A stretch of DNA of 54,610 nt, the filler included, from Diploschistes diacapsis (taxonomy: Eukaryota), in assembly GCA_023645945.1 (NCBI GenBank). It is 4 parts of 4 records of this genome, joined end to end, with 100 filler letters (N's around TTAATTAATTAA, not from the genome) between each part and the next. Parts side by side here need not be neighbours in the genome. Positions count along the whole stretch, not along the records: positions 41,040 to 54,610 come from JALAIB010000646.1; 3 more parts are not named here. One strand, written 5' to 3'. Under the pieces are notes generated by a model, which was not told the DNA's origin, made no database searches, and saw only the letters and a list, made by a program, of their open reading frames with translations. Made by a program: the position numbers and the translations under genes. This document shows, piece after piece, positions 1-54,610 of the stretch. Within the stretch, counting starts at the first letter, position 1. Every line of letters starts with the position of its first letter.

Positions 1-73
1 GGCGTTGGGAGAATTATGTATGTGTTAGGGGTGGGGAGGCAGATGGAAAGTTGGGGAAAAGGGAGTGTTGTAC

Positions 74-615
74 CGTGGTGCAGGCCTGCAGGTGGAATCT
101 GCCGACTGGCGTCCGGTTGTACATGGTGTAGAAGGTCGCCACCTCGTAGACCCGCATGGGCGGCATTTCAAGAAGGCGCGCCACCTCGTTCATCACGCTT
201 ATGCTCGTGAACCCGTGCTGTCTCTGCCCGAGGTCGAGCAGGGGCATGACGGCCGCTTTCTTGTACTGAGGAGGATACCGCTTCAGGATTTCGTCGATGA
301 GCTTCTGGTTCATGGCGTTGAAGGAGAAGGGGATGGAGGGGTTGTTGTCTGGGGTGTTACGATGCTGTAGGTGGGGAGGTTGGACGTGTTAGCTGCGTCA
401 GATGAAGGAAGAGGAACCAGAGAAGCGTATGGGGGTGCCTGTTGTGAGGAAAGATGTAGGAGCCTGGGGAAGCGTACGACATTCAGTGACTCGCTCGCTG
501 TGCGGGCTGTGGATGCAAAGGTTCGGGCACATTGCAGTGAGCGGGTGAGGTGGGTAGCCCGCGACGATGAGCGCACGGCATTGCGGAAGACGACGGGCGC
601 GAGTTTGGAGGCCAT
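74..615 (-). CDS. NDUFV2: NADH:ubiquinone oxidoreductase 24 kDa subunit, mitochondrial (5' part; 3' end runs off the contig)
   Basis: Exon 1 615-478 encodes an Arg/Ser-rich presequence. Intron 477-365 is GTACGC..CTACAG. Exon 2 364-74 reads [64 protein letters not shown]. The next intron starts at 73. Confidence 0.95.
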
Positions 616-974
616 TATGAAATGTCTTGATAAGGTGTATGAATGAGCTTCAAGCTTCAGAGTTCTGAGAAAGCTTCCAAAGCGATGATGTTGAGAGAAT
701 CGCGACCGCTGTCATTGGTCGAGTCCTAATTAGACGCTAAACCAAACTTGGTATCGCCGCAACCTGAGTTCAAAGGTGCCGCATAATTCAGTTGTACAAT
801 GGACTTTCAACAGCTACATCTAACACAATAACACTTTCAGTGTTCGGAAAAGCAACATTAAAAGGGTTCCAAAATCGCTCCAGCTATGCACAGCTATGTA
901 CTTTATGGCTATACTGCAACTATCTTCCAAATGCTCATGCAAATATGCAACAACTACAAACGCTAGATAGAAGA

Positions 975-2491
975 TCACAAGGCAGCAATCATACCAACAG
1001 CCAGCGCACCGATACCGACGCTGTACCCAAGGCCCGGGCCCACTGTAGGAGCAGCAAGAGCCTTGGAGCTCGAAGTGGAAGCGCCACTCGGCGAGCTTCC
1101 GGTGGAAGTTGGTGAGCTTCCACCTGAGCCCACAGTGGTCGGAAGATCACCCTGGCTCTCGGCTGCCGAGTCGTCCACGTTTGCGTAGGTAGCAAAAGAG
1201 ATTGACGGCTCGGATTGGTTCCAGACGGTAAAGTAGGAAGAGAAGAAGCCGAAGCCGGCGTTGGCGTAGCCATTTGCCGTGGCTTGAACACCCCCAGCGC
1301 ACACTAGAGACGGTCAGAACCAAACAGGTGTGCTCAGATTGCTCGGGCCAACTTACTGCCGTTGCCGGCATCTTGGGCGCTCACGTTGAGCATGGATCCG
1401 TTGATGGTCGCGGAGCCTCCCGAGGGGAAGTGCATGGTCAGATCGGGAAGCGTCTGAGTGTTGCAGGGGAAGAGGTAGGTGTCTTGGTTCAGGCTGGAGC
1501 CCTGTACCTGTGTCCAGTAGTCCTGAGCAGTCTGTGGGTCGGTTGTAGTTCCAACCCCACCGGTGTCTAGACCGCATTAGTGTTCTGGACAGCACAAGCA
1601 ATCATGTGTTACCCACCCATGAGGATGCTGGTGCCGTTTGTGCCACCAAGTTTGTTGTTGCCAGAAGTGTATGTGACTCCATCAACGCTCCAGTATGTTG
1701 TGCTATTGTCAATAGAAACCTTGGTCAAAGAGCCGGTAAACAGGCTCGAGTTAACGAATCCGAAGCTTAGACTCTCTTCGTGGGCGGGGTTGAAGTCGGC
1801 AGTAAAGACGGGCTGGTCGAGCTGGGATTGCACGGCCTCCATAAAAGTAGGTCCATTTTTAGGTTTGCCACTGGTCGACTCCTCGGTATTCTGAATCCTC
1901 CAGCCAAGACCAAGCGTTCCGTCGTAGGTCGTGTCTATAATTCCCAGGCCAAAGACGGTGGTGGCGGCTCCGACGATCATGTCCGTGACCGTCGCTCCAC
2001 CGATGTTTACGGTCTCCGTGCCAACTTGACCACTCGCGCCGAGCTCACCCGTATCGTAGGAGATGTTGAACATCTCGTTCTGTATCTGTTTCCAGCTGCT
2101 GCTCTTGCTCGGATCATAGATGCGGTTCTGGCTGAGATTCGTCTTGATGAAGTCTTGCGGTAGTAGAGTGCTGACCACCCACCTTGTTGCTCGAAGTTAG
2201 CATATCAAAAATCTTGCATCGAGCACCGAGTGCCGTTTGGGGGGCGGGAACTTACAAATCGCCAGATCCTGTATCGATTTGGACTCTTAGATCTTGGCCT
2301 CCAAAATTGGCGGAGGTCACCCAGTCAGTGCCGCCGTATATTGTGTCGACGAGCTCGTCACCAGAGGTGCTGCGGCGCTGCAGAGGCAGTGTGAACCTGC
2401 CAACAGAATTTGGGGAGCGTGAAGAGAGCCAGGAAGCGGCAGATGGCGTAGCCGCCAGTGCGGACACAATCAGAGCCTGCGCCAAGTGCAT
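975..2491 (-). CDS. Secreted pepsin-like (A1) aspartic protease with Ser/Thr-rich tail and probable GPI signal
   Basis: Four exons (2491-2256, 2182-1617, 1566-1357, 1303-975) splice in frame. Features: signal peptide, DTGSGDLWV, flap ISYDTG, DGTLGLG, second catalytic motif ILM-DTGG rebuilt across intron 2, and hydrophobic C-terminus YSVGIGALAVGMIAAL. Confidence 0.88.
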
Positions 2492-3686
2492 GTCTGTTTA
2501 TATTATGGACTTCTTGTTCACGTAGTGGAGGTGGGATAAAGACGAGCAAAGGATCGAGTGGATCCTGCTCAATTCGAATAAAGAGACCCTGTTTGAATGT
2601 AATGGGGAAAAAAGAGCGAGCAGATCGAGTCTAAAAGGCACAGCTTATGCGAAGGATATGGAAGTGAATAATCAATGAAGGCGGAAATAGGTTCCATCCA
2701 GTGCACGGAAGAGGACGTGAATGAAAATGAAGTAGGAAAAGTGAGGCAGCAGGCGTGGACGCTGCCCAGCAAAAACCAACTCTGTACGTTCAAGCCTTCG
2801 AGTTCAGCCCCGAATTCAAGCAGCAGGCAGAGTAAGCCTGACAAAACCAACTAGTATTTAAAAAAGGGGGAAAAGAAAGGTCGGCGCCTGCTAAGTTTGG
2901 GCCACAAGCCATAAGTTATAACCTACCCATCCCAACCATAGTAGTTCAACAACAACAAGTCTACTGGTTCTCCTCTCTCTAAAGAATAAAAAATCGAAGA
3001 AAGCCAATAGAAGTGAGCGTCGAAGCAGCCTGCCACGATTCATTCTCAATTCAAGCAAGAGTTGACGGCGATGGAGCAATTAGAGTATTTGAAGAGCGTA
3101 AAAAACGCCCAACGCCAAGCAGCGTAGTGTTAGTTATGCTTTTCCTCTCTGGGCCTTGGCATTTCTCTCTGCCCGGCCATTCATCCATCGTAATTTGAAA
3201 ACTCTCCTTGCTTACCTGCTGGCGCTCGGCTGAGGACGTTCGGGTGCCTATCTACATGTCGTAAATAAATAAAAGAGGGGCAAGAAACAAGGCCTTGGCC
3301 ACACAGAGCCTGGCCTGTTTCTTCAAGAACCACACGGGCGGACGTGATCGCTGCTGGCACACGACAGGGGAACTTTGAACAGTCCGTGATTGTTTGTACT
3401 ATTCCTAAGAAAGAAAGCGTTCTCGATCATCCATCAGTTCATCGTGAGTTCGTGAGTCTCGTGAACCGGACCAAGCCAAAACAAACCCCAAATGAAACGA
3501 TTCAATCAGTCTCCCCAATCCCAGCAACTACTTCATCGCTGCAACCACCACAGCCGGTTATCACCGAAACGCAGCAGCACGATTCCCTCAAATCAAAACA
3601 GCAGAACAATAGTCGGGCGTAAATACACGTTAATCAAGTGGAAAGAAAGTCCGTAAAAGCAAACGAGTATCAATGCCCGAAACAGA

Positions 3687-6612
3687 CTACCGTTTCTTGT
3701 CCCCTCCACCCAGGAGGCCCTCCGTAATATTCTTAAACAGCTTTCCCGCGCTACCCTTGCCGCTCAAAAACTCCTCGATCTTGTCCGCGATCGGATCCTC
3801 GCCCCTGTCCGCCTTCCTCTTCCCATGCTTGTCGAACCTCTCCGGCAGTTCGACCGTCGAGTCGCTGTGCGCAGGGCTGGGGTCACGGTTTCGACCATGA
3901 TGTCCACCGTCTCTATCTTTGTCTCTGCCGCGGTGTCGGGAACGGCCACCGTCGCCATCGTGACGTCCGTGGTTGGCGTCGGAATCGGAGGCAGAGGGGT
4001 CAGAGTCGTGGTCACGGTGGCGCCGCCTCCTTCGGCGGTCATCGGGAGAGTTTGGGGCGACGTCTTCGTCGGAGGCAAAGGAGACGGACTTGGAGCGGCG
4101 GTCGCGGTTGGCACGGGGAGTTTCGTCGCGGTTGGGGCGGGGAGTTTCGTCGCGGGCGAGGCTTACACCTGATCGTCGCAAAAACAAGTTAGCCTTTCCT
4201 TGTGGTCCATCCTGCTAGCGAACAACACCAGTAAAGGACGTCACACACCCTCTTCGGCACTACGTGGGTCAGGAGCGAAGCCGGGACTCACATTCTCATC
4301 CCCCCTCCGTCCTCCTGCCGGCGCATACGCCCCTACGGGAGGAGGAGAATAGACGCCCTGCGGTGGCACGTAACCTTGTGGCGCTTGATAGTATTCTTGA
4401 GGGTTTGCAGCCTGGCCGGCGTTGGCGTACTCTTGGTGGTTGTAAGCTGGCTGCGGAGAGTACTCCCCACCTGGTGGTGGAGGGAAATTGTTGCTCGCGG
4501 GGTAGTAGGACTCTGGCGCGTAGCCTTGCTCGATCACGTGTGGTTGGTGCCCAGGGGACATTGGTGAGAACTGCGAGCTGTATCCCGGGCTATGAGGATC
4601 ATATTGGGCTGCTTGGGCCTCGGCACCTATAAATGGTTTTAGCGTTTGCACCTTTTCAAACGGGACAACAACAGCAACTCACGCTCTCTGGCTTCGACTT
4701 CTTCCTTCTTTCTGTCCTTGCGCTTCTTGTATTCGTTTACGCCTAGTGCGGCGGCACCGGCAGCAAGACCCGCGGTTGCTAGTTCTCGGGCGCGACTTGC
4801 GCTTCGGCTTCGCTCGTGGTTCTCGCTTTTGCGGCGCCTGTGGTGTCGGCGACGACGTCCTCCGTCTTCGCTATCGGAGCTCTCGTCACGACGCCTTCCG
4901 TTCCTTGAATTGGACCGCTCGTTTGCTCGTTCGTAGGTCTCGGTGACCCTTGTGTGTGGATAGGCTGCAGCTGCTGCGCCTGCCGCGGCAGCAGGCGGGA
5001 GAGCACGGTTTGGATCGTAGTACGCAGGCTGGTTGACCGGATGGCCGTAGTAGTCCACCGGTTGCTGTCCAAAGGTTGAGACCGGTGCATCACCGTACTC
5101 GATCAGGCCAGGGTTGCTGGCGGACGCCATGCGGGGGCCGTCGTAGACCTGGGACCTGGGCCGAGATCTGGATCGATGTCTTTCGCGCTTGTCTGACTGT
5201 TGACGTTCGGCCTCGGCACGTTCTTCTTCCGCTTTATTCTCCTTGCGCTTCTCCCACAGACCGGCGATCGCTGCGCTGCCCAGACCAGCAGCGGCAATCG
5301 GAAGGCCCGTTTTGACCCTGTTGTTGGAACGGGAGCGTCCATCACGGGCCCGTGATTTGCTTCTAGCTCTTTCCACGAGACCTGCGATGGCGGCGCCTGC
5401 CAACCCAGCACCGGCTATTTTTCTCTTGCTGTTGTTGTCGGTCTCGCCTTCTTCCTCCGACGCACGACGTGCTCGAGATCGACTGCGTCCTCTGCCTCCC
5501 TCTTCCTCGGCCGACTGTTTCTGATCGTGCCTGTGCTTGGCATAGCCAGCCGCAGCTGCAAGCGCAGCGACACCGATGCCAATACCGGCAAGGGTCTTTA
5601 CACGAGATTGGGATCTGGAGCGCTCCCTCTCCTCACTGCGGTGACGGCGTCTGTGACGGCCCTCTCTCGAGTCGTTGCCATCATCGTCTCGGTCCTGGTC
5701 CCTATCTCGTCGGCGATCGCGTCGGCCGTCTCCTTCGGGGGACAGAGAGCCAGCACGGCTCTTGCCGCGATAGTGGCTCCTGGCACGTTGGATGACTTCG
5801 GCTCCAATGGCGCCTGCTGCTGCTGCGCCCAAGTCCCGTCCCATTCTGCCTCTCCTGCTACCACCTTCGTCTCCGTTCTTGACCCGATGGTGACGAAGAA
5901 GCTCGGCGACACCGACACCAGCCAGCGCACCCTCTGCGAGATGGCGTTTGCGGTGAGAGTCGTCGGTGCTACCACCTTCAGTGACTTCGTGCTTGACGTA
6001 CACCATATCATCATCGCTGCTGTAGTGTCGACTGTGAGATCTTTTGTGACGGCGCTCTCGTTCGGGGCTGCGGCTACCTTCAACCTCTCGGACTCGGCGC
6101 TCGTAGTAGTAGTCCTCCTCTTTCGGAGAGGGTTCGCGGCGGACAAGCTGCTTGTTGTCCTCGAAGACCTCGGACCGGCGAATCACCTGGTAGTCATCTT
6201 CTTCACGCTCGCGCTCGCGAGGAACAACGATGGGTGCGCGGGGCGCTGGAGGGTAATATTCGGTCGTCTTCACGTAACGGTCAAGCTGGTAGCCATCGTC
6301 CCGAGGTCGAGGTCGCTGAACGTCCCTCTCGTATGAGTATTCCCGGTCATACCGTCGGGGCTCCGGTGTGCGCTCGCGCTCAATTCGTTCGATGCGGACG
6401 TCCCTGTCAACCTCTCGTGGCGGGGGAGACTCCCTCTCTCGTCGGACGATGCGCGTTTCCCTTTCGCCCCGGGTGGAGAACTTGTCGCTCTCGAAAACGC
6501 TCATCCGATCATCTTCGCTACGAGGCACACGGTATTTCTTGACGCTTGTAGTGTACCGTGGTGGAGATTCCCGGCGGTAGCTGGAACGGTCATCCCAGCT
6601 TCGATGCGACAT
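3687..6612 (-). CDS. DUF3824-like Arg/Glu/Ser-rich disordered protein
   Basis: Exons 6612-4683, 4626-4249 (or 4292) and 4168-3687. Repeated AGAAAAG/hydrophobic blocks alternate with RSRSR tracts, followed by a Pro/Tyr/Gln region ending RRGDENV and a C-terminal SDSTVELPERFD motif. Confidence 0.75.
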
Positions 6613-7044
6613 TGTGGATTGAGCTTTCCCGCTTGCTGATAAATTTAAAAGGGATTAGTCGATTCGAACGTTGCAGAGATCAACTCTGTAGGCCGTAAAG
6701 TAATGGAACGAACGCAAAGGAGGGTGAAATGATGAAGCAGAAGGCGAGAGCAGCTAGACGTGATTGTTGGAGGGCTTGGGGTTGTGAAAAATGGTAGAGT
6801 GAGTTGTATGGGGGAGGACACGAGGCTGTTGCAATGCTGTAGGTTCAGGTGGTAGAAAGTGCGGAGCTGAGCCTATTTCATGTGACGGGGGGCGTTAGCA
6901 AGTGACGAAACGTTCTGGCGCCTTTTTGCGATGGATTTGAGGTGGTTTTTCAACCGTCTGAAGGGCCGTAGATTTATCCAGGTACCTCGACCACTGGCAG
7001 AGTGTGGTCTTCCAGTTGTGGAGTTTGGGACAAAGAACTTGGGA

Positions 7045-7114
7045 TGAGGATGAAGATGAAGGTGAAGGTGAAGATGAAGATGAGGATGAGGATGAGGATG
7101 AAATGGAGGATGAA
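7045..7114. repeat. (GATGAG/GATGAA)n hexamer microsatellite
   Basis: About 11 degenerate hexamer units upstream of the DUF3824-like gene. Confidence 0.85.
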
Positions 7115-8680
7115 GGGGACTCACAGTAGTAAGTAGAAGGCACTAGACACAGTATAGTACTGTGGAATGCGCCTGACGGGCTTGGCTTGACAAGGCTTTC
7201 TCAATACTAAGTACTTGAGTACTTGGAGGCAGGGACTGAGATAGAGGGGGGCAAAAAGTAGAAAGGTTGGTGGTGGAAGTTGAGAGAAATGTGGAACACC
7301 TGAGGATAAAACCAATGCCGATGTTAGTTAGTCTTGCCCTTGAGGATTGTCATATAATATACTATACCTTATCGCGCAGCAATAAGAGGTGAATGAGTTT
7401 ACCGGCTATCTAGCCGTGGCGGTCAAGGTCAACGGAAGGGCAGTCGTTAATGATTCGTTAGATCGTGAGAATGATTAATTAAAATGCTCAAAGTCTGGAG
7501 AAGAAAAAGAAACTCTAGTGTCTGGCAGAAAGATTCCAAGGCACAGCCTGTGGTAGAACTCGAAAGAACACCACGGCCCCTCTACTCTTTTAAACCGAAT
7601 AGTAATCGCCGGACAGAGCCTCGAGGATGAATATGCAAGTTGGTTTGACAGTTGGAGAGCCTCTTCCAACTTGGGGGTATTCTTATATCGAGACAGCTCC
7701 AGACTCTTCGCTTCCCCTTATTGCCCTTATTCGCACTGTCCTCCATAACGAAACAATAAGCCCTTCCCTGGCACCCAATTGCAGTCTCCAACTTACCAAC
7801 TCGGGAATAAGTCAAAGTAGTGTGTCAGTCAGTGCATGCGTTTTCGTTCGTGTTACTGCCCAAGAACTCCGAGACTGTTGTGCAATCATCCACACAACCA
7901 TTCAAGATGATGGACCAACAGACAAACAACAGCAGTGCGCTGCTGTTGGCTTTAGTAGCAAGATTGTCTGTGTTTGATTTGAGCCTTGCCACAATTTGAT
8001 AAGGGGAGCTACTGAATGGAATACTATTATAGCCTTGACTGTGCACAGGTCACAGCGGAAAACCCCTTTCTCTCGCCATCAGATCATCGTGGCACCTTCC
8101 ACAGCTGCGGAACTCGCTATCAATCTCCGGCTCCTGCACCTCAATCTTCCGATGCACGTGGAACGTGGCACGCAGGAATGAAAAGCGCAAGCAGTCTAGC
8201 ACCTAATAACATGCCAGAAGCAGGAGCGGTTTTGCACGAACAATATGTTACTGCCAGGTATAGTAAATGCTGCGCTATATAATAAGGCTGTCATGAGCAA
8301 GGAGATGCATAGCGCTCAGGTAGGTTGTGGGTAAGCAAGCATATCTGTCCGTATCTATCCTCTCTACAAGCTGCTCGTATGAAAAGCCTCCCAGGGTAGT
8401 AGCTTCACACCTTATTTGTCCGACCCAGTCCAAGGCTTAGATATGGGGCGTCCCCCGGAACAGGTGTACGCACCGCATCTGCCTGTCCATCCCTATGGCC
8501 ACCGTACCCCGCCAAGTAATGCTGCCTCTTACATTTTGTTGCCCAAGCCGTTTCCCCTGCGTTGTGCTGTTTTCCCAAAGCGACGCTATCCTACACGCTA
8601 AGTATTGAGTCGCCATAAGAAATTCGTCAAGCGAAATGGGCAGAATGGATGTCGTGAGTCGTCAGGCAAATTCCAAAATA

Positions 8681-11443
8681 TCAACCAGAAAGGGTCAGCC
8701 TGATGCTTTTCGAAGGCAGCCCTGTAGACGGAGCAGAGAGTCGGCGTAATTCAGACCTGGGGATTCCGACATCGTCCTCCGCTGTGCTGTTGCGCCTCGG
8801 ATCGTTGATCGGCTTCTCCGGCTCTACTGGATCTTCCGGGTGAACGAGACTTCGGCCGGATATAGCAGCCGATCGAATCCTTGAGCTAACCGGCAGCGCA
8901 TACTTGACGATACCCCGAACAATGAGTTCAAAGTCGTGCTGTATCACCGTTTCCCAACGGTCGGACCCGCCTGCTTCCGTACTATTGCCCGGTCTGTTGA
9001 GCCGCACTTCGCCGATGGAAGAGGAAAATCGATGCTTGAATGGAGAGGCTTCAAAGCTCAGCGGGGCGTCAAAATGAGAGATCTGTCCAAGCAGCATGAC
9101 ATGAGGGTCCTCGTCCATTGGATCATTGCCCTCGTCGATACCACCCGTCGCGTTGAAGCGAGGGTTTTGCAGGGGATTCTCTCCACCACTGGACGTGCCA
9201 TCCTCCTTTCCTCCTTCCCCCCCTGGGAGCCCTGATTGGTCTAGCCAATATCTACTTGTGCCAACGTATTTACTCTTGGCATGGATTAGAATGTCAAGGT
9301 CGCTGATCTGTATGGCCACAAGGTTCGGGTTGATGGCATGCACCCTGAGATCGAAAATGATCTCCTGATCTGACGCTAGAACGTTGGCAATCTCCTTGAC
9401 GTAGACGCTTTCGAGCGGCCTCGAGCAAAGAATTAGAGCAAAAATAACCAATGCGATCAAAAGAATGACCAAAGCACCTAGGAGCAGACATCTTCCCATG
9501 CTCTTCCAGAGCCCCGGCTCAGGTTCTCCGTAGTAGTAATCTTCTTCAGAAGGGAATTGCCTGCGGCGACCGCCACCGCCGCTGCCGCCGCCGATGCGTG
9601 GTGCACGCGCAGATAGAATCAATGGGGTTCTCTCGTCATCCGCTTCAAGATCGTATGGAATGCCCCCAATCGATTTCACACTCCGCAGGTGCGGGCTTCG
9701 AGGGGTGTAGGAATGAGGAGAGGTCCGTCGGCCAAAGCTTCCGGCGTTTGCTTTGCGGGGCGATCTCGTATTATTTTGGAATGGCGAATTATCATCGAAG
9801 AGAGACGGGTGACCTGGAGCACGGCCATGTCGACCAATATGGCGTGGATATTGCTGCGAGCCGTTTGCAAGGTTCGGACGGGCACTGACAGGAGTGCCAG
9901 CCGACGAGACGTCCTCGGCTTCGCCATTGTAGGAATTTGGGTTCTTAGAGCTGTTTGCGAACTTCATACTCTTTTTACCTGCGAGACTACCGTTCCCCTC
10001 GGACCGATAACGATGCCTGTAATGCTCACCTTGGCTTGCGACGGAGGTCATGCTGGGCGTTCTTGAATGATAGCGATACTGAGGCCGCGTAACCGGCTCT
10101 GGTGGGTTCGACTCGTATACGAAAGTCTCCTCGGAATCGGAAGAGTTTACCTCGTCCACCGCGCTTTTGATCTTGGCCTCGAAAATGTCTGCTTTGGAGG
10201 AAGCGGTGCTCTGAGTAATGGACGGGGTTTTGCGCACGGTCTTTTTCTTCTCTTTTTTCGGTCTGATCGTTTCGGTGCTTGGCTTTAAGCGAACAGTCCT
10301 AGTGCCATCGTTTTTTGATGCGGCCGTCCGATTTTCCCCCCCAGAACTCAGAGCCATCTGAGGAACCGAGGTGACCGTCTCTGTCTCGACGGTCATATTC
10401 CGCGCTGAGCCCTCTCCGCCTACTTTGCTCTTTGCAGAGTTCAGCTGAGAGTATGATCGCCTTGACAGAAGTGGTGCATGCTTAGCGGCTACTTGCGAGG
10501 TAGAACTTTTGCTGCTATCGCCAATTCTCTCAACTGTGGCATTACTCTTGGCACTCTTTGCGCCGGTGCTTTCGTTACCACTTTCTGTCACTGCTCCACC
10601 TATCCTCAAGTTGCCGTCTTCGGCAAGGGTTTCGGCTATCGTTGCGGGGTGGGTCAGCGAAGGATCTCTGGAGAGTGGTGACTTTTTACTCCCTTGGATT
10701 ACCGAGGTTTCGGGATCAGAGCTCTCTCGAACTGCTTCTAGCGTACTGTTGTTACTGAGGGCACGAACAGGTGACAGAATTCCAGCCCGTAGCATGTCTT
10801 CTTCCTCCTCTTCCTGGATGTCGTCAAAACTAGAAGCGGACTTTGGCGTTGGTTGGTTCACAATGATACTGGGCGTGGGAGGGGGAGGCTCTAGATCTGG
10901 TTTGGCAGACGGCACAGCGTTGGACCTTATAGTGCTTGGGGTAGGCGGCGGCGATGCCAGACGGTTTGTCCTTGAAAGAGGTGGAGGTCTTCCCTGCTTC
11001 TGTGTTTTGAGGATATCACCAGCAAATTCAGAGCTTATTGGAGACGTTATCCGATTCGCGGTACCAGCAGCTGCTAGTGCTCTTTGGATTGCTGCAGCTG
11101 AGGGAGTATCTGCAATATTATATGGCACATTTTGGCCGCGCTGCGGGCTCTGGTCCGAACTGTTCTTCCTAGATCTCGATAGTCTCGAAGTAGACGGCTG
11201 CTGGAGCTTCGGAGTGCTGGATCTTATCGGTGAAGGCTCGCGCGATGTCCTAGGAGATGCTGCAAGGGATGAGGAAGCCGAAGCCAAGGGGCCTGTCCTG
11301 GGTCTTCTCGGTTTCTGCGTGTGGGGGGGCGAAGGCGATCTTTGCGAGCGCATCGTCGAAGCGGAAGCGCCGCCAGCTTTCCGCTGCTCTTTCAGGGTGT
11401 CGGCAGTGGTCGCCTCATCCACTTGATTACCTGCATCCGCCAT
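8681..11443 (-). CDS. VAC7: Vacuolar segregation protein Vac7 (Fab1/PI(3,5)P2 regulator)
   Basis: 920-aa single-exon ORF with a long Ser/Pro-rich N-terminus, MTVETETV and SSDSEETFVYESNPP motifs, one transmembrane helix, and luminal IANVLASDQEIIFDL..AINPN..GIDEGNDP domain. Confidence 0.9.
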   Translation of the reverse strand: MADAGNQVDEATTADTLKEQRKAGGASASTMRSQRSPSPPHTQKPRRPRTGPLASASSSLAASPRTSREPSPIRSSTPKLQQPSTSRLSRSRKNSSDQSPQRGQNVPYNIADTPSAAAIQRALAAAGTANRITSPISSEFAGDILKTQKQGRPPPLSRTNRLASPPPTPSTIRSNAVPSAKPDLEPPPPTPSIIVNQPTPKSASSFDDIQEEEEEDMLRAGILSPVRALSNNSTLEAVRESSDPETSVIQGSKKSPLSRDPSLTHPATIAETLAEDGNLRIGGAVTESGNESTGAKSAKSNATVERIGDSSKSSTSQVAAKHAPLLSRRSYSQLNSAKSKVGGEGSARNMTVETETVTSVPQMALSSGGENRTAASKNDGTRTVRLKPSTETIRPKKEKKKTVRKTPSITQSTASSKADIFEAKIKSAVDEVNSSDSEETFVYESNPPEPVTRPQYRYHSRTPSMTSVASQGEHYRHRYRSEGNGSLAGKKSMKFANSSKNPNSYNGEAEDVSSAGTPVSARPNLANGSQQYPRHIGRHGRAPGHPSLFDDNSPFQNNTRSPRKANAGSFGRRTSPHSYTPRSPHLRSVKSIGGIPYDLEADDERTPLILSARAPRIGGGSGGGGRRRQFPSEEDYYYGEPEPGLWKSMGRCLLLGALVILLIALVIFALILCSRPLESVYVKEIANVLASDQEIIFDLRVHAINPNLVAIQISDLDILIHAKSKYVGTSRYWLDQSGLPGGEGGKEDGTSSGGENPLQNPRFNATGGIDEGNDPMDEDPHVMLLGQISHFDAPLSFEASPFKHRFSSSIGEVRLNRPGNSTEAGGSDRWETVIQHDFELIVRGIVKYALPVSSRIRSAAISGRSLVHPEDPVEPEKPINDPRRNSTAEDDVGIPRSELRRLSAPSTGLPSKSIRLTLSG

Positions 11444-12060
11444 TCGTTGCTGTGCTGCTCGGGTTGAGGCACGTTGCGCATAAGCAAGTTGGGGAGTGGA
11501 GGTTGTCGTTTAGCGGCATTAGATCGTAGCTCTGACGAATGCGGTCATCGAATTTTCGCTGCCCAACGTCATATGTAAGAGAGATTGACTCTGTAAAGTA
11601 ATTCAATGATTGGTAATACAAGATGCGACAAGATGTTGAAGTGGATAAAGCAAGGCTTGATGAAAAGAAAGAGCAGAGACAATTGATTCGTTTTCGGGTT
11701 GGCACACAACTTTTCCGGCTTCGGTGTTTGCGGGCGGTACCTTTTGCAGATGTGTAAATATTATTAATATTGCCTGCCATTATCGATCCTTTACTGTACT
11801 GATCCAGCGAGTTCAATACTTGACAATGCTACATATGTGCAATTCTACAGCTGGACAACGTTAACCGCCACCCATTCTCGTCATGATACCGAAGCTCAAA
11901 GTACGGTGAGTACTGCGATTTTTCAAGCAGCCGAAGGGGCAGGTTGCCAATTGGCATAAATGGCTGGTGGCATCACAATTACTTCACCCGGTATCTATCT
12001 ACCGTCATGTAAGCGTTGACATAGATTGCCAGACTTATGTTGCTCTTGTTCATTGATATA

Positions 12061-12390
12061 TAGTCACGTCCTAAAAGTAATGGTCCCTATTTAAATTATG
12101 ATGAATATTATTAATTTTAAAGATGCGATGCGCACCCAAATAATGTTTTATAAATACGCTTTTCAAATTCATTTCAAAGCTCTCCATTCGTAATATTCTA
12201 TTAATACTTTATTTACTACCTCTACGCGTCGTATATAATTTAAATTCGCGTAAATATCGAATCGGTCAATCGAGCAAATAAATTAAATTTTTTATTTATT
12301 ATAATTTAAACGAATATTTCGATAATAATAAACATTATCATTTACTTATATGGAGTTAAGCGAGGGACCATTACTTTTGAATCAATATTA
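12061..12390. mobile_element. Non-autonomous Tc1/mariner-like MITE, RIP-degraded
   Basis: Perfect 16-bp inverted repeat AAAAGTAATGGTCCCT (12073-12088 and 12363-12378), each copy 12 bp inside an end. TA flanks both sides (12059-12060, 12391-12392). The interior is very AT- and TpA-rich. Confidence 0.72.
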
Positions 12391-13584
12391 TAGGACCTTC
12401 CATGTGTAACTATGTCCGGCGAGCTGTCCCCTTCGGGGTAAGCGAACCAATTAGAGTTAGGAATTAGAGCCAGCCGTAGCTGAGTCATACAGGCACCAGA
12501 AGGCAGCTGTGGCCGATTGCAGCGCTAATTTAATTGGTTCGTTTATTCTATCAAGGGGAACAACTTCATCCAGCACAAAGAGGTGCTCGAAACATAAACC
12601 ATACCTTGAATAGAGCATTACAAACGTGTAAAGGTAAGGCTACGAGTATGATATTAATAGACAAAACTGTGAGCGGTTAGATGTGGGTAACAAAGCCGTA
12701 GCGTACAAGACTCAGTACCAGTTCGGCACGCCTATTGATTCAATCCGATCCTTCAATACTTCATGAAGAGTCGTATATGTTTGGGATGGCTTTCTACTTC
12801 ACCCCTTATTAGCGAGTAATACGTGCGAGTCAGTAGTCTTCCCAGTTCATACATATCGAGGTTGAGCCCTTCATATAAACATACGGTGATAGAAACATAA
12901 CTCGAACGGGTGTAGAAATTGCGTTTTTGTTAGACACAACAACCAACACTCGCTTGAAAAGTCAACACAGTAGGTAAACAAAAAGCTTTGTCTCCCACCG
13001 TGATTATATTATCGATGCTGATCGGAGGGGTGTGAAAGGCCATGACAGCATATAATATATTACAAGGACTCAGGAAAGCCCACTCTGTAGATAAACTGAT
13101 TGGTGGACGTAGATAAGTAGCGAAGCAAAGCGGGCGTGACAAGCCTGGCTGGATCGCGATTATCTCTGACAGTTAGTGCAGACGTCAGCTAACGCAAGCT
13201 GTGGGCTCTGAGGGCCCGGGCGACTATTGCTAATCTAATCTGCAGTAAGCGGAAAGATTCAAGCTGTGGAGTCTCTTTTCTTATAATTTTATATTTTTAA
13301 ATTTTTTATTTATTTTAAAGCTTCTTCAAGTCGTTTGGGGCGAGCATTACACATGTGCAATATCTTATTATGGATAATAGATTTACTCATTGAAGATCTG
13401 CTGCGTAGATATAGATATCGATATAGATAGATACAGATACAGTACACGTACCAGGCACTATAGGCAGCAATATTCAATCAGCATTGATATTGCATAGTTG
13501 GATAAAAGCCCGATAAGCCCGACACGTTTCACGCACGAGACGAGGCTCGAAGGGTCCTTTGTCCGCCCCCCCCAGAGAGCCCCC

Positions 13585-13684
13585 NNNNNNNNNNNNNNNN
13601 NNNNNNNNNNNNNNNNNNNNNNNNNNNNTTAATTAATTAANNNNNNNNNNNNNNNNNNNNNNNNNNNNNNNNNNNNNNNNNNNN
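13585..13684. other. Artificial contig linker (N44-TTAATTAATTAA-N44)
   Basis: Six-frame stop spacer, identical at three positions in the window. Confidence 0.98.
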
Positions 13685-14289
13685 GGAGGTGGAAAGAGAG
13701 GGAGAGGGGGTTGGAGGCGGAAGCGGAAGCGGAAGCGGAAGCGAGAAGTGGTGAGATATATGCAAAGACGAGATTTGGGCAGGCTCTAGAGCGTGGCTGG
13801 ATGGATAAGTGGACATGTGCATACTTTTAGTACTTTCATTTACCCATTCCGGTTGTCGCCAAGGGGGACTGCAAACCGAGTTGGGCCCATCTAGTGCATT
13901 GTATGCAACCCATCTCCGTATATCCTACATGTGGAAACGGCTCCTTTTTCCTTCGCTCATCTGTATGCCTCCCTCCTTTTCCCTCGCTCATCTGTATGCC
14001 TCCCTCCCTCTCTTTACGGCGCCACTGCCGCGTTCTGTCCCTCCTTTCAAGGTAAAGGGTCGGACTTCCCCGACGAGTAGCCGGAATCTCGTCTTGTCTC
14101 TCAGCGACACTGGTTGACCTCTCTGAAAAAAACATAGGAACATAGTAACGGATGACATGCTATCGTAGGACACCGGCGTAAACCCCGGACGGGACCCGAT
14201 AAACTCCTCGCTTGATTTCAGATTTCCCATACATGAACCCGCGTCACTCCCTTTCCCCTTGCGAATACCGCACCGGGGACGGAACCGGC

Positions 14290-17170
14290 TCACTGCTTCC
14301 ACGACCCTCCGCCGCGCGTGATCTGGTCCAGCATGGCTTGCACGTTCTGTCCATGTGCCATGGCTCCAAACTGTGCTTGCTGGGGATGGCCTTGCTGCGG
14401 ATAAACCTGCCCCTGCGGAGGGTACACACTTGGCCCACCTCCCACGAAACCTCCGTAGCCCCCTTGCCCCATTTGCTGCTGTTGCGCTGGCGGGTATCCC
14501 TGCACACCCGAAAACCCCGCACTTTGTGGCGTGATGGGGGTATGTTGGCCACCGGCTTGTTGCTTCCCAATCTGGCTAAGCAATGCCTGTAGGTCCTGAT
14601 TCTGGTTCTGACCCTGAGGCACGGAAACTGTGGGCGATACCTGCTGTTGCTGCTGCTGCTGCTGTAGAAGCTGTTGTTGCTGCTGAGGGTTAGCCTGCAT
14701 AGCACCCAACAGCTTCTGGAGCGCGGGCCCATCAAGCGTGGAGATGAGAGAAGCGAGGGAGGGTTGCTGCTGCACGGCCGCCGCGGCGGAAGGGGGGAGG
14801 TGTTGCTGTAGCTGCTGCTGGGCTTGCTGTGAGATCTGCTGCATGTGTGGCTGAATGCCGTATTGCTGGAGGGCTGGGAAGGCCTGCTGCTGTTGGGGCT
14901 GCTGAAGTTGGGTGAACTGGGGAAGGGCGGCGGCGGTTGTGGTGATTTTCTGCTTGGTACGGACTACAAGCTCGGCGGCGGTTGGAAGGGCTTCAGCATA
15001 TTCTGGAGGCCAAAGTTAGTCGCTGCTGCGGACTGTGGGAGACTAGTTCAAGATAGTTACCTTCGAAACGAACGTTCGAGGCTCCACCGCTCCTGTCGAA
15101 GATCTGGATTGGAATCTTTCCTGTGATTAGTGCGTCACGGTGTAGTTTTACGATGGCATGGACGCCCTCCAGAATCTGGCGGCGGATGATGGCTTGTATG
15201 GGCAGATCGGGCATCATGAGCACTGCAACACGAAGTCCGCGATCGCGGAAACCTTTCTCGACATACTCAACAAAAGGCCGGTCTAGTTGGTCAAACAGAA
15301 GGACTTGCACGTCGGGCACATCCTGGGGATGGCGCTTCGGCAGCGGCAGCATGTCGTCGTCATCTAAGCTACGACGTCGGGGACTTGAGCTACGGTTGTG
15401 TCTGATGCCTCTTCCGTATGGCGATCGGGAACGTTCACGGCCGCCACGATATCCGCCGGGCGGAGTACGGTTACGGCCGCTGCGGTAGTTGTCTCGACCG
15501 CGAAATCCTCGAGGGGAAGGGGAGCGATTTGGCCGGTAGTCGTCACGTCTTCTCGGCTCGTCACGGAAGTCGCTAAATGGTGGGTTGCGGCTAAAGCGGT
15601 CGTTGTTGCGCTGGCCTCGGGATCCGGGCCGACGCTCTGGAGAGCGCGAGCGTCTGTAATGGCTGGCACGAAGTTGCTCCCCAGCAGCGGATGCTTGATT
15701 GCGCGAGTTTTTGGGTGGCTTTGAGATTTCGAGATGCATGTTTCTGTCTTTGATTTTCCCACCTTGCTCCGAATGGAGGGCAGCTTCACATGCCTCTTTG
15801 TCCATGAATTGCACAAATCCATAAGCTTGCTTGATGGAAATTTGCGCAAGCCTACCGAACCTGTGGAAGATATGGAAAATATCCCGCTTCGTAACTATCT
15901 CACTAGGTAGATTGCCAACGAAGAGGCGTGAGTCTCGTGGGAATTTATCCCAAGCACCTTCTTTTGTGTACACTTCCTCGTCACGGAGGAACTGGTCGTA
16001 CTTTTGCTGGATTTCTCGCGGCCAAGGCTTCTCATCCTCCCTTGATCCACGCTCGGGATTTGTTCCGCTTCTCACCGCCTCCTCTTGCTGCTTCGTAAAG
16101 CTTGAGCGACCGCCTTCTGGTTGCTCCACAGGTCTTGTTTGTTGTTGGAAAGACGCCATGGGTGGAGGCGGAAGACCGTTGGAGCCGAGTGCGGCCACGC
16201 TAGGGGACATGACATTAGGGGTAGGGTATTGCGAGTTTCGATAACCGTTGTTTGGCGCGGGATTTTGATGGGCTTGAGGGTTTGCATGATGAGCTGGAGG
16301 GTAATGATATGCGGATATATCTTGTCCGGGGGTATAATTAGGATGGATCGCAGGCTTTTCTTGTGGGGGGGGACGAGGTGGCAGGCCGGCAGGTGTAGCA
16401 AGGTTTGTAGAGGGAAGAGTGGCGCTACTTGAAGTAGGAGTATCAGCGTTTTCAGAAGGCTGCGAGACTATTGCAGGAGCATTGCTCGCTGCTGGGGCTT
16501 CCGACTCTTGCGGAGACACAATGTTGTCTAGAAGTGCTTGATAATTCACTTCCGTGCTCTCACCATTTCCGGCGCTCTTTTTTTGACTTGGGCTGGCCGC
16601 ATTCGTTGGTTCTTCCGTGCTCGCGGTATCGACGGGATTTGGATCAGACGGGTAAGCTCCGGTAGAAGGATGGGAAAAGGATGGGATCTTCTCGGAAGTG
16701 TTTATCGACGAAGTAAGAGGCTCAAATGAATCCACTGAAGCAGGAGGCTGGGTAGGAAACTGTGAGGATTGCATGACATTGAGAGTAGAATCTGACTGTC
16801 CCTGTGTCCCTGATGTGTCTTGGGCAATGGATGACATTCCTTGCACGTCTCCGAAGCCCTCAGAATCTTCACTATTCTGATGCACCATGCTTTCATCATC
16901 GTTCTCTTCGTTGCCCGTAGTTTCTGTTGGCTGTGCAGTGGCAGCAGCTTGCGTAGCTGCAAGTTCCGCCATCTCGTGATCCATGGCCGTCATGTTTCTT
17001 GCGGCAAAGGGCGGGTCAAGGTGTGTTGACATGAGATTAAAGAGGGGATCCGTCTGGTTTTCTAGGACGGGGATCGTGGACGGCTCCGGGATATGGACAG
17101 GCCTTGGGCTCTCAGGTGTTCTAGATCTTGCAAAGAACTTGGGATGCTCTTGTGAAGAGCTAGAAGTCAT
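14290..17170 (-). CDS. NAB3: Nab3-like nuclear RNA-binding protein (RRM, RS-rich region, NCOA5-like domain, polyQ tail)
   Basis: RRM SRLFVGNLPSEIVTKRDIFHIFHRFGRLAQISIKQAYGFVQF. Intron 15060-15003 (GTAACT..CTAAC..CAG) joins a Gln-rich last exon. First ATG of the ORF is at 17170. Confidence 0.8.
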
Positions 17171-17964
17171 TGAGGCAAAGGGTACACCTTGAGCGTCACA
17201 TCTACTGAAGATGGAGGGATCTGGAGATTTTAGGGCTGGTGAATCTTTTATCAAGTGTGCACACGCTGAGCGAGATCACCGGCATTCAATAGGGACATAT
17301 CAAATACAGGTAGAAAGGGTTGATGAAGAAAATGCAGATGTTGTTTGTGGTCAGCTAGAGGTTTGATAAGTTGCTTTGCTTCATGGTTGAAGAATTTTTG
17401 CGAAGCACAAGGAAACGGGGCGTCATAGCTCAACACGTGATCTAAGGCTTGCTATCAGCCAGAGCCTGGTCTCTCGACGTCTGAGTTCTACACCTCACCT
17501 ACAGGCTTTTGCTACACACTTACTACTATTATTGGAAGGCATGAACATACTGGGAACGAGGTACCTACAAGTCAGATCACTTTTCCTTTCTGTCTGGCTC
17601 TCCTCTCTAAACAACCATGCATGTAGGGAATAAAAGAAGCAGAAATACCCCCTGACCCAATGGCAATGCGGAACCCGGAGAGTCAAAAACCTTTGAAGAA
17701 GCTGGTGAGGCATTGGACTCAAGTGGACTCAAGTGTTAGGCTTTGTACACATTTCCCAAAGGATCTCGCACGTTGTTTGCGCGGAGACCTCTAGTAGCCT
17801 GTTTTTGGGCTTTGCATGCTGCTAACAATCGTTGAAGGTAACGGTAACGATTGCTGCGATATATTTATAAACAAGAGCTTTGCATATCATATTCCTTCAA
17901 TATGCTCGTAGAATTGCTTAGGACCGACTTTCAGAGCTAACATTATGGGTATCTGCCATCATCT

Positions 17965-20576
17965 TCAGCTAATAGGTTGATGAATCACACATGCACAGAT
18001 ATGGGATCCAGGTAGTTCGTACTGGTGTTCAATGTTGGTGTGTTGGATATGTCGCATTAGTGCCATGGCCGTTAAAACATCTCTCAACTTCTCAGCTAAG
18101 CTTTCCGCTCGGGCCTCTCCTGGATTGGTCATTGCCAAGTCAAGATCAAGCATGAATATGGCCTTCAACTCGTCCGGTATCCTATGATGTTTTCCCCTGT
18201 CATGCATATTCTTGATTACTGTATGTGCTTCGACAACGGATGAGGCACCCTTGTGGACAGCCATGGTAAGAAGACCTCGAACAATAGCTTCAAAAAACCG
18301 GAACGAAGCGAAGAGATTCTGGTAGCCCTTGATACACAGTTCAAGATAGGTCTGCCGGCCTGGATCGCTCGGGTTGCTCAACATTGCATTTGCGACATAC
18401 AGAAGTGCAGTGTGCCATAAGATGCAATAAGTCGCAGATTTGAATTTGGAATGATATACAAGATTAGTCGCTTGAGTGGACGCATGGATGCAGCAAAACT
18501 AGCGTCTGGCCAGCTCTCGGTTGATGAAAACGTCATCAATTTCAAAGGTGCGGTTCTCCTTTGCGTGAATGCCGGAAGATCTCGAGTATGGGAGCGTGGA
18601 AAAGAATGCTTGTTCCGGATTAGTTGGGCCATACTTATAAGTGATGACGGGCAAGTAGTGGTGGGTAAAGACTTACACAATACTTACTGTGAAATAACCA
18701 CATGATGGGGGTTCTCGTCTCCACAGGTGCAGGTAGTGGTCAGGCCGTCTGCCCACTGCCAGAGTTTCCGGTATGTGGAGTCAGCAAATTCCATGGGTAC
18801 GCGACCAGGAACGGGAAACAGATCAGATGAATAATAGACCAAAGTAATCTCCTGAAAGATGGCCCAAAACTTGGAGATCGCGGGGGAATATGTTGCCCAT
18901 GTACCGTGGCAGGGGCTTAGAAGTTATCCGAACCGTTGTGGCATCGTGTCCAACGTGGAAGAGGTCGCCTGGAATCGGCAGCACTGGAAGTGCTTTTGGC
19001 CCTTGGTCCATATAATGAAGAGAATGGAGACTTCGACGATAAGCAGATGTTCCTAATTCAGATAGGAGACGTGGTGTATCTAACTTGATCCAATTAAAGA
19101 CCCCCCATGCTACGTGTGCACTGGCTCGAAGCCAGAAGTCAGACATCGCACTAAAAGAAGCCAAAGCTACAGGCCTGTCCTGAACATTGAAAAAGCTCAT
19201 ACGCTCCCCCATACGAGTACCTGCTTGCAGATATTCTGCCGCTATATCATCCTTCCCTTGGTATATACAACCTATGCTTAGAGCCGAGCAGCGACGACGG
19301 CAGATAATGAATCGACACCTCGTTCCTCACCCCAAATTCTTTTCAGCCTCGTCGTAGAAGGCATAACTTATGGCAGTCCCTGCGGAAGTGATGGAACTAT
19401 ATGCCTGCTTGAAGCAAGTTAGTCACTTTCCGCTGATGATTGACATGCACAAGCGCCAAAAAGAAACGAATTGACAAGAAGTGAAGTGCAAAATCTTTTA
19501 GAGGGAGTTATAAGATCTTCCAAAAAGATGTCAACATCAACAGTCCATAGATTGATAGTCCGTCTCAAGATATATTGAGATTGCTTGAGCAGCAAATTCG
19601 TCTGAAATAGGCACGTTGGTCCAACAGGCAATATCAAGTTGATGTAACCGCCTGTCACAATATCTCGGTGCCTCAATCGGTCCGATTTGGGCGGAAATCA
19701 GCTTTCTCTTTTGTTCTCGAAGCGGAGAGGGCGGGCCATACTCAAATGCATCCGATAAATAGGTGCTGGCAGAAGGAAATGTGGATCCTGGAAAGGGGTT
19801 ATCCACGTCAAGCGAAGTGTATCTATTCCTCCAATCAGTGGTAGTTCAAACTCGAGACTTTGATTGAGCACCAAGGGCTTACATTATCCCATAAATCATC
19901 CATACGGTCAAACGCTTCAGGCTGGGTAAAGAGGTCTATACTCGCTGTGCCGCTATCGATAGGAGGCAAAGCGGGATAAGCTATTTGGTGCTCTATCATA
20001 AGTTCAAACTCGAGTCCAGACTCTGTAAATGGTATGACGCCTTGCGCCATTGTTCGGTCAGATATTAATGGGCGGTTTGTGCTTTTCCTACCATCAATTG
20101 CAGCGCTGACAGGACGTCTGCGGAGGACCTTAGATGGATAAGGATCTCGGCTGCTTTATCTTTCGGCAAGATTCTTTTAAGAGCCCAAAGCTTCAACAGA
20201 TCTACGTTCCGCTTCCTCAAGCTCGTGTTCTCTCTTTTCAGTGCCGATTGTGGTGTTTCGTCTGCGGTCTGGGTCCTGTAGTTGCATTCATAATTGCGGG
20301 ACACGCAAAGGCGTGCATTTTGGTCTTTCAGGATCGCACTAAAAGATTGCAGGTCAGGGCCAATCAAGTGTCACGGCGCCTGTGTGTATAGTAAGGGGAC
20401 GTTGTAGATAGAGCGTAACCAACTGCTGCTTTCCTGGACCGGCATGTGTTGCATGCAATCCTAACAGGGGTCCACTGAAGCCGCCTCCTTCTGTGTAGAG
20501 GGGAACTCGTCGAGTTCGTCTCCTCACCTTTACCACCTTCAGAAGTAGGAAATAGAGGCCGTAGTTTTCGATCCAT
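17965..20576 (-). pseudogene. Frameshifted Zn(II)2Cys6 transcription factor with fungal TF middle-homology region
   Basis: CNTCRSRKAA, intron 20423-20339, then CDPERPKCTP(+1 nt)CVSRNYEC. Downstream fragments (LEFELMIEHQIAYPAL, AISIYLETD, FLEDL..CTSLLVNS, IVRGLLTMAV, MLDLDLAMTNP) lie in shifting frames with stops. Confidence 0.78.
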
Positions 20577-21208
20577 TGTCTCGCAGTCTTAACTACTGGA
20601 AACCGCAAGATAAAGAGTCTGGCGAATTGTGAAATACCCTGGATTGGCTTCCTATATAGGGATATTGGGGCTGTGGCATCCCAGCGGTGATCCGTCACGC
20701 CATCTCTCAGATGTGTTCAGGTGGGCGAGAGACCTCTTTCTGTCCTTGCACCACCTTTTTGGGAAAGAGGAAACCCTGCAGCGCTCAAGAAGTAGTTCAA
20801 CATTTTTTTGCCACCCGATCTGATACACTCACGGCGTTCCCAACCGCACGTTTCGTATGCGCTTGGTTACTTAAGGTAATCGGAATTTCAACATGCCTTT
20901 CAAGGGTCCAATTCGCCTAGGGAGATCCAGATCATGGCTTTGTGTGGTTACAAGAGAGTATTCGAACAGGTTGAAACTTAGGAATGTCAGCGAGTAGTGT
21001 GTGCTTCCCTCGGAATTGATACTACTTTGCTGAGCTGTTAGAGCGGTACATGTTCCATATCAAGCTCTGTTAGTGAGGAAGCCAGGGTGGAGTGAGAGCT
21101 CACTTTTTGCGCTAAAAGCTGGTCTTGGTCCAACGTTCGTACACCTGAATATGTACTCCGTACTATCTCATCGATAGTCGATTCTTTATTTACACTCAAT
21201 CAACTGGA

Positions 21209-21895
21209 ATGCTCCGCGGCTACGTCACAACGATCAGATGCAACTCTGTGAATCTACTCTCAAGCTCCTACAAGGCAAGATGTTTCAATTCTCGAGGCCT
21301 CACTGGCGATGACGTATCTTCGGACGAGCAGGAGGCTGCACGCACCTGGCTCGATAACCACAACAGGCAAGGGATCCCCCGTCGACTGTGTAACGTAACT
21401 TTCTCTCGCTCGTCTGGACCCGGCGGACAACACGTAAACAAGTAGGTATCATACCGGCCGCGTCCTTCCAAGAAGGCGCTTCTGATCGGAGCAGGACCAA
21501 TTCCAAAGCGACATTGAAGCTCAAGCTGGCGGACCTATCTCCAATACCGCCCCGGCTCATCTACGAGCAGCTCTGCAACTCCAGATACTCGGCTGGGAAG
21601 GGCGAAGCTTTGATCATACAGGTTGACGCTAGTCGAGCCCAGAGCGACAACAAGGAGGAGTGCTTTTCCAAACTGGATCGCTTGATCAGGGATGTTTGTG
21701 AGAGAGTCGTTGTTACCCAAACAAGTCCTGCGCAACTGGCAAAAGTCAAAAACTTGTATATTCTATCCTTACTATGTGGGGTATCGTTACTCTAACAGTT
21801 TTTCTTACAGACAGAAAGCAGAAAAGGAAAGACGCTTGTCTATGAAGAAGAAGCAAAGTGCAAAAAAGAGCTCGAGAAGGAGCTCAGTCGACTAA
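21209..21895 (+). CDS. PTH4: Mitochondrial peptidyl-tRNA hydrolase, ICT1/ArfB-like (RF-1 GGQ domain)
   Basis: FSRSSGPGGQHVNK-TNSKATL, SRAQSDNKEEC and a basic tail KERRLSMKKKQSAKKSSRR. Introns 21442-21494 and 21756-21810. Confidence 0.88.
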
Positions 21896-23308
21896 TCATT
21901 AACAACTATTTGTTGGTCATTGAGAGCGTCTTGCAGTCCAAGCAAGCGCTGATTAGAAGGCCACGTATCGAGTGCCCATGGTAGCATAGCCATTGTCTCT
22001 ACCTTGGCGTTCTTAGAAGCTGTCTCAAGTAGCGATGCGGTGAAATCGCCAGCCGGATCGGTCCGTTCATTTGATACCAGTCTGCACTTGACCAGAGTCC
22101 GTAGAAGCAACGCACGGAGTACTGCTTTGACACTGTCGTCCAGATCTCGTTGCACGTAAGAAGACACCCAAGATACTGTTCTTTGGACTAGATTAGATGA
22201 TGGATGGTCATCTAGCGAGGACCTGAGGCGAGAGAAGACAACTCCCAATGCCTGAGCTAGCTGGGCTGTGGTATGAAATACCCCAATCAAAGGTTGGCGA
22301 ATCCAGCAATCTAAAGTCACAGAACCGCTGGGATCGATCTTCTCAAGATAGTCGAGCACATGCTGCAAAACTTTGACGCAGCAAGGAATGGTATCGAAGT
22401 TGCAGATTAGATCAACAAATTCTCCCGCAAAGCTGGTACCGTTGAACTGATTCATGGCTGCGTCGAATATCGCAATCGGAATCGCACCCGATAGAGCGGG
22501 CGTGGCTCGCAATGCTTGTAGCGCATTTCGGTCTACCACCTCATTTGTTGCTACGCTTGGGCCCATATCACGTTGAGTGACCGCGGGAAGTGCAACTATA
22601 TCGGCTTCCGGATTGTCAAGGTCTTCAAACTCCTTTTCTGCTGTTCCAGAGCCGGTCAGACCTAAGATTTGCTGTCTTCTAATGACTTTCGCGATATAAA
22701 CCAATTCCAGCCTAAAATATGAAAGCCACAAGGTTCTAGACCCCTTGCAGAAGCGTAAACCTCTTTGCATGAAGCTTCGTGCTTCGGCCATGTCTCCATG
22801 CTCGTCAATTGCGAATTTTGCAGCGTGAATCCAAACTTCTGGCTTCGTTGGGTGAAGGCGTACGAGGTTTGTATAGATTATAGAGACCCTGCTGAAGGCC
22901 TTCTGCTTCTTTGCAGCATTCAGGTAAAGCATCCACAGAGCAAGGTCTCCCGGAAACTTGGTTGTGCCTCTATCCAATAGAGTGAGTATCCGCTTATGTC
23001 CAGTATACCTGTTGCTCTTAACACCCAGCCTTTTGGCTTTCTTACTCCGCAAAGCCTCGACATTGACTTCGAATTCGGTATATCGGATGAAATCTACAGG
23101 CTTGGAGCCTCGTCCATTGATCTTGTGCTCGAAATCAGATCTCCTTTTTATTATGCTTGTGATCTCTGACTGCCACACGACTAAGCGCCGCTTTGGATGA
23201 AGGTGTACGGGGACTGACCTTGGAGAATATTTTCTTCCTTTCGAGCTCCTGGAGATCGGGTATGGACTGTTCCAAATAGAAGCGCGCTTTGTCTGCTGCC
23301 CCCGCCAT
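21892..23308 (-). CDS. UTP6: U3 snoRNA-associated protein 6 (HAT repeats)
   Basis: Exon 1 23308-23219 reads MAGAADKARFYLEQSIPDLQELERKKIFSK. Intron 23218-23170. Exon 2 reads SEITSIIKRRSDFEHKI..KFPGDLALW..ARSFMQRGLRF. Confidence 0.92.
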
Positions 23309-23621
23309 ATCCACCCACTCAGTACATGAAGATGTGCTCTGAAATTGACTTTCTTGCGGGAAATTCCATGTCTTTTCACTTGGGTGGGCAGAGCTTGGGC
23401 CAGCAAAGCCTTACCGTAAGGCCTTTACTGGACATATCGGAGTTTCACGCCCCGTACGACTTTAAAGTGCTTATCAAGTTGTTGAAAGCTGTGCTCAAAG
23501 ATCCTTTTGGTTGCCGGCAAAGAGCTTCTAATTTCTTGTTTTCTACTTTTCTTCTTGTCTCTCTTTATATGGATGCTGCAATTCGAGTACCTTTTTAGTA
23601 CTGAATATCAGTGAGCCTGCA
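23309..23621. promoter_or_regulatory. Probable bidirectional promoter between UTP6 and CWH43
   Basis: Divergent start codons are only 313 bp apart. Confidence 0.5.
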
Positions 23622-26600
23622 ATGGCCCCTAGATACAGGGAAAGGGATACTGTCATTGCGTTCAATGGGAAATGGATATCTTGGGCGCATACTGTGGTCG
23701 CATATTCAGCGTTTTTAGGTGCATTGGCCGTCGGAATCGCTCTGCATTATCACAAGATTGTACAAAATGAGCACTATGTCTGTCTTCCAATCTAGCAATC
23801 TATGCCTTGCCTGTTAATCGGCTTCTCAGGGTTATCCTCAGGAATGGTTTCCTTCGGTTTCGTCCACCATTGGAGACCGGTATCCAGAGCGCTCTGTCTT
23901 TCAACTATTCATAGCAATAACATCAGGTATGATGGCAGTATTAACGAAGCAGAACGACATACTAACGTGGCAGGTCCACGATTTGCCCTCGTCTTCCTGT
24001 GGTATGTCCTTACCGCTCGACCAAACTCCTCGCTCCCAAAATTTGTGGCGTACACCGGTATCTTTCGAACTATAACTTGTGGTGGATGGACATATGTGAC
24101 TTCAACGGATGATCATAATTGGCACGATATTTTCATGATATCCTATCTTGTGGCTACGCTGCCCTGGACTCTCGGCTGTCTTGCCCTCAGCCCTAAAAAT
24201 CCAACAGCTATCAGGTACCGAAAGATATTTGCGGGCCTGTTCTTCTCTACACTGGTGCCCCTGATCTACTTCTTCATCCAGCATAAAGTCCACAAAGTCG
24301 CTGGAGGTATGGACGAATACCACCTTTAGGGTTTGGAGAAGATGCTGATATATCTTTAGCCTATACCATCTATGCTTTCTTCGAGTGGGCCCTCGTTCTC
24401 TTCGATGTTAGCTTTGACGCGGTAACAGCCCTGGACTTCGCGAATTTCGAGCTTGTGGTGAGGGATGTAACTGGAGCAAGCCAAGGGTACGTGGACTGGC
24501 TTCCGAAGTAACCCAAAGTAGGGCTATTGGCGTTCTCACTGGCGACGGTTCTAACAGCTCATCTGATAGAGGCTCGAAGTTGCTTTCGGACGAGTTTGGT
24601 GAAATGGAAAAGGACAAACCCATCGGTAGTGCTCTTAGCACTCCCGTTTCATGGAACGGAATCCTTGATGCCCTAGCGGAGACTTATAATGGCTTTGTAT
24701 TCTGGTCTATGCTAACTTCGCTTGGACTCGTTGTTTGGTACTTCCCTTTATGGCATATGGGAATCTCGGGGTTCGAAGCCTTCGTCATGTCAACAATATC
24801 TCCATATCTGCTTGGCATTGGACCATGCCGAAGTCTTGTCGTTCGCAATATCCGTTCAATCCACCTTCTCTCGATTATCGGACTTCTCTCCTATCTTATC
24901 AAAAGACCCGATCTTCGCCTGTGCGCTGTTGGCTTCGGGGTAGCCATGTCCTGCCTAGGATGGTCTGCAACATGGTTCGCCGAGCGAGGATCTCCCGGTC
25001 GCCTTGAAAACAGAGCAATAGCGTGGGCTGCTGGGTTGATTCTCTCTAGTGTTGCCAAGTTCGCATTTCAAACGAACAATCCCATCTGGCCGATCATGCA
25101 TGCACCAAACGGAGGCTGGAACAAACTCGGAATCGCACTAGCTTTCGTCGCTATGCTCAGGTCCACACGTCGGAAAGACTCTAATGAAGGTGGTTTTGAC
25201 ACTCCGAGCAAGTCATCCGGCCCAGCTTTTCTTGCGAGCTTTGGGCTGGCCGGATTGTTCTATGGACTTCACTCTTTTCTTTCTGACTCGAGTACAATGA
25301 TTCTGTGGGTGTGGGAGGGATTCCCCGTCAGAGGACCTATCGCTGTGCATGGAGTGCTGACGATTTTCGCTATGGTAGCTGGCCTGTGCTCGAGCTTTTA
25401 TTATCGAGATACTATTACCCCTCGGATACGGTTCCTTATTGCTGCTATAGGAGCCTTCCTGGTGACTGCTACGAATCACTGGACAGGGTTTCTAGGTGCT
25501 TTAGGCGTGGCTTTTGGCTTTACCTCGCTCGCTGTACCCTTAGTCGTCTCTGCTGCCCGCCACAACCCGGGCGTAACATTCGGCACAGGGTTCCTGCTTT
25601 ACAATTTTATGGTCTTAGCTCATGTATGGGTGGTTGCATATGCTTTTGTACCGGGTGGTCCCTTGATGCGAGAGCATACGGATTGGGTGGTGACTATGAC
25701 CATTGTTTTACTAGGGCTCGGTGTTCTCAACCTACCAGGCAACGCTACAAAGGGCCGATGGAAGCAGCATAATTATGGTCGCATGAAGAGCCCATACTAT
25801 GTCTACATTCTTGCGGCTATTCAATTGCTCGCAGTCTCCATCGCGTATCTCCGGTTTCCCACTAACGACTACAAGCCATACCACAAGGAAGACAAAGTTA
25901 TCACGGCCGGCATCTGGACCATCCACTTCTCTCTAGACAATGACATGTGGTCATCTGAATACCGTATGAGAGATGTTCTAAAAGAGCTCGAGCTCGATGT
26001 CGTTGGACTCCTTGAGACCGATAACCAGAGAATAATCATGGGGAACCGCGACCAGACTCAGTTCCTGGCTGAGGAGCTTAGCATGTATGTCGACTACGGC
26101 CCAGGCCCAGATAAGCATACCTGGGGCTCTGCACTACTTTCCAAATTCCCAATTGTCAATTCCACGCATCACCTGCTGCCTTCGCCCGTCGGCGAATTAG
26201 CCCCTGCGATTCATGCAACGATCGAAGCATACGGCACATTCGTCGACATTTTCGTCTTCCACTCCGGTCAGGAAGAAGACCCTGAAGACCGGCGGCTTCA
26301 GTCCGAGTATCTTGCGAAACTTATGAGAGAAACTCCACGACCGGCCATACTGCTCAGCTACCTTGTCATCAAACCTGGGGAGGGCAACTACAACACCTAC
26401 GTTGGTGAGAAGAGCGGAATGAGAGATATAGATCCCAGTGATTGGGATCGCTGGTGTGAATACATATTGTACAAAGGCCTCAAGAGGAGCGGCTACGCGA
26501 GAGTTTCCCGATCCACCATCACCGACACTGAGATTCAGGTAAGCCTTCCGATCCTTTTTGTGATTTGCCTCCCGGCTAATGTGAACTAGGTCGGCAAATT

Positions 26601-26775
26601 CATTGTGGGAGAGCCGGAAGGCACAGACGAGCGCATCACCGAGTCGCAGGTAGTGGAGGGACAGCGCTTCCCTACGTTGTTCCGTGGGGAGGGTGTGCGG
26701 GGACACAGATACCATGTGTTTGATGAACCTCGTTATTTCGCGGGAGCAGAATATGAATACGAATTGCAGGAGTGA
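23622..26775 (+). CDS. CWH43: Calcofluor white hypersensitive protein Cwh43 (GPI lipid remodelling; Frag1/PGAP2 domain plus C-terminal phosphoesterase-like domain)
   Basis: [101 protein letters not shown]. About five introns; TGA at 26773-26775. Confidence 0.93.
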
Positions 26776-26970
26776 AGCAGGCCCACTCCAACGCAACAGG
26801 ACGACACTAGACATGGAATGTAAAAATTTTCCCAGCGCCCCATGAGCTCTGCTTCAGAAGCATCGTCACAATTTCGTTTAGTAAAAGTTGCGTCCTTAGA
26901 GGCCCATTCTCTTTTTAATATGGCTTTCAAGGATGCTTTCGGGGTATCATAAATGACCAAAAGACAATCT

Positions 26971-27262
26971 TCAGGCCCTAGCAGCCGCCACCGCCGCCTG
27001 CACAACCCTCCTCCCCTTCTCCCCACCCAGATAATCATGCCCTTCCCCTCCCACATCCGCCATCTGGTCCGCCTCCAGCTCCAAACTCGCCTCGTAAGCC
27101 CTCACCACCATCTCCTCGTCAACCCTACAGCCCGCCTCGACCAGGGCGCGAATGCACCCGGCCAGCCTCGAAATCTCCCTCCTCGTCCTCGCCGGAATCT
27201 CCTCGTTCTGACTGGAATACACGCTCGCACCAACCTGCTCCTCCAGCCTCGTGATACCTGCC
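26971..27262 (-). CDS. 3' end of an unidentified protein, truncated by the contig edge
   Basis: Frame is open from the contig edge (AGITRLEEQVGASVYSSQNEE..LVEAGCRVDEEMVVRAYEASL..) with coding-like composition. Family not recognised. Confidence 0.5.
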
Positions 27263-27362
27263 NNNNNNNNNNNNNNNNNNNNNNNNNNNNNNNNNNNNNN
27301 NNNNNNTTAATTAATTAANNNNNNNNNNNNNNNNNNNNNNNNNNNNNNNNNNNNNNNNNNNN
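27263..27362. other. Artificial contig linker
   Basis: N44-TTAATTAATTAA-N44. Confidence 0.98.
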
Positions 27363-27432
27363 TTATTATAGTTTTGTTATTATATCACGTGCTCGGTAAC
27401 TAGGCTCTGCTCGGGTACTAGGGTCACGACTC
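27363..27432. mobile_element. Terminal fragment of a Fot1/pogo-like DNA transposon
   Basis: Minus strand reads TA|GAGTCGTGAC-CCTAGTACCCGAGC-AGAG-CCTAGTTACCGAGC, a terminus with two internal direct repeats next to TA, at an AT-rich contig edge. Confidence 0.5.
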
Positions 27433-27953
27433 TACCTCAACACCCTGAAGTACTCCATAACCTGAATCTGTTATATAACTATATCAAGTTTTTAGTTTCA
27501 AGATGCAAGATAAATCTTTCTATTTCACTCATGGAAATGATGTGGAATACGGTATGTAGTGTCTAGGGATCGTGTTTTTGTTGCTTGGTTATATTACAAA
27601 GTGTCAAGTACAGCGCCGCCATAGGAGATATTCAGGGCCGTACACCGACAGATATCGACAATGTTGGACCGTATTGGGTCGGCTAGAGCACAAAATACAC
27701 TGACCAAGCTGGCTTTAGAAAAGGGGGCTGTATCGCGATATTAACAGCATGGTGTAGGAGTGCCTGGTGAAATGCTCCTTCAAATTCTCCAACAACTCAA
27801 CGTAACAGCGGCTGTAGTCCAGTCAGCTAAGAGCGGCCTTTGTCCGACAGACGACGGCGTGCGCAAGAACTTATTCGTTTCTGATACTGGCATTCGCTTC
27901 GGTTAACCTTTCATCTTGTAGAGAAAGATAATATAAACAATACCCCCTTGAAT

Positions 27954-27975
27954 TCTCTCTCTCTCTCTCTCTCTC
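27954..27975 (+). repeat. (TC)n microsatellite immediately before a start codon
   Basis: About 11 TC units ending 4 nt upstream of ATG 27980. Confidence 0.85.
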
Positions 27976-27979
27976 CAAC

Positions 27980-30679
27980 ATGAACGGCCTGAAGTATATT
28001 CACGGCTTCCGAACCGCCGAGCCATCAAAGCCAATCGTTCCCGTGCCCGCTGATAGGCCGCATCAGCCAACCCAGGACCTTGGCGGTGGCATCGCCCCCT
28101 ACCCTGTGCCAGAATCTGAACCCCAGGCCATGTTGCTTAACAACGTCAGTTATTTCAACAAAGATGTAAACTTTGTATGGCCCATGCTGACAGACAGAAA
28201 AGCAAGCGACCATGGCAGGCCAGTCCACTACGAAAGATCCGGTCTCGATGCATCTCCTCATGGAGACTGCGATCGGTGACAGCGAGCACTATGACGTTCT
28301 TTCACAAACTGAGCTGGATTCGCTAAAGCGGGAACTTGTGCGAGTATCAGGTCAATTGAACACCTCGAGACACCAGCTTGTGCTAGACACAAAGGTTCGA
28401 GATGCCGCACGATCCATGGACAGGCTATCCGCAGTTCCAACCAAGGACGTTGCGAAGCCGGGCAGCAGAGGAAAGGGGGGCGATGCAGTGAGGGACACCC
28501 CCGAGATGGCGCAAAGCGTCAAGAGGTGCGAAGAGTTGACTGAAGAGATTACGCACCTGGAGAAAGAGGAATATCGGCTACAGAAGCGGCTGCTCGAACA
28601 TACCGCAGGTGTTCTGCAGCTGACGCACAAAGGCTATCTCAAGAAAGATCCGAGTCCCGAGGATATCAAGAACGGGCAGTTCATTTCCGGCATGAATCCA
28701 GACGGCGAGTTTGGAGGTCTCGGGCAGTATGCGCTCTACGAGCAGGTCCTCGACAACGAGTTGAACGGAGATAAGCCGACAGCAGAGCTTGCCGGACAGC
28801 ACCAGATAATCCTAGACGTAGAGCGCAAAGTCGAAGATCTAAATGCAAAATTACGAGATATGATACTGGAGCTGAAACCACGGAAGCTGGCCTTACCGCT
28901 ACCGCCTCCACAACTGGACGACGATCCAGATCATCTGGCCGAGGTTCTCTTCGAACAGGTGGATTTCCTCGAAAAATGTCTCCGCACGGTACACGATCTA
29001 CAAAACGCAACGGCCAGGGCCGCAGAGTCGGAAGCTGAAAGGGAGGGTCAGTTGATTCTGGGGGTGGAAAAGCGCATGGAAGACCTGAATGTGATATTGC
29101 GAGATATAATACTTGGGATGAAGCCTCGAAAAGATGACTTGCCAAATCCTGCACGCGAGCTCAGAGACGACCCGACGCATGCAGAGGACATACTGCTCGA
29201 GCAACTGGACTTTCTGGAAGCCTGTCTAAAGTCCCTGCAGAGACTAGTCGGCAGGAAACTCGAAGCTGGCGAATTCGACACATCCGAGGACCGTATAGAA
29301 GCCCTGAACAACGTTCTCTTCGATCTCATGGCTCAGAACGACCCCGAACGAGCGTCCAAATACTTTCCCCCTCCCAAATCCGACGGCACCACGATACTCG
29401 ATCAGTTCATCTACCTCCAGCAAGGCCTCAAGGCCGTCGACCGGCGCATGGGCGAGCTCGGCGACTTTGAAGACACCGCTGCGGAAAAACTAGCTAGCTA
29501 CCAAAATCGCGCCGAGCAATACGCCTCCGTCATCGGTGGCCTCTGGGATATATTAACAGCGGAAGACCACGAGGCTGCCCTGCGCTCTGGCCTGCCCCCA
29601 CCACAGGATAATTTTTCGCTGCAAGCCTTCTCGGCAAAAGTCCAAGAGCTCCACGCCACCCACCTCGACCTCCTCGACCAGAAAGCCGTCCTCACGCGCC
29701 AAATTCAGCAACAGCGCGAACTAGGCGCCACGGCCGACAGCACGCGGGACCAGCGTATGGACAGCATGCGCGAGGAGAACACGGCGCTCAAATCGCAACT
29801 ACAGATCACATCCGAAGAAGCCGCAGCGCATCTGGAGAAGCTCAATCTCGCAGCCGCGGAGCTCTCGGCCGCGAAGAACATGCTCTCCATGCGCGACGCC
29901 CAGACCGGGCTCTCGTCGTCGAAAGCGCTGGATGAGGAGAAGGCTGGGAGATTGCTGGCGGAGGAGCAGCTGACGGCCCAGACGGCCCTGGCTGTGCTGG
30001 CCGAGACGTCGGCCAAGGAGCTCGAGTCCGCAATGGTGCGGCTGCGGACGGAGTTGACGATCGCCAAGGCGGAGCTAGACTCGGCGCACGGCACGCGGGC
30101 GCAGCGCGCGGCGGAGGCGGCGGCGGACCCAACGCTGCAAGCGAGGATCCAGACGCTGCAGGACGAGCTGGGCGAGACGATTGCCGACTACGAGGCCATG
30201 ACAAAGGCGACGATCGAGTACGAGAAGGAGAGGGAGGGGCTGGAGGCGACGGTGGACGGGCTGAGGGATAAGGTGGAGAGTTTGGAGGGGGCGTTGGCGG
30301 AGGAGCGGATCGCGGGGATGGGGGTGAGGAGTCCGGGGATGGAAAGTACGAGGTCGACGGGGGTAGGGGGGACGAGCGTGAGTTTGTTGAGGGGCGAGTT
30401 TCGGAAGATGATGAAGGAGACGAAGGAGGCGCACGGGCAAGAGAAGGCGAGGTTGAGGGAGGAGCTTAGGGTGAGTTTTTTCTTGTGTTGCTGCTGGGGT
30501 TTAGGCACTCTCCGCCTTCTTTTTTTCTGTCTGATACTTTCCTTTATTCATTTCTGTGAGCTGGCTTTAAGAGATGTGGTGCTGACTCCAGTCAACAGGG
30601 CGAGCAGAGAAGAAACCGAGAACTAGAGACCAGGCTCAAGGGCCTGGAGAGAGAGCTCGCAGCTGCAAAGCGGAAGTAG
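27980..30679 (+). CDS. Uds1 (up-regulated during septation) domain coiled-coil protein
   Basis: DPVSMHLLMETAIGDSEHYDVLSQTELDSLKRE..KVRDAARSM..RLLEHTAGVLQLTH, then long coiled coil. Intron 1 starts at 28145 (acceptor uncertain). Last intron 30471-30598; TAG at 30677-30679. Confidence 0.82.
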
Positions 30680-31598
30680 ATGCCGCCTCGGAGAAGAGGG
30701 CGCAAGCTGAAGGACCTGACATGTTTTTAATGATTGATGTAAGATATTGATTGGTGCATCGGTCTGGTTTTGCATGGAAGTCAGGGTTGGGCTATTGTAT
30801 ACGTATGTTTACACCGCATGGCCATGGCGAGGGCGTTTTGGGGAAGGATGAGCATGTTTGTCTTGCTGATAACGATGGCTATGGGAGGAATGTAGATATT
30901 AGTTGCTGGGGTTACTACATCTTCTGTGATAGATTCCGGCAAATATGTTCACTTAAGGGAAGTTTCGTGAGTAATTCAGTTGTCTGCGTATCGGACTTTC
31001 TTACCTTATCTAAGTGCCTACCTGCTCTATGCGTCCCTAGTATAGGTAGAATACGTCTCGATTCTACATCCCCACACAAAGCCCCCTTATCGCTCCCAGA
31101 TGGCCAACCTTGCTGCATAACCTGCTAATTTCCGTACCTGAAGGACACATTTTCCACGTTACTGCCTAGTAATACCTACATTGCTTGCTTCATCCGAGTT
31201 CATGCTTGTGGCAGAGTTATAAACCTTCAGCGTTCTTCGTCTGTTAATTGCTTTTTCCTCTGGGTGTGGCGTACATACCCTCGATGAAGATCCTAGATAA
31301 AGGGAAGCTCGATAGAGACCGATAAGAACGGACACTCCATCACTATATACATGCATGTAGGGCTGTGTCCGCGATTTTCATCTTAAGCTTCATTTCTACC
31401 CTTTGCCACCATTGTCGGTTTTGGTATCGTGTAAATCTGCTTTGGGTCTGCCCCTGCGCTACTTCAGGCCTCTGTTGCCTCTTTGTTGGTGTTGAAAAGC
31501 TCCGGTCTACATTGCGTTCGCTAGTTGTCGAGGTTGTCGCCCTGGTTGTGGATCGCTCTCTCTGCTTGTGCTCATGAGACAGGGAATCTCCCTCCCAA

Positions 31599-33509
31599 AT
31601 GGACGACTTTTCCGAGCAACGATCCTTCCACTCTCCTACCGAGAAGGGGCTATGCTCCACGGTGCGGCAAGTCATCAGGAAGTTCACCACGAAGTACTAC
31701 TCTCTCTTCGGCCTTTCCTCTTTCCTGCTAACCACTGCAGAGACGGCTTAGTAGGAGACTATGACTACGCCTTCCTGTTCCGGCCAACCCTCCCTTTCAT
31801 GCGCCGCCCTCACCGCGCCGCCCCCTTCTTCTCCCTCAACTCCTCTCTCCCCCTCCTCCTGGCCCTCCTGCTAGGTTTCCAACATGCTCTCTCCATGCTT
31901 GCCGGCATCATAACCCCGCCCATCATAATCGCCAGCTCCGCAAACTTCGACGCCTTGACTTCTCAGTACCTGGTCTCAACTTCCCTTATCGTCTCCGCCA
32001 TCCTGTCCTCAGTACAGATCACCCGCTTCCATATCTTGAAGACGCCGTACTATATTGGCACCGGCCTGATCAGCGTTGTGGGCACATCCTTCGCTATCAT
32101 CCCCGTCAGCTCGGGCGCGTTCACGCAGTTCTATGCCAACGGCATCTGCAAGACAAATGCAGACGGCACGAAGTTACCCTGTGTCGAGGGGTACGGGGCC
32201 TTGCTTGGTACAGCGTGCTGCTGCGCGCTGCTTGAGGTCCTCCTGTCCTTCATGCCGGCCCGCATCTTGAAAAGGATTTTCCCACCCCTGGTGACCGGGC
32301 CAACGGTCACGCTTATCGGTATCTCGCTCATTCAGTCCGGCTTCCAGGATTGGGCGGGGGGTTCGAACGGGTGCGCGGCGAGGCCGACGAGCGGGATCTA
32401 CCGGCTGTGTCCGACGATCTACGCGCCCAAGCCACTGCCGTGGGGGAGCGCCCAGTTTGTAGGACTGGGGTTCCTCGTGTTTGTTTCGATTTTGTTGCTG
32501 GAGCGGTTCGGGGCGCCGATCATGAAGAGCTGTGCGGTGGCGCTGTCTTTGCTAATTGGGTGTATTGTGGCGGCGGCGACGGGGTACTTTGATCGTTCGG
32601 GGATCGATGAGGCGCCCGCTGCGTCGTTCGTCTGGGTGAAGACGTTCCCGTTGAGCATCTATGGACCGCTGGTCTTGCCGTTGCTGGCGGTTTTCATAGT
32701 CTTGGCCATGGAAGCTATAGGGGATATCACCGCCACGTGCGACGTTAGCAGAATTGAAGTCGAGGGCGCTGAATTCGATTCTCGTATCCAAGGCGGCGTG
32801 CTCGCGGACGGTTTGAACGGGCTCCTTGCTGGTCTCTGCACGATCACCCCATTGAGGTGAGTCTAACCCAAATTCATTCGAAGAGGCAGGAACAAGTCTC
32901 TGACAGTAAGAAACAAAAAGCACATTCGCACAGAACAACGGCGTCGTTGCACTAACCCGCTGCGCCAATCGCTTCGCCGGCTACTGCGCCTGCTTCTTCC
33001 TGCTGATGATGGGCATCTTCTCCAAGTTCGCCGCCGCCCTCGTTGCCATCCCATCGAGCGTGCTCGGCGGCGTGACCACCTTCCTCTTCTCCTCGGTCGC
33101 CGTTTCTGGTATCCGCATCATCAGCACGGTGCCTTTTACGCGGCGCAACCGCTTCATCCTGACGGCGTCGTTCGCCGTCGGATTCGGGGCGACGCTCGAG
33201 CCGACGTGGTTCTCCTATGTTTTCGCCTATACTGGCGGCGATGCCAGGGGAGGTTTCTTCGACGCCATCGAGCTCGTTCTCGAGACGGGGTTCGCGGTCA
33301 CGGGGTTCTTGGCAATGTTCTTGAACCTGGTGCTGCCGGAGGAGGAAGAGGACGAGCCGAGAGAGTTGACGGCCAATATAGCCGACGATGCAGATGATAG
33401 GGAGGAGTGGGAGAGAATCAGGAAAGCAGAGGGACATCCTAGGAGCGCGGACAGACATGATCTTGAGACTAGCGAAGCGGATGTAGAGAAGGGGGTGGCT
33501 GGTGTCTGA
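31599..33509 (+). CDS. uapC: Uric acid/xanthine permease (NAT/NCS2 family, UapA/UapC-like)
   Basis: Exons 31599-31693, 31741-32856 and 32921-33509. Motifs DGLVGDYDY, LGFQHALSM, MEAIGD, NAT signature TFAQNNGVVALTRCANR and VLETGFAV. Confidence 0.93.
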
Positions 33510-35053
33510 CAGCGTCCTTGCCGCCAAGAGCTACCTGTACCTACATATGCTAGCCCAACCGTACTCACCGTTTCCGCCCAAAGCACACTGCAATCCCCAT
33601 ACTCCGCTCCCATTCCGCCCACGCAGCCTCAAAATCCCTCCGCATCCGCCCTCTCATCGCTCCAGCCTTCCTCTCATTGTCTTCATATTCCAGCGTCGTG
33701 TTTAGATTCTAATACATATACGGGGGGGGGGTTTTTTTTGCCGTAATAGCTCGGCGTGGAGGGATGATTGGGAGGTTGCTTTAGACGTTTGAAGATTTGA
33801 GGGCACTGTCAAGTAGATAAAGAACGGCCTATTGATTCAGAGAGAAGCTATTTCGTGTACGAATTGTCGATTTCATTATCTTTTTGGATTTTACCTGGGG
33901 TGCTACTACTATAGCAGCAGGCTTCTTTGCTTCTACTACTTACGGAGATACTAAAGTTTTGCTTTTATACCAGATAATCCCGAGATGGATCAGGAGCTGT
34001 ATGGAGAAAAGTGAGAATATTATCACGTAATACGAGCGTATATGGCTTGTTTTTATGGGACCTAACTTTAGCGTGTATACAGATGAATTGTCAGCCCTAC
34101 GAGATTTGTATGGGACAGGGTGGTCGTCTCCGGCTGTGCTCAGCTTTTAGAGTGTCTCTTGCTCGGTCTGCTCAATTTCTAGCCAGAAGAGGTGACAAAG
34201 CGCTAAATCCCGCGTCTGCGAATGGACCTTGACAGGACGCCGACCTCGTTATCCCGTGCCGCCCTCGCTCACGGTCCTTGTGCTATTGATCCTTGCGCAA
34301 CTCACCTCGGCGAGGTCACGGGAGATCAACATCAGCCCTACCGCTCTTCACTGTGTATCTAATCTGTCTATTACGGTATCACTATCCATGAGCATTAAGG
34401 ATCGACCAAAGCCGTAGGTCGGCGATCATTTAACCATCGATTCCTGAAAGATGTCCAATCCTTACGTGGAAGGGATATGGGTGGTAGCTTGGTGATCCTG
34501 CCGCGCGAAGCTACCATGAGGCCGTTTGTGGCGGCAATCAAAAGCGTGAGGGGTGTGCACAATCCGAAAGCCCGAGAAAATAGGCTGGTGCCGGACTACT
34601 GCATACGGTTCGAAGCTCAGCTGTCAAAACATGATCTTCTGACAGTTCGTTTATGTAAACAGGTATTTGGAGGCTCTGGGGGAAGTGGTATGCTCTCTTA
34701 CTAAACAGACTGCAGTGACTTCGGCGATGTTAGATCGATCCACTTTCACTCTGAATGGAGCTTGCGCGTTCGGCCCTTCGTCCCACTTAGGGGACGCTGT
34801 TCAGGCACTTCAGGCGTCTAGAATTCGTCTTGGTCATGAGTATGGTACCGTGCAAGATTAATAATGCCTGGACCTAGACTTGGAAGGTGACCAACTGCCA
34901 CTTTTCCCCCTTTCGATGTAAGTAATCCAAGGAGTACTCTCTCTTCTGTTTCTCTTCCAGCGTTCGACTTTGTTACTGTCACATCATATATCATCTCTAT
35001 TGCATATTCAACCTTCTATGTTTGCCTTGATATCTGGGTATCCTACCAGCACC

Positions 35054-36121
35054 ATGGTTTCCGCCGCTCTTCGCAGCCTGCTAGCTGGCTCCCTTTTTGG
35101 CGTTGGACTCACCTATGCGGCCGTCTATTTCCCATTAACCATTATCGATCAACTGCTCGTGAAGAACTTGCACATGTTGCGTGTCTTCTTGACGGGCACT
35201 GCAAGTAGCACGTATGGCTATTACCCTGTCCTGCTCCCAATATCTCAATACCTCATCGGATATCCTCTGCTGAGTACAGCAAGCTAAGTCTACGTTTATA
35301 GGATTGTCATAGCCACTTTCACCCATCTCAACCTGCTTGAGGCCTCTCCAAGACCCCCTTACACTGTGGGTCTGTTCTCGCCGTATGACGCGAATATTAT
35401 CGGTGGTCTCTTGATTGGCGTCGGCATGGCTCTGACAGGCGCTTGTCCGGGAACTGTGCTACCGCAAGTCTCGATCGGCTTCGCTTCTGCTCCTCTGGCC
35501 CTTGCCGGTGCAGTCATTGGTGGTTTCCTTTGGGTCGTCGTGGGGGCAAACATAAGGAAGCCAGTTCCGCTAGCTTCTGGAGAGCAATGGACTCTCGACG
35601 GTAAAACAGGTTTAAACAAGGGGCAAACCACAACCGGACTTGTTGCCCTCTGCATGACAATGGTATTGCTTTCAACGACGATCGACGGTGGGAGGAGCTA
35701 TCTAGCACAGGGCGTCCAGGGCGGGCTAGCTATAGGCGCCGCACAAGCTGGGAGCATTCTCCTGACGAGTAATTCCATTGGATCATCGGCTGCTTACGAA
35801 GATGCGGGAAAGTGGATCCTTTGGCTTCTCCGTGGTCGCAACTCTGCGAAACCGCCACTCCAGGCGTTGTCGTTTGCTGGCGGAGCACTCCTCGGAAGCT
35901 GGGTCTATGCACGAGGAAGTAGCATCGACATTCAAGATAACAAAGCGATTTCTCCAATTTCTTCGGTAGTGGGCGGCATCTGCCTGGCATTCGGCGCAAG
36001 ACTGGCCGGTGGGTGCACATCTGGTCATGGAATAAGTGGGATGGCCACGCAGTCGGTTGCTAGTTTTGTGACGGTTGCTGCTATGTTCGGTAGTGGCATG
36101 CTTGCCATCAGGTTCTTATAA
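35054..36121 (+). CDS. YeeE/YedE (TsuA-like) sulfur-compound transport membrane protein
   Basis: Intron 35212-35301. Motifs GSLFGVGL, GGLLIGVGMALTGACPGT and FGARLAGGCTSGHGISG, with multiple Gly-rich transmembrane helices. Confidence 0.85.
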
Positions 36122-36695
36122 AGAATACTGCCTCTAATCTGTACACTATGCAGAAGAGCAGTCTATTCAGTAAGACAATAGCCTGCCAAGCGCAGGCTAC
36201 TCTTGCATGTTATGTCTGCCTGGAAGCTCAATTTGAGTATGCATGTTTCTAAGTGCATGGTCGCTCGCTGCTTGTCCGAGTACACAATCGCTGACTCGCT
36301 GATTTGCATAGAATCAATGTCCGATGCACTTAATTCCATGGTGACTACCTAGCAGCTGCTATGTACTCGAATTATTTTATCTCCTGTTAAACAATGGAAA
36401 GAACTGCGGGATCTACACTTTCCCTTTCCGAAGCCGGGCCATCGAAGTGGTCGTCAACAAAGAACTTGCATGACTGCCTGATCCGGACATGAAGGAGTCC
36501 ATGGATCATTGCAAGGCCTTCGAGTTGATGCTTGGAAGGGAAGGCTGTTTTCTTAATGTTGTTCGCATTGAGACTTTCAAACTCTACAATATCTAAAACA
36601 CTTGCACTTCGCAGTGAGCACAGTTTTCCGCGTTACTAGCTAACTAAGGCACTGCAAGTCCCTCGTGCACTTGCTTCCAAACTGTTCTTGCTCAA

Positions 36696-38798
36696 ATGTC
36701 GTGGATAGGCCGACGGGTTTTCGGGTCGAAGGGGTCGATAGAATCTACCCGATCAACGGCTGACAGCGAAGATGATGGCACGAGTACCGATCATACAGTG
36801 AATCCCAACAAGAGCAAGGAAACGGAAGGAGCGCTCCCCAAATACAGTGGCAAGAACCAAGCAATGGACACCCTACTTGCTAACTACGATGTGCTAAAGA
36901 TGGCAACGAAGGAGGAGCTTCCGAAGCAACGAGAGCGGACCGAAGGGAAGGAGCGCCGGAAGGATGCCCCAAATCCCATCAGGTCCGACTCCGCTCTCGA
37001 TGATCATAAGTTCTCTTCGAAGCCGGAACCTCGACGCAGAACCACAGATGTATCTAAAGAAGCAAATCCGGGGGAACAGCGAGAAGTGCATTCTGGGCAG
37101 CCACAACACAAAGGCAGCGGATACCAGAATTTCGTTGACCAACGTAGAGTCCCTGGTTCTAGCATGACTGCCAGAAGTACTACCAGCACTCAGCCTCAAT
37201 CGGCAACAAGTTCAAACTTCCGCATGATGAATCCTGGGCAAAGTGGTGGTTCTCAGCTGGACGAGCGGCAGGTGTTCAAGCGCTTCATCCGCCAAGATCC
37301 TGGCCTAGACGAAGCAGCCAGAGGCCTGGTATATGATGACTACAGTTACGGTCATCCCGCGAAAGAAAGTAGGTCAAAAGGTTACCATTGTATACCTTAA
37401 AGTAGCTAACATGGCCCAGAGCTCGAGATCCTCGGCCGTCTTACGACCCGCTCCCTTCTAAGCATCCTCCGGTTCAACCAAGACATAGGAAAAGATGTCA
37501 CAAGCGTACTGGTGGAACGGCTCGAAGCCTCGCAGTCCGACACCCGACCAGCCTACACGTCCAATCCGAAGCCGTCTGCTCCTACCAGCCGACGTACAAG
37601 CAGGACGTCTTTCGCTGCAACACCGTCCAAATCTGCTTTCTCCCCAAGCCCGGTCAAAGCTCCCCCTCAGGTCGCCCGAAATGACCCAAGACTGGACCCA
37701 GAGTTCCTACGCAGGAAAATGGAACTAGACCGCCGCCTCGGCGGAGCCTTGACCAGATGGGAAGCCAGCAGGGAGCCACGGCGGCGAGCGGACACGCTGC
37801 CGATCCGCCTCCTGCGCGAAAAAGCTAGATTCTACCCGGACATCGTCGTTCCCGAGGGTGACAGCGACGATGAGGTACCAAACCAGCCTTTCTCCAGCGA
37901 GCCAAAGGAAACAAGGGACGAGGAGGAGGACCACCGGCCCTTATCCCCGGAGCCAGAGACAAAAGCAAAGCCACCAACCCCGCCGCCGGCCGCCACACCC
38001 CGCAAGCCGCCCTCGACCCCAACCAGGCCCGTCTCCAAACCATCACAATTCATCCTCGATCTGCAAAAGGAGCTTGGCATTTATCCGCCCCAAGCCCGGC
38101 CCGCTTCGGCATTGGAACACGCTACCCCTGCTGCACAGAGTGACGAGACGAGCAGCGAGAGAGAGCGCAGCTCGTCCGACGTACAGCGCGACCCTAAGAA
38201 GACGAAAAGCAAGGGCCACGCAAGTCCCTTGCGTTTCGAGGCGACGAGCGAGGAGAGCGCCGAGGAGGGCGGCGAGGCGGATGTTGCGGAAGGGCATGCG
38301 AAGGGCGCGGGTGCGCCGGACGGGCGTGAACGAGAGGGCGATGATGGTCCCGGGGGAGAAAAAGGGGTGGAGGCAGAAGCTCCAGCGGCGATGGCAGGGC
38401 GAATGTTGGAAACGGAAAAAGCGGACATGGAAACGAAAGCTGAGGTCGGAACCGGAAAAGAAGAAGCAGCAGGAGCAAAAGGTGGAAGAGACGCAGGAGG
38501 GGACGCAGAAGTACCGACCGGGCCCTCGCTACCAAACGCGATAAAAGCGCCAGAAGTCGCGGACGATCCAGACAAGATGGACGCCGCAGACCATGTACCA
38601 GAAGTCGTTCTCACCGAACCCGAAAGCGAAGCGGACGGTGACGGTGAGGGCGAGGGCGAGGGCGAAGAGGAAGAAAAGAGTGTGGCCAAAGGCTCTGCTG
38701 GGAAGAAGAAGAGAGCGGGTAGGAAGCGGAAGGAGAGTATGGGTGGTGCGCGGGCAGGGTCGGGAGGTGGGAATGCGGGCATGAAGAGTGAAGAGTGA
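36696..38798 (+). CDS. Hypothetical low-complexity protein (about 680 aa)
   Basis: Two ORFs joined in frame by intron 37369-37419 (GTAGGT..GCTAAC..CAG). Pro-rich middle, acidic tail and basic KKKRAGRKRK end. Confidence 0.62.
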
Positions 38799-40103
38799 GG
38801 AGGGAGCGTCGGATACAGCAGTAAGGCTGAGGAAAGGGGGCGAGGAAGATGAGGGAGTAAAAGGTAATGGTTTTGAGAAATGGAGAAAAAGAGAGGAGGA
38901 TGAAGTTAGCCAGTAGTGTATGGATTCCGTATTGGGTATCATTTTTCCCCAGTACTAGAGCTGTATAGTAATGCTTGTCATCCCAGTTATTTCAGTGGAG
39001 CATAGGTAGTTACAAGTTAGTATTTACATTTCCACTTCATAAACATCAAGGGCAATCAAATGAATATAACGACTGCTTACATAGCCCCCAATCAAGTCCC
39101 CATGGCCCCTTCTCATTCCACTGCCCCTTCATCTCTCCTCCTCCCATCAAACCCATGTCCAGACATCCCCCTCAAGCCCTCTCAACCTCCCACGCAAATG
39201 CCACCGCACCTAACCCCCGTCACCCGCGCAGGTCTCTCATACGCGCAGAACCGAGCGGACAAAACGCATCCACCGCCGCCACCGCCGTGGCCGCGCCCAG
39301 CTCGCCGTGATCTTGGCCGTGATCAATCAGCAAACACCACTGTAGACCCTCCATGTCAGTCCCCATGTCCATCTCTCCTGAACCCCCATCTGGTTGCACG
39401 CCTCTCTGTCCCGTTCCCCGCCAAGCCTGTAGCTGCTGCGCGTGCCAGATCACGGCCGCCGCGCCGCGGCAGCACGTGCCCGACGAAGCGGTTGGGAGTG
39501 TACGAGAAATGGCTTTGGCGGGGTCCCGGGTCCCTAGTGCTCCGGGGTTGTGGCAGGGTGTGGTGGGGAAGAGGGGGATGATGAAGATGAAGAAGAAGAG
39601 GAAAAGGAAAAAGGAAGATAAAAGAGGAGAAGAAAAAGGGTAGGGAGAGGGGGGAAAGAAGATGGGAACTAGGAAATAGGAAACGAAGCATTGGAAAACA
39701 TCATGTATCTACCTTCGTAGATGTATTTCAACTGGGCGAGACTTCGACCCCCGGTCCCCCGGGTTTTGGCCTACTGTTCGTTATCTGCCGACGGCGAGGT
39801 ATCCGGAGAGCAAACCCTCCTGAGGAAAGAGGAAAGTAACGGGAGCTTTTTCCCGATAACTCAGCTCTCCGGCCCCCTTCCTTCCCCTTCCCATCACCCA
39901 GCCCATTACGCGGTGCGGAATTATCCCCCGCCCGCGCAACCTATCTCTTCGCCACAAAAAGCGCCCAATACATTTCCTATTTATCATATATTTTTATATT
40001 GAAAAGCGGAAACTTCGCCACACAACTCACAAACTCACACCCCGTCCCTTTTTCCCCAAGCGCCACCTCACCTCACTACCTCAAAATTTTCTCTCCCGCC
40101 GAA

Positions 40104-40473
40104 ATGTCCATCTACGACGAAATCGAAATCGAAGACATGGCCTTCGACGCGGCGCTGCAGATCTACCACTACCCGTGCCCCTGCGGCGACCGGTTCGAGA
40201 TCGGGCTCGCGGAGCTGCGGGAGGGGGAGGAGGTGGCGGTGTGCCCGAGCTGCAGCCTGATGATACGGGTGATTTTCGAGGCGGTACGTTGCATGCGAAC
40301 TTTTTGTTGTTCTTGGGGGGGGGGAAAGGACGGGATGGAATGAGGGCTGACTTTGACCGGGTTTGTAGGATAGCTTGCCGAAGCCGCCCGACGAGGAGGA
40401 GGAGGAGGAGGAGAAGGTCGAGGTTAAGGAGGGGGCAACGCAGGCGCCAGTTGCCGTTGCTGTGGGTGCTTGA
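40104..40473 (+). CDS. DPH3: Diphthamide biosynthesis protein 3 (Kti11, CSL zinc finger)
   Basis: [35 protein letters not shown]. Intron 40284-40368; TGA at 40471-40473. Confidence 0.95.
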
Positions 40474-40939
40474 AGGAGGGGGGAAGTGGCTTGGTGGGGA
40501 TTTGTTTGCGGATGAAAGATACCCTTGTTATTTGGGGCGTGGGGACGAAGCCGCTGGCCCTTACTTGACTGGAGCTGCTGCGCTCCCGAAGGCGCCGCGT
40601 GCGAGGGTGGGTGGCTGGGAAGGGAGGGGAAGTGGGAGATACGGCAAATTGCACGATTGAGGAGGAGACGGGGGGATGCAGCAAGTTGCATAGTCGAGGA
40701 GGGTGAATTCTGCTGCTTGAGCTAGTGTCGTGGAGGAGATGAAGTGTTTGCACACCAGGTCTGCTGGGAGAGCCCGAAGAAGGCAGCGTCTGTTGCTGTC
40801 AACAACCACATGGGGTCCGTCATATAGCTCCTAAACAGCAGAGCCGTAAAGCATATATTACATGCAAAACTCCCAAAGGTCCATCGTAAGCCTTTACATC
40901 CCAACAAAAGCGCCCCATGCAAGCACGGCTCTCCATCTC

Positions 40940-41039
40940 NNNNNNNNNNNNNNNNNNNNNNNNNNNNNNNNNNNNNNNNNNNNTTAATTAATTAANNNNN
41001 NNNNNNNNNNNNNNNNNNNNNNNNNNNNNNNNNNNNNNN
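40940..41039. other. Artificial contig linker
   Basis: N44-TTAATTAATTAA-N44. Confidence 0.98.
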
Positions 41040-41104
41040 ATGTTAACCTTAATAATTTAAGGTAACCGGAATCCAGGGGTGACCGAAATCCAGGTCGAAC
41101 ACGT
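41040..41104. mobile_element. Terminal fragment of a Fot1/pogo-like DNA transposon
   Basis: Minus strand reads TA|ACGTGTTCGA-CCTGGATTTCGGTCACC-CCTGGATTCCGGTTACC: an ACGT terminus, TA target site and two internal direct repeats. Confidence 0.6.
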
Positions 41105-41303
41105 TATATTAATATTCAATATTTAGGTGGTAAAAGCGCGGCGCAGTGCCTGCTCCGGAGTTAAATTATTTACTGTTGAATAACTGCGCCCAGGTGCTTA
41201 ACATTAGCAGCGGCGAAATTACATCCGGGGGCCAATGACTTTGGCCGCTGTGTAGATTAAACCACATCCAAACGAATAAAACATCGTGAACAGCAAACCA
41301 AAA

Positions 41304-42556
41304 ATGGACCTAGCAGCCCGACGTTCCTTCCTCTGTCCCTTCCGCTACCCTTCCCAATGCCTCCGATCACGCCCGGCCAGCAGCAGAAGCCTTCTCCTCC
41401 TCCTCCTTCAAGCCCGAGGCATCGGCAGCTCGGCCGTCGCGCCGCCCAAAAACCGAATCCCGGCACAGAAATCCATGAGACTCGCGATGCAGCAGCACCT
41501 GAGGGAAGTCGGGCTGCCGAACGACGTCGGCCTGATGGAAGGTACCCGAAACCCCCCCCAACCCCGACCCTTTTTTTTGGATGTGGGTTTGCGGGCGGGC
41601 GGCGCTGAACAACATTATTTCGCTAGGAACCTTCATCATGCCGACCGGCTCCAGCAGGCCGTCCCTCCTGCGCATGCCCGGGGAACGCCTGCGGCTGGAA
41701 TGGCACCGGCTCAAGTCGAGGGTGCTGGACTTCGGAAGGTACGCCTGCCTGTCTGCCTCCGCCTCCTCTTCTTCCCCCTTTTTACGACCCGGACCCCAAG
41801 GACTCGGGCTGGGCTAGGCTGGCGCCTGGGCTTGATCAAAGATGGGGTGGTGCTCGGGGGGAAATAGATACCGTTACCGATATCGATATCGATATTGACA
41901 TGGAAATTTTCCGCTACAGGATCCTTGTGTACAAGTTCGGCAACAAGCCGCGGCCCGTTATCGGGTTCCGGAACATGGCGCCCGTGGCCCAGGCGCTGCA
42001 TGCCCAGATGTATACTGCGTTTGCGGAGTGAGTTTGTTTTTTTTTTGGCCCCTCGTCGGACGGCGAAGGAAAACAACCCCCCTAAGCCCCCTGCTTGCCA
42101 TCTTAGAATTTCTTTTCCTCTCGAGGGCTGACGTTACGTGTGCTCTTTTTATATATATATAGAGGGGATCTCGCGACGCTCGATAAGATATGCGCAGACG
42201 GGCTGCGCGATGGCTTCCGTCGGCGCATCGAGCAGCGGGCCCCCGGCCGGGCCTTTCGCTGGACCCTCCATCGGTACCGACCGTGGCCGTGGACGCGGGT
42301 GGTGTCTCACAAGGCCTCAACGATTCCGAACGTTGCCGATTCGGGCCTGCGGCAGGCAGTTGTGAAGATCAGCTCTCGTCAGAGCCTAGAGAGGCTGGAC
42401 GCCAATGGCGACCCGGTTGCCGATACAGGGCGGGCGCAGGATAAGGTGGAATACGTCGTCGTGCAGCGGAAGCTCTGGGAAGGTACGGAGGAACAGTGGA
42501 TGGTGTGGGGTACGGTGGGGGAGAGTGATTGGAAGAAGGCTATCGCCAGCAACTAA
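41304..42556 (+). CDS. MBA1: Mitochondrial Mba1/mL45 (Tim44-like domain) protein
   Basis: Exons 41304-41541, 41627-41738, 41920-42027 and 42163-42556. Presequence, LPNDVGLMEGTFI, MYTAFAEGDLATL, QAVVKISSRQSL and EYVVVQR..WMVWGT. Confidence 0.78.
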
Positions 42557-42751
42557 TCGATCTATAATAAATATTCTGTATGATAGTACTGCTACCCCAG
42601 GGTATTCTAGTGTGGTTGCAGCTTCTGATGCTTCAGACCGGTCCCTAATAAGTCCAAAAGCTCTCGACAGCGCCGCATTGTTCTCCATCAAAGAATTTGG
42701 ACTCGCTTCTGATCTAGCGACTAGAGGCACGCTCAGGGAGCTCGGGGCAAG

Positions 42752-45065
42752 TTAAAAGAACTTGCCCAACTTGTGGACAGCGTCTTGGGGTTCTGGGTAT
42801 CTGTCATCCTGTATGCCGTTTGTTTCTTCATTCGAGTGATTGAATTGGGGAGGACGGTCGAAAGCATCGAAATGCCGACCTCGGACCTTTGCAACACACC
42901 ACCGAAAGCCAACACGCAACGCCAGGGCAGCAAGAGCCCAAACCAGTCCACCTACTGGCGCAGCAACGAATGCTCCTGGATGTGGGTAAGCGAGCTGGAT
43001 CGGAGTCAGAGTTGCAGAGACGAACCAAATACGCTCCAGTCGTCCGCGTACAACCCGTTTTCGAGGAGTAGGAGATTTGCTCCATCTTGTGCATCACCAT
43101 AGTAAACCGACCCGAAGATGAATACCGTCAGGAGACCGCCCAGGCCACCGACTACGACTTCAAATCCCCTCCACCAATAGAATCTATCGTTGAGGCCAAT
43201 GACGAGGACTGGAATCGAACTTGCGCTGAGGAGGTCCGATATTAGGTAGATGTTGATTACCGATGGTGATTTCAGGGCAACCACGATGACGGGTATCATG
43301 ATCAGAAGAACTGCGAGGCGGATTAACCAAAGATTCAACTTGTTGCGGAATAAGTCGTTGCTGCCGGTGGACACCATTGCCGACACGAAGCTGTCAAATG
43401 CTGAAGTGCTCAGTGCTATCGTCATAACTAGGACGATCCCAAGGACCCAGCTCGGCAATTGCCCCAGAAGAAGGAAGAAGACAATACTGCCCTCCGAGGG
43501 ATCTCCTGACCACGCCCCTGTCCAAGCGGCCAGGAGCCCGGTGATTCCAACCAAAAGAAGGATGATGGTCACGACAACAGTTGCGATACCAACACCGATC
43601 CGTAAATCTCGGTCACTTTTGGAAGCAAACGTACGCAACCAGAAACCAGAGACGAAGAAGTCGTTCGTGAGGATCGCTACTGGCAGGATATATATCAGCT
43701 GCCAACCAAGCAGGCTTGGACCCAACAAGCCAGAAGATTGAACGAGGCTGGGATCGATCCGTGTTTCAACGCCAATAGTGATGACCGCCAGGACAATTAG
43801 TCCAACCACCATGGCCCCCTGGATATTGTCGGTGATGAAGGAGATACGAAACCCTCCGAGAGCTTAATTGGTTAACCATGTTCGCAACAACCTCAAACGC
43901 AAGCTTACACGTATAAATTGCGGTGATTGCAGCCTCAATAACGAGGGCTGGGAGCCCATCCAACCCGGTAAGGGCGTAGATGATTTGCTGGAGCGCGGAA
44001 AGCTCGGCAACCATGAAAAGAAACAGAGTCATCAGCCTGTAGATTGGTTAGATAAGCTGAGGGAAAGTTTGCAATACTATCTCGCACGTTAGGATGCTAA
44101 GATAAAGAGCTGTGACCACGCCATATCTTTGCCTGGCCCATTCCGTCAAGACAAATCCCTCCGGACACTTTCTGCGGATGATCGGTCCAAGATAGGCAAA
44201 TAACAGCAGAGGAAGCGAAGAAGATAGTGTGTACACGATCAGTCCCTGTAGTCCCGCGATGATTGAGATCTGAGGGTAGGCGAAAAGGACGCTGGAACCT
44301 AGGGCTGTTGTCAAAATGAAGGGAACTTGGTCAGCGTCTGGTTCACCAAGAACGAGCTCACGGGTTTTTGAAGCGGCAGCACATTCCTCACGCAAGCATT
44401 ATCTTGATCGAGTAATCACGGTACAGTCTCAGCCTTTGCGATGAGGAGCAGCGGGTTGCAGGCTGCAGTTCCAGGAGCACCTCATCGCTCCAGCGCCCGT
44501 AGCGATGCCGCGCAGAGCAAGATACAGTGAGCACCACCTTGGAGAACGCCACGGGTCTCGCAAGGCTGCTTCCTGGCACTTGCGTCTGCTATGGATGCAA
44601 ATACGAACCTGCTTGTAGATCTCCTCCGAGATAGCCATCGTTGCCAGGCCATGTCGACTGCTTTCGCCGCTGGAATTACTGCCGCTTCTAAAAAACGACT
44701 GCGCCAGCGTCATGGCACTCACATGAAGCAATAAAGTTAAGCGCTAGAGGGAACGCTAGAGGGCAGTATCAGCAACTGTGTCTAAATATCATCTTTAAAT
44801 TAGGCTGCGCTCATGACTGCAATGGCAAAGACCTTGTAAAAGGAGTCGTCAATTCTAACCGGATTGCGTTCGGTTGCTCGCTAGGAACTCGGAGCGAGAC
44901 TGTCTTCGGAATTGCCATGAGATATAAAGGCCGAGTATGCTGCAGGTTTCAAGCATGATTAGAGCGACGCTTGATATAGCATGGCCTGTTCTGGTTGACT
45001 TACAGAAAGGCACCATATGTGATATAGATGATGGCATTTGATGCCTGGAACGATAGCTGTCCCAT
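42752..45065 (-). CDS. Sodium:solute symporter-family (urea-transporter-like) permease, NCU01977-type; putative thiamine or thiamine-precursor transporter
   Basis: Seven exons (45065-45004, 44939-44860, 44755-44723, 44304-44088, 44036-43909, 43862-43026, 42975-42752) splice in frame. Product: MGQLSFQASNAIIYITYGAFL..FLASNRTQ..PLALNFIAS..GPIIRRKCPEGFVLTEW..GGFRISFITDNIQG..GKFF*. Confidence 0.9.
44379..44509 (-). ncRNA. TPP (thiamine pyrophosphate) riboswitch aptamer in intron 3
   Basis: Minus strand: TACGG GCGCT..GCGATGAGG..CCTCATCGC..GG CTGAGA CTGTA CCGTG ATTA CTC GATC AAG ATAATG CTT GCGT GAG GAAT. It has the CUGAGA, GAUC and UAAU/GCG motifs and pairable P2-P5. Confidence 0.9.
44659..44695 (-). 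promoter_or_regulatory. Long-range anti-aptamer (alpha) element near the 5' splice site
   Basis: TTTTTTAGAAGCGGCAGTAATTCC..AAAGCA is complementary to TGCTT..GGAATGTGCTGCCGCTTCAAAAA (44398-44365), which overlaps the aptamer's 3' side. Confidence 0.8.
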
Positions 45066-45949
45066 GTTGTAAGGTCTGCTCCTTTACGTATCTAGGATTG
45101 ACAATTGCTTTTGCTTGGACGTTCTTCTCACTTCCACAAATGCTCATACGAGCTGGGTAGATGGGATAACCGAATGGGCCACGATAACGTTTCCCAAAGC
45201 GGCAGGCCCATTTTCATAACTCTTAACGCTATAACACTAGTCTAGTCTAGATACCGTAAAGTCTACAAGCTATATAAGCGCGCCAAAAAGTAGTTGCAGT
45301 ATCCCAATGCTAGTAGAGTCATCCAACTCACGGATGTTGCATCCGTTTCCATCCATAATATATAACACGCGATATATTGTCGGGCTCAAGTCGCGGGCGG
45401 TTAACTGGACATACTCGAGTGGTCCTTATTTCTATATTTCAGACTATAGCTCGAGTTTATGGCCTCTCAAAGACTTTCCCCCGCGCAGCGATATGATGTT
45501 GCACTTGGAACCTCGCCGCAATGCATCTGCCGACCGAATGTTTGTTGAGCAATTCTACGCTTTGTTCCCCTCGAGCAGATAGTTGCGACGTCACGTGGCG
45601 GCCTGTGCTCGGCGTATCTTAGTTTGTTGATCAAACACTCACATGAGAGATGTATTTATTTTTCAATCATACTGCCCCCACTACCCATGCTGGCGAAGTC
45701 AATAATACCCGAAATACGGCCTGCACAGGGCCGTTATAAAGAATGTTCATTTGATATAAGACAAGGATTAAAACCATGCCGACCATGAAGAGAACGAGAA
45801 ACGGTGTGGCGAGCACGCAAGATCCGAATCGATCGTTCAGTATCCAGCCCGAAACCAATCAATTGGACCATGAACTGTCAGCGAGACGTCAGCAGAGCGA
45901 AGAAATTGCATTGTGTTCTACTCAACATGCAACAGCTAATAGAAGTGTT

Positions 45950-47160
45950 CTGGAGGCACCATATCTTGGAGGATCTGCTGGTAATGCAGGACCCCAGCTT
46001 CAGCTCCCGACCCGGAGGAAGATTCCGGACACAGCCCAGTCAATTCGGTTTGCTATGGAGGGGGATAACGACGGTCTGGTACGTTTGTTTAGTTAAGGGT
46101 TCGCGTCTCCAAGGGAGGTGAGCGATTCTCGAGGGTTTAGCTTGGTGATGGTAGGTTTTACTATCTCTTCTCCTCCAGATTTTATTTCTTATGTTAACTG
46201 GGAGAATGCTGATAATATTATTAGTGGGCTCTTTACGGCGGAACGCGGAATTATAAAACTGTCCAGTTTCAGCTCAGTTTGGGGGCGTTCGTGGATGAAG
46301 AGTAAGTATCAAGTAACGTCAGCTATGCTGACAAAGCTACTGGCTAATAATCACCCGATCCAGTTCGTATGTCCATGTATGGGATTATGCATATCGCAAA
46401 AAATTGCTGCTCTACGGAGCTGGCCGAGCTTCAATGCATCACATTAAACCCACCAGGCATATACACAAGGACTGGGTCGAGGAGCAGCAATTTCCCCTGA
46501 TCCATCAGATTATCTTTGGCCGATCCTCGAAGCTGCTCAGTGCCGAGCTTGACAGCAACGGACGCCGTTCGTGTCGCGGACGCCATAGACAGCACCGCGC
46601 TTGACTGGGCCACGGCCAGGGCCCAGTTGTCTGACATAAGGCTTCTGATCGACCGCGGTTCCCCTTGGACACGATGGACGTCAGCGGCCGCACTACAGTC
46701 CTGCACGCAGTCGGCAACTATAACAACGATGCTCTCCGCATCCTTTTCGAGGCCGGCGCCAATTTTAACCCTAAAATGCCGAGAGGTCTGTTCCGTAGCA
46801 GCCCGCTTACTGCGGTTAGCTTTAACGGTTTAGCGGGGATAATCAAGCTGTTTATTAAATTCGACGTCGAGACCGACGCCGGAGGGACGGACAGCGCTAA
46901 AGGCCGCTGTTAGTATACGTAATATCGAATGTGCGGATATTCTAATTAATTATGGCGCCGACTTAAGCTACATATCGAGTAAAGAATTCTCACCGCTTAC
47001 GACGGCGATAATTTATAATAATTACGTTATGCTGAAGTTTTTTATCGACCGGTGCGATATCAGCCGTTTATAATGATTCCGGCTGCTGTTTATTATAACC
47101 GACCCCGCGGACGCGGAGACGATATCGATTTTCGCGTTATTAGGCCTGTTTAAGTAGACT
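45950..47160 (+). pseudogene. Ankyrin-repeat protein pseudogene
   Basis: RRKIPDTAQSIRFAMEGD..LFS*GFASPREVSDSRGFSL-WALYGG.., TALDWATARA, GRTTVLHAV..LFEAGAN, SSPLTAVS. In-frame stop at 46094, several frameshifts and TpA enrichment. Confidence 0.75.
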
Positions 47161-47699
47161 TTACTGAACGGGGACGGTTTCGCTGCTGGTTATTGAATTT
47201 TTTAGTCGCGAAGCGATTATGATGAGAAATTGGGTAACGTATTCGAGGACTTCTGTCGCCAGGATTAACGAGGAGATAGCCACCTTCCGCACGACGGATG
47301 ACTGTATCGAATCCGGGCGGGGCGGTAGTGCTCCGGTATCGTATTTTGACACTGAGAAAATAAGTTCAGGGTGGCAAATTGTTGGTCATAGATAAAATTC
47401 GAATGTTTCCAGGCCAAGTCTTTGCGAATCTTAGCATCATACCCCCTCCTTACCCTCTTTTTATTTGATTATTACCGTTGTTAACCGCGGGGGGTCGTTG
47501 GCATCGTTTCTGAGACAGACTTCCTTTACCGCAGCCCTATTGTATGTACCTCCACGGTAGGCACTTGCTTCTTGACTATCGGGGCCCAACGGGTACCTCA
47601 TCGGGCCAAAAGCTCTTATACACTGCATCTAAATATGGCAAGGTGCAGTAGGTGATTAAGATTATTCAATCATTTATTCATTTGGTAAACTGCTTACGC

Positions 47700-48578
47700 T
47701 ACTGACGCGCTGAAAAGACGTACCCCAAAACCGCAATTGCTCCGGGATCGAATATCATGGGCATAACTGATCGACCGTTAAGCCGATCCAGCGCTTCATG
47801 AAACAGCGAAGAATAAGGCCATGTGCAACCTGCAGTTCTCGTCTTTGAGTCGCTGTGGGCAAAGCTGGGAGATAGATGGAGGGAGATAAAGGACATTTGC
47901 GGAGGAGAGAAGAGAGGGAAAAGAGACGTACAAGAAGAATATCAACGGGTTTTCCCCCAAGCACGTGCGGCTCCTGGATCTCTTTGATCTGCGAGATAAG
48001 CCTGTCCAGCCGCTCGGTAACTTGCTGCATTGATCTTTAAGGTGTCAACAACGGCTTATCAGGGACAACCAGACCAGGGCATAAGGTACTCTCCACCCTC
48101 ACACCCATCTGACCAGATATCCCACTCCCTCTCCAGTTCCAGACCCCCTCTTCTTCCTTAAAAGTCTGATTTCCTTGTTTTTGAGCCCTTTATAATCGCT
48201 ATGATTCTACTCGGTAATGTTCTCGGTAAAGGTAACGGCGATATCGGAAGAGGGCGGTAGCAATAATTCGAAGGTTGTTTTGATCCTTATTCTCGGGCTG
48301 ACGAAGACGTGCACGAGGCGGCGTGGGTCGAGGAGTTTGTCGGCGCCTACGAGCCTCGCCGCTATCGAGGAGATCTGCGTAATATTAGTCTGGGTCAGCT
48401 CAATCTCCGTAGAGCCCGTGGAGCGGCCTGACTTGGCCTATTCCGTCTCTCTTGTTTGTGGAATGCGCATTGTTAATAAGCGGTTTATTTTGGAAGATGA
48501 CCTCCATTCGCAAGATGGAGAACTTTACCATGGCGAAACATAAATACATGGGGTGTCATGGCGTCTTGGTCGGGACAT
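47700..48578 (-). pseudogene. Histidine phosphatase (phosphoglycerate mutase family, SHB17-like) pseudogene with RIP-like damage
   Basis: MTPHVFMFRHG-ETE*AKSGRSTGSTEIELT..VFVSPR..E*NHSDYKGL..WDIWSDGCEGGE..RLDRLISQIK..VAHGLILRCF. TGG->TAG stops at 48438-48440 and 48207-48209. 3' end uncertain. Confidence 0.82.
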
Positions 48579-49256
48579 GCTGATGGTTTGTTATGATTAT
48601 TCGCTTGAAGTGTTACTCGGTTTTGGCCACAGTTCTTGCCGCAGCTATGCCCGAGTTGAAGAAGCTTGGCGGGCGGCCAACTCGGCAATCGCTAATGAAT
48701 GTTACGGTGCAGGAGGTCATGGGGTGTAAACAGCTCTTTCCCTGGGCACTTCCTCTACAACGAGCGTCATTGCACGAGAATCTCTCAGAAGCATTACACA
48801 GTTGCATTGCGTGTTTTCTATTTCTATCCGGGCAGGTAATCCACGACGTCCTGCCAGTAGCCTAAATCGCTTCGAATCTTCAAATGACGGTGGTGTTTGA
48901 TGATATTGATATTCATTTGATCTGGCTCCAAATCTCTCTGACCAAGTTGACTGCACGTTCTCGTACGTACGATGGTCTGATCCATGAATCAAGATCTTCA
49001 ATACATAGTTTATACCAAGGCCAGGCGAGGCGACCAACAAGAGAAAGCATCCGAATTGATATAGGATCCACCACGGTGCAGAAAGAAACCAAGAGAGCCA
49101 CGTAAAATGGATTGTAGCTCATCAGATCTTAGAAGGGGAAGAAGATATCCCCTTTTTGTAGGTTGTTGTCCGGATAACATCCTTAAAGATACAAGGCTTA
49201 GCACTACCGCGACAAGACGACTTCGCGAGCAAGGACTGAAGACTCACTACGTGATC

Positions 49257-49616
49257 TCAAAGATCTGCGTAACCCATCTGTTTTATATATTCGCGACATT
49301 TGTTCAGCACGGCGCCTCTTGACCTGCCTATCTGATCGCCAATTTCTCTCCAACCAAGGCCGGCTCCCCTTAAGCGAAGTGCCTTGGCCTTATCCGCAGG
49401 AAGCCACGGGCGAAGCTTCCCTGCATCTGATGGGTGTTTCTGGCTCCGATGGGCTTGAAGTTGCAGATATGTTGCGAAGTAAGTTTCTGGGTCACAACCA
49501 GGATGTCTGCAGCATAAAGGCAGAGAACATATATGATCCTCCGTTCCAATATCAAGGCGAAGAGTGCATCTCTTACACGCTGGCGGGTTGGCAACTGCTG
49601 CGTTTCTCGAGATCAT
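49257..49616 (-). CDS. Small protein with C2H2-like zinc finger and Myb-like/HTH domain
   Basis: CRHPGC-x14-H-x4-H followed by PWLPADKAKALRLRGAGLGWREIGDQIGRSRGAVLNKCR. Confidence 0.5.
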   Translation of the reverse strand: MISRNAAVANPPACKRCTLRLDIGTEDHICSLPLCCRHPGCDPETYFATYLQLQAHRSQKHPSDAGKLRPWLPADKAKALRLRGAGLGWREIGDQIGRSRGAVLNKCREYIKQMGYADL

Positions 49617-49700
49617 GATATGCTATATTCGAATAAGTTCTGGACAGCCCTTATCACCTTTCATCTACGATAATAGAAGATGGTAAATATTGAGTATGAT

Positions 49701-49811
49701 GGAGGAAGGAGGAGAGAGGAAAGAGGAAGGAGGGAAAGAAAAAAAAAAGGAGGAAGAAGGAAAGAGGAGGGAGGAAGGAGGGGAAGAAAAAAAAGGAGGA
49801 AGGAAGAAAAA
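49701..49811 (+). repeat. Pure polypurine tract (about 110 nt)
   Basis: Only G and A across the span; built from GGA/GGAA units and A runs. Confidence 0.85.
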
Positions 49812-52800
49812 TCACGAAGAGCTCTCTTTCTTGGATCATATGAGACAATTGCAGAACAGGAAAGCGATTGGTATATCGAACTGCGTTCAGCCACCGCGTA
49901 GACTCGCAGCCATTGCAGGAAGTTGCATAGACAGACAAGCTATGCACAATGTGTTATTAGGAATAGTTGTTTTTTGTCACTATTTCTGGTATGCACAAAG
50001 ACAGTGCTATGTCTATCCGAGGCCAGGATGGAACATGCATCTGACCTAGAGAATGTGCGCGATTCACTGCATCCGAAAGATTGGCTCTATTGTCTCTATA
50101 GAATAAGAAAACCTTGCAGCTCTGCCGTCGGGCCGTTTCCATGTTGGGGGTTGCAGGAAGACACCTTCAAATCAATTCTACCTGGTCGCAACAGAGCATA
50201 GTTCGTTGTCAATACGAGTATGCGGCCGTCAACAGACGTGATACCAGAGTCACTGCATAGGACCTGCCTGCAGGATCAGCTGTATGAACTGCTGCAGATC
50301 GGTCATGCTGATCAATGTCGGCTTGCTTTGAACGTTCCCCAGTAGTGCCGGCACTGTTTACGTGCTCGAAAAACAAGCATGCAAGTAGGCGGAGGCTTGC
50401 TTAACCCACATTGATCGTACAATTCCGTAGCAGTGCCAGGTGCGCCATTGCAGCATGCAGGAGGCAGGCAGCCTCTCGTATACGGAATGCCGCAGTCCCA
50501 GAGGTGCATGCATGCATATATTTGCATTAAGATTCCCGCCCCATGGCCTGCAACGGGTATTAGTTTCTTTTTAACGCTACAGCCGATGAAACTTTTTTAC
50601 CGCTGCAGCCGATTATCTGCTTGTGGTCTCGCATATGTCTATCAATGCAGTTCAATACCGGCACAATCCAGTATTGTTTGTCTTTTGGCTATGTGGCCTA
50701 GCCATCCTAAACTGGCGCTTCGTATATATGCGCGAGCCCGCACACGCTGATTTCCTGACCCGAATCTTAAACACTTATCTTTCCGAATAACTTCTCATAT
50801 TGACTTCTAGCTCTCTATAGGAGCAGAACTTTCCGTCTTACTACGACTGTGTGGTATATTGCATTCTTTTGCAAAGTCTTCTCTCGTTAACTGGACTGCT
50901 AGTCACACCACTGAAAGTTTTTACCTTCAGAGCAGCAATCATGTCGGGACCGAATCTTGGTGTCAATGCGTTAAGACAATGTCTTGGGGGTTCGGGCATC
51001 AGTTCTTGTCAATGCCACCAATGGATCACAGTCGGGATATGGTGCCTGTATTGTCGTGTAAGGACAAACATCTCTGAAAAACTCTTGGCTATGCGCTGTC
51101 ACTAACGGTACCGCTTTTTAAAGTCCAGAGGATGTAATCATCCTCCTCACAATGCAGTTTCTGCTGGACAGCACGCCAGAGATGAGGCACAATGGGCACA
51201 ATATCACTACTACTGCAGTTGGGCAACTTGAGTTTTGGGGTCTAATGTTTGCGGCATATTTAGATGCTGAGGCTTATAACCGGAGGAGAAAATGCTTTCA
51301 ATTACGAATGTATCTAATCTCTCATGATGCAGCAAGCATAGGCGAAGACCTGTTTGGCTATTAGAATGTCGAATTGTTACATCCCTTGAGGAGCTTGGTG
51401 TACCTCGGTCTCGTCCCAATCCAGTATTACATTGATCTATGCCGTGACCGAAAGAACCACTTGTATAAGAAGAGAACTTACTTTGGAGAAAGTAAGTACT
51501 TTCGTAAATCGAGATGTTCCAGCTCGAAGAGGACTTGACATCCTCTATGGGTCTAACGCTGTCACTATTTGGAGCTTATTCGTGTGTTTCATTGTTCAAC
51601 CCTGCATTGGCGGATACGCAGAGATGGAATCGACATGTGGGATCAGAAGTCTTTGAATCATTATAGGAAGGAAGCTCTTCTTCTTATCGTGTGAAATATA
51701 TATATACCCAGCAACTCCAGCTGACCACAACCTCTCGGAATTGCATATCCAACTTGCTGACTCTCCTCCGTCATGGCGAAAGAGCAAGGTATGTCACTCA
51801 ACACTTTACAATAGCCAGTTGGTAACCTCTGGCCAGCACAAGGATCCAAACAGATGGCGAATCCGAATTCCAATACTCATGTTTCCGGTGCCAGCCCCCG
51901 TGATGATAGCAACTCGGATACCAGGAGTGTTGCTTCGTCATGGTCCCAGGCAACCACAGTTTCGCAAGTCAGCTCCCGGACTGACGGGTCCCTCGTCTCT
52001 GACAGAGATGAAGGACCCTTCTATCGTCCCCAGCGTCAAATCAGAGAGCATTTGTGGACGTCGTCTTTGCAGTCCGGCGGTAATAGGGAGGACTTGTCAA
52101 AGATGCTGGAGACCAATCAAATCTTTACTCAGGACAATAGGCCAAGGTTCATCCGGAAATAGTGGGAAAACCCCTGTATTAATATAGACTTCCTGTATGG
52201 AAAGCTATATGACTTCTACTGTTTTGCTACTCTACCATAGACGGCAATGTAAAGCTCCGGCAGTTGGGTCATCGAGATGTGGCCCAGTGGAAGTGCAAGA
52301 CGTCAGACGGCCATTGGCGCAGCTTCGGTCGAGACGGCATCGCTACAAAACATGGACTCGAAGGCTGCAAGCAGCAAGCAGTCTTATCTCCTTCAGGAGC
52401 TGACAAGAGCGTCTAATGCAATCGAGCGCTATCCACTGGACAGCGCGTTTAGTCTTGACTGTCGTCAGTCAGGCTGTCCTTATACTTGTATCTTACCATT
52501 AAACCTGGCCTCAGGTGAACACAGCAACTGACTTGGAAGCATGGATCATCAAGCAAAATAAGGGGGTAAATAGAAACCGTAATGAATAATAATTTAGCTG
52601 TTGACATCTAAGTGATTTATAACGCTATGCGTGATGAATATGAAATCGCTTCGCGATCAGAGCAAAGCCCATAAGAAAGAATGGCTAGCTGGAGCTGTAG
52701 CGTTGAAGGCTATATAGAAAATAAATCATGGGTTTTCACCAATCCCTCCGAGTAATAGCGCTGACCCAGCATATGCTAAATATAAACGGTCGTGGTTTCA

Positions 52801-54465
52801 CGTATAAATACGGATTACCTAACACGGTTTTTCAGATTATTAAACAACTGTATGATAACCTCAACAGCTCGCCGCGAGAAAGGGCCAGATCTCGTCAGCT
52901 TTGAAGCCCCCACCCCCGTTACAGAAGCAGAGGTCTATCTCAGAGCTGGACGAAGCTCGGAATACTGATACCTGTTACACATTGAGTATCGAGACAGGGG
53001 GGGTGGGATCAGGAACCCCAAGAAGCTACTGAAGAGGCTGCAGAAGAGTGGCTAGAAGATTGACGCGCTCGGAGGGATACAGAGACCCTTGGCTAAAATT
53101 CGAGCCGCTCGAAGGAAGGAATAAGGGGAGATTGGAAAGAAGGCTATGTAAGTGATAGCCCTGGCTTTACAAACCATGGTAGATCCTGGTTTGCGCAAAG
53201 CTAGAAGCTCCCGGCAACTGAATTAATATATGACACTGCCTTCTGAGTGATAAGGTTTCCTGCCTTTGGACCTGCAGAAGCGGATTGGAACACACGAGGA
53301 TCGCATTCTGCCTCTGGTCGACGCACCGAACCCAGTCAATTTGGAGACCAAGATGATTAGCGCTGGATCTTTTAAGATGAGAGACTGTTCTTTCCACCTA
53401 CCAGTGGACCTTGCGATGGAACCATAGTCGTGTGCTTGCACTTCCCAGGAGGTGAGCTTGCAATGGTTTGACACCTTGTACTTGCGCTCGTAGGTATCGA
53501 AGCGCAGGGCGTAGAAAGCGACGAAGACTGGAGTTCTGATATTGTAGTGATCAATGGATCTGAGTGGTGAAGTGTATTGTATTGAATAATGATGATGACC
53601 AACTAGGTGGGCTAGCAAAGCACTATGTAGCCATTTTGGGCAGTAGCGATGTCGGGAAGACCTGCCCCCAGCAGCACCAGCTATGCTATTACAATATCCC
53701 CCTAACAAACAATGCTTATCCCCTCATAAGCTTGTAGCTAGAATCTATCCTTTCAATCAACAAAAGAGCTCGACACATTGTAATTTCAAAGGCACTTTTC
53801 CCCCATAGTAAATTCAAAGCTAAAAGAGCTCAATACAGTGCTCCAAACACGTCCAAAACAGCACCCCTAGCAGTCTTCATAACCTGCCGATTTGTATGCC
53901 CAGATCCTTGCTCTTTCTCCGTGTTCGCTGTCCGCAAAGAAGTTCAAGCCTCCTGCAGTAGATTTGGTGGCAGGAGAGAAGGTGGTAGGATGGTTGTGTT
54001 GAAGGTTGCAGAGACAGACGAAAGCGTTGAGAAGGAGGGTAAACCAGTACCCCAGGATTCCAGTATCCAGCTAGATCTTGGTGGCAGGAAGGAAGATAGG
54101 TGAATGGTGAGACCGACGGCTCGAGATGGTAATGGATATAGTTGATCTGGCTGATCTCTAGTGGCTGCTCCTGACAGGTGTTCGAGATCCTGGATCTTGT
54201 TGTTCAAAGGAATTCTTTCCTCTTATGGCAAAATATTTGCGGTCATTTATTTTAGCCATACTCGATAACGTATATGCATAACGAGCGGACACTCATAGCG
54301 AGTGGACATCCTTCACCCGATTTTACGAACTTTTAATTTTTGTATTAATTTTTTACGCGTACGATTATAGAATCATCTTTAATTAAAAATAAAATTATAA
54401 TAATACTTTAGGTTATTAAATAAGATCTATATTGTAAAATAAAACGCGTATTTTAGATATATAAA

Positions 54466-54610
54466 TAGCCTGGCCGTTTCGTGCCACGGTCACTGACACG
54501 GACACTATAACAAAAAATTTCAAAACACGGACATTAACACGGACACTATAGTTAAAATTTTAAAACACGGATATTAACACGGACACTATATTACAATAAA
54601 AGCACGGACA
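54466..54610. mobile_element. Probable DNA transposon end (hAT-like) with subterminal tandem repeats
   Basis: TAGCCTGGCC start, then about 40-bp units (at 54485, 54526, 54566, 54603), the complete ones carrying two CACGG(A/T) motifs. Adjacent DNA is AT-rich and the contig ends inside the array. Confidence 0.5.

Follow-up and report, generated by a model that had tools for sequence, protein, structure and literature searches.

A well-studied long-distance TPP riboswitch of fungi is that of Neurospora crassa NCU01977, for which alpha-alpha' compensatory mutants and thiamine-dependent splicing have been reported (Li and Breaker 2013, PMC3597705). The same design is the "Type II" of Mukherjee et al. 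2018 (PMC5882874). Riboswitches of this type are characterized by an RGCGGYRRY core that follows the first 5' splice site at a distance of less than ~60 nt, by an alpha' that is the 3' shoulder of P1 and forms at least 11 continuous bp with alpha, and by an alpha' that commonly lies <60 nt from the 3' splice site (PMC3597705). One of the N. crassa sites, S3, is placed at nt 495-496 (Suppl. Fig. S8 of PMC3597705). In Candida, Dur31 transports thiamine (Donovan et al. 2018, PMC5997356). NMT1 (THI5) and THI4 represent another arrangement, with riboswitches in 5'-UTR introns, a P4-P5 that masks the proximal 5' splice site, and uORFs (Cheah et al. 2007, as described in PMC3597705 and PMC5997356).

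We analysed a 54.6-kb stretch of DNA from Diploschistes diacapsis, henceforth referred to as the window, and confirmed that intron 3 of a minus-strand transporter gene has the anatomy of a TPP riboswitch. The intron very probably houses a functional riboswitch of the NCU01977 type ("Type II", long-distance), in an orthologue of DUR31/NCU01977. The initial annotation had proposed this design, and every published structural element of it is present in the window and conserved in orthologues. The window locus and N. crassa share an orthologous gene and an intron at the same position after a 33-nt micro-exon of like content (N. crassa read by eye), a long P3 and no P3a in the aptamer, and an aptamer 3' half that is almost identical (by eye, Suppl. 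Fig. S8). They also share the RGCGGYRRY core, an alpha' on the P1 shoulder with continuous pairing of at least 11 bp (12 in the window), an internal AG/GTTCGT that corresponds to S3 (the slash marks the splice junction), and stops in the non-productive products.

Other features differ from N. crassa. The intron is 418 nt long here and ~684 nt in N. crassa; the published lengths are typically 550-650 nt (PMC3597705) or 650-900 nt (PMC5882874), and 418 nt lies inside the span of 364-742 nt seen in 28 environmental relatives. Alpha lies 34 nt from the donor here compared with ~70 nt, and its core is GAAGCGGCAG here and AGAGCGGUAG in N. crassa. The helix predicted here extends through a U/A tract on one side and AUUCC/GGAAU on the other, as far as P4, and is thus longer than the pairing with the P1 shoulder reported in N. 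crassa. We found no clear equivalents of the N. crassa S2 or S4 sites in the window intron. DUR31 of Candida parapsilosis and C. albicans belongs to the same orthologous transporter family (clade V Dur31) and has a TPP riboswitch in a coding-region intron, with productive splicing repressed by thiamine in Candida (PMC5997356); unlike the present gene, DUR31 comes from budding yeasts and natively has only one intron. NMT1 and THI4 share with the window the aptamer class, alternative 5' splice sites and OFF logic, whereas the window has a coding intron, P1-shoulder pairing over ~300 nt and premature stops.

Tblastn and a spliced model placed seven exons on the minus strand, with an open frame of 526 aa and introns of 64, 104, 418, 51, 46 and 50 nt in order. 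The gene and the layout of its third intron are as follows:

42752..45065, minus strand: host gene, 7 exons, 526 aa, sodium:solute symporter family
45065-45004, 44939-44860, 44755-44723 and 44304-44088, minus strand: exons 1-4 of the spliced model
44036-43909, 43862-43026 and 42975-42752, minus strand: exons 5-7 of the spliced model
44723..44755, minus strand: exon 3, a 33-nt micro-exon (..AFPLALNFIAS) immediately 5' of the riboswitch intron
44305..44722, minus strand: intron 3, 418 nt, phase 1, between NFIAS and LGSG
44717..44722, minus strand: productive 5' splice site GTGAGT, equivalent of N. crassa S1
44603..44611, minus strand: internal alternative 5' splice site CAG/GTTCGT, GT at 44608-44607, equivalent of N. 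crassa S3
44330..44334, minus strand: candidate (likely) branch site CTGAC, 26 nt 5' of the 3' splice site
44305..44307, minus strand: 3' splice site CAG, acceptor of intron 3

The 418-nt intron had been annotated at 44305..44722, and it runs exactly from the GTGAGT at 44722 to the CAG at 44305. The other introns had been given as 47-104 nt; the upper end stands, and the shortest is 46 nt. The position of intron 3 (NFIAS/xLGSG) is common to N. crassa and 45 related loci. Any product that is not spliced at S1 has an in-frame stop.

The 526-aa product is 74.6% identical, end to end, to a homologue (P0001). The exon encoding 285 aa retrieved 326 homologues at E<=0.001, the majority of which are named "urea transporter" and carry PF00474. 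Single-exon searches of the host gene returned no Pfam family, and the symporter assignment is the precomputed PF00474 of the homologues. We note that "urea transporter" is the usual annotation of homologues of the thiamine-transporter type. By sequence comparison, the host gene is the orthologue of N. crassa NCU01977 and Candida DUR31, of the thiamine transporter type. The earlier suggestion that the substrate would be thiamine or a precursor rather than urea agrees with the Candida Dur31 experiments (PMC5997356), and we call the probable substrate thiamine because Donovan et al. 2018 give an experimental basis for doing so (PMC5997356).

We folded the segment 44520-44360 in isolation. Its minimum free energy (MFE) structure is the canonical three-way junction of P1, a P2-P3 arm and a P4-P5 arm, and it contains every helix that had been named in the initial annotation of a complete aptamer:

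44373..44511, minus strand: TPP aptamer from P1 to P1, with P1, P2, long P3, no P3a, P4 and P5
44511-44506/44378-44373 and 44504-44502/44382-44380, minus strand: P1, MFE fold
44501-44497/44421-44417, minus strand: P2, MFE fold
44494-44492/44434-44432 and the 9-bp GCGAUGAGG/CCUCAUCGC, minus strand: P3, MFE fold
44432-44427, minus strand: J3/2 CUGAGA, aptamer motif
44412-44409/44390-44387, minus strand: P4, MFE fold
44406-44403/44396-44393, minus strand: P5, MFE fold, loop AUAAUG

A local search with the Rfam model RF00059, which had been proposed as a check on the minus strand, matched 44510-44367(-) with 40.5 bits (E 1.7e-6). Over the whole 54.6-kb window the match is significant (E 1.6e-4), and RF00059 is the sole family at E<=0.05 among 4227. 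The default Rfam search of the whole window, which applies gathering thresholds, returned no match, since the 40.5 bits fall below the RF00059 gathering score of 54.3 bits, a score that is an annotation cut-off rather than a biological feature. In the RF00059 alignment, P3 has a 57-nt insertion and the optional P3a hairpin is deleted. The 18 RF00059 matches in orthologous loci score 35.5-49.4 bits and are likewise all below 54.3, and 2 of the 16 loci having the core motif lack a match at E<=0.01.

To assess conservation we used 29 non-redundant introns, comprising 28 environmental relatives (intron length 364-742 nt) and the window. The columns of CUGAGA and of ACUCGAUCAAGAUAAUGCUUGCGUGAGGA (44413-44385) are invariant across the 29 aligned sequences, and all aptamer columns that are invariant in this set, which includes the window's sequence, are present in the window. 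The motifs generally given as ligand contacts are J3/2 CUGAGA and, in P4-P5, ..GAUC..UAAU..GCG.. (in part after the summary in PMC5882874). The aptamer helices are paired in 92% of cells across the 29 orthologues, compared with 20-41% in slid controls. Only one aptamer pair changed on both sides among the 29, no better than in shuffles; we attribute this near-absence of covariation to the very strong conservation of the helices. By analogy with the published N. crassa and Candida work, the aptamer would bind TPP. In the same alignment (A2), GGTGAGT is conserved at the productive donor and GCTGAC/ACTAAC at the place of the branch site.

The aptamer is widespread among relatives of the host gene. 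In 61 of 80 related environmental loci its 3' core precedes the corresponding exon by ~0.5 kb and has the same orientation as that exon; four further loci score with RF00059 and one contig begins inside the aptamer, so that the same aptamer occurs in at least 66 of the 80. Some orthologous introns of 489 nt (L040-L042) have no aptamer, no alpha and no GTTCGT, which implies that loss of the device occurs. Among the 80 loci we found no transcript with productive splicing at S1. A sequencing run (X1) yielded six short contigs of a relative with 90-99% similarity; these contain no joints, leave 44077-44643 uncovered and do not bear on expression or splicing.

The long-range pairing involves two segments of the intron:

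44664..44696, minus strand: alpha element, core GAAGCGGCAGUA at 44688-44677, U tract 5' of the core
44676-44672, minus strand: AUUCC, 3' of the alpha core, a side that also carries a second AGCGGC copy
44364..44395, minus strand: alpha' (anti-alpha), entire P1 3' shoulder (44382-44373) and 9 nt beyond

The alpha core AGCGGCAGU (44688-44677) fits RGCGGYRRY, with the consensus stretch at 44686-44678, and the helix begins 34 nt 3' of the donor G. In the predicted ligand-free ensemble, 44688-44677 pairs with 44381-44370 in 12 continuous bp that include one G-U (probability 0.76-1.0), followed by 5 bp between 44676-44672 and 44387-44383 (0.94-0.98). Less certain pairs are predicted between 44696-44691 and 44369-44364 (0.47-0.73) and between 44670-44664 and 44395-44390 (0.33-0.53). 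Of the 10 nt that form the P1 3' strand the pairing takes up 9, with 44382 bulged out, and alpha' in the predicted fold also takes in J4/1 and parts of the P4 and P5 3' strands. Between the acceptor CAG and alpha' there are 62 nt when counted from the end of the core (44370) and 56 nt from the end of the extended helix (44364), which is borderline but still inside the published range.

The MFE structure of the intron (-152.8 kcal/mol) includes alpha-alpha' and leaves P1 a probability of ~0. Enforcing the aptamer fold on the intron costs 8.0 kcal/mol, a gap between the two folds that suits a ligand-driven switch, and blocking alpha in the folding restored 26 of 26 aptamer pairs. The alpha-alpha' helix and the P1 aptamer are thus predicted to be mutually exclusive folds, as the initial annotation had claimed, with alpha-alpha' in place of P1 in the ligand-free model. 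The annotation had further described the pairing as invading P1, P4 and P5. For P1 the predicted fold agrees, through the 12 bp. The invasion of P4 and P5 is a prediction whose good support is confined to the nearest relatives: against shuffles, a single sequence of the 29 reached z<=-2 (z = -1.3 for the window), and in a comparison with other segments of the same intron the extension came first in 4 of the 5 nearest relatives. We therefore rejected it as a general feature and kept it as a clade-specific one.

We assessed whether the pairing stands out by scoring 13,640 56-nt segments on both strands of the 54.6 kb. The alpha site scored -46.0 kcal/mol, compared with a mean of -22.2 (sd 5.8), and it is the best partner of alpha' on the transcribed strand of the window. 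Duplex energy alone is not decisive, because two unrelated plus-strand sites are comparable (-48.8 and -45.2 kcal/mol). Position and conservation are decisive. The core positions -1 to +8 are paired in 26-29 of the 29 sequences, position -2 is A-U in 12 and G-C in 5, and position -3 is G-C in 18, A-U in 3 and G-U in 6. On a MAFFT alignment, 89.7% of alpha-alpha' cells pair, compared with 24-60% when slid, and two pairs show compensatory changes (11 cells). Cognate alpha/alpha' duplexes averaged -38.2 kcal/mol and non-cognate ones -35.1, and the observed sum was not equalled in any of 5000 permutations, with the permutation and shuffle controls being uncorrected for kinship among the sequences.

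Use of the internal site at 44608 would retain 114 nt of the intron and introduce a stop after codon 69. The site is strongly conserved: AGGTTCGT is invariant or >=90% conserved in alignment A2, and 28 of the 29 sequences have GGTTCGT. Four environmental transcript-like contigs bear on its use. In three of them (L055, L070 and L073) the canonical acceptor is joined to the CAG/GTTCGT site, and in the fourth (L074) to a GT 4 nt upstream of it. All four are without the downstream introns, have the S1 donor unspliced and contain stops just after NFIAS. We dropped a proposed pairing partner of GTTCGT in the aptamer, as the duplexes were of -6 to -17 kcal/mol with targets that differ among sequences.

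Very diverse ascomycete orthologues (28 of 29 here, as well as N. crassa) share the mid-intron 9-nt block AGGUUCGUA with hardly a letter changed, which is more conservation than an alternative 5' splice site would require by itself. A tentative and rather unlikely reading is that AGGUUCGUA serves the expression platform as a second element of recognition, either as a deliberately weak decoy donor tuned against S1 or as the binding site of an RNA or protein partner. On this reading the anti-aptamer helix of the window's clade has also lengthened, from the P1 shoulder to J4/1 and P4, and the ligand would have to compete for the pyrophosphate-sensor arm too. Our literature searches found no fungal study of GUUCGU/GTTCGT in TPP riboswitches, and Moldovan et al. 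2018 may already describe the site.

The mechanism that we propose builds on the anatomy, on conservation and covariation in orthologues, on the exclusive predicted folds and on the splicing at the internal site seen in environmental relatives. At low TPP, alpha, just 3' of the productive donor, would pair with alpha' (the P1 3' shoulder and its flanks), dissolving P1 and looping out ~280 nt that include the internal 5' splice site. Looping would bring donor and acceptor close to each other, leading to excision of the whole of intron 3 and synthesis of the 526-aa transporter. At high TPP, alpha' would be kept in P1 by the aptamer with its bound ligand, and the distal donor would lose its advantage. 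Splicing would then move to CAG/GTTCGT, or the intron would be retained; the stop after codon 69 would lead to less transporter being made. Thiamine-dependent splice choice and thiamine transport are carried over from the published N. crassa and Candida work and would apply here by analogy. Both this mechanism and thiamine as the substrate have been described before, and no new mechanism is added.

A functional aptamer might instead act mainly through local, NMT1/THI4-like control or plain intron retention, with alpha-alpha' contributing little. In the local version, the P4-P5 strands would mask a nearby alternative 5' splice site in the absence of TPP, and the window does have an AAG/GTGGTG ~25 nt upstream of P1. 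A residual thiamine response after alpha deletion and a possible P4-P5 pairing with the S4 site in N. crassa also point in this direction (PMC3597705). However, the AAG/GTGGTG candidate is not conserved in A2, the GTTCGT site is without a consistent partner in the aptamer, alpha-alpha' is kept with compensatory changes, and most of the regulation in N. crassa depends on this helix (PMC3597705). We consider control mainly by a local mechanism or plain intron retention improbable.

It is less probable still that the element is a decaying relic, an aptamer-like sequence whose TPP binding or splicing control was lost in the lineage. The Rfam score below gathering and the loss of the aptamer from L040-L042 would fit such decay, but every invariant aptamer column, the alpha core, the S3 site and the branch site are present in the window, the aptamer MFE is canonical and the 8 kcal/mol gap is of the kind expected of a switch. 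Chance complementarity, with a long intron that merely houses an aptamer, has next to no probability. Although the two plus-strand sites reach similar duplex energies within the 54.6 kb, alpha is the best transcribed-strand site, lies close to the donor and fits the published consensus, and 26-29 of 29 orthologous introns have the pairing in the corresponding place, with compensatory changes; the comparative data already contradict a chance match.

A functional NCU01977-type riboswitch in this intron has consequences for annotation. The gene should be named a DUR31/NCU01977-type thiamine transporter and not a urea transporter, and its intron 3 is a regulatory RNA that goes undetected at the default thresholds of Rfam, both here and in all 18 orthologue matches. 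Automated gene models tend to mis-splice the riboswitch intron; a Sordaria homologue (P0106) has 28 extra residues exactly at the exon 3-4 junction. The published model gains small refinements, namely the near-invariant S3-type site and its use in environmental transcripts, the clade-specific helix extension and the occasional loss of the device. In the TPP riboswitch literature that we searched, no title had lichen fungi as its subject. The present locus extends the long-distance TPP riboswitch to a fungus that, judged by protein similarity, is apparently a lichen-forming ascomycete, and in lichen-forming fungi the exchange of vitamins with the photobiont is of interest.

We mapped the exons of the transporter gene by tblastn of homologues and checked them by scripted splicing. 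They define a seven-exon gene on the minus strand (42752-45065). Once spliced, its 526-aa reading frame is open and matches a homologous transporter protein of 532 aa (P0001) end to end at 74.6% identity. The introns measure 64, 104, 418, 51, 46 and 50 nt, and the borders of intron 3 are those proposed in the initial annotation. The 285-aa exon has 326 homologues at E ≤ 0.001, the majority labelled "urea transporter" with PF00474, and the closest are proteins of lichen-forming fungi (76–79% identity). Judged by this similarity, the source of the window is probably a lichen-forming ascomycete. Other long frames (window 4639-41867) look like ordinary fungal genes, none of them thiamine-related: Vac7, an RRM protein, U3-associated protein 6, a PGAP2IP-like protein, Uds1, a xanthine/uracil permease family protein and a sulphur-transport family protein.

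Features at intron 3, in window coordinates
44755-44723, minus strand: micro-exon of 33 nt immediately before intron 3 (tblastn and spliced model)
44722 (GTGAGT) to 44305 (CAG), minus strand: intron 3, 418 nt
44608-44607, minus strand: GT of the internal 5' splice site CAG/GTTCGT (conservation among 29 aligned introns)

An Rfam search of the whole window at gathering thresholds returned no matches. With E-value reporting, the TPP riboswitch family RF00059 matched 44510-44367 on the minus strand and was the sole Rfam family with E ≤ 0.05 across the whole window. The E value of this match is 1.7e-6 in a local search and 1.6e-4 over the whole window; its 40.5 bits fall below the gathering score of 54.3. 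The score is low because the alignment contains a 57-nt insertion in P3 and the optional P3a hairpin is missing. In isolation, 44520-44360 folds into the textbook TPP architecture, with P1 (6+3 bp), P2, P3 and its 9-bp extension GCGAUGAGG/CCUCAUCGC, CUGAGA, P4 (CUCG/UGAG) and P5 (CAAG/CUUG, loop AUAAUG); every aptamer helix named beforehand is found in this fold.

When the whole intron is folded, the minimum-free-energy structure (−152.8 kcal/mol) lacks P1. In its place, alpha, the element just after the productive 5' splice site (S1), pairs with alpha', the 3' shoulder of P1 and its flanks, through 12 continuous pairs (44688-44677 with 44381-44370, probability 0.76–1.0). On one side this helix adjoins AUUCC/GGAAU (44676-44672 paired to 44387-44383, p 0.94–0.98), on the other a U/A tract (44696-44691 paired to 44369-44364, p 0.47–0.73). 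A further, weak helix extends to the 3' strand of P5 (44670-44664 paired to 44395-44390, p 0.33–0.53). With all 26 aptamer pairs enforced, the intron lies 8.0 kcal/mol above its minimum, and the 26 return when alpha is barred from pairing. Nanomolar binding of the ligand could cover a predicted gap of this size. Another copy of AGCGGC follows the alpha core after 8 nt (44665-44671, minus strand; CCAGCGGCGAAAGCA). It could provide an alternative register with alpha'; the predicted fold instead places it in weak pairing with the 3' strands of P4/P5.

As a chance control, alpha' was scored for duplex formation against 13,640 windows taken from both strands of the whole stretch. No partner from the transcribed strand surpassed alpha (−46.0, against a mean of −22.2, s.d. 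5.8). Two unrelated plus-strand stretches, 30081-30160 and 39441-39504, are as strong (−48.8 and −45.2 kcal/mol), and duplex energy alone is therefore not proof of the pairing; we take these stretches as chance matches.

Searching metagenome contigs with an alignment of the homologues yielded 80 related loci. In 61 of these the aptamer 3' core precedes the same exon by about 0.5 kb, on the strand of the gene; four more (L003, L049, L053 and L056) have an RF00059 score and the L045 contig starts within the aptamer, giving at least 66 of the 80. Upstream sequence was too short to judge in seven loci, and four are spliced transcripts. RF00059 scores in 14 of 16 and 4 of 10 loci tested were 35.5–49.4 bits, all below 54.3; the orthologous class as a whole scores under the threshold. 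Three loci, L040 (3034-3561), L041 and L042 (same coordinates), carry, where the riboswitch intron would be, an intron of 489 nt that lacks aptamer, CTGAGA, alpha core and GTTCGT, and L040 and L041 gave no RF00059 match; here the riboswitch looks to have been lost or to have decayed while the long intron was kept.

Both exon borders were available for 45 loci, which were reduced to 28 by removing identical and near-identical copies and aligned with the window intron. The 28 introns span 364–742 nt, making the window's 418 nt shortish, not unusual. The aptamer helices are paired in 92% of cells versus 20–41% with slid partners; they barely vary, which indicates conservation, not covariation. 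The 12-bp alpha–alpha' core is paired in 89.7% of cells versus 24–60% when slid, with changes on both sides in two pairs (11 cells). Because MAFFT displaced part of the alpha column, alpha and alpha' were also anchored on their cores. Positions −1 to +8 are then paired in 26–29 of the 29 sequences, position −2 is A-U in 12 and G-C in 5, and position −3 is G-C in 18, A-U in 3 and G-U in 6. The mean duplex energy was −38.2 kcal/mol for cognate versus −35.1 kcal/mol for non-cognate combinations, and none of 5000 permutations, which ignore relatedness, reached the observed sum.

The long-range pairing had also been proposed to invade P4 and P5. The fold predicts this, and the stretch of 40 nt that follows the alpha core ranks first among the intron's own windows in four of the five nearest relatives (L004, L009, L016 and L019), but the invasion is not general: against shuffles, z ≤ −2 was reached in 1 of 29 introns (the window intron has z = −1.3, and there the stretch places fourth of 14 windows). 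We keep the P4/P5 extension as a predicted, clade-specific strengthening of the anti-aptamer.

The alignment also contains a conserved mid-intron block, CAGGTTCGTAT, absent from the initial annotation. Within it, AGGTTCGT is invariant or at least 90% conserved, and GGTTCGT occurs in 28 of 29 sequences. The alternative site S3 of N. crassa NCU01977 is ATAG/GTTCGT (nt 495-496, Suppl. Fig. S8, PMC3597705), and the window block is therefore its equivalent. The constitutive donor of intron 6 (43020-43025, minus strand) is also GTTCGT, so this weak-looking donor is usable in this organism. In the scripted window gene, internal-site splicing or intron retention leads to a stop after codon 69. Four transcript-like contigs (L055:282-608, L070:509-783, L073:205-385 and L074:402-677) lack the downstream introns, leave the S1 donor unspliced and still contain the 5' portion of the riboswitch intron. 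The first three join the S3-type site to the normal acceptor, L074 uses a GT 4 nt upstream instead, and all translate to NFIAS-GE-stop or similar, with early in-frame stops. Such contigs represent naturally occurring non-productive isoforms in relatives, comparable to N. crassa product III; productive S1-spliced contigs were not found among the 80 loci. Directly 3' of alpha' lies a GTGAGC (44356-44361, minus strand), unconserved in the 29 sequences, that could be the donor of a 57-nt mini-intron with the same branch site and acceptor. In the deposited model of a homologous Sordaria sp. protein (P0106), about 28 surplus residues (59-87) sit exactly between NFIAS and LGSG and are probably mis-spliced riboswitch-intron sequence; the Suppl. 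Fig. S8 legend mentions a comparable phantom exon in the old N. crassa annotation (PMC3597705).

The alpha element of NCU01977, with consensus RGCGGYRRY, bridges about 530 nt to pair with the P1 3' shoulder; this favours the first 5' splice site when thiamine is low, and control is regained in compensatory mutants (Li and Breaker 2013, PMC3597705). Of 18 further fungal cases in the same work, 16 retain at least 11 continuous pairs, and there alpha is separated by <60 nt from S1 and alpha' by <60 nt from the 3' splice site. The window intron has every structural feature of an NCU01977-type riboswitch, a kind classed as Type II and linked to "urea transporter" genes by Mukherjee et al. 2018 (PMC5882874). 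Compared with NCU01977, it is shorter, its alpha is nearer the donor, its predicted helix is somewhat longer, and the alternative 5' sites S2 and S4 are not evident; these differences are of degree. What is mildly new is limited to three points: the S3-type site is nearly invariant and is used in nature (the block may already appear in Moldovan et al. 2018), the helix has a predicted clade-specific extension, and the Rfam gathering threshold systematically misses this riboswitch class.

The initial observation of an intronic TPP aptamer with a long-range anti-aptamer is confirmed, and its interpretation is supported. The substrate proposed initially, thiamine or a precursor, agrees with thiamine transport in Candida by Dur31, the NCU01977 orthologue (Donovan et al. 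2018, PMC5997356), by which this substrate was already established for the transporter family. The intron 3 element very probably works as the published NCU01977 model says; by homology, it would bind TPP and make splicing thiamine-dependent in this organism.
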